From: Diadema antillarum
Lineage: Eukaryota
Direction of reading: 5' to 3'
Assembly (NCBI RefSeq): GCF_040938485.1
Contig: NW_027271135.1
Span: 62,001 to 126,000, forward strand
Length of the DNA: 64,000 nt
Shown: positions 1-64,000 of the stretch, piece by piece
How positions within the stretch are numbered: the first letter of the stretch is position 1
Layout of the letters: each line of letters opens with the position of its first letter
The notes under the pieces: model-generated
What the model saw: the letters and a program-made list of their open reading frames with translations, nothing else
The model's database searches: none
What the model was told of the DNA's origin: nothing
Program-made: the position numbers and the translations under genes

Positions 1-1210
1 GCAGAAAACATGCGATGTAGTATTAAACGTAAAGCAAAGATCCATTGAATTTGATAGGAGAATGAAAATGTCGGTGTCTATATGTAATAATCATCAATTT
101 CTTTGAAATTCCCTGTTGCTCTTAAAGTAACATCTAGTACATGCAATGGAATGAGGATATCTGCTTCCTCGTTGTGACGGGTGACAGCTCCCATGGCATC
201 TTTGATGAACCCTTTGTTTCTTTTTTTTGTGTGTCAGATGGAATTGACTGATACGTATTTCAACTTTCAGGCTGATTATTTGGCTCAGTTTTGTGGGTTT
301 CTATCCCATGGGTATGGAAAATAAACCTTTATTAGTGAGAATGAGAAGGCCTTTAAATTAATGAGATGAAGAGTGATTGTGGAATTAGAACAATAGAACT
401 TATAACTTCCGATAGTTGTATCGTCCAGTAATGACTGGAAAATGACAGGTCTATCAAATTGTTGTACCAGTAGAAGTGTTATAAGAAGTTGGTGGTCCTC
501 TCAAGTTTAATTACTTTTGGTCCAATCTTAAACGGTGTATTTCAGTTGCAAGAGCTGAATATCTGGCCATTCTCATATTATCTCAGACAATTTTTTTTTT
601 TAGATTCTTTCAGATACAAATTCCTAGTAAAGAACATGAAAACTTCCCTTTTCATCTCTTTCTAGAATATCCTCCTCGAATGTTTCCGATATCTGATTGC
701 CAAGCACCACATTTATCAGTTTCAATGTAGTGACAATTTTTTAGATTACCCTCGTGTGATGGTGCTCTAATTGTTGAGGAATTCTGATGCATCCAAAGTG
801 CCACAGAACTGAGTTATCATGGTTATTATTGCTCCTTTGTAGTTTTAGAATCATTGGCGGTACAACAGGGAAGCATCTTGGAAGTCTTGATAATTGAGAA
901 TGACCCACACAAGGGCAGTCAGGTAAAACCTACTCATTGGCATTCCTTATTCATTCTGTGTTATTCCAGAAATACATCCAGCAATTATGAGCTCCCTGAT
1001 GAGTTGTTTTATTTTGTGGTCAACGTGTATGCAAGTTTGTGAATGGGATGCCTGGTAGGGTAACCATGACTTTTTTTTTGACATTGTGAGACTTTTCCTT
1101 GTTAGTCTCCATTCTCTCGAGGCACCATCAAGTTTTTGAAGATCACCTTTAATGGTATCAATGCTTGTTTTTGTACAAATATTTAATAATTGGGATTAAA
1201 TATAACTGTT

Positions 1211-2234
1211 AACGAGGTTCCATGACACCAAATAATAATGTTTTACCTGCATGAGAGGCAAAAACAAATCCCGCGCACGCGAACCACATACCCGCTTGGC
1301 TATTATGGGACGTGGGATGTAACGCTTACACGCTTGCCCACACTTATGGGAAGTGGTATGGGACCCCTCCCCTTCCCCCCCCCCCCCACGCAGTTTTTAC
1401 CCCTGAGGATGGCTTGATGACGTCATCGGAACCTCGTCCTTACAGTCTGAATTTAAGGCGGCCATTTTGAATTAAGATATGACTGTCTTTCTGCGTGACC
1501 TGAATGAATTCGGTCTGACTAGGACAATTTTGGCAAATTCTTCTAAGGCGCTTACCACAGTATTGTATGATTTTCTATGGCCGCCATCTTGAATTTCAAG
1601 ATGGTAGCCTATCTAATGATCCACAATTGAAAACAGCTGTACTGGAACGTTGGACACCACATACATGAGCATTACTGAAAATTTGATGCTTCTACAAGAA
1701 TTGCAACATGAGATATCCATGAAAACGCTATGGCGGCCATTTTGAATTTCAAGATGGCCGCCTATAGATTGTATCAAAACAATCAACAATATCAGAAAAT
1801 GACATATCAGAGCGTCTGACATCACCACGATGCATTTTACACCAAATTTGAAGCTTCTACAATGCTCACTGTCTGAGATATGGTTCAAAACACATTTTGC
1901 TATGGCGGCCATTTTGAAATTCAAGATGGCAGCCTACAAATTGTATCAAAACAATCGAAAATATCAGAAAAAGATATACCAGAGTATCTGACATCACAAC
2001 CATGCATTTTGCATCAAATTTGAAGCTTCTACAATGCTCACTTAGTGAGATATAGATAGAAATACAGTTTGCTATGGCGGCCATTTTGAAATTCAAAATG
2101 GCGGCTGAAGACGTGGTCGGAAAAAATGGAACCAAAGTTTTTTGGATTCAGCACCCCCAAATTGACAAAGTTAGTCCAAAATATCAATTTTGGCACGAAA
2201 ATCTCACGGGATTACATAGTAGCCTCTACTAATT
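1211..2234. mobile_element. Putative Helentron-like non-autonomous element carrying a ~172-bp tandem array
   Basis: Units 'atggcggccattttgaa(a/t)ttcaa(g/a)atgg' recur at 1577, 1730, 1902 and 2074. A short sub-terminal inverted pair lies at 1267-1275 (aatcccgcg) and 2205-2213 (cacgggatt), and a 3' hairpin tagtag-cct-ctacta at 2217-2231. The class assignment is inference. Confidence 0.4.
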
Positions 2235-2474
2235 GGATTTTCAAACATTTTGGAAAAAAGCATTGTGTGAACAACATATTTCCTTCCCCGCTTGTCTTTT
2301 GATGATGTGATGATACAGTAATTGTGTGATGAGTACCGGTACAATAAGTGCAAAGTCATCACATTCACTTTAAAACAGTGATGGGACTTGTCAGTCAGTT
2401 GTTTCATGTAGATTTTAAAGTGAATAAGTGGTGATTACGGAAACAATGAGTCCTGCACTCAAATAGTGTGTTAA

Positions 2475-2983
2475 AGGACAAGTCCACCTTCGAATACATG
2501 TGGATTGAGTGAATGCAGCAATATTTCTAGAACACATCAGTGAAAGTTGGGGGGAAATCGGACAATCCGTTCAAAAGGTTTGAATTTTTAAAGTATCTGC
2601 ACAGTCACTGCTGGATGAGAAGACTACTAGAGTGTATGATGTCACAATGTGTACAACGATATAAGGAAAAAATAAAGAGAATTTCACAAAATTTCACTTT
2701 TTGAAAGAAGTGCACATTTCCTGGACTCCTCACTGACATATATTGTGGGTAATATTATTCCCCGTGCCCCTTGCCTGAAAGAGGGAAGTCAAATGTTCTT
2801 TTATTATGCGAGAAAAGTGAAAAATAGTAGTCTTCTCATCCAGCAGTGACTAAGCAGAAAGTTCAAAAATTCATAACTTTTAGACAGATTGTCCGATTTT
2901 CCTCGAACACTATCTTGCTGATGTGTTCTAATAGTATAGCTGCGTTTACTCAATCCACATGTCTATGAAGGTGAACTTGTTCT
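2475..2983. mobile_element. Kolobok-like MITE with long TIRs (same family as 35303-35871)
   Basis: TTAA at 2471-2474, then aggacaagtccacctt...aaggtgaacttgttct followed by ttga (degenerate TSD). The long imperfect TIRs match the copy at 35303-35871. Confidence 0.75.
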
Positions 2984-3482
2984 TTGAATAATGGCGACAT
3001 ACACTGAGAGTTTAAAAACCTACAACCGGTTATCCCCTGTATTACGCCCTCATTATTGGGGGAAAGTTGAGAATGTTTATTTATTTCATTTTTTTTCCTC
3101 TACAGGATCTTAGTTCACCTAAAACCATTCTAATGCTGATTGAATTTACTTGATGAATTGAATTGAATTGAATTTTCACGTGATGTGAAAGGATCCGCCA
3201 CACCAATCTACTTTTGTTTTTAGTTTTAGAGTTCACTCATGGGCGGATAAGAGCGGATACACATGTCAAATATGTCTATAGCCACAATCTGGCGCTAATG
3301 TGAAGTAATGCACTACACTGCATGATAAACCATCAGCTTCTAAAAATATACTTGATAGCCTAAGGTACTATGGAAGGGAAGTGGACTTCGGACTTCTTAC
3401 TATCTGTAAACATATGTATCAATGTAGCATGCTTGGTCGTCTACAGCTGATGTATGGTTTGCAACTTTAGGCCAACGCTAAG

Positions 3483-4385
3483 ATGGCTGGAGTTTCTCCG
3501 TCGAGCCTCTGGCCTCGGCCGTTCTGGATACTCCTTGTTCTTGCATTTTCACCTGGACCTCTCGTTCAAGCTTCCAGGTTTTTGCTTCCCGCCACCTCCC
3601 TGGCCATCGCCAAGAGTCACTATATGGGACTAAGCACTATCACAAGAGAACTGGTACTACGAGGACATGAAGTCACTTTACTGCTCCTTGACAGGCGGGG
3701 AACGGCTGGCATGCTAGAAGGCTCTTACACCGACAACATCACTTACCCAAACTCGAAATCTGATGAGGAACTAGCCGCGGTATGGAGAGACATGACAGAT
3801 GCAATGGACAATTACTCAAGTTGGACCATATCGCAGACTGTCAAGAAGATTTCAAAATTATACGATAATCTGTACTTTGGTTGCTACGAGCTATTCCAGC
3901 ATGGGGAAACCTTGGGAAAGCTGGAGGCGAAAAAGTTCGATATGGTGCTGTCCTCTCCAGTGGCAGATGCTTGTGACACTGTGATCAGTGCTTATTTGGA
4001 TGTATCCTTAGCTGTAGTCACAGGATCCCGACGAAGTCCGTCTTTCAACGAAGACATCTTCGGCATACCCGTTCCAAGCTCGTACACCCCATACAGCCTC
4101 GCTCTTCAGCTCCCAGCCAACATGAATTTCTGGCAGCGGTTGGCAAATTTTGTGACAAGATACACCATTCATCCCGTGATTGAGTATTTCGCGATAACTC
4201 TGCCAGTCGGCAGGCTGCAGGAGATGTATGACATCAGAAGAGACCTTATTCCGAAGCAACTGCTTCAGAGGGCCGACCTCTGGTTGTGTCACACCACTTT
4301 TGCACTGGACTCTGCCCGACCCATTACGCCAAACTGGGTTCCTATAGCTGGATTTACCACCAAACCACTTAATCCTCTGCCACAG
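3483..4385 (+). CDS. UGT: UGT variable exon 1, copy A (signal peptide + aglycone-binding N-terminal domain, 301 codons)
   Basis: The ORF shows UGT N-domain motifs SHYM (catalytic His46), ELVLRGHEVT, KFDMVLS, PVPSSYTP, MNFWQRLANF and ARPITPNWVPIAG. It ends at phase-0 donor CAG|gtaccg (4385/4386). Confidence 0.93.
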
Positions 4386-6009
4386 GTACCGACATAAACT
4401 TCGCATTTTCCTATAGGTGTTCCGATCATGCCCCGAATCAAGGGTCGTTTTTTCCTATTAAAATTCCTATCTATTCACCATCACCAGGGTTACTCATTTC
4501 CCTTTTAGTGAAAATCGTTGGCTGTATGTATGATTATACATGAAATTAGGTTCATTTTTAGTTGTCAAAATTGACATCAGTGCAGCGCACCTCAACCATC
4601 CCCCAGTGACGCCACACAGGCATGAGTTCATGCACTGCTGATGACGGCTGTCCAGAACGTAACAGGTGCATTCCTTAGTCCAAAGAATGGACGGCCATTC
4701 ATGAAGTGAAAAAAAAAAAAATCTCTGACAGTTCTTCTGTCTTCTGCCTTAAACGAATGTAGAGAGCCATGCGTTCTCTCCGAAGCTGTTGAGACCATCC
4801 TGACTGCATGTTAGCGGCTGACGATCAGAGATAATCGTCTCCTTAGAGCACAAAACATATGAAAAGCCGTATAAAGATTCCAGTTTTTTTTTTATTCATC
4901 CCTTTCCAAGTAGGTCGTGACGAACAAATCTCTTTGTAAGGGTCTAGTCAGGTGCAGATAGAGGATGCTCGCGACATTCTGTAGCTGCGAACGATTTTCC
5001 TCAGTAGATTGACAGTTCTGTCAGCCGTCGCCTCTATGAGTTCGCAAATGCTGTGTGCTTTGACGAGAAAAGCGCACTGACCTCATCCGTGGAATGCCAT
5101 TTGAACAACATCTGCAGGGAATGAGAGCCCATAATTATGTTCACCATCTCCGCAATGGTGTATTCATAGAACAGAATGATGATAGGACATCTTCAATGGA
5201 TTCAGATACGAGTATGATGGGTTGACTTTGGTAATGTCTAGGCCCTTCTCGCCGTTGACTTTCCTCCACTACAACATGAGTTCCTATATAGTTTCTGCTC
5301 GGAATTCGCCATGATGACCGTATAGTTACATCGAAGATTATTAAATATACTTTCCCGACAGAAAACCCCACGATTACTATGTGTACAATAATGAAAGCAA
5401 GTTTGGCGGCATGATGCAACTTTGTCTTATATCATGTATATTGTACTTCCGTCCTCACCGACACATGCTTTATACTCCACTGTATCTGACCTGTTAGTCA
5501 CAATGCACGTTTTTTTTTTGATAAGTTCTACATAGTGGGAGGGGTGGGGCATCAATATCTAATGCTGATAGTTACTATATCGACCGTCGATGCATATGCT
5601 TGCCACGGTGAAAAGTCTTTGCCATTAGTCAACGAAGCACACATCAAGATCGGCGGTCTGCATTTCACTTATATTACTTTACCTGTACATCATTCTCCAA
5701 ACAAAGGTGGTTTTTCTTGACACCGAGTATAGATTCGTCTTCACAATCTCTTTGTAAGGAAAGTTCTTGGTAATTACCGTAAACTAAGCTCACCCTGCCT
5801 ACTTCTGCTCCATACAAGTCTCCCATCTGTATGCCGGAGATCCGAAAGTCTTTTTGTGCCCGTCGTATATAGCGAGACCTCCGGGATCTCAGCGGCACTA
5901 TAGATTCTCTGAACAAGAGGTGGGATAGCGTTATTCGTATCGCCTATAGGAGAGAGATGGCTTCGATAAAGACAGACAGTCCGTCATGGTCTTCTTGAGC
6001 CCTTCTCTA

Positions 6010-6250
6010 CTTGATTGTTTGTTTGTTTGTTTGCTTCTATCTTTTTTGTATTCCTTTTTTTTTGTATTTTCCATCTGACTTGGCTGGCTGGATAGCCCAT
6101 ATTCCGCTGCAAACAGTGTAGTTGGTCTTCCATGGGACCCAGTTGTTGTATATATAGGAGGCGGTACACGTACGTCGAAGTTATGCACCCTGTGTTCATT
6201 ACTGTGAATGGAGCGGGTTGTGGCTCTCACACACATGTGACACACATGAC
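6010..6250 (-). mobile_element. SINE/LINE 3'-tail fragment (duplicated at ~13480-13810)
   Basis: A (gttt)n tail plus 'ggctggatagccc...tggtcttccatgggacccagttg' matches the 3' end of the SINE at 45501-45860. Confidence 0.5.
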
Positions 6251-9200
6251 TTCAATCTGTGCGAGGCAGAGTCTTTTTAATGAAAAACACAGCATTGCTC
6301 AGTAAGACTCAATATGGGCTCGAACTCGCTGTATTCATTTTCGAGAACTTTTTTCTTGTCGCAGTGAAATTTTTAACATGTTGAAAAAATCTTTGGAACA
6401 AGCACTTTGCAATGATAAACGCGCTTTCGATGTTGATTACATCTGTTAACGAATTTGAATGCAACTAATAACGAACTTTGATGAAATACAAAATTCGCTG
6501 CATAACATTTTCAAACATTCGTCGCTCAGTGAGACAACCCCTTAACAGGACACGTGTTTCCTAAAGGGGGTATCTCACTGAGCAACGAATTATTGCGGCT
6601 GCACAGTGAGATACCCCCTTTACAGGACACTTTCCCTTTCTGGAAAAAAACATTTGCTCTCATAGGCTCATATACTGTGCGTATTTTGGCTGGCTCATCG
6701 AAAGACCATTCCAAGTCATACAATCATAAACGAGATACTGTATGTCTGTATTTTATGTCTGTACATGTATACACTATATGTTTGTGTTTAATGTCCTTAC
6801 TTTCACACGAGATGTACCACAACCCGTTGCAGTTAATTTGATTAGATCTATAATCAGTGACAGGGAGAGTCAGACGAGACGCAAAAATTAGATATGACTT
6901 CAAATATTTCTTTTTTTCTGTTGAATGAATGCATTAGAAATATGCGCTACAGAACCAACCAAGGCTAGTCCTCAAAAGCTAGGATGACTACATTGTAGAG
7001 ACATTCTATGAACCTATATTTTAGCGTATGATAACTGGAAGAGAAAGGAGAAAGGTGAACAAGTGATTCAGGTCAACGATGCTGTGATCTGATAGATTTT
7101 TTTTTCGATATTTCCTGCTGTTTCCTGCATACCGCTGGGAAAGTAAACTCCCCATCATGGACAATGTGCCTTTTATGCCGTATAAGGGTCAACGCCACAC
7201 CAGTGTACATCCCACATACCCCATCCCATCCCCAAATGATGAAAGGTTTCTGCACAGATGGAAAGAACGAATCCGATGACGGAAACAACCTTATATGATA
7301 GGGACATTTCCAGCAGCATAACAAGAGCAAAATCCCATGATTTTTTCTCTTGTTGTTGTTTCTTATACATTGTATAAAAAAACAGTCATGTATTGTGTGG
7401 CAGACCGGTCAGACTGGCGGTGTGTTTGCGCGTTTTGCACTTTTTTGAAAGGTGCTTTGTGAATTGATATAAATGAATAGAAAAAGGATATATTTATTTA
7501 TTTAGTTATTTATATGATGTATGCATGGTTTGTTTACACGCGAAATGTACTTATGTACTATATATTCATAGGATATCACACACAAATCTTCAACACAAAG
7601 CGAATGTGTGTTCACCCTATAGAGTGACTCATTGTACATAAAATTGACATAATGTGTATATTATGTTTACATGCACACACGCGCGATCGCATACACAGTT
7701 TATGTTTTTTTATATAATAGAATATTGATGACATAAGGCACACATGACTGGGCGTTACTTTGGATTATTAAGTTGTATTACAACATCCTCCCACTAAGTC
7801 CAAACTTTGACGTTATACGTTACAAAAACGGCCGTGTTTATAGATAAAGACGTCTGAAAACAAAATGATGAAATTTTTATGAAGGCCCTAATTTCTAGAG
7901 AGGAAATGCATGAAGGTGTATTTGAAAGCCGCAGTGATAGACGTAGTAGGTGATATTCTTATACAAATCTTCAGGTGTATTACTCGTGAGGGAACAAATC
8001 GTGATAATGTGACCTTATAGGAGGGCACACAGATCCTACAGATTTGTCTGGTTTCTCAGGTTACCCAATACCATGCTGAGAATGGGGGATCCGTGATATC
8101 ATGGGGCTGTTATTTCTCGTTACGTGTCATGGGAGAGACAAAAGGCATTTGTACATGTTTTCGTCCCCGATTTAGCCAACCACTGATCCTATAGGTCCAC
8201 TCTGAACAATGCGTCTTGAAGTGGATGCATCAGAGGCACTGGGCTGCAACTGACACAAGGAGGTGATGCCCCGCCCACATCCCTTCCACCCTCCCCCCCC
8301 CCCCCCCCCCCCCCCGCACAAACACACACATCGCACCATCCTCCCACGGGTATCCGTGGGTCTACACCCTTCTTCCATTCAAACATTCTTCGTAACTTCT
8401 GAGACGATAGGATGTAGGTCATGGTACGCGAGTACCGACCCAGTTTAATTGAGATACAGTGTATAATGTGTTTAGTGTCTACTGTATACTTCGCATGAAG
8501 TCGAGGGCTGTCACATTATGAAAACTTAACGATCTTATTCCATGTCCCAGACGGCCTAATGACTTTTATCAAAATCGAAACTCCGTTTTCCGCTTATGAT
8601 TTCTGGTTTTCTTCAAGGTGTTTTTTTTTCCTTTTCTTTTCTTTTCTTTTCACATTTATACTTGGTCCAGTTAGTTACTGTTGACGTTTTGTGAGAATTT
8701 TCGGTGTGAAAATGCATTTCATCATATTAATTGTGTTATCTCCGATGAATTAACTGAGATAATAAGGTTATCTTCTAAGGTCTTCGGATTGTCCATCTCT
8801 CTGCTTACGCTGTTCAGTGAGTCATCTTTTTTTGATATGTGGGGTTTGCAAAGTCGTGGTATAAAGGTACACTTAAATATTAACTGTGTATGATATCGCA
8901 AAGAAGACGTTCTTTTTTCTGACTGTACGTGTTGGTACGATCATTTATAAGAACAGTGATGAATGCCGTTATTGTAATTGCTTTTGTGTTGTTGTTTTGT
9001 GGATGTGTGTGTTTGTGTGTGGTATCTTATTCTTGCATTTGGTCGCTTCTCACTTACTTTGTGTTTTGTTTGCTTGCTTTTTCCAAGTGCTGTGTTTGCA
9101 AAGAGGTATTTTACCGGTGTGGATCAACGCGCGAATTCAAACGCAAATATACCACCCAAGATCCGTAAGACTTGTGATTTCATTTCGCGGCACTTCGACT

Positions 9201-9888
9201 TGACAAGTCTTGTCGTGATTTGATACACTATATTTGGTTACGAAATAACAAGATAACTTAACCACATTTTATATTGTTATGTTCTCCAATGGGGGATTAT
9301 TTTTCGCATATAGTGTCAAATAAAGCACCAAATAATTGATCAAAACTATACGTCAATAATAGATATATAGAGTACCAACTTTTTTGTATTTTATGATACG
9401 CAGAAATTTCAGGAAGACAATTACAATTCCCACTATGTACAGAATTGTGATCTGTTCCAATGATATGCCCCGTTATGTAGGCTTACTCGCCTGACAATAT
9501 TAATGTGGGAATACTCAGAAGCTCTTGTCAATTACTTTGAGGCTCAATAGGGTTTCCCGACAGTTCATGCACATGAAACCATTTTTGCACTGGTTTTATG
9601 TATACTATCACAGAGGCAATGCTAAGAAACTGTCGATAATGCAAATTATCGGACCCGTCTACCTCAATCTAGTTCTGTTTGTTCTTGAGCTCAAGGCAAT
9701 AATTGGACACAGGAACAGTGAACAGAAAGTGCGCTATCACAAATATATCGCTGGTATGATTAATGTGGATATGAATTATAATAGCGCACTCTTCCCCTCA
9801 AATACTTTGAAGTGCACTTCACATGATGAAACCATCACCTACAGAAGAAGAAAAGAAATTACAAGCACACATAGCCTCCCGTAGGCCC

Positions 9889-9894
9889 TATAAA
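9889..9894 (+). promoter_or_regulatory. Candidate TATA box of UGT exon 1B
   Basis: TATAAA lies 109 nt upstream of the ATG at 9998. The equivalent position holds TATATAA in copy C. Confidence 0.5.
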
Positions 9895-9997
9895 GGAAGT
9901 GAACTTTGAACTTATTGTTATGTGGAAACATTTTGTAGCATGCTGGATCTTCTGCACTGCCACTATCTTTCTAGTCTGCAACACAGTCAGAGCGAAG

Positions 9998-10900
9998 ATG
10001 GCTGGAGTTTCTCCGTCGAGTCTCTGGTTTCGGCCGTTCTTACTCGTTGTTTTTACATTCCTAGCACATGGACCTTTCATTCAAGCTGCCAGATTTTTGC
10101 TTCCCGCTACCTCCCTGGCCAGCACCAAGAGTCACTATATGGGACTAAGCACGATCACAAGAGAACTGGTACTACGAGGACATGAAGTCACTTTCCTGCT
10201 CCTTGACAGGCGGGGAACGGCTGGCATGCTAGAAGGCTCTTATACCGACCTCATCATCTACCCGAACTCGAAATCCGATGAGGAACTAGCCGCGATAAGG
10301 AGAGACATGACAGATACAATGGACAGTTACTCGAATTGGACCATTTCGCAGATTGTCAAGAAGATTTCGGAATTTTACGATAATCTTCACTTTGGTTGCT
10401 ACGAAGTTTTCCAGCATGAGGAAACCTTGCAAAAGCTAAAGATGAAAAAGTTTGATATGGTGCTCTCCTTTCCTGTGGTAGATGCTTGTGACGCTGTGAT
10501 CAGTGCTTACCTGGATGTATCCTTAGCTATAGTCACAGGAACCCGACGAAGTCCGACTTTCAACGAAGACGTCTTCGGCATACCCGTCCCAAGCTCGTAC
10601 ACCCCATACAGCTTCGCTCTTCAGCTCCCAGCCAACATGAACTTCCGGCAGCGGTTGGCCAATTTTGTAACACGATACACAATTCATCCCGTGATTGAGT
10701 ATTTCACTATAACTCTGCCAGTTGGCAGGCTGCAGGAGATGTATGACATCAGAAGAGACCTTAGTCCGAAGCAACTGCTTCAGAGGGCCGATCTCTGGTT
10801 GTGTCACACCACTTTTGCATTGGACTCTGCCCGACCCATTACACCAAACTGGGTTCCTATAGCGGGATATACCACCAAACCAGTTAAGCCTCTGCCACAG
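9998..10900 (+). CDS. UGT: UGT variable exon 1, copy B (301 codons)
   Basis: Same motifs and length as copy A, from MAGVSPSS to phase-0 donor CAG|gtatcg. Confidence 0.93.
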
Positions 10901-11260
10901 GTATCGAGATAAATTTCACATTTTCCTGTAGGTGTTCAGATCATGCCCCGAATCAAGGGTCATTTCTACATATAAAAATACTATCTATCCACCATCATCA
11001 CGGTTACTCATTTTCCTTGTATATGGTGGAAATCATTGGCTTTATGTATGATTATACATGAAATTAGGTTCATTTTCCGTTGTCAAAATTGACATCAGTG
11101 CAGCGCATCTCAACCATCCCCCAGTGGCGTCACACAGGCGTGAGTGCGTGCACTCTGACGGCTGGAATGCAACAGGTGCATTCCTTAGTCCAAAGAATGG
11201 GCGGCCATTCATGAAGTGAAAACAAAAAATCTCTGGCAGTTCTTCTGTCCTCTTCCTTAA

Positions 11261-11693
11261 GGCTGCGTTCACATAGAAGTATACTATTCGGGTATTCGGG
11301 GCTCGTTTTCGAGGGCACGCGAATAGCTTGAATCGAACGATAGGATTTCCTCACACCGCTTCACATAAGAGGGCACTATTCGAAAGTACCGAATAGCTGC
11401 GAAAAGTATAGCAAAGTGGGAATCGAGCTTCTTCGATTTTCTTGCAGCGTATACCGTCTCTCGTTTATGAAATAATGGCAATTTTGGTCTGGATTTGCCC
11501 TTTAGCAAAAATAAGCATGTAGACTGACATTCTGATGCAGTTTAGAAATTGTAAATAAGATTTGCTGGGATGTAGGAGGAAGAAATCCTCACTGCATGGG
11601 ATGGTGAGTTGACGGTGCGGGTGATGGTGTACTCGGTGCCCGAATAGCGAATACCGAATACCGAATACCGAATACTTCTATGTGAACGCAGCC
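11261..11693. mobile_element. PIF/Harbinger (Tourist-like) MITE
   Basis: Perfect 22-bp TIR ggctgcgttcacatagaagtat and TAA TSD (11258-11260, 11694-11696). It is absent from the paralogous site in unit A (ccttaaacg near 4747). Confidence 0.85.
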
Positions 11694-11696
11694 TAA

Positions 11697-12154
11697 AGGG
11701 ACATTTCAGACGATTTTCATAATTTCACATCATATAGTACATAAATCGACAACTCCATGCATAGATTTATGGACTTTATTGTGGTTCTTGAGCAGAGAAA
11801 CAATACTTTGAAAAACCTTAAACAAATTACACTGAGCAAAAATGATGACATAGGAGGTTCACATATTTCAGATATCAGGCAGTGTAATTCCATTATACAA
11901 TACCGCTTGCTTTCGAGTTCACCTGTGTATAATCTATGCATGCCTTCTTCTTTTGTTCTGCTTCCTTGAGCCCCAACTCATGCATTCTTATGGTGACTCT
12001 GCCATGTCACCATCCTTGTTCATTGCAATTTGTTCTAAATTTTGAAAATATTCTTATTCTTCATCTTAATTATCGACAATTCTGAAACTCTGTCCTAAGT
12101 ACAACTAATATAGTTGTTCAAATGTAAAAATCTGAAAATCATCCAGAGGTCTCT
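11697..12154. mobile_element. Kolobok-like MITE
   Basis: Imperfect TIRs agggacatttcagacgattttca / tgaaaatcatccagaggtctct. TTAA follows at 12155-12158; the left TTAA was split by the Harbinger MITE. The site is empty in unit A. Confidence 0.7.
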
Positions 12155-24348: not shown

Positions 24349-24568
24349 GTCACCCAAGGGCGCGTCTTCTTATATACCACGGTGGCAGTGCGGGTGTGCA
24401 CGAGGCTCTATACTTCGGGGTACCAATGGTCATCATGCCCCTGTTCGGCGACCAGCCAGCCAACGCCGCGGCGGTTGCTGACCGAGAGCTTGGGGTGGTC
24501 ATTGACAGGAGCACAATCACTGAAGACAAGTTTCGGAAAGCTGTCCGACAAGTTCTGGATGATCCCAG
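24349..24568 (+). CDS. UGT: UGT constant exon 4 (220 nt; HPRARLLIYHGGSAGVHEALYFGVPMVIMPLFGDQPAN)
   Basis: tttttag| acceptor, AG|gtaacg donor. It contains the UGT signature and has the same 220-nt size as the homologous vertebrate exon. Confidence 0.95.
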
Positions 24569-25039
24569 GTAACGAGATTTTTTTAAAGGAAGTCACAGTT
24601 CCAGGAAATGAATTTCAGTGAAATTGGAAGTCTGTCGCCTGGAGTGCCATTGCTCAGGCGTAACGACTTTAGGCCGTTTCTATGTGTTCATTTTGGTTGT
24701 ACATTTGTATACATGTATTTATATTATAAACATATATGCATACATATACACGTAACTTCTTTGTTAGATCTCGTCAGCATTTTTCTTTTTGTTCATTTAT
24801 GCAAATATCAATTAAGAAAGATTGTAATCTATAGATAAGTGATGGTCAAAGACAAAGTAATGGCATGACTGGTTTCATTCTAAAGTCCTTTTTTGTCATG
24901 CTCACTGCTTCATACGCTGTATTAGGGAAGCGTGGATTTCTTGAGTGACATAACTGTCACATGATATGTCTGAGAAGAGATATAGATAAGGCCAAATCAA
25001 TATGAAAGCTCGAAATTTCTCGTTGATTTCTTGGTACAG

Positions 25040-25322
25040 ATACAAGACAAATGCAGCCAAAGCATCGGCCATCTTCCAAGACGATCTCATGAAGCCGCTA
25101 GACCGCGCCATATTTTGGATTGAGCACGTGGTCAAGTTTGGCGGGGCGCATCTACGTACAAGGGCCAATGACTTGAATTTCATCACGCGAAACTGCCTGG
25201 ATGTCCTAGCTGTTATCATTGCATCAGTCCTATTAATGATGTATGTGTTTGTCCGTTTCTTTATGTTGTTGACTCGATGTTGCTGTGCCAGAAACCGAGG
25301 ACAGAAAGTAAAGGCAGATTAG
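25040..25322 (+). CDS. UGT: UGT constant terminal exon 5 (TM helix + KVKAD ER-retrieval motif)
   Basis: tacag| acceptor (phase 2); PLDRAIFWIEHVVKFGGAHLR, a hydrophobic TM and a C-terminal KxKxx before TAG. The spliced total is 1629 nt = 542 aa + stop. Confidence 0.93.
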
Positions 25323-25811
25323 GACGCACTGTCCGTATCATTATTTTGCTTTCCGAACCTACATAACTTACATCTTGAAACGAAAATGATTCTTCCACAG
25401 GTTCAAACAATGGTATGTCCAATACATCATGGCATACATAGTTGTATCAACTGAAATACACCTTAAAACATTTTTTTTTTGCACTTTTGAAGAGCACCAA
25501 TACCGGGAATACCCTAGCAGTCTCCCCATTTGCATGTTATAATACACAGATCGGTAGCCACCACCTATGTTGTGATTAAGTCACTACATGACTCATGAAC
25601 TATATTAGTAAATCTGGTCAACTGTCCAGTTGACCAGATTTACTGATATAGTTCATGAGATATACTTTACCTGGATGACTGAGAACATTGACAGTCACTA
25701 CATGACTCTTTTGTATGCAAGGGTTGTTGTTGATTTTTTTACTTTCATTTTTTTTACACCAACAATAACTAATTAAAACACAGATCACGTAAGAAGGTTT
25801 ATTTTCAGTAC

Positions 25812-26087
25812 AATAAATGTGTTTAGATTACATACCAAACTACAGGTTAAGATTTCGTATATGTATCCAAAATGTCATAGAAGACAACCATTTGTAAACT
25901 AATCTCTTATAATCTTCATAGTCTTGTCTGAGACCAGTATGGTGAGATGTCATTCAACTTGATTACTCCACACGCATCGTTATCATTGCATCAATATATT
26001 TAAATTATGTCGAGCCAATCGTTCTGAATTGAATGTCTTCCCTCAATAATCATACATGTACCACTAAATTTGTTCAACTTCAATAAA
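25812..26087 (+). terminator. Candidate UGT polyadenylation signals
   Basis: AATAAA at 25812-25817 and 26082-26087, downstream of the stop. Confidence 0.35.
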
Positions 26088-29000
26088 AACATGATTGGCA
26101 TGATCTCAGATTCAGATTTTGATTTTCTATGATTATAATAATGTTAAAATCTCGCATCCATTGGTTATTGGAAGTAAACTTTGAAAAGTGTCAATAATTA
26201 TATCTCTTTATAGATCGTGTTCTGTCTTTCGTACTTTGTCATTTATCAAGATACATTATTCTGAGATATAACATGTCAACGATTCTCACGGCCTGCAACC
26301 ATGCTTTTCTGGATGGAAGAAAAAAGACTGAAACTATCGTGGATACTTAATGACGACTTTATTAAAGACACAAACAAATAAGCAAATGTGAAACGGAAAG
26401 TTTTTTTTCCCCAATACTCAGTCGTGCTGTGCATTCCAGGAAAGCATAGGGTTAACGAGTTAGTTGTCATTGTAATGAAAATTAATCTGGCTTTCTTATG
26501 ATGTCATATTTAAATAAAATAATGCAAATTTGAGAGAAATATGATGAACTAAACTGGAATTGCGTACTTTTTCTAGAAATATATTATGACGTCAATTACA
26601 ATGCGCACAAAATACACATTTCTTGATCGTTTAGTGTTACTTCCACCTTATCGAAAAGGTGTTTAATATATCAGAAGCAATCAAGTTATGGAGTAAGATA
26701 AGACAGTTCAAACACAAAATAGAGTACATGTAATACGCAAACGATTACCGGAATCAATATACTAAGATACAATGATGCCATTTCCGTTTATCCTATACTA
26801 TTCAAATACTAGTAACCATAACGTTCTTAAAAATTGGACGATATCGACTAAAGTGATTATATCGTTGTTTTGGTGTATGTTTATATGTAAACTTATCCTA
26901 TCTCAAGGACATCTTGGTTAATTCGTCACCCTGCTTATCAGTTTTTTAAATCGCTGCTTATAAGAATGCAAAATGAAGGACGACAAGGAAATCAAAATGG
27001 CACAATGTGTGTACTATAGCTACGTGTTTCTTTATACATTGATTTTTATCCGAAGCAATGTCTCCAATACGATTCTTACGGGATTGTAATGTACGTTGGA
27101 CTGTAGGCCTATCTTAAGTTTGACAATCACAGTGAAATGGTGAGTCGAGGAGCAAGGGGTGGTTATTATGCCAGAGTAACACTCACCAAGTTTTATTTGA
27201 CGAATTGAATCGTTCTTCTAAATTGATATTCCTTAAATTGGAACTCAGCGCCTCTGGGCCAAAGTCAAATATTCAAACCCACTACGTTTGAAGACATTTG
27301 ATTATTGATGAAGGAGATTTTTTATACCAGTGCTCTGGAAAAAAAAATAAAGCTACATTACACGTCACTCTTTCCACATAGGGTTCAATAACAATAAAAT
27401 CATCTTGACAATCAACGTATAATATTTTCAAGATTGGTTTGCATCCCATAAGCTGGGAATTATCAGTTCTTTGTAGATATGGCCTACATGCAGCATTATA
27501 TATGTGTGTATATATAGCATACATAATATAGGCCTATATATAACGGTCTTACGATGCTCTCGTAAGTAGTTCACTAGAATACAAACCCTTGAATGGGTAC
27601 ATTAAAATTCTCCCTTCAAAGTTTCACGGGCTCATATATAGACTAATCATTTGGACATTCACATACATATCTGATATTTTTCTCAACCTGTTTAAATAAT
27701 TATTGCGTTAATTAGCTTCAGGTGTGTGAATCTCGTACTCGTCAAACTGTAAGGCCTACATTACACAGTATATTATAGTGGAAACTCGATCCTGCCGTTA
27801 TTTTGTATGGGTGCGACATAGGAGTCTATTAGTAAGTGCGAGTGAGATTCGTGATATCACAGTGACGGCAACACAGCTATAAATGTCATGGAGGTCATTA
27901 AGTCTATCAACACATCTGACATAACCCAACTTGTCCAACTGCTTACAATACATCCTCATAATCTGAACCACGTGCCATTGTTTCACTCAATTTTCAGAAT
28001 TGGTTTCTCTGCATGATATGCAGGGAAGGTATACGGACATGAGAAAATGTTTCTTTTTGTCTTCAATTGCGTTATTTAAAGCCTTCTAGGAGACTAACGT
28101 AAGACTCATAAGCTGTAGATTATATCATGTACAATGCTTGATTAACATACAGGGGTTATCGAATGATGATCTTATTTGCTTTCTATTCAAGAAGCGTCTA
28201 ATCATTAAAAAAGAAGTGGTGATAAAACTAGGGAGTGTTCTCCTTTTCATCGAAGTTGAGGTATACATGCTCTTATGATACGTGCTTATTAAACCACATT
28301 TTTTTTTTTAGTGCAGATGTCAACCAAGACATGTCACTCTCCATGACTGCTTGTAAATCTAGAGGCCTCAATGAATTGCACAGAGCTAGTAACATCTTAA
28401 ATATTGCCGGTATCCGGATTATTCTGCTCTGCGTGGGTTTGGGATCTGGTTTTCATTTCACTTAAAATGGCTTATCACTTCGTCCAAAGGCGTGCTTCAA
28501 AGTGTACTTGATGTTAAATGCAAAATAAACAAAATACTCAAAATCAAATCAATGTACAAGTACAAGCCGAAAATGATGCGTATACGGGAAAGTCGTTACG
28601 TAAATTGACAGTACATGTATAGCTTGTCAGAGTAATAAAATACAAAATAGATACACTTGAGCAATATCTAAACATATACAATGCCGATGAAAGGAATGTA
28701 CATAACGTAATAGTAATGAATTATTCAACATGCACTCTTATGCTGAAGAAAGTTGTTCTACATTTTTCACCTTCAGCATGTAAACCAGACAACGTTTCTT
28801 GATATTTTTACTTGGTTTGGGTTAAACCAAAGAGTCAATTCCTTTAACCCATTACCAAGCAAAATGATGCTCCTTCTATGAAAGATTCGTAGATCCGTGG
28901 AGATCGGGCTAACCACCGAAGTTTAATGATTTGTTTCCTGACTTATTTCGACCTTCCCTGCATATTTTCTTCAAAACTATGCATTTGTTGTTGTTTTTTC

Positions 29001-29622
29001 GTTTTCACTAAAGCTGACAGACAAATAAAAATACAAACAAAGACCTGAGCAAACACCTCTAAAAACATGGCTGCATTGGCGAAGGTAATTTTCAGGAATC
29101 GGAAGGCGTGCAATAATACCGGTAGTTTATGTCAAATACATTGTAAAATGAACTGACGACGAATCCAGTAAGAGGTCTGAATCAGACAATAATCTGGGTT
29201 ACTATAAATACACCAAAAACCCTTGCTCCATGTCTGACTTCACGGAAAATTTCCTTTAATCCATTGATTGTATATGTTTGTGTGTGATGTGTGTGTGAAT
29301 TGCTAGCAAAGAAACGAACAAACAGTGGACAACAGCGCAATAGATTTATTTTCAGGATAAATGATCAACGAACTGATAAATCTTCGTCAAAACCATTGTT
29401 CGGCGTTTTGGCACCTCGCCACAGAAAGATCACAGAACGTTCTACTTCGTCTCTGATAATCATGTCAATTCCTGCAGATATAAGCTGAGCATATACTTAA
29501 GATATTATTTTACATCTCCAACGTGAGCCGAAATAATGCTGTACACTGAAGAAGTGCATTTGAAAGTTGCTTCGGACGCTTCCTGCTGATGGTTATGGCA
29601 GTCAACATTTTATTCCCTTTCT

Positions 29623-32600
29623 TTATTGATGCTCAGATTCCTGAACATATCCTTGCAACCTTTTAGTATCATGGAAAAAGGGCGACACCATCGGGAAGTC
29701 AAAAGCATTCGACTTGAACGTGAGTGTAGAATTGTCTGTGTCGTCATCAGATAAACACAGGAAAGGACAGCTTTTCGAAATATAGTCCTTGATGGATACT
29801 GATGGATTGGTCACTCTGCAGTGACTGAAGGATATGCAGCAGTTGTCATTGGTCACTAAGCCTAATGGCTTTTGCCCATACGTCATGATGCAACAGTTAT
29901 GGAAGTGAAGACAAAGAACGACATTTCCCAAACACTTTCGAGCCCAGAAAAGCACGTAGCCAATGTTGATCGGATCTACAACATGAATGAATCGGAGAGA
30001 GAACACACGTGGAGTCCCATCGCTGTGTACAAGGATTGGCTCTTGGCTATCATTCTTGTCGCGACATTCTCTCAAAGTTTTGATGTCTTCGATCTCGACC
30101 TCGCTCAAATCGCCAAGTACAACTTTAGCGAGAGAGAGTATTTCCAAATTTGGAAACATCCGACTAGTCAGAGACAAGATGGTGGGGAGGGAAATAGAAT
30201 GACCTCGATCGATGTCAACGAACTCCAATCTGAACTCTGCGAGTGAATCATTTTGGACATCTTCCGGGATAGATACTTCCCTGTTGTAAGAGAGATTCTC
30301 ACACCAGTGTGACAAACCGACCCGCTGCAGACGTGGACATGCCATCCCTACATGGGCTAGAACATCAGCCAAAGAACAACGTTGTGGAGGGAAACTCGAA
30401 CCCGCGATGATGACTTGTTCGATCCCCAACTTGTCAGGAAGTGATGAGTAATGAGATGAACGAAATTCAGGGATCCGAATCGTCATGAAAAGAAGATGAA
30501 GTTTGATTGTGTTTGGGGTGTACCGAGCAATCAGAAAGAATATATCTACGATCGAAAATTCTTCCAATGCTATATTCGACTTTCTTTTGACCACGTCGAT
30601 GCTTGCATTACCAACCTTCCTTAAGCGTATTTCGTCTACGATGAGTTGGGCTTTCACGTCGTCTGCACTGGGAACTATCTCGGTGTGAGAAGGGATGTAA
30701 GCTTTTAACTCATCAAGTGATAGCAGTGTCAGATGACATTTGCCTAACGATTGACCTACAACATCCAACACACCTGTAACAGATATATCTTCCATCATGT
30801 TCTTAAGACGCAGCTCCTCGAGACATGACTTTACAACGCATTCCTTCCGAGAGGTATCATGGCGATCCTCGACGGTCAACACAATGTCGTGCAAGAAGCA
30901 TCTTTTCATGGCGGAGCAGAAACCACTCGCAACACCAAGAAGCTCAGAGAGTGACAACTGGTTATCAACAAAACCAATTTCCAAATCCTCAATTGCAGTT
31001 GACCCAACCCGAGGCATGAGATCTGGATTGTGCTCATGAAGAACTAGCTCAACATAGGAGACATGCAGACATCGCATGTTCTGACACTTTCTTGCAAACA
31101 GGTGCAGCAGATCGAAAAGAGACACTTGCGTGCTTATGCTGTTGATATGAAGTTTCTGAACACTGCATTGCTGTTCATTACTCTGCCTTACAGTTTTGCA
31201 TGACTCATGAAGGTCAAGTTCTGTGTAAGTGAGCGATATGGTAGCAACATCAATCTTCATCTGCGACAGTATGTTCATTAACCCTGAAAGATGAACAGAC
31301 TTTTGACATTTGTTGAGACTGAGTTCTTCAAGTTTGAATGTCTCTAGGGATGGTCCGGGTAAACCCTCCAGCGAGAAGTCTCCCGTGAAATCGGAAACGA
31401 AGATGCTTTTCAACTTTCGATAGCTCTTTGTCGTGAGTGAGAGAAGATCGGACAGAGAAATCGTTTCAATTATGTCGAACATTGACAGACTGGTGCATGG
31501 TTGAAAGCTAACATTGTTAGGTAATGCAAACTTCAGATAGTAAAGGAAGCTGTGACAAAGGCTGCCATCGTAGTCCTGGCGTTCTGGGTTGTGTCCATCC
31601 AGCTTCTCAATCATTGGAAGCAAGTCTGCCTCGGACCCACTCTCTTGATTGATCATGAGGCTCAGCAGAAATAGAGACCTCATAAAATCATGCGACTTTA
31701 CGACAAGCATTTCATCAAGGAATTCCGGCACTTGTTCGTCAATGCCACTCAGCTCACTATGTAGATCAGCTTCTGTCTTCTCATTATCTTGCAAAGACAC
31801 AAGGTGTTCAACTATCTTCCTAGATCTCACACGATTGTCGTAACTCCCTTCACGCGCCCTTCGTTGGCAGCTGAATACCAACGTGTACTGTAAAGATATT
31901 GTCTGGGCAGCGTTGGACATCCCTGCCAAGGTTGACTCCATGACTTCGGGGTGTGACGCGATGAAATCTCCGGCACATTTTTCTTGGAACAACAAGTGTG
32001 GAAAGGAGTAAACAACCTTGAGAGACTCAAATGCATCATGATGTATTTTGGCCTTTTGTCGAACAAGCAGTCCAATTTTCAAGCCAATTTCAATCATGCG
32101 TGTTTTGTGCCCAAATTCGTCTCTAGGGAAAATTAACTTCTTCCCGGGTTTCAAGACGCCCTCGAGCGCCATTTTCCCAAGATCATCCCAGAACTTTTCT
32201 AGCACAGGCATGTCCACCTCGTCTGGAATCTCATGATAGAGGGGTTTCCTAGATTCACCGATCTTGTCTATGTTATTGACAAAGAGGGCACGAAGAAACT
32301 TGGTGAACAGGGAATTCATCGTATCGGCTTCGGTCGTGTCTTCGGAGCATGTCTTTTTGAGATAGCATACCATGGAAAGAAGGATTGGCACACGCGCCAG
32401 GTGGCGAATAACCCCGCTATATTTTATCTTCTCCAGGCACTGTCTAGCCGCCCGATCATCAGGAGCAAAGTACTGTTTGACAAAAGAATCGACCCCCTCT
32501 GAGTCAAATCCGTCAAGACTTACCTGAGCGTACATGCATGTTTGCTTTTGAAGCAAACATGTGTGCCACGGGCGGGTCGTGACCAGAGTCGTAACTTCGG

Positions 32601-33205
32601 CCATCATTTTGCCTGCCAGAACATCATTAATGTCTCCTTTATAGCTATCTGGATCAAATTCATCGTAGCCATCGAGAATGAGCTTAACCTCTGTTGGATT
32701 CGACTGAATAAACCTCTGTATATGCGATCAGGAGTTATCGAACTGTCTTTGCATATAAGCTGGGTGTGTATGGCCTCGGCTACGTCCCCCGAACCCTGAA
32801 GTCTACGGAACTCAAGCGCACAAAGTATCTTAACGTCCTTCAGGGGAGACTGTGGCACCTTCTTTGCCCAGTCATAGGCAAGTTTCTTGCACAGGGTACT
32901 CTTACCGGTTCCACCCTCACCGAAAACCAGAATTCGATCTGCTATGCTGCCATCTATCCAAAGGTTGAAAAGGTCGTTGTGCGAATTTTTCAGCTTATCT
33001 TTTGTCTTCTTACGGGATCTCGTGTCGACTTCCTGTCGCAAAGAAAGAGAAATGAAGTATTCATTGAGGTCCACCAGCCTCTCGTCCCAGGGATCGGTAG
33101 TCACAGTGCAATAGATCTGTTTGTAGTACCTTCTCAGTTCCTTTGCAAATATTTCAGCAAACTGCTCGTCTTCTATATGTGCTCCCTTTGAATAATCCGT
33201 GTTTT
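29623..33205 (-). CDS. NLR terminal exon: NACHT + helical domains + atypical LRRs (3583 nt, frameshift at ~32713-32717; gene or pseudogene)
   Basis: Walker A RILVFGEGGTGKS is in ORF 32604-33215. Walker B KLILDGYDE, LVTTRP, VPILLSMVC, WHD FPHLLFQE and repeated SLxDLL...L..L.L units are in the frame of ORF 29623-32607. Acceptor tttacag| at 33206/33205 (phase 1). Confidence 0.88.
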
Positions 33206-33898
33206 CTGTAAACATAAAAAAATCAGAAAAGAAAGACGATATGATTTAGTTATTTCAATGTTGTTTACGTCAACTTCACTCTGTATTTTCTTATCCTGTT
33301 CCTCACTGATACGTGATAGAAGGTCAATCTTCAATATTGCATTTTATCCCTCAAGAATGTTTGGCAATAAAGGGATAATGATTAAGATTATATGATGGAC
33401 TCCTGTTATAACAAAGTCCTCGGAACCGGCAGTTTTCTTCCATTATATCGAAATTTCGTTAGAACCGTACAAATAAACAATAAGAATACATAGAGTGGAT
33501 AATGTGGCGGCATTAATTTTCACTTCGTTGTAACCAGAATTTTATCATAACCGTGTTCATTATGATGGGAGTGCACTGTAATTATAATGCAGTGTAACTT
33601 TTTATTTTCTATTATAGAAATCGAGATAAACTCAAGTGGCTAGCGTCTTGAGTGGAAACCAACAACGAAAAGAGAGATCTATCATAGTGATAGTATTACT
33701 ATCCAACAATTATTGTTACAACAGTGAGTACGACTTGTGATTATGGGTAAATTCATTTACGCCTACCTATAAATTTGTGGGGGGTGTTTTACGAGCTACA
33801 ATGTATGTTTCTAAAAAATGGTGTAATGTCTAGTTTTGTGAATCACTAACACTTACTCAGCTTAAAGAGTAAATGCGACAAACAAAAGACAATTATAC

Positions 33899-34195
33899 CT
33901 TTTCTTAAGCACTTATCGGCAGTTTGAACCATCCCGATTTGGTCCAGCTTAGATGCCAAAAGATGGCGTCTACCCTTTTCGCCGGGAGTCTTCTCTCTCC
34001 ACGTGAACAGCATGTGCGTCGTACCATCCACAGTTACGTTGTTGTGAAGAAAATTTGTCTTTTGGTATCTCTCGATTTCAGGATAACCAAAGCCAAGTAG
34101 GAGACCAAGATCAGGAACTTTGGATACATCGACACATTTGGCAATATCTCGCAGCTCAGTGTCAGATACATCGTCCGTACTAATACATCTTTGTT
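33899..34195 (-). CDS. NLR exon encoding a DEATH domain
   Basis: SDTELRDIAKCV...DLGLLLGF...EIERY...MLFTWRE...LASKLDQIG shows the death-fold helix pattern. The donor G|gtataa (phase 1) fits the next exon. The acceptor is ambiguous (34197 via CAG vs 34195 via GAG). Confidence 0.8.
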
Positions 34196-34533
34196 CTCTG
34201 AAACTTAAAAATACAACCAAGACAACACGATGAAAATCAGCATGAATTTGTGCAAAAGACTTCAATGAAAACTACAGCTTTACGAGTTTGTCATTTGCAT
34301 CATTGCAGTTATAATCGATATTTTGCCTGGCAGAAATCATTTGCATTCTCGAAAACACTCTTTCTAAGAGTGTAGGCTTACTTGTTCCATTGGCACAATC
34401 AACAAGCAATTAGGCACAATGACACTGAAGTACTGCCTATAGATAAATATCTACCATCACTTTAGGAATATCACCTGACATGTAAAGAAATTTGACTATG
34501 AAAGTGAAAATCACGCTAACTAATTATCCTTAC

Positions 34534-34983
34534 TCTGCGAGTTCTGTTTGGACGAGGTTAAAATTGATGCAGATAGTGACGTAGAGACCAATCCCTGCTC
34601 CCCTCTACGAGATGACGAATACTCCACGTTTCCCAACTCCTCAGACAGTGGCGTTTTGTCTTCTTTCCGTTGGAGCGTCCTCGCAGCACTAAGATCAGTT
34701 GGTAACTGAGGCAACTCATCTTGACTGATTTCTGCTGGTGGAGATGATATCGGGACATCGACCGGCTCTCTTGGAAGAGGTTCTTGCTCGGTGTGCTCTG
34801 ATGTTCGGGTAGATAACTCTCCTTCTGTACGGCTCTGATTCGCCGCCGGTGGTGCTTGCACCGAGGAAGTCTGTGGGGATGTCAGTGACTCACTTGCTGG
34901 TGATAGTGGGGGCGGAGAGGGCGCTCTTGCATGTACCATGACAAGACGGGCTCCAACTTGATCTTCTGTGTGCAGAAGAATGT
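34534..34983 (-). CDS. NLR exon encoding a Pro/Ser/Glu-rich disordered linker
   Basis: 150 open codons; ttacag| acceptor (phase 1) and A|gtaagg donor (phase 1). Confidence 0.7.
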
Positions 34984-35302
34984 CTGTAATAATACAATTC
35001 TGCTGTACATTTATGCTTTAAAAACTGTACAGCTTAAAGCGTGCCCCCAAACACTGACGAAGGAATCAAATTTTACATTTGTTTTTTGCATACTATAGTT
35101 TAGATTTATCGAAATTATGACAAAACTAGCATTTGTTTTTCTTTGGCCTTTTAGTTTGCGTGTTCGCTTGTTTGTTTGTTTTATGGTTTTTCCTTCTTTT
35201 CTTCAAATCATGAAAATACAGCTTAAGTATATGCGTTTTGTGTAGGAAGATTCTTACACACGCCATATTTTAAATCACTCTAGTCTTTCCCTCGATCATT
35301 AA

Positions 35303-35871
35303 AGGACAAGTTCAACTTCATAAACATAAGAATTGAGAGAATGCAACAATATTAGTAGAACACATCAGTGAAAGTTTGAGGAAAATTGGACAATCGATGC
35401 AAAAGTTATGAATTTTTAAAATTTTTGTGTTGGAACCGCTGGATGAGGAGACTACTACAGCTTGTGAGTCATATGCGTACAACAGTATAAAGAAAATGTA
35501 AAAGAAAATTCAACATATTTTCACTTTTTTCGCATAATAAAAGAGCACTTGACTTGCCTCTTTCTAAAGGCAGGGGGAATAATATTACCCATAACATTTG
35601 TCAGTAACCAGTCAGGGGAATGTGTACTTTTTTCAAAAGATGGAATTGTGTGAAATTCTCTTTATATTTTCCTTATATTGTTGTACGCATGTGACATCTA
35701 AGTTATTCATACACTGCAGTAGTCTTCTCATCCAGCGGTTACTGCACAAAAACTTCAAAAATTCATAACTTTTGAACGGATTGTCTGATTTTCCTCAAAC
35801 TTTCAATGATGTGTTCTACTAATATTGCTACATTCTCTCAATCCTTATGTTTATGAAGGTGAACTTGTCCT
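35303..35871. mobile_element. Kolobok-like MITE
   Basis: TTAA TSD on both sides (35299-35302, 35872-35875); TIR aggacaagttca...tgaacttgtcct extends into long imperfect inverted arms. Confidence 0.85.
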
Positions 35872-36109
35872 TTAAGGTGCACAGGTAATTAAAATCTTAC
35901 CTTCCTCTGGTTCAAAGCTTTATCTGCCTTGAATAGTGCCCTTCCTATAGCATCGCACATACATACTGCATTGCCCATTTTTAACATAACAGAGGTCTTC
36001 TAGAGACCATCTTATACATTCGATATAATTATACAGTATCTATCAAAAAAAAAAGAGAAAGAAATAAGGTAATCCATCGTTGGAGGGTTATTATTCATAA
36101 TTGTCAACT

Positions 36110-36985
36110 CTACACGGAGAGCACAATGTTGGTTGTGAGGAGAGAGGAGCTCTTTTTCTCTTCATTGATATCTAATTATGTCGATTTAATGTCATAAACA
36201 TGAGTGAGCACATGAACTTTAAAGACAATGACAAATTGCACTTTTTTTCAAAATTTGAGTGTCACATGAAGAAAAATGAGGGAACGATGAATATCTCAAT
36301 GAATAGATGAGATTATAACTTTTAACATGTCCACCTGTCTGATGACCTGGTCACTTCCACAAAAGCCAACCCACACAATCCTTTTTTCTGTTTGTTTTTC
36401 AACACATAGCTTGCAGCGTCAAACCATGTCTTTTTACGAAGAGAGAAAAATAAAGTTACCGACAACGTGGCCGTGTTGAAAGTTATGGACCACAAAAGGT
36501 TAGAAGAAACCCTAAACACACACCTGCAGTCGTGCAGGCTGACCTGTTAATTTTACCACTTTCATTAACAGACCTCATCCATTCAGTGAGACATTCATTC
36601 CGCTTGAAAGATTCATCTGATTGGAATGTCAACTGGATAGACGTTCATTTTGTCCCAATCAGTTGCAATTTACCTGTTTGATGAGACTTTGGCTATTTGT
36701 AGCGATCGATGTGAAGAAGCTTACAGATCCAGTAGGTGAAATCTTATCAAACAGATAAATCGCAACTGATTGTGACCAAAAAAAAGAATGAACTTCTATC
36801 CAGTGAAACATTCATTGTTGCTTCACGATGACACTCAAACTTGGTAAAACGTACAATTTGTCATTTTTGTCTTGTTTGAAGTTCATGAGCTCAGTCATGC
36901 CTGACATTTGTCAATCTGATTAGGTATCAATGGAAAGAGGAAGAGTTCTTCTTTCCTCCCAACCAACATTGCGCTCTCCATACAA
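36110..36985. mobile_element. Foldback-like element with long imperfect TIRs and an inner inverted pair
   Basis: ggagagcacaatgttggttg (~36115) pairs with caaccaacattgcgctctcc (~36960-36980). An inner inverted repeat pairs ~36632-36690 with ~36740-36805. Confidence 0.6.
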
Positions 36986-37586
36986 TACCATAGCTGAAAA
37001 TCATGAAATAGTAACCCTCTTAATTTGGATTACCTTTTTTTATACGCACTGTAGATTCTTACAAAAATAGCACATTCGTAGATGTGACAACAAATTAGTC
37101 GTTTGGTAAGTCATTTGGGACGCATTTTTTTTTTCAGAATAAGAAAATTTATAAACACAATCATACACTGTAGATGATGTTCTGTCTGATGACAAAGTAA
37201 AATTCACGCAATCATATTGTTTTACTCCCTTCGATGCACAGGTTTACATAGAGATTATATAAATTTTCATTCAAGCTTCAAGCTCTATACCTCGAGGCTA
37301 AATCTGCGGTATAGACATATGAGGTTGATTTACAAACATTTTGTTTGACTTGATTTATGGACTTTGCCTTTGGTTATCACATTTGCCTGTGTGCATTTTC
37401 ATATTCACTTCATGATAATCAATGTGATCAAAGAGTCGAGTCAATCTTTGTTCACACACCATTTGTACTGCGTATACGTGTATGTGTGGGGAGCACTATA
37501 CAGCACAAGCTAGGAACAATGTAAAAAAAAAATACATTTTCATGCAAACACTGCAGGCAATGGCAGGGGACGTAGTTTTAATCCCG

Positions 37587-37947
37587 CAGAGCTACCAAGT
37601 CTCACGCATTCTGCGTGAGACTCAAGCATTTAGGGGCCATCTCACGATCTCACGCATGGCACCCATTCCTCTCACGCATCGGGCCAAGTCTGCCACTTGG
37701 GCCCATAATAATGAGCATAGCTCAAAAGATTGAAGTGATAGTTGCAAATGAAGGTATATTTCCCTTTTGTCTCCCCAAATACACCTGATCGCACCATTAA
37801 GAGCTAAAAATTGAAAAAGCTCTGTACAGTGGGAGGCCACAGGGGGAAAAACCCCTCCCACACCCTCGCTCGCGCGCATAATCGCATGCCGAGATGCCGA
37901 GTCATGAAAATCTCACTCATAAATTTTTTTTGAACTTGGCATCCCTG
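37587..37947 (-). mobile_element. hAT-like non-autonomous element with 6-bp TSD
   Basis: cagagctaccaag...cttggcatccctg flanked by atcccg/atcccg; same family as 48662-50780. Confidence 0.75.
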
Positions 37948-38054
37948 ATCCCGTCCAATTTCAAGTAAAATAGTTGAGCTGTCTTTTACGACCACCAGGT
38001 CGAAATCTATCTATAAAAGTTGCTTCCATATAGGGTCTACACTCACAGTCCAAC

Positions 38055-38083
38055 CAGGGAGGTGGAAGTGTTCCACCTCCCTG
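38055..38083. mobile_element. 29-bp TIR-only element with 7-bp TSD
   Basis: gtccaac|cagggaggtggaa-gtg-ttccacctccctg|gtccaac. Confidence 0.65.
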
Positions 38084-38907
38084 GTCCAACAGTATAAAGG
38101 CGGTTGTACAAGTCACTGTTCAGCAGAATTTCACTTATTAAGTCTGCATAAATCTCAAGTTTGAAGTACGTTAAATGTTTATATAAACTCCTCAAAATAA
38201 GTTCTGCAATAAAGTTTGATATATCATATTTCTCTTATACCTGCATTATCTTCATTAAACATGACGTCATAAGAAAGCCTGATTGATTATCTTTGAATGA
38301 CATCTCACTTGCCGTGATTGGGTGTTCTTGGAATATGCAAAATAGTTGAGTATGGGGACAGATCAAAGGTGAAAAGTCGCAACAATTCTGCTATTTATAA
38401 CGTACAGTTTTGACGAAAAAGGCCACAGGAATAAGGAAAGCTGAAATGAACTTTCAAAAACTCCTATTTCCTTGAAATAAGATGACTTTTTGGTCAACCT
38501 TTATGTTTAATTTCAATCTGCAGATACTACTGCAGTTTTTAATTCCTGGATGAAGCCTGGAATCTAATGATAATTTCACAATGCATTCTTTTCAAGCACA
38601 TTCCTTCCGTGCAACGACAAAGCAAATGGGAACTCTACACTGTTTGACATAATACAGTATGTTTGCTCTATTTCGCAACATTTCACACTTGACCTCTCCT
38701 CATACTCAGTCATACTGTGCATTCCAGGAATGCATAATGTAAACAAGCGAGTTGTCGTTGTAAAGAAAATAAATCAGGTTTTCATATAATGTCACATTTG
38801 AATAAAATGATGTAGTTTTAAGAGAAATATGATACATCAAATTGAACTTGGAGAACTTTTTTTGAGGAGTTTGTAATCTTATGCATGAGGATATAGTAAT
38901 TTATATG

Positions 38908-38910
<3 letters not shown>

Positions 38911-38958
<48 letters not shown>
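38911..38958. repeat. (AT)n microsatellite
   Basis: Direct reading. Confidence 0.9.
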
Positions 38959-39003
38959 TGCTTTCTAATTAATTTCAAGATATTTAAAAATGTTGATTTT
39001 TAC

Positions 39004-39247
39004 CCTGTGGCGCTCCAGTGTGAATTGTTAGTACATTGGTGTCTGTGAAGTCCTCAAACACTGCTGCTGTGATTGGCTGATCGTTGTAGGTGATAAGACT
39101 TGACTCATGGCCATAGAGAGTCTTGCATTCAGTCAACAGCTGGTCCAGGGAAGCCGCTTCCACCTCTCCAAGTCTTCTCCTGTCTTTGCCATCGTCTTGT
39201 AGAATGATAAACGACTTCACGGGGCCTTCTGCAATCGTTTGTCGCTT
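39004..39247 (-). CDS. Putative NLR exon 2: beta-grasp-like (CIDE-N/PB1-like) domain
   Basis: tattcag| acceptor (phase 0), G|gtaaaa donor (phase 1). It encodes KSFIILQDDGKDRRRLGEVEAASLDQLLTECKTLYGHESSLITYNDQPITAAVFEDFTDTNVLTIH. The phases link 40146 to 39247 and 39004 to 34983. Confidence 0.65.
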
Positions 39248-39608
39248 CTGAATACATGAAATAGTGGTCGATTTGAATGAATGAATGAATGAATTTGTTT
39301 TAAGTGACCGCTGAGGAAGAAGTGGATGGTATAAAATAAAAGCAAGCAGCCACGGCTTGCCCCTCCCAGCCCACCTTTTTTTTTTTTTTTGTGGGGGGGG
39401 GGGGGGAGGCATAATAACCACTTTGGGCCCCCGCTTTTAAACCCCGGAAGTGTCTCTAGAAGAATGTTTTGTTGTTTTTGCGTTCAAGCCGATTAACCCC
39501 CGAAAACGTACCTTGCAGAAAACTGCCGCTGAAGGCGTTTCTGTGTCAGCTGATGAAACGCGGAAGTGGCATCAGTATTGTAACTGCCCACCCCCCCCCC
39601 CAAAAAAA

Positions 39609-39641
<33 letters not shown>

Positions 39642-40145
39642 CTTTTAAAAACGCGGCGCCGGCATTTAGGACAATGGGGGAAGGGGTAGGTAATAAGTGT
39701 CTTGCTTATATAGGGGCAATCGCTATAGCCAGCTAGGAAAATCGAACCATGGCATATCTTGACTGATAGTCTGCGTGCTTTCATCCACTGAGTCACAACA
39801 GTTTCTCAAAACACAACGATAGCATAATATAGGACCTATCATACCCTGACAGTAGTTAAATCAAGGGAAATCACTTTCAAAGTTTTGCGGAAATTGCTTT
39901 GATTATTCTGTACCATTGAATAATTAGATGATAACTACACATTAGTTACAATGTCCTATTGAGCTGCACTGATTACGAATATCATAAACACAAACTCACA
40001 CCATGGTGAATCACATTCATAAAATCTTGTGAATGAATTATGCATCTCTGTGCGCATAAATAGGCCCACATAGTATTAAGCACCAAAATGAATGTATGAA
40101 TGATGAGAAATTACATAAAGTAGACCCAGTTTCATTAAAACTTAC

Positions 40146-40307
40146 GAAACGCCTGGATCTTGAAAAGGAAAGAGACCTCCTCAGCCGAGAGAGCCTCCCT
40201 CTTCCAGCCGAGGTTTGGCCGGCAATGAGGTCTGTCTGCTCCGCTTGTTGCTCCCCTCCTGGAACATGAGGCGACGATTTCTGGCTTCGAGAAAATCTGT
40301 TTCCCAT
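40146..40307 (-). CDS. Putative NLR first coding exon: MGNRFS myristoylation motif + polybasic segment
   Basis: ATG in good context (gagATGg); 54 codons to |gtaagt (phase 0); contains RGRLSRLRRSLSFSRSRRF. Confidence 0.65.
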
Positions 40308-40758
40308 CTCGTAATTCTATAGATTGATCGACTCAGTCACCATGGTAACAGTGGCTGTTCCTTCATGAAAACGACGTGTTACAACTTTTTTTTTCCTTGT
40401 TATGATCACGATAACATCCATCTGGTTTTTGGAAATTTTGGATCGGAGATTTCCCTTTGTGCTCAAAAGCTGCCAACGCCCCACATACCATGTGAATGTT
40501 ACTTCGATTATGATTGTGAACATAAAGTAGCACGCACATCACCTGTATTCGCGTTTGTACGTTGTATCTCCTGTGATGATACACCGTTCATAGTTCAAAA
40601 CATGTTCTGCATGTATGGCGCTGAGCGTTTCATAGAAACTCTGGTCAGAGTCTACCTCGACGGCTCGACCGAACAAAGTCCGAGAGTACAGAGAATTCAT
40701 ATCTAATAAGTAGCTCATTAATAATCGTTAATTTTTCTTTGTCCTGAACACGCAAGGT

Positions 40759-41105
40759 CAGGCCCGTCAGTAGGATTTTTATGGGGAGTTCAGAATTAGA
40801 GTTCAGGGTTTGATCAGCTGACAAGCAAAAAAAAAAAAAAAAAAAAAAAAAAACCACAAAAAAGCTCCCCCATTCAACTTTTTTTAGTTTCTCGTGCACT
40901 TCCGAAAAAAAAAAATCAGTGCAAATTTCTGATGCCACTACAATCACCCTTTCAAACGGGGGAGGGGTGGGGGGGGGGGTCGGCGACTCATATTTTTTCC
41001 TCTTTACTTCTTTTGGGGTTTTTTTTTCGGCTGCTGGCAAATGGGGGAAGGGGGTTCCGCGGCACCCCTTGAACCCCCTCCCCCCCCCCCCCCGATAAGG
41101 ACCTG
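40759..41105. mobile_element. Short CAGG...CCTG element with G/C homopolymer core
   Basis: caggcccgtcagtagg...ccgataaggacctg; flanks aaggt/aagat (5 bp, one mismatch). Confidence 0.45.
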
Positions 41106-42777
41106 AAGATATACTTTTTATATATCCTGCGATAAAACACATACAAGTACATCGTGTCTATTCAAGTTAACATTACGTGAAAGTATGTCGGGTACAGGCC
41201 CGTATTTCAAAATTGGAAAAAGTCCTTTCTGAGGGGGCTGATTAAACCAAACAGGGTATGGTCTGCAGGGGCCGCGTTATGCAGAAAATTTTTCGGGCCC
41301 GGAGGGTAGGCAAGAACAATCTTTGAGGAAAACGAGAATTTTAAGAGTTGAAATTCAACGATCTGAAATATCTATAGGCCTAAGATACGATCGTTATGGT
41401 AGGCCCTCTATAATGCTGTATAGGCCTATGTCACGCATACAAGTCAATGTTTCTGACATTCTGAACTTTTTTTTAAATCAAAGCGAGTTCTCGATGTGAG
41501 CTGTTTTAGAGAAATTTTTCTCTTTATCTCGCCCATCCCCATCCCCCCACCCACTCTCTCTAGCTCTCTCTCTCTCTCTCTCTCTCTCCCCTCTGAGGCG
41601 AGCCTCATGCACTACAAAAGTACTCTGTAGCAGCCGGTCACACTGCCAAAAGATCGCTATATTAATCGAGATCGCGAAGTTTTGCCAGTGTGACAGCGGC
41701 GGCTAGTGAGACTTGCAAGATATCATGAATGCGAGATACATTCCAGCTGTAATCGTACGACAGAAAGAAGCATTCACGATAAAGATAATGCGAAAAATAT
41801 GCTAGCAAACAGGAAAAAGTACATAGTAATTACGTTCTGTACAGTGATAAAGAAATGAAATATGCCTATAAGTATACCTTGTTTACATTTTAGAACTCCA
41901 CAGCTAAGTTCTCATCAGCTTTTCGACAAAAATGGACTTTATAAAACTTAACAAATAACTTCTGTCAGTTTTACATGTTTTTACCGTTGTACCAAATTGA
42001 GATTTAAGGAACTTTGTTTTCAGAGTACCTGTTTGCCCACAGAGTGCGGAGGTGCAAGTTCACACGTTGTTGCTGTGTAAGCAGAGCCCTTCTGCTGTGC
42101 ACCGTGAATCGAAGTCCTTCATTATCTTGCAGACAATTTAAAAAAAATAGTAGGCCCCAGTCACATATAAACACGGGTCCTGTATCTACACAGTGATCCG
42201 GGGAGATCCGGGGAGATCGGGGATAGTTTCGACCTCGATATGTGTCGACGAGCGTTGATGACTGTACACACAGTATCAACGCGGCAGCTACACGGATATT
42301 AAGGCCGGAAGAGCGCGGTGTCTACACACGGACAAACACGGCATCTACACGAATCAACACGGCAGCTACACGGCAGCCACACGGACCATCCCGGATTGCT
42401 CTGCCAACACGGCAATCCCTGGATGACACCGAATGTTTTTGACCTCCAAAAGTTGCCGTGTTGGCCTCCTGGATGTCCCCAGATCTACACGGATATACAA
42501 AGATGTCCAAGGAGGGTCGTCCCACGAGACCGACATCCACGAGTCATGTACGGTCCACGAGACGGACATCAAAAATACAATGTAGGTCCATGAGTCATAC
42601 AACCCATGAGTGATATACGGCTCACGAGTCATACAGCCCATGAGTTCGACACTACGCACAAAAGGCTCACGAGACCAACACTAAGCAGAGAAAACCCACG
42701 AGACCGACACTACACAATATAAAGGCTCAGGAGACCGATAGTACACAAAAGAGGCTCACGAGACCGATAACACAAGT

Positions 42778-44052
42778 TATCTCTCAAATCGTAAGCAATT
42801 AACAAATATTAATGGTGTCCCATCTAAACTTAAAGAAATAAAATGTGGAGTACCACAAGGGTCTATTCTTGGGCCTCTTCTTTTTTTATTGTATATAAAT
42901 GATTTGCCGTATTCAACATATGATGTAGATTATATATTATTTGCAGATGATGACACAAGTGTATTCTGTAAAGGCACAGACCCAAAGACATTATTTTATA
43001 ATATGAATGTTCAACTTGATTGTATAAGAAATTGGTTGTCGGTAAACAAATTGATTTTGAATGTTGATAAGACCAATTATATATTATTTGGAACAAGAAC
43101 TAAAATTGACAGTAATTTGAAATTGATGTATAGAGATGAGGAAATTAAACGAATATAATTATGACATAAAATTTTTGGGTGTTTTTATTGATGATAAATT
43201 GTCCTGGAATTCTCACGTGAATCATATATGTTCAACAATATCGAAAAGTATTGGTGTTCTGTATAAATTACAATTTCTTCCACAGAATATTTTAAAGATG
43301 CTGTATTATTCGTTTGTTTCAGTTCATATAAAATATTGTAGTATTGTTTGGGGTTTTACTACAAAGAAAAATATTGATCGTATTCATAAATTACAGAAAC
43401 GCAGTATTCGTTTGATAACCAACTCTTCATATTTAGCTCCCAGTAAGCCATTATTTCTTAAGATGAAAACTTTACCTGTTCAAGAATTTATTTCTTTGGA
43501 AAGTATGATTTTTATGTTTAAAGTTTCCAACAATGTTCTTTCTGAAGTATTTCACAACCATTTCACTTTGCATTGTTCTATACACAATTATAATACCAGG
43601 AATGCAAAAAAAAAAAAAATATTCACACACCATTAAACCGGATTTCAAAAACTCAATCCTCCATTTTTTACCATGGCCCTATTCTTTGGAATACTCTTCC
43701 TCCAACAGTCAAGAGTAGTAAGACCTTATGTCAATTTAAAAGGCTTTATAAAAAATATATTTTTGATGAAATGTATCTGAAACTGCAAGTATAAGTATGC
43801 ATTGTTTCCACCTCTGCCTCTTTTCTTCTCTTTTCATTGTATCTCTGACCTTTGTTTTATTAATTGAATTTGTATGATAATTGTTTAGTTGAAATGTATT
43901 GATAATTGTTTGTAGGGGATCATTTCCAACAAGCCTCGTGTGTGCTTTCTATGATCCCTCCATTCAAAATGTATAAATGTACCAAGGCAATTGTGTTTTG
44001 ATATTTGTAGATGTTATGTTTTGATATGGAAATAAATGAATGAATGAATGAA
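42778..44052 (+). mobile_element. 5'-truncated LINE (CR1/L2-clade) reverse-transcriptase fragment, frameshifted
   Basis: YLSNRKQ...CGVPQGSILGPLLFLLYINDL...LFADD...LILNVDKT...FLGVFIDDKLSW...LQKRSIRLI; ends in aataaa(tgaa)n. Confidence 0.9.
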
Positions 44053-45500
44053 CTATAGGCAAAGAAGGCCCACGAGAACGACACTAGGCAAAGAAGGCTC
44101 ACGAGACCGACACTAGGCAAAGAAAGCCCACGAGACCGACACTATAGGCAAAGAAGGCTCACGAGACCTACAGGATGAACAGCGCTATCTACATGTCAAT
44201 TACCTGTACAGGGTACAGAACTATAGAGTTCTGTGGTAAGGGTGTTCCATGAAGGGGAAAATTATACTGGCGGGTGCATTTTCGTCACGCTATCGAGCGA
44301 GAGATAGTGACTAATTGAACAGCACCGTGTACATATCAACGACATCAACTAACTATGTATTTCTACACGTGTGGTTTTTAGAGGGCAGTTCTGGCACACT
44401 ACGAGGAGCGACATTGTTACCAATCTCTCTCTTTTTTAATGAAATATTATTGTCCTCTTCATGGGGACCCCCCCCCCAAAAAAAAAAAAAAGTATGAAAA
44501 AATAATGGAGGACAAGAACGATGTATGGTTTGATTTTAGATACCATCGTGCTATTTTTAATAGGCTTTCCCAATTTCTAGACGGTGGACAGGATGTAAGT
44601 TTTTCCCCCTTTTTCTTTCTCGCTTCACTAGTTTAGCATTCCTTATTAGGTAGCATATCCTCCTGCTTATACCCGCCTGCTTAGAGCTCAATTTGTAATT
44701 TTTTTCTGTAACTATGTTTCATGACATTTCGAAGGATGAAAACGTCTTATATCGCAGCGATTCCCCTCGATTTGTGGCTTGCATGTGTACAACAATTATT
44801 CTCCTCAAAACGGTTCATTTTTCATGAAGTAGAATAGCTGTTTTCATGAATGCATGTTCTTTTTTCGAATCCTTAAAGCTACCTTAATGGACAATTATAT
44901 CATTTTCTGTAAATAATGTACTAAATCAGCACCGTTGCAGATGACTATACTCCCCTTCCATATCATGTAAAGCAAGTGTGCACTGCAACATTGACCATTT
45001 TGTGAAATATTTTCTTGTAAGCTTCCTTTCACACCTGGGTATCATTCTGGTTGGTTGCTCTGAATGTTCCGAATATTTCGTTTTATTTTTTTCCTAAGCA
45101 GGTGTATTTACCGGTATATGTTTTGCGGAAAGGGAAACGAGGGTGTTTTGGCATTTTCGAAATTAATGTTGTAAAACATCTCATGCACTTTTACTGAATT
45201 TTGTTTATTTTTTCACAAACACTCAAACGCGCAAGCGCAAGTAAAAATTTTGAACAGTTCAGGGGGCGAGGGAGGGCAATTGACGAAGTGCATGAGACGG
45301 GGTAATCCCCTCGCAACCCTCCTTTTCCATCTCTCATATTCTCCTTATGCCATTATCTGGACACCCTATACAATTACTTGGTCTATAGGTGGCGCTGTTC
45401 ATCCTGTCGATCTCGTGGGCCTTCTTTGCCTAGTGTCGGTCTCGTGAACCTCGTTTGCCTATGTAGTGTCGGTCTCGTGAGCCTCTTTTGCCTAGTGTCG

Positions 45501-45860
45501 GTTTGTTTGTTTTGTTTGTTCATTTCCATCAGAGAATATGGCTGGATAGCCCTTATTCAGCTACGTTAAGCTGGTCTTCCATGGGGTCCAGTTGGATGTG
45601 AGGTGGGACCACTTCACCGGGTTAAACACCCTGCTCTTTGCGATGATTGAATGAAGCGGGATCTTTTACGTACATGAGTTGTTACTCTCTTATACACGGG
45701 ACCTCCATTTTATGTCCTATCCGAGGGACAGAGTGTTTTGCCTCTTGCTAGAGGGGACGGTATGCTTACACACAACATTGCTCAGTCCAGACCCGGTTTC
45801 GAACCCGGGCCCTTAGGATTGTGAAGCAGACGCGCTACCGACTGAGCCAACTCACTGCCC
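45501..45860 (-). mobile_element. tRNA-derived SINE
   Basis: The minus-strand head has A-box TGGCTCAGTCGG and B-box GGTTCGAAACC, followed by a non-tRNA body and a (CAAA)n tail. Confidence 0.85.
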
Positions 45861-45937
45861 TCAAGCGTAGTGTCGGTCTCGTGGGCTATTATATAGTTTT
45901 GCATAGAGTCGGTCTCGTGAGCCTTGTATGTGTATAG

Positions 45938-45994
45938 CAGAAGCGGATCTAGAGGGGGGGGGGGGGGGGGGGGGTTGCAACCCCCCCCCCCCAA

Positions 45995-46067
<73 letters not shown>

Positions 46068-46278
46068 CGGGGACCATTTTTTTTATCTTATTTTTTTTTT
46101 AACTTGTAATTTTATTTTTGGCAATGACCTCTATACCAAAAATAGTGGTGTTTTAGATGCAAGAAAACGCCATTTTCACACAGATTTTCAAAAATTATCC
46201 CTACTGTGGGAGGGGGAAACCCCCCTCCCACACCCTCCCCCCCCCCCCCCCCCTTTATAAAAACTAGATCCGCCCCTG
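45938..46278. mobile_element. Short CAG...CTG element (gcggatctag TIR) with homopolymer/microsatellite core
   Basis: cagaagcggatctag...ctagatccgcccctg; flanks tatag/aatag. Confidence 0.55.
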
Positions 46279-47593
46279 AATAGTGTCGAACTCGTGGGCT
46301 GTATAACTCGTGGGCTATAGTTTTGCATATAGTGTCGATCTCGTGAGCCTTGTATGTGTATAGTGTCGAACTAGTGGGCTGTATAACTCGTGGGCTTATT
46401 TTACTTGATGTTGGACTCGTGGGCTTTCAGTGTCGAACTCCTGGGATGTATAACCTATATTATAGTGGGCTGTATGACTTTTGAGCTGTATGACTCGTCG
46501 GCTGTATCTTGTGAGCTGTATATGAGTTGTTGGCTGTATGACTCATTGGTGTAGGTCTCGTGACGTGCACCCATTCAAATGTCAAAGTCGTAGACACGGA
46601 TCTCTCCCTGGACCACCCCAGATCAGATCCGGGGTGGTCCGGGGTGATCCGGGATGCCGTGTGACTGATGGGGCGCAGTACTGGTTGAGGTGACGGTTCA
46701 GCTTTTAAAGGGACTGTAATAAATGGTTGAGTTGAGGATTTAGCTTTGAGAGTTTTGCGAGATATTCAGTTAGAAAATACTCTATGAAATGCTAAAGAGC
46801 AAGCAATTCGAAGGGGAATTGATATTTCATTAGTTTTGAAGCGACTGAGATATCCAAAAATAAGGTAAAACAAAGAAATTCTAATAAAGTCTTGGCTTGT
46901 CGCACTTTATTAGTAATGCTTTTTGGATACAAAACTCATCTCAGCCATTTCAAGACCAATTTTCATCAAATAAACTTTGAATTCCTGTTATTAAATGCAT
47001 GTTCTTTCATATTTCATAAGATGTTTCTCATTATCTCACAAACGCACACATACACACACATACACACACACACCCGCAAAGTTGGAAACCTGCATCCCTA
47101 TCTGAGCCCAAACTATAGGTCCTACCATCCCTATTAGACGCATTGCGAGATAACCACCTTATAAAGAACATACAATTCTAAGGGGAATTGAAAGTTTGTT
47201 GATGAAAATTGGTTTTGAAATGACGATAAGATATTCAAATACAAGGCAAACCAAAAAGATCCCAAGAAAACTCATGGCCTTTCACATTTTATGAGGATCG
47301 CTTTCCTTTTTTTTTAGATTGCCTATATATCTCAAAACTAAACTGTGAAATCCTCTAAGATTTGATGTTCTTTCATATTTCAGAAGTTTCTCATTATCTC
47401 ATCAAACACACACATTGTTGGAAATCTGCAGCCCCATCTATACCAAAATTGTATAATCCCTGTAAAATCAAAATACTTTTTTTTCTGAATTTTGTAACTA
47501 AAAAAAAAAATGATAGGGCCTGGTATCTTGATCTGGATCTGGATGATTCACACTACATGTATTGTATTCTTGTACGCTGAAAAACTCTCGACT

Positions 47594-47638
47594 TGACGTC
47601 ACGTGTGTTACCAAAATTAATTAACAACGCGCATGCGC
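47594..47638 (+). promoter_or_regulatory. SF1 promoter motifs: CRE (TGACGTCA) overlapping an E-box (CACGTG), and an NRF1-type GCGCATGCGC
   Basis: The motifs lie at 47594-47601, 47600-47605 and 47629-47638, ~300 nt upstream of the SF1 ATG in a CpG-rich patch. A YY1-like GCCATATTT lies at ~47879-47887. Confidence 0.5.
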
Positions 47639-47943
47639 ACGCTTATCGCATTTTCATCGTGCATCGTTTATCATCCGTCGTTTTCTCTTCGCAGATTCGA
47701 TACCGATCACTGGTAGGAGATTGCCACGCTCGATCACGAAGGGCAATCGACAACAAACGATAGCCGCTCAACGGCGTACCTCCTTGTTCATACACTCTAC
47801 ACACTAGAATCGTAAAACGTGAGTACTATCGGTCTATACTATCGCCATATCGATCTCTTTCTGCAGCGTGAAGGCGGCGCCATATTTGCAGGGAACTACT
47901 GAGACCCTCTGGATATCATCTTAGCAATAATTAAGTAACGGCC

Positions 47944-48196
47944 ATGAGCTGGAAGTCGGCAGGAACGGGTGCTAACAGCGTTCCACTAGGAACGTTGCAC
48001 CCGGTTTTCTCAGGTGGAGTAAAACCATCTGGAAATGACTCGATGTTGAATGCCGCTCGTGAAGCGGCTGCGAGAGTCACCGCTAACATATTGAAACGTG
48101 ACCACACTGGCATGACCCCCGGTAGCTCTGCGGGCGTACCTGCACCAACCGCTGCCCACCATCCACTGCCTGGGCATGGGCGATCAGGACTGGAGC
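47944..48196 (+). CDS. SF1: Splicing factor 1, coding exon 1
   Basis: MSWKSAGTGANSVPLG resembles the SF1 N-terminus MATGANATPL; donor C|gtaagt (phase 1). Confidence 0.8.
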
Positions 48197-48382
48197 GTAA
48201 GTCAACTTGTTCACATGTAATCACCTGTCTTGTTGGACCTCTAACGATAAGAACGACAAATTCATATTCTCAAAGTATTAGGTTTTCACTACACTTCATT
48301 CTCATCGACCTTTTAGACTTTGTGGTTTCTAAAGTCTAGTTCTTCTAACACAAGTTCTACTAACTGTTAGAGTTCTACTGTA

Positions 48383-48508
48383 CCGTAGTTATGGGTAAAC
48401 TCGGCCTAGCGGGTAAAGTCGGCCGCCAGCGCGCACAGTACAATTTTATGTACTGTGCGCGCTGGCGGCCGACTTTACCCACTAGGCCGAGTTTACCCAT
48501 AACTACGG
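48383..48508. mobile_element. 126-bp near-perfect hairpin MITE (Tc1/mariner-type, TA TSD)
   Basis: ta|ccgtagttatgggtaaac...gtttacccataactacgg|ta; ~60-bp arms with one mismatch. Confidence 0.8.

Positions 48509-64000: not shown

Follow-up and report, generated by a model that had tools for sequence, protein, structure and literature searches.

A Diadema antillarum UDP-glycosyltransferase locus with three probable alternative first exons before a single shared back half

A UDP-glycosyltransferase (UGT) locus in the sea urchin Diadema antillarum contains three probable alternative first exons (A, B and C) positioned before a single shared back half. The locus lies within a 64-kb window, which is the whole stretch of DNA that was analysed (64,000 nucleotides). 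It is quite likely that A and B share the constant exons with C. The best explanation, which we regard as fairly probable, is exon sharing by separate promoters, such that the locus would constitute one variable/constant UGT gene. An identical layout is found in a second Diadema species, and the array arose independently of the vertebrate UGT1A genes that it resembles.

Anatomy of the locus and its predicted product

Each first exon runs 903 nt from its ATG to a phase-0 CAG/GTA donor and is followed, downstream of C, by one set of four exons (the slash marks the splice boundary):

3352..20261, plus strand: tandem duplication found by self-blastn, with 76-92% identity between units
3483..4385, plus strand: variable first exon A, 903 nt, encoding 301 aa that comprise a signal peptide and the entire acceptor-binding N-terminal domain; donor CAG/GTACCG
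9998..10900, plus strand: variable first exon B, 903 nt; donor CAG/GTATCG
19164..20066, plus strand: variable first exon C, 903 nt; donor CAG/GTATAT; the sole first exon that RefSeq joins to the shared exons
22292..22348, plus strand: constant exon 2, 57 nt, phase 0 to 0
23126..23291, plus strand: constant exon 3, 166 nt
24349..24568, plus strand: constant exon 4, 220 nt, UDP-sugar-binding core, equal in length to human UGT1A exon 4
25040..25322, plus strand: constant exon 5, 283 nt, with the end of the C-terminal domain, the transmembrane (TM) helix, the KVKAD tail and the TAG stop

The first exons lie in open reading frames at 3483-4397 (A), 9899-10912 (B, ATG at 9998) and 19104-20126 (C, ATG at 19164). 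The four shared exons, 22292-25322, are all bordered by AG/GT, with TAG ending the last, and exon 2 has the same size and borders on a second D. antillarum contig and in Diadema setosum. A, B and C end in the phase that matches the start of exon 2, from which their donors are separated by 17.9, 11.4 and 2.2 kb, respectively, and any one of them together with the shared exons (57+166+220+283 nt) gives 1629 nt, or 542 aa plus a stop. The coordinates that a first-pass annotation gave for the three exons and their donors all hold, as does its statement that the four shared exons complete any of them to 542 aa; the echinoderm that it suspected as the source is D. antillarum. The junction between C and exon 2 is confirmed by a RefSeq model, XP_071492269.1, which is identical to the protein predicted from C and the shared exons; the A to exon 2 and B to exon 2 junctions are predicted from the gene sequence. 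An 82-nt repeat is present upstream of exon 2, at 21160-21241 and 22183-22264; as a candidate second exon 2, it was rejected.

When the full model was compared with all 64 kb of the window, on both strands, by tblastn under lenient settings (E<=10, word size 2, no SEG filter), the only matches were these seven pieces, with no further UGT fragment. Consequently, A and B have no private exons 2-5, and neither this search nor self-blastn found degenerate versions of such exons. The constant exons are likewise present as a single set in two further assemblies, so the earlier observation that A and B lack downstream exons of their own stands in three assemblies and is not the product of a collapse.

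The predicted product is a member of the UGT superfamily, with a GT-B fold. Each first exon matches the Pfam family UDPGT (PF00201; gathering cut-off 19.5 bits) with 97-103 bits (E 1e-27 to 1e-29) over profile positions 6-263 of 499, and the last exon matches positions 411-493 with 66 bits. RefSeq names the product UDP-glucuronosyltransferase 2C1-like. The UDP-sugar-binding signature region, WLPQ...HGG...GDQ, begins at aa 368, and residues 292-462 align with the solved C-terminal domain of UGT2B7 (E 4e-46). (What we take to be the PROSITE UGT pattern had no match in the product and was dropped in favour of Pfam and the solved-structure match.) A hydrophobic N-terminus, a strongest hydrophobic window at aa 502-528, and a tail, ...GQKVKAD, that fits KxKxx indicate an ER-anchored protein, as the first-pass annotation had proposed, with a signal peptide, a TM helix near the C-terminus and a dilysine tail on the cytosolic side.

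In protein sequence, exons A, B and C are 78-86% identical, with 43-65 differences among the 301 N-terminal residues. The catalytic His (SHY) is kept in all copies. In human UGT1A1 this residue, H39, is paired with D151 (PMC1885805), and vertebrate UGTs have FLDP or LSDP at the Asp column; in Diadema, A and C have Ser at this column and B has Phe, so that the His-Asp pair is not found. The other sea urchin and sea cucumber UGTs in the alignment that cover the region have Ser, Thr or Phe in the same column. As judged from this alignment, the non-Asp residue is a trait of the sea urchin/sea cucumber clade rather than a sign of decay at the present locus.

Conservation, selection and origin of the array

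The three-first-exon layout is identical on the second D. antillarum contig and in the chromosome assembly of D. setosum, and in all three it is flanked by PfkB and a NACHT gene. This recurrence eliminates an assembly artefact, since three assemblies agree. In Strongylocentrotus purpuratus, the syntenic orthologue, located between RIO1 and PfkB, has a single first exon; thus, the comparison of variable-exon number among relatives that the first-pass annotation had called for gives three in D. setosum and one in S. purpuratus. The dS among the A, B and C paralogues is 0.20-0.28 vs more than 1.9 to S. purpuratus, which, together with the one-exon orthologue, places the duplication within the Diadema lineage and makes the array convergent with vertebrate UGT1A. 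As dated by these comparisons, the duplications are older than the D. antillarum/D. setosum split and younger than the split from the Strongylocentrotus lineage. The earlier description of a recent exon-1 duplication has to be qualified accordingly, as the event precedes the separation of the two Diadema species.

The duplication comprises unit 1 (3352-9890), unit 2 (9892-19032), which is longer because of insertions, and a partial unit 3 (19033-20261). The array originated when a unit of ~6.5 kb was tandemly duplicated in the Diadema lineage, and it evolves by birth-and-death with some gene conversion. Other UGT paralogues in the D. antillarum genome are complete tandem genes, and thus copies of exon 1 only are not the usual pattern; in D. 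setosum, the surroundings of P0106, a model with the C-terminal part only, contain no exon-1 array. The maximum likelihood tree built from the nine first-exon copies places A with D. setosum copy 1, while B and C do not separate cleanly, probably because of reticulation by conversion; orthology is therefore based on position, flanks and pairwise dS. Evidence for conversion comes from the two alleles of C, 21 of whose 34 differences fall at 19460-19520, with the window allele matching B at 19 of those. Within the tract the identity between C and B is 95% for the window allele vs 67% for the other allele:

19460..19514, plus strand: gene-conversion tract in exon C of the window haplotype, copied from B, found by allele comparison

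Comparison of positional orthologues reveals purifying selection on the first exons. A has a pN/pS of 0.28 when compared with D. setosum copy 1 (p=8e-8), and the value for B compared with D. setosum copy 2 is 0.33 (p=5e-5); neither exceeds the 0.39-0.41 observed for C. Omega in the constant exons is 0.16-0.19 and lies below that of the variable set, the relation that a variable/constant gene should show. No indel separates the two species within the 903 nt of A or of B, whereas the 600-nt flanks contain 34-342 gap columns. Furthermore, the residues fixed per copy in both species give 13 differences between A and B, 28 between A and C, and 19 between B and C; since each copy keeps its own residues in both species, the copies have not merely been overwritten by C. 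These values contradict the view that A and B are relics, that is, non-functional copies that still look intact, and the interpretation favoured by the sequence comparisons is that A and B are used coding exons, kept intact by purifying selection. A remains intact in D. setosum and on each of the two D. antillarum contigs; B on the second D. antillarum contig has a 7-bp insertion that results in a frameshift and a stop after aa 235.

Proposed transcription of the first exons and their joining to the shared exons

Sequence conservation extends upstream of each first exon:

3290..3482, plus strand: conserved upstream block of A, a candidate core promoter, with the motif GGAAGTG(G/A)ACTT ~95 nt before the ATG
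9800..9997, plus strand: conserved upstream block of B, with the element TATAAAGGAAGTG ~95 nt before the ATG
18965..19163, plus strand: conserved upstream block of C, with the element TATATAAGGGAAGTG

All nine first-exon copies keep ~200 nt of upstream sequence with a common motif ~95 nt before the ATG, which may mark a separate proximal promoter for each first exon. (Neither D. setosum nor A conserves the TATA-like element.) The homology of A's block to the B and C units begins at ~3352-3374; A retains the ancestral 5' flank adjoining PfkB, and B and C share with it only ~130 nt upstream of the ATG. Transcription would thus start at a proximal promoter belonging to each of the three first exons; the 5'-most donor of the resulting pre-mRNA (4385, 10900 or 20066) would be spliced to the sole compatible in-frame acceptor, at 22292, and any downstream first exons would be removed within the intron. 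The constant exons would then supply the UDP-sugar-binding domain, the transmembrane anchor and the KxKxx ER-retrieval tail, yielding three 542-aa ER enzymes with a common donor half, different N-terminal halves and, presumably, different substrates. In agreement with this scheme, the phase-0 donor CCACAG/GTA is kept in nine of nine copies. Agreement with the consensus extends to 6 of 9 positions for the donors of A and B and to 7 of 9 for the annotated C donor, all three being weak past position +3.

An unlikely alternative is that neither A nor B is spliced to the shared exons, both being either stand-alone 304-aa genes or the intact-looking but non-functional copies considered above, a version to which the frameshift in one B allele would lend some support. 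The stand-alone version would provide a signal peptide and an acceptor domain only, with neither a donor domain nor a membrane anchor. In its favour, the Gnomon annotation in RefSeq gives A and B a single-exon gene of 304 aa each, in D. antillarum as well as in D. setosum, with no isoforms joining either to the shared exons in either species, and A, B and their two D. setosum orthologues have an in-frame stop 3 codons past the donor. However, a gene predictor guided by protein homology only would also extend such an exon to the first in-frame stop, giving the 304-aa model. The product would be the lone N-terminal half of a GT-B enzyme, without a UDP-sugar site, and aa 261-280, which directly precede the C-terminal domain, are invariant in all nine first-exon copies. 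In addition, no conserved polyadenylation signal was found after the A and B stops: neither AATAAA nor ATTAAA occurs within 1.5 kb after the B donor, and the ATTAAA present after A is not conserved. The 304-aa models in the two Diadema species are probably mis-split.

A further point on the side of unjoined first exons is that searches admitting both full-length and partial products found no protein in which A or B continues into the shared-exon sequence in a collection of 15 billion proteins. The cluster that contains the C product, however, has NCBI and UniRef sources only and likewise no copy derived from a sequencing run, and the missing A and B products therefore say little. (Proteins of 322 aa from sequencing-run (Logan) contigs fall in clusters with S. 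purpuratus proteins at 90% or above; they represent exon 1 with read-through into the intron and are uninformative about joining.) Since selection on coding sequence cannot separate them from exon sharing, conserved 'half-UGTs' stand as a distinctly improbable reading of A and B, in which these 304-aa proteins, located in the ER lumen or secretory pathway and consisting of the acceptor-binding domain only, would be maintained by purifying selection in the two species and might serve as binders of small molecules or as modulators of the complete enzyme.

Least probable of all, if by a small degree, is exon sharing by mutually exclusive splicing, in which a single promoter and a non-coding leader exon would lie upstream of A, the leader being spliced to an acceptor before one of the three ATGs and the chosen exon then to exon 2. 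Each ATG is preceded, at 12-30 nt, by a pyrimidine-rich tract that ends in AG and is conserved from copy to copy. These tracts would permit such a leader exon or an aberrant splicing of one first exon to another, but no leader exon is known, the promoter-like motif within the ~200 conserved upstream nucleotides occurs at a fixed distance, as it does before the variable exons of vertebrate UGT1 (PMC1885805), and the UGT and protocadherin precedents employ separate promoters.

Comparison with known systems

The variable/constant UGT layout has been treated as a vertebrate means of diversifying chemical defence, beside protocadherins and antigen receptors, and this organisation is described as vertebrate-specific (PMC1885805); an invertebrate UGT with such a layout was not found in the literature searched. 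Should the A and B junctions prove real, the UGT1A design would have been built independently in an echinoderm, with the same ancient phase-0 intron as the boundary, and it would follow that UGT gene structure may predispose to exon-1 arrays. With its three exons, one conversion tract and, on the other contig, one broken allele, the Diadema array is both young and small, which should make the birth of an array easy to study here. D. antillarum is also a keystone reef grazer, whose detoxification genes are of practical interest.

In clustered protocadherins, large variable first exons with their own promoters are joined by splicing to constant exons, and gene conversion occurs between neighbouring variable exons (PMC1885805). 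They differ from the present locus in belonging to an unrelated family, in functioning in cell-surface identity, and in having tens of variable exons. Vertebrate UGT2A1/2A2 and the zebrafish ugt1 and ugt2 clusters, in which a few alternative first exons precede common downstream exons (PMC1885805, PMC2819257), belong to vertebrate lineages, whereas the Diadema locus is that of an echinoderm. As for protein structure, the closest solved relatives of the shared exons are the C-terminal domains of human UGT2B7, 2B15, 2B17 and 2B10 (2o6l, 6ipb, 7yan, 7yf5), which comprise the donor domain only and match residues 292-462 at E ~1e-45; no close solved relative of the variable N-terminal domain turned up.

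The likeness to UGT1A is one of gene structure, the three isoforms of Diadema being predicted from the gene sequence. Human UGT1A has 13 variable first exons and 4 common exons, compared with three and four in Diadema. In both, tandem first exons encode the signal peptide and acceptor domain, and one four-exon constant set encodes the donor domain, the TM helix and the dilysine tail. UGT1A also contains broken variable exons (pseudo-exons), of which the B allele on the second Diadema contig is a counterpart. The array is nevertheless not orthologous to UGT1A or inherited from a common ancestor, given the single first exon of the S. purpuratus orthologue. Other differences are the residue aligned with D151 of UGT1A1, the lengths of exons 2 and 3 (57+166 nt vs 132+88 nt in human UGT1A), and the conversion tract in exon C, as gene conversion is reported not to be prevalent in vertebrate Ugt1 (PMC1885805). 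The next-to-last constant exon, however, is 220 nt in both, and the variable/constant boundary is the same phase-0 intron in human UGT1A1, whose exon 1 ends in ...NPLSQ at codon 288 (PMC7067894), and in Diadema, whose first exons end in ...KPLPQ. The analogy with UGT1A drawn in the first-pass annotation is thus accurate down to the intron that serves as the boundary.

Architecture of the UGT locus

The locus consists of three paralogous open reading frames (A, B and C, in 5' to 3' order), which are candidate variable first exons of a single UGT gene, and one set of four exons (exons 2 to 5) with which any of the three can be completed. The three ORFs have a common start, MAGVSPSSLW, from which each counts 903 nt, and end in ...PLPQ at a phase-0 donor (CAG/GTA).

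Features of the locus (ORFs as in the ORF list)
3483-4397, + strand: ORF A; first exon 3483-4385, donor at 4385
9899-10912, + strand: ORF B; donor at 10900
19104-20126, + strand: ORF C; donor at 20066
22292-22348, + strand: exon 2, 57 nt, AG/GT borders
23126-23291, + strand: exon 3, 166 nt, AG/GT borders
24349-24568, + strand: exon 4, 220 nt, AG/GT borders
25040-25322, + strand: exon 5, 283 nt, TAG stop at its end

Joined to A, B or C alike, exons 2 to 5 give 1629 nt, encoding 542 aa and a stop; the first-pass annotation, which had described three 903-nt first exons with phase-0 donors and four shared exons yielding 542 aa, is thus confirmed base for base. It had also claimed that A and B lack downstream exons of their own, and this holds: a tblastn search of all 64 kb with the full model at lenient settings gives only seven UGT pieces with one exon 2-5 set, so no private or decayed exons 2-5 were found for A or B. 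Such exon-1-only copies are exceptional, because UGT paralogues elsewhere in the D. antillarum genome are complete tandem genes. Each first exon matches the Pfam UDPGT profile at positions 6-263 of 499 (E 1e-27 to 1e-29), and exon 5 matches it at positions 411-493. In the shared half, the WLPQ...HGG...GDQ region lies at aa 368, a TM helix spans ~502-528, and the tail reads KVKAD. This half aligns with the solved UGT2B7 C-terminal domain (E 4e-46). In RefSeq (the window comes from Diadema antillarum assembly GCA_040938485.1), the model of C plus the shared exons is identical to XP_071492269.1 (P0009), and A and B are separate 304-aa proteins, in which translation of exon 1 continues past the donor and ends three codons later.

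Duplication, haplotypes and origin of the array

Self-comparison of the window reveals a tandem unit of ~6.5 kb.

Tandem units (self-comparison)
3352-9890: unit 1
9892-19032: unit 2, lengthened by insertions
19033-20261: unit 3, partial, stopping 195 nt past exon C

For the intronic sequence between 20262 and exon 2, this comparison showed no upstream copy. Protein identity is 84% for A/B, 86% for B/C and 78% for A/C. B and C have at least 1.5 kb of upstream sequence in common, whereas A has only ~130 nt in common with them, the remainder of its 5' flank being PfkB-adjoining sequence that is conserved with D. setosum. Within the window C allele, a ~55-nt tract (19460-19514) has been copied from B. 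(The intron directly upstream of exon 2 also contains an 82-nt direct repeat of 80% identity, at 21160-21241 and 22183-22264; no exon-2 copy was found after the upstream repeat copy. Two Cys/Val-rich pseudo-ORFs, at 8886-9203 and 18104-18406, are homologous, lie in the tails of units 1 and 2, and come from TG/GT-rich simple sequence in the duplicated unit. The PfkB-to-exon-A spacer carries short tandem or dispersed repeat copies of 69-76% identity at 1571-2105.)

The same locus is present, collinear and at 94-97% nucleotide identity, on a second contig of the D. antillarum assembly (1,028,590 bp; loci L001 and L002). Its B-to-C span is 19.3 kb, versus 9.2 kb in the window, because ~8.4 kb located there (merged L002/L001 coordinates 13948-22321), which may be a transposon, is missing from the window. 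Given an assembly size of 1.73 Gb and a BUSCO duplication level of 84%, we read the two contigs as haplotypes; the assembly authors favour real duplication. Exon B of the second contig carries two insertions (L002:10680-10692), one of 7 bp, outside any homopolymer, and another of 3 bp. The 7-bp insertion shifts the frame, so that translation ends after aa 235, and the RefSeq model there is a protein of 235 aa (P0003). The window B allele is intact. Read as a null allele, the frameshifted copy is tolerable in a shared-exon gene, and it shows that B can be dispensed with, at least in heterozygotes.

The first-pass annotation had proposed that variable-exon number be compared in related species, and the comparison gives three in D. 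setosum and one in S. purpuratus. In D. setosum (OZ188201.1) the order is PfkB, three first exons of 903/906 nt, exons of 57/166/220/283 nt, and a NACHT gene on the opposite strand. The S. purpuratus orthologue adjoins PfkB and has the same pattern of downstream exons, with a single first exon across the whole interval between the neighbouring genes. Values of dS are 0.20-0.28 among paralogues, 0.13-0.20 between the Diadema species and >1.9 versus S. purpuratus. Consequently, the array arose in the Diadema lineage, earlier than the split of the two species, and cannot have been inherited from an ancestor common with vertebrates. (Current RefSeq splits the single-copy S. purpuratus locus, L005 at 16.54 Mb of AAGJ06000007.1, into models of 303 aa (exons 1-2) and 238 aa (exons 3-5), which the older XP_011665924.1 joins, at 526 aa. 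Downstream of the UGT locus in the window, a large NLR-type gene occupies 29623-40307 on the - strand; its single 994-aa ORF, 29623-32607, gave no Pfam match, and the orthologous neighbours on the second contig and in D. setosum have a Pfam NACHT match.)

Constraint on the first exons and their possible expression

Comparison of D. antillarum with D. setosum (pN/pS for first exons, omega for constant exons) indicates how each part of the gene has been constrained.

Selection between the two Diadema species
A: pN/pS 0.28, Fisher p 8e-8, 0 gap columns in exon 1
B: pN/pS 0.33, Fisher p 5e-5, 0 gap columns in exon 1
C: pN/pS 0.39-0.41, Fisher p 1e-5 to 8e-5, 9 gap columns (aligned 3-nt length difference)
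Constant exons: omega 0.16-0.19, exon lengths identical

Gap columns number 34-342 in the 600-nt sequences flanking the first exons. Fixed copy-specific differences kept in both species number 13 for A/B, 28 for A/C and 19 for B/C; since each copy's own residues persist, the idea that A and B have simply been overwritten by C is rejected. In all nine copies (A, B and C of the window, the second contig and D. setosum), CCACAG/GTA is kept, ~200 nt of upstream sequence is alignable, and the motif GGAAGTG(G/A)ACTT, TATA-like only in D. antillarum B and C, lies ~95 nt before the ATG. No AATAAA/ATTAAA was found within 1.5 kb after the B donor; A has an ATTAAA, which is not conserved.

Several points weigh against exon sharing, among them the frameshifted B allele of the second contig. 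RefSeq has no joined A or B isoforms in either Diadema species, and no product joining A or B to the shared exons was found in the protein collection, where C plus the shared exons is present without a copy derived from a sequencing run. The donors are weak beyond +3, with consensus matches of 6/9 (A), 6/9 (B) and 7/9 (C). In addition, pyrimidine-rich AG motifs lie 12-30 nt upstream of each ATG, and because of these a common leader exon upstream of the first exons is possible. Exon sharing of some kind is quite likely, and separate promoters would be its likely means. Alternative promoter use is the best-supported reading: in each transcript the 5'-most donor would be joined to the acceptor at 22292 over an intron of 17.9, 11.4 or 2.2 kb, and the outcome would be three ER-anchored enzymes with a donor-binding half in common and different acceptor domains. 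The exon-sharing interpretation is well supported by comparative genomics and, at the RNA level, a prediction.

Predicted enzymes and known variable/constant systems

Among the nine copies, variation is concentrated in the signal peptide and aa 101-140, and aa 261-280, directly before the C-terminal domain, are invariant in 9/9. The catalytic His is present in A, B and C. Opposite the catalytic Asp of vertebrate UGTs (aa 158; window 3954, 10469 and 19635 region), the alignment has Ser in A, Phe in B and Ser in C. The remaining UGTs from sea urchins and sea cucumbers that cover the region have Ser, Thr or Phe in this column; Asp occurs in brittle star and in vertebrate UGT1/UGT2, Tyr in amphioxus and Glu in a UGT3A1. 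Decay of the Diadema locus is rejected as the cause of the replacement, because it is shared by the further UGTs from sea urchins and sea cucumbers in the comparison.

Ugt1, Ugt2a and Gcnt2 have a variable/constant organisation that has been described as vertebrate-specific (Li and Wu 2007, PMC1885805), and no invertebrate precedent for a variable/constant UGT was found in the published literature searched: a Drosophila UGT survey reports minor splice variants only (PMC8010143), and in Spodoptera a single gene undergoes ordinary alternative splicing (PMC9209448). According to Li and Wu, gene conversion in Ugt1 is not widespread (PMC1885805). Exon 1 of human UGT1A1 ends at codon 288 in ...NPLSQ, phase 0, and the next exons measure 132, 88 and 220 bp (PMC7067894). 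At the aligned position Diadema exon 1 ends ...KPLPQ, exons 2 and 3 together comprise 57+166 nt (223 versus 220 in human), and a 220-nt exon follows in both. Because the exon-1 ends align and the downstream exon sizes correspond, the boundary intron is the same ancient one in both; the array, however, is convergent. With exon sharing as interpreted here, the Diadema locus would exemplify the known design in a convergent form, small and young, in a phylum from which it was believed to be missing.

What the first reader, a model, noticed from the sequence alone, without database searches (positions are those of the whole stretch)
29623..40307. NLR with an unusual architecture: myristoyl/polybasic anchor - beta-grasp (CIDE-N/PB1-like) - disordered linker - DEATH - NACHT - atypical LRR
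Seen: five minus-strand exons (40307-40146, 39247-39004, 34983-34534, 34195-33899, 33205-29623) whose phases chain 0,1,1,1 into ~1577 aa once the frameshift is corrected. Exon 1 starts MGNRFS and has an Arg-rich patch. Exon 2 resembles CIDE-N by eye (F.I...D...R....V.A.SL..L...), without the EDGT signature. Established: MGxxxS plus a basic cluster is a membrane-targeting signal, DEATH-NACHT-LRR is the typical sea-urchin NLR layout, and some plant NLRs use N-terminal acylation and integrated domains. Inference: a membrane-anchored animal NLR with an extra interaction or decoy module, possibly linked to cell-death nuclease (DFF/CIDE) or PB1 signalling.
Basis: partly seen in the sequence, partly recalled or inferred. 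Interest (0 to 1): 0.8.

Follow-up and report, generated by a model that had tools for sequence, protein, structure and literature searches.

The report
Broken sea-urchin NLR with CIDE-like head
This is a Diadema antillarum immune-sensor (NLR) gene whose predicted extra front end carries a lipid-anchor motif and a small domain shaped like the CIDE domains of cell-death nucleases, but this copy is broken by two frameshifts and the joining of the front exons has not been seen in RNA.

Summary
The five minus-strand exons exist, with conserved GT/AG sites and compatible phases. The window is D. antillarum GCA_040938485.1, contig JBFRCO010000247.1.

What the parts are:
- Exon 5 encodes a NACHT module (nearest solved relative NLRC4, E 4.8e-10). 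It is followed by a roughly 57-residue super-repeat that Pfam misses but that AlphaFold/Foldseek place among LRR solenoids.
- Exon 4 is a Death domain (PIDD, E 6e-5).
- Exon 2 has no sequence relatives outside Diadema among 1.84 billion proteins. Its model is a beta-grasp, and its five best matches among 48,161 PDB chains are all CIDE domains (Z 8.6-7.3, against 7.2 or less for ubiquitin-likes).
- Exon 1 keeps the MGNRFS start and the Arg/Ser-rich patch under purifying selection.

- The locus carries two frameshifts, not one. A 2-nt insertion lies in the NACHT.
- NCBI annotates this copy as a 335-aa truncated product.
- The sister contig and D. setosum hold intact ORFs of 1545 and 1549 codons under the same exon model.
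- The Lytechinus orthologues lack exons 1-2.

NCBI gene models join exons 1-2 to the NLR at three Diadema loci, but I found no RNA evidence. Verdict: a new N-terminal variant of a known receptor kind. It is plausible, computational only, and likely a null allele in this window.

The parts
40146..40307 (-). Exon 1 (54 codons). It holds the ATG at 40307 in a good Kozak context, the MGNRFSR N-myristoylation-type start (40287-40307), a variable stretch (codons 13-30) and an Arg/Ser-rich patch (codons 31-54, 40146-40217).
   Evidence: ORF and GTAAGT donor. The ATG context and donor are identical in L001 and L002. Codons 1-12 plus 31-54 show 5 synonymous changes and 1 conservative change. Codons 13-30 show 9 nonsynonymous and 1 synonymous change. 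Fisher p = 7.5e-5. No indels, against 9.6-14.3 indel events per kb in the introns.
39004..39247 (-). Exon 2 (81 codons plus 1 nt; phase 0 in, phase 1 out). It encodes the predicted beta-grasp, CIDE-like domain, whose core is residues 10-77, about 39017-39220.
   Evidence: AF2 model: pLDDT 79.7, pTM 0.64, strand-strand-helix-strand-helix-strand by DSSP (a short bridge after strand 3). Top matches are CIDE domains. No sequence relatives outside Diadema. Splice sites conserved and no indels.
34534..34896 (-). Exon 3 conserved core (phase 1-1), a Pro/Ser/Glu-rich linker with no Pfam match and presumably disordered. Alternative in-frame acceptors lie at 34965 (NCBI model of this locus) and 34983 (reader). 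An in-frame ATG at 34939 could be an alternative start.
   Evidence: Alignment of the three Diadema loci. P0013 sequence. No Pfam hit. One 160-nt contig from a run labelled 'metagenomic RNA-Seq' ends exactly at the donor, 34534.
33899..34203 (-). Exon 4 (phase 1-1), the Death domain (about 33909-34154). Orthologous acceptors give an exon start at 34203 (AAG|) or 34197 (CAG|).
   Evidence: Pfam Death E 1.2e-3, 19.3 bits, below the gathering score of 22.6. A profile of five orthologous segments hits the PIDD death domain in the PDB at E 6.4e-5 and 1.1e-4. The Lytechinus orthologue aligns through 33906.
34178..34184 (-). Lesion 1. A 4-nt deletion in a GGAC tandem repeat, relative to both the sister contig and D. 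setosum, frameshifts the Death exon when the orthologous acceptor is used.
   Evidence: Three-way alignment. Translation gives a stop after 54 codons. NCBI's 335-aa product P0013 ends in this shifted frame.
29623..33205 (-). Exon 5. It holds the NACHT (about 32464-32936; Walker A GEGGTGKS, Walker B LILDGYDE, and a TTRP motif I take for sensor 1), helical domains, and an LRR solenoid of about nine super-repeats of roughly 57 residues (about 29626-31491). The stop codon is at 29623-29625.
   Evidence: Pfam NACHT hits on both halves and 67.7-75.3 bits in intact orthologues. NLRC4, NLRP and NOD2 hits in the PDB. Repeat periodicity 55-61 residues. AF2 pLDDT 73.5, pTM 0.75. 64 matches at E <= 1e-3; all of the 50 best shown are LRR-containing proteins. 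dN/dS 0.15 for the NACHT and helical domains and 0.26-0.32 for the C-terminus.
32722..32727 (-). Lesion 2. A 2-nt insertion (CGCATATA against CGTATA) between Walker A and Walker B frameshifts the NACHT.
   Evidence: It is absent from the sister contig and from D. setosum.

Best explanation
The locus is one copy of a Diadema antillarum NLR gene, either one haplotype or a very recent duplicate. Its core, a disordered N-terminus followed by Death, NACHT and LRR in three coding exons, is orthologous to Lytechinus LOC121407553.

In Diadema two further 5' exons are predicted to be spliced on. Exon 1 gives a Met-Gly-x-x-x-Ser start of the N-myristoylation type and an invariant Arg/Ser-rich patch. Exon 2 gives an 81-residue beta-grasp domain whose predicted shape is closest to CIDE domains.

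Inferred mechanism:
- The LRR solenoid keeps the NACHT ATPase off until a ligand or a perturbation is sensed.
- NACHT oligomerisation then clusters the Death domain and the CIDE-like domain.
- These recruit partners by homotypic polymerisation: Death-fold assembly, and head-to-tail assembly through complementary charges as in CIDE filaments.
- The myristoyl group plus the basic patch would hold the receptor at a membrane. The RRxS sites might work as a phospho-switch.

Shown here: gene structure, domain identities at the sequence or predicted-fold level, conservation, and the two lesions. Inferred: splicing of exons 1-2 to exon 3, myristoylation, CIDE homology and every downstream step.

The copy in this window carries two frameshifts that both sister sequences lack. 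It is most likely a young null allele or pseudogene copy. The window lineage shows no relaxed constraint, so the lesions are recent.
For: - Identity of the locus: the reverse complement of L004 is exactly window 24034-50307.
- Orthologues and domains.
- Intact ORFs of 1545 and 1549 codons under the same five-exon model in the sister contig and in D. setosum.
- All splice sites conserved, and no indels in exons 1-2 against 9.6-14.3 per kb in introns.
- Coding signature in exon 1.
- NCBI models P0001, P0002 and P0013 all join exons 1-2 to exon 3. The D. antillarum assembly (P0001, P0013) was annotated by NCBI's EGAP pipeline, described as integrating RNA-seq.
- Beta-grasp model. The five best of 48,161 PDB representatives are all CIDE domains, and the two best ESM Atlas clusters are CIDE-3 and DFF40.
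- Language-model neighbours are nearly all beta-grasp or ubiquitin-like families, CIDE-N and PB1 among them.
- LRR solenoid.
- Lesions. Window-lineage changes are 26 synonymous to 22 nonsynonymous, so constraint is not relaxed.
- CIDE assembly mode is taken from PMC7156525.
Against: - No RNA read or contig spanning the exon 1-2 or exon 2-3 joints was found.
- The Lytechinus orthologues start at the equivalent of exon 3, and no exon-1/2 homologue lies within 10 kb upstream.
- An in-frame ATG at 34939 is conserved and could start a Lytechinus-like product.
- dN/dS of exons 1+2 as a whole is 0.5-0.8 on few changes, not clearly below 1.
- The CIDE assignment rests on a model built from three near-identical sequences. 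Two of the five models were confident and three scored 47.6-56.9.
- The Z margin over ubiquitin-likes is only about 1.
- There is no sequence-level signal: Pfam, PDB phmmer and PDB hmmsearch are all blank.
- The assembly is about 11x HiFi and largely duplicated, so consensus indel errors cannot be excluded.
Confidence: 0.6

Rival explanations
1. Exons 1-2 are not part of the NLR message. The NLR starts at the conserved in-frame ATG at 34939, as the Lytechinus orthologues start with the equivalent exon. Exons 1-2 would then be a separate small gene, an alternative or rare 5' leader, or a remnant. The join would be a product of frame-compatible ab initio prediction.
For: - Lytechinus has three coding exons equal to Diadema exons 3-5 and no upstream homologue.
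- The ATG at 34939 is conserved in frame with a good Kozak context.
- No RNA support was found for the joint. The one RNA-labelled contig covers exon 3 only.
- The gene models differ in exon-3 and exon-4 borders between loci, which suggests weak transcript support.
Against: - Exon 2 ends in phase 1 at a conserved GT.
- Read-through stops after 6 codons, and the sequence just past the donor carries a 1-nt indel between species, so it behaves as intron.
- Exons 1-2 are free of indels, and exon 1 shows a coding signature.
- Read laying depth shows most of the 4-kb intron 2 is high-copy DNA; I did not screen it for further exons.
- Exon 3 has a conserved phase-1 acceptor, and the joined frame is open in all three loci.
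- Three NCBI models make the join.
Confidence: 0.25
2. The two frameshifts are consensus errors of a low-coverage, haplotype-duplicated HiFi assembly, and the window's gene is really intact.
For: - Both indels lie in short tandem-repeat contexts.
- The assembly is about 11x in total and spans roughly 2.5 times the haploid size, so each copy has low coverage.
- About 1030 codons downstream of the NACHT shift remain open.
- The window lineage shows no relaxed constraint.
Against: - HiFi errors are mostly homopolymer length errors, not 4-nt or 2-nt unit changes (general knowledge).
- Two independent frame-breaking indels fall in one gene, while the other exonic indels are all multiples of 3 nt.
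- Earlier notes on this genome, which I did not check, report other broken NLR copies.
Confidence: 0.3
3. The exon-2 domain is a generic ubiquitin-like or PB1-type beta-grasp, or a lineage-specific invention that converged on that fold. It would have no evolutionary or functional link to CIDE domains.
For: - No sequence similarity to CIDE-N by Pfam, phmmer or hmmsearch.
- The EDGT signature is absent.
- Foldseek E-values are all above 1e-3.
- The Z gap to ubiquitin-likes is about 1, and the tool treats that as near-tied.
- No homologue exists outside Diadema.
Against: - CIDE domains take the five top ranks of an exhaustive comparison with 48,161 chains.
- They also give the highest TM-scores in PDB Foldseek and in the ESM Atlas.
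- A basic cluster (K11, K21, R23-25) sits on the strand 1-2 hairpin, and an acidic cluster (D56, E65, D66) sits around helix 2. These residues are invariant in the three sequences. This is the charge layout that defines CIDE assembly (PMC7156525).
Confidence: 0.35

Closest known systems
Sea-urchin Death-NACHT-LRR NLRs (expanded echinoderm NLR family; orthologues Lytechinus variegatus LOC121407553 and L. pictus LOC135157763)
   Same: They share the Death domain, the NACHT with intact Walker A and B motifs, helical domains and a C-terminal repeat region. They are orthologous at 42-43% identity over the NACHT-to-C-terminus part (68-69% of the query), and the last three coding exons are laid out the same way. 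The Death-NACHT-LRR layout is the one described for sea urchin (PMC2858798).
   Different: Two extra predicted 5' exons encode a myristoylation-type start and a CIDE-like beta-grasp. The Lytechinus proteins lack them, and so does the 10 kb upstream of the L. variegatus gene. The LRRs are too divergent for the Pfam LRR models.
CIDE / CIDE-N domains (DFF40/CAD, DFF45/ICAD, CIDE-A/B/C, Drosophila DREP1-4)
   Same: The predicted alpha/beta-roll has about the same length. CIDE domains are the best structural matches: DREP3 Z 8.6, rmsd 2.1 over 67 residues; CIDE-A Z 8.4; TM 0.68-0.69 to the CIDE-3 and DFF40 Atlas clusters. A basic hairpin and an acidic patch around helix 2 are visible in the sequence.
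   Different: There is no detectable sequence homology (11-17% identity in structural alignments), the EDGT motif is replaced by YNDQP, and Pfam PF02017 gives no hit. In the paper library only three papers hold both terms, and neither of the two I opened (one only for its CIDE-N passages) describes a CIDE domain fused to a NACHT protein.
N-acylated plant NLRs and palmitoylated NOD1/NOD2/NLRP3 (from my own knowledge, not checked here)
   Same: The idea of lipid-mediated membrane tethering of an intracellular NLR.
   Different: These are different kingdoms and different lipidation chemistry. Here there is only a sequence motif and no biochemical evidence. A text search for myristoylation with NACHT in invertebrates found nothing relevant.
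Echinoderm membrane-linked NACHT receptors (Ig-TM-NACHT-LRR family noted elsewhere in this genome; sea-cucumber Ig-NACHT 'NLRC4', PMC8699970)
   Same: Echinoderm NLR cores attached to membranes by a lineage-specific N-terminal module.
   Different: Those use a signal peptide, Ig domains and a transmembrane helix. This one would use a lipid anchor and stay wholly cytosolic.

Membership tests
NLR (NACHT + LRR receptors) | NACHT NTPase domain with Walker A and Walker B motifs | tested here: met
   Pfam PF05729 matches both halves in the window (28.2 and 31.3 bits, gathering score 26.7). The intact orthologues score 67.7-75.3 bits. GEGGTGKS and LILDGYDE are present. In this copy a 2-nt insertion interrupts the domain.
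NLR (NACHT + LRR receptors) | NBD-HD1-WHD module related to solved NLRs | tested here: met
   phmmer of P0001:330-900 against the PDB gives NLRC4 at E 4.8e-10 (query residues 89-416), followed by NLRP14, NLRP2, NLRP7, NLRP6, NLRP3, entry 5irm (listed as 'uncharacterized protein'; NOD2 by my recollection) and NAIP.
NLR (NACHT + LRR receptors) | C-terminal leucine-rich repeats detectable by sequence models | tested here: not met
   No Pfam LRR family matched, at E <= 1 in the window's exon-5 pieces or at E <= 0.1 in six orthologous proteins.
NLR (NACHT + LRR receptors) | C-terminal LRR solenoid fold | tested here: met
   The AF2 model of the last 635 residues has pLDDT 73.5 and pTM 0.75, with repeating strand-helix units. 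Foldseek against the PDB gives 64 matches at E <= 1e-3; all of the 50 best shown are LRR-containing proteins: COI1 6.5e-8, TIR1, TLRs, NLRC4 9.3e-5, NLRP3, FBXL2. The 55-61-residue super-repeat fits paired 28/29-residue units of the ribonuclease-inhibitor type; that last point is inference.
Death domain (PF00531) | Match to the Death-domain sequence profile | tested here: inconclusive
   Pfam gives E 1.2e-3 and 19.3 bits, below the gathering score of 22.6. A profile of five orthologous segments hits the PIDD death domain (9tuf, 2of5) at E 6.4e-5 and 1.1e-4. No structure was predicted for this exon.
CIDE-N / CIDE domain (PF02017) | Match to the family's sequence profile, including the EDGT signature | tested here: not met
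No Pfam hit at E <= 1. No CIDE chain appears in PDB phmmer or hmmsearch at E <= 10.
CIDE-N / CIDE domain (PF02017) | Alpha/beta-roll (beta-grasp) with five strands and two helices | tested here: met
   This rests on a predicted model only. CIDE domains rank 1-5 of 48,161 PDB representatives, with Z 8.6-7.3. CIDE domains also give the highest TM-scores in PDB Foldseek (0.58-0.64) and in the ESM Atlas (0.68-0.69). The margin over ubiquitin-likes is about 1 Z unit.
CIDE-N / CIDE domain (PF02017) | Opposed basic and acidic surfaces that allow head-to-tail polymerisation | tested here: inconclusive
   The sequence shows an invariant basic cluster (K11, K21, R23-25) on the first hairpin and an acidic cluster (D56, E65, D66) near helix 2. 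The defining feature is taken from PMC7156525.
PB1 domain | Beta-grasp closest to PB1 structures | tested here: not met
   PB1 chains (MEKK3, MAP2K5, p62, p40/p67phox) score Z 6.9-6.1, below all five CIDE chains and many ubiquitin-likes. No Pfam PB1 hit.
N-myristoylated proteins | Met-Gly start with a small or uncharged residue at position 3, Ser/Thr at position 6, and no Pro at position 7 | tested here: met
   MGNRFSR fits the pattern I recall as PROSITE PS00008, G-{EDRKHPFYW}-x(2)-[STAGCN]-{P}. The first 12 residues are invariant in the three Diadema loci, with a synonymous change at codon 4.
N-myristoylated proteins | Actual co-translational myristoylation and membrane association | not testable with these tools
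   This needs NMT assays, click-myristate labelling and localisation of a G2A mutant.

The most novel reading that the evidence does not exclude
Diadema has built an NLR that couples sensing directly to CIDE-type filament assembly at a membrane. On activation, the clustered CIDE-like domains would seed or capture DFF40/DFF45-type CIDE proteins. This would link an innate immune sensor to the apoptotic nuclease system, or to another CIDE-dependent effector, without a caspase step. The myristoyl and basic leader would set where this happens.
Probability: 0.1. Interest if true: 0.75.

Novelty: new variant of a known kind. Interest (0 to 1): 0.4.

Why it matters
Invertebrate NLR families are known to shuffle N-terminal effector domains, but the domains described so far are almost all Death-fold (PMC2858798).

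A CIDE-like beta-grasp placed ahead of the Death domain would be a second, mechanistically different polymerising module on an NLR. An N-terminal lipid anchor would be a route to the membrane not yet described for animal NLRs. Together they would give a testable link between pathogen sensing and the CIDE/DFF machinery, in a keystone reef species that has suffered mass die-offs.

The practical result here is more sober:
- This copy is broken.
- NCBI's models of the gene are all truncated (335, 1191 and 1071 aa), while an ORF of about 1545 codons is conserved and under selection.
- The key splice join still needs cDNA.

Tried and rejected
- RNA evidence. Two run searches (exons 1-3 with their introns, and exon 5) listed no RNA holder. 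The single read-laying run showed that runs X4-X6 are genomic DNA of a related Diadema genome, 2-7% different, with contigs running across exon-intron borders. The small 'metagenomic RNA-Seq' run gave one 160-nt contig on exon 3. No joints at the predicted introns were seen.
- Sequence relatives of exon 2. All of these were blank or spurious: Pfam, PDB phmmer and hmmsearch, a word search of long proteins with region 1-135, and the exhaustive HMMER search of 1.84 billion representatives. The last found only the Diadema cluster and a junk tandem-repeat translation, P0012.
- A profile-profile test against a CIDE-N alignment was not run. No tool gave me CIDE sequences, and I did not type any from memory.
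- I searched 10 kb upstream of the L. variegatus orthologue for exon-1/2 homologues. The best E-values were 0.15-0.7, in low-complexity matches.
- dN/dS of exons 1+2 as a test of coding was underpowered (0.5-0.8). I replaced it with indel counts and the within-exon pattern.
- A surface-charge test of the model could not be done, because the coordinates are not exposed to scripts.
- PB1 was considered and ranked below CIDE and the ubiquitin-likes.
- I first thought the window might come from a third Diadema species, because it is only 95% identical to P0001. That was rejected when L004 proved to be exactly contained in the window.

Full report
WHAT IS THERE. Between 29623 and 40307 on the minus strand lie five open segments whose borders are canonical AG..GT and whose phases chain 0,1,1,1. 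Pfam finds the two halves of a NACHT domain in exon 5, separated by a frameshift near 32721-32727. It finds a weak Death match in exon 4 (E 1.2e-3, below the gathering score). It finds nothing in exons 1-3 and no LRR.

WHERE IT COMES FROM. The best protein relatives are NCBI 'uncharacterized proteins':
- Diadema antillarum P0001, 1191 aa, 95% identity.
- D. setosum P0002, 1071 aa, 94% identity.
- Lytechinus variegatus and L. pictus P0003 and P0004, 1540 and 1559 aa, 42-43% identity.

A last word search found P0013, a 335-aa D. antillarum protein. The reverse complement of its locus L004 is exactly window 24034-50307. So the window is GCA_040938485.1, contig JBFRCO010000247.1. P0001 is encoded on another contig of the same assembly, JBFRCO010000224.1. 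That contig is colinear with the window at 92-95% identity, through introns, flanks and the downstream UDP-glycosyltransferase gene.

The assembly preprint (10.64898/2026.05.24.727502) describes a hifiasm assembly of about 11x HiFi data. It spans 1.73 Gb against a haploid estimate of 0.70 Gb, with 84% duplicated BUSCOs, and it was annotated by NCBI's EGAP pipeline, described as integrating RNA-seq. The two contigs are therefore most simply two haplotypes, or a very recent duplicate.

THE GENE MODEL, TESTED BY COMPARISON. I aligned the window with the sister contig (L001) and the D. setosum locus (L002). The ATG context, all four donors, all acceptors and the stop codon are conserved. Under one five-exon model, both other loci give uninterrupted ORFs of 1545 and 1549 codons, from MGNRFS to the same stop.

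The window alone breaks this frame twice:
- A 4-nt deletion in a GGAC repeat at about 34181, at the start of the Death exon.
- A 2-nt insertion (CGCATATA against CGTATA) at about 32724, between Walker A and Walker B.

Its exon-4 acceptor (34195) is an AG 2 nt downstream of the orthologous CAG|, and this choice happens to restore the frame. With the orthologous acceptors the Death exon is frameshifted and stops after 54 codons, and NCBI's P0013 ends in exactly that shifted frame.

Two other borders need comment:
The acceptor conserved in all three loci gives an exon start at 34896, and NCBI uses 34965 here. All three are in frame.
The 25 codons it retains are nearly invariant and align with the last helices of the Lytechinus Death domain.

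NCBI's P0001 and P0002 also stop at ..RLRK|L. Yet the ORF runs on for 329 codons in all three loci under purifying selection (dN/dS 0.24-0.31 against D. setosum) and aligns with the Lytechinus C-terminus.

ARE EXONS 1-2 REAL, AND DO THEY BELONG? Several lines support them as coding exons of this gene.
- They have no indels in either comparison, while the introns show 9.6 and 14.3 indel events per kb.
- Within exon 1, codons 1-12 (MGNRFSRSQKSS) and 31-54 (the Arg/Ser patch) carry five synonymous changes and one conservative change. Codons 13-30 carry nine replacements and one synonymous change. Fisher p = 7.5e-5. This is a clear coding signature in this frame.
- Exon 2 ends in phase 1 at a conserved GT. 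Read-through stops after six codons, and a 1-nt indel between species follows the donor.
- The nearest conserved phase-1 acceptor is exon 3, and the joined frame is open in three loci.
- NCBI models at three loci make the same join.

Against this, no RNA evidence could be obtained. No RNA run was listed. The laid runs were DNA of a related genome, plus one small run labelled RNA whose only relevant contig covers exon 3 and ends exactly at its donor. The Lytechinus orthologue has three coding exons, equal to Diadema exons 3-5, and no exon-1/2 homologue within 10 kb upstream. A conserved in-frame ATG at 34939 could start a Lytechinus-like product. I put the join at about 0.7.

All internal introns are phase 1. 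Exons 3 and 4 are therefore symmetric cassettes, and skipping either one would keep the frame. That is the arrangement expected of domains added by exon shuffling.

WHAT THE PARTS ARE.
- NACHT and helical domains. The intact orthologues score 67.7-75.3 bits on PF05729. They hit NLRC4 (E 4.8e-10), several NLRPs, entry 5irm (listed as 'uncharacterized protein'; NOD2 by my recollection) and NAIP in the PDB. dN/dS is 0.15.
- Death domain. A profile of five orthologous segments hits the PIDD death domain at E 6.4e-5.
- C-terminus. Nine or so super-repeats of 55-61 residues. The AF2 model has pLDDT 73.5 and pTM 0.75 and shows strand-helix repeats. It gives 64 Foldseek matches at E <= 1e-3; all of the 50 best shown are LRR-containing proteins (COI1 6.5e-8, TIR1, TLRs, NLRC4, NLRP3, FBXL2). 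'Atypical LRR' is therefore supported by predicted fold, not by sequence models.
- Exon 2. It has no relatives outside Diadema, neither in a word search nor in an exhaustive HMMER scan of 1.84 billion proteins, and no Pfam or PDB sequence hit. The AF2 model from three near-identical sequences has pLDDT 79.7 and pTM 0.64, with strand-strand-helix-strand-helix-strand by DSSP and a short bridge after strand 3.

The fold searches on the exon-2 model agree with each other:
- The Foldseek list is almost wholly ubiquitin-like beta-grasp domains, at E >= 4e-3, and the highest TM-scores belong to CIDE domains (0.58-0.64).
- Among 48,161 PDB representatives the five best are all CIDE domains: DREP3 Z 8.6, CIDE-A 8.4, FSP27 7.4, DREP4 7.3, CAD/ICAD 7.3. 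Ubiquitin-likes start at 7.2 and PB1 domains at 6.9.
- The two best ESM Atlas clusters are CIDE-3 and DFF40 (TM 0.69 and 0.68, against 0.57-0.64 for ubiquitin-likes).
- Language-model neighbours are nearly all beta-grasp or ubiquitin-like families, CIDE-N and PB1 among them.

The charge layout that defines CIDE assembly is a basic face opposite an acidic face (PMC7156525). It is at least visible in the sequence as invariant K11, K21 and R23-25 against D56, E65 and D66. So a beta-grasp is likely, and CIDE-like is the best-supported subtype. Homology is unproven, and the family's sequence signature is not met.

HOW IT PROBABLY WORKS (inference). As in other NLRs, the LRR solenoid would hold the NACHT off. 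Activation would drive oligomerisation and cluster the N-terminal modules. The Death domain would then recruit Death-fold adaptors. The CIDE-like domain would offer a second polymerising surface, for self-assembly or for capture of CIDE proteins such as DFF40 and DFF45. The MGNRFS start fits the N-myristoylation consensus. Together with the invariant Arg/Ser patch it suggests membrane tethering, and possibly a phospho-regulated electrostatic switch. None of this has been tested.

STATE OF THIS COPY. There are two frame-breaking indels, both private to the window. The other exonic indels are multiples of three. No stop codon interrupts the roughly 1030 codons after the NACHT shift. The window-lineage ratio of 26 synonymous to 22 nonsynonymous changes is no higher than in the sister lineages. 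So the lesions are either very recent, giving a null allele or a young pseudogene copy (about 0.7), or consensus errors of a low-coverage duplicated assembly (about 0.3).

COMPARISON AND NOVELTY. Death-NACHT-LRR is the standard sea-urchin layout (PMC2858798). In the paper library only three papers hold both CIDE-N and NACHT, and neither of the two I opened (one only for its CIDE-N passages) describes a fusion of the two. A search on myristoylation, NACHT and invertebrates gave nothing relevant. I file this as a new N-terminal variant of a known receptor kind, seen so far only in Diadema and resting on gene prediction and predicted structure.

Earlier notes of this scan on the same genome describe Ig-TM-NACHT-LRR receptors and other broken NLR copies. 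They fit the picture of modular, fast-turning-over NLRs in this species. I did not check them, apart from the species identity.

Noticed in passing
window 3483-4397, 9899-10912, 19104-20126 (+): Three tandem, roughly 90%-similar ORFs of 304-340 aa. They look like alternative first exons of a UDP-glycosyltransferase gene. NCBI calls a 542-aa UDPGT product at this position, on both this contig and the sister contig.
   Followed up: no
window 35130-35929, 36130-37129, 37530-38929 (intron 2): Very high-copy repeats. Summed contig depth reaches the thousands to millions in three DNA runs of a related Diadema genome, with many internal rearrangement joints. Intron 2 is mostly repeat DNA.
   Followed up: no
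window 43136-43636 and 50038-50559 (+): ORFs that by eye resemble pieces of a non-LTR retrotransposon reverse transcriptase, upstream of the NLR gene. No family scan was run on them.
   Followed up: no
window 33899-34896 compared with 29623-33205; L001, L002: Mosaic relatedness. In exons 3-4 the window is closer to D. setosum (97.2-98.3%) than to the sister contig of its own species (91.9-94.6%). In exon 5b and intron 2 the opposite holds. This suggests old allelic lineages, trans-species polymorphism or gene conversion.
   Followed up: partly
window 29626-30612; L001, L002: NCBI models P0001 and P0002 splice out at ..RLRK (30613) and end one residue later. Yet 329 further codons stay open in all three loci under purifying selection and match the Lytechinus C-terminus. 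P0002 also skips 31303-30963. Either the models under-call the LRR, or there is real splicing inside the LRR exon.
   Followed up: partly
window introns at 39003/34897, 34533/34198, 33898/33206: All three internal introns are phase 1, so the linker exon and the Death exon are symmetric 1-1 cassettes. Skipping either would keep the frame.
   Followed up: no
window 34534-34690: A 160-nt contig from a small 'echinoderm metagenome' run labelled RNA-Seq lies on exon 3 and ends exactly at the predicted donor, 34534. This is the only hint of transcription found. The depth is 2, and the run may contain DNA.
   Followed up: partly
L003 1-8549 and 24980-26013: The genes called next to the L. variegatus orthologue are an 814-aa product with no Pfam hit on record and a WD40 beta-propeller protein. 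In Diadema the called neighbours are an SF1/KH gene and a UDPGT gene. The called neighbours therefore differ between the two genera.
   Followed up: no
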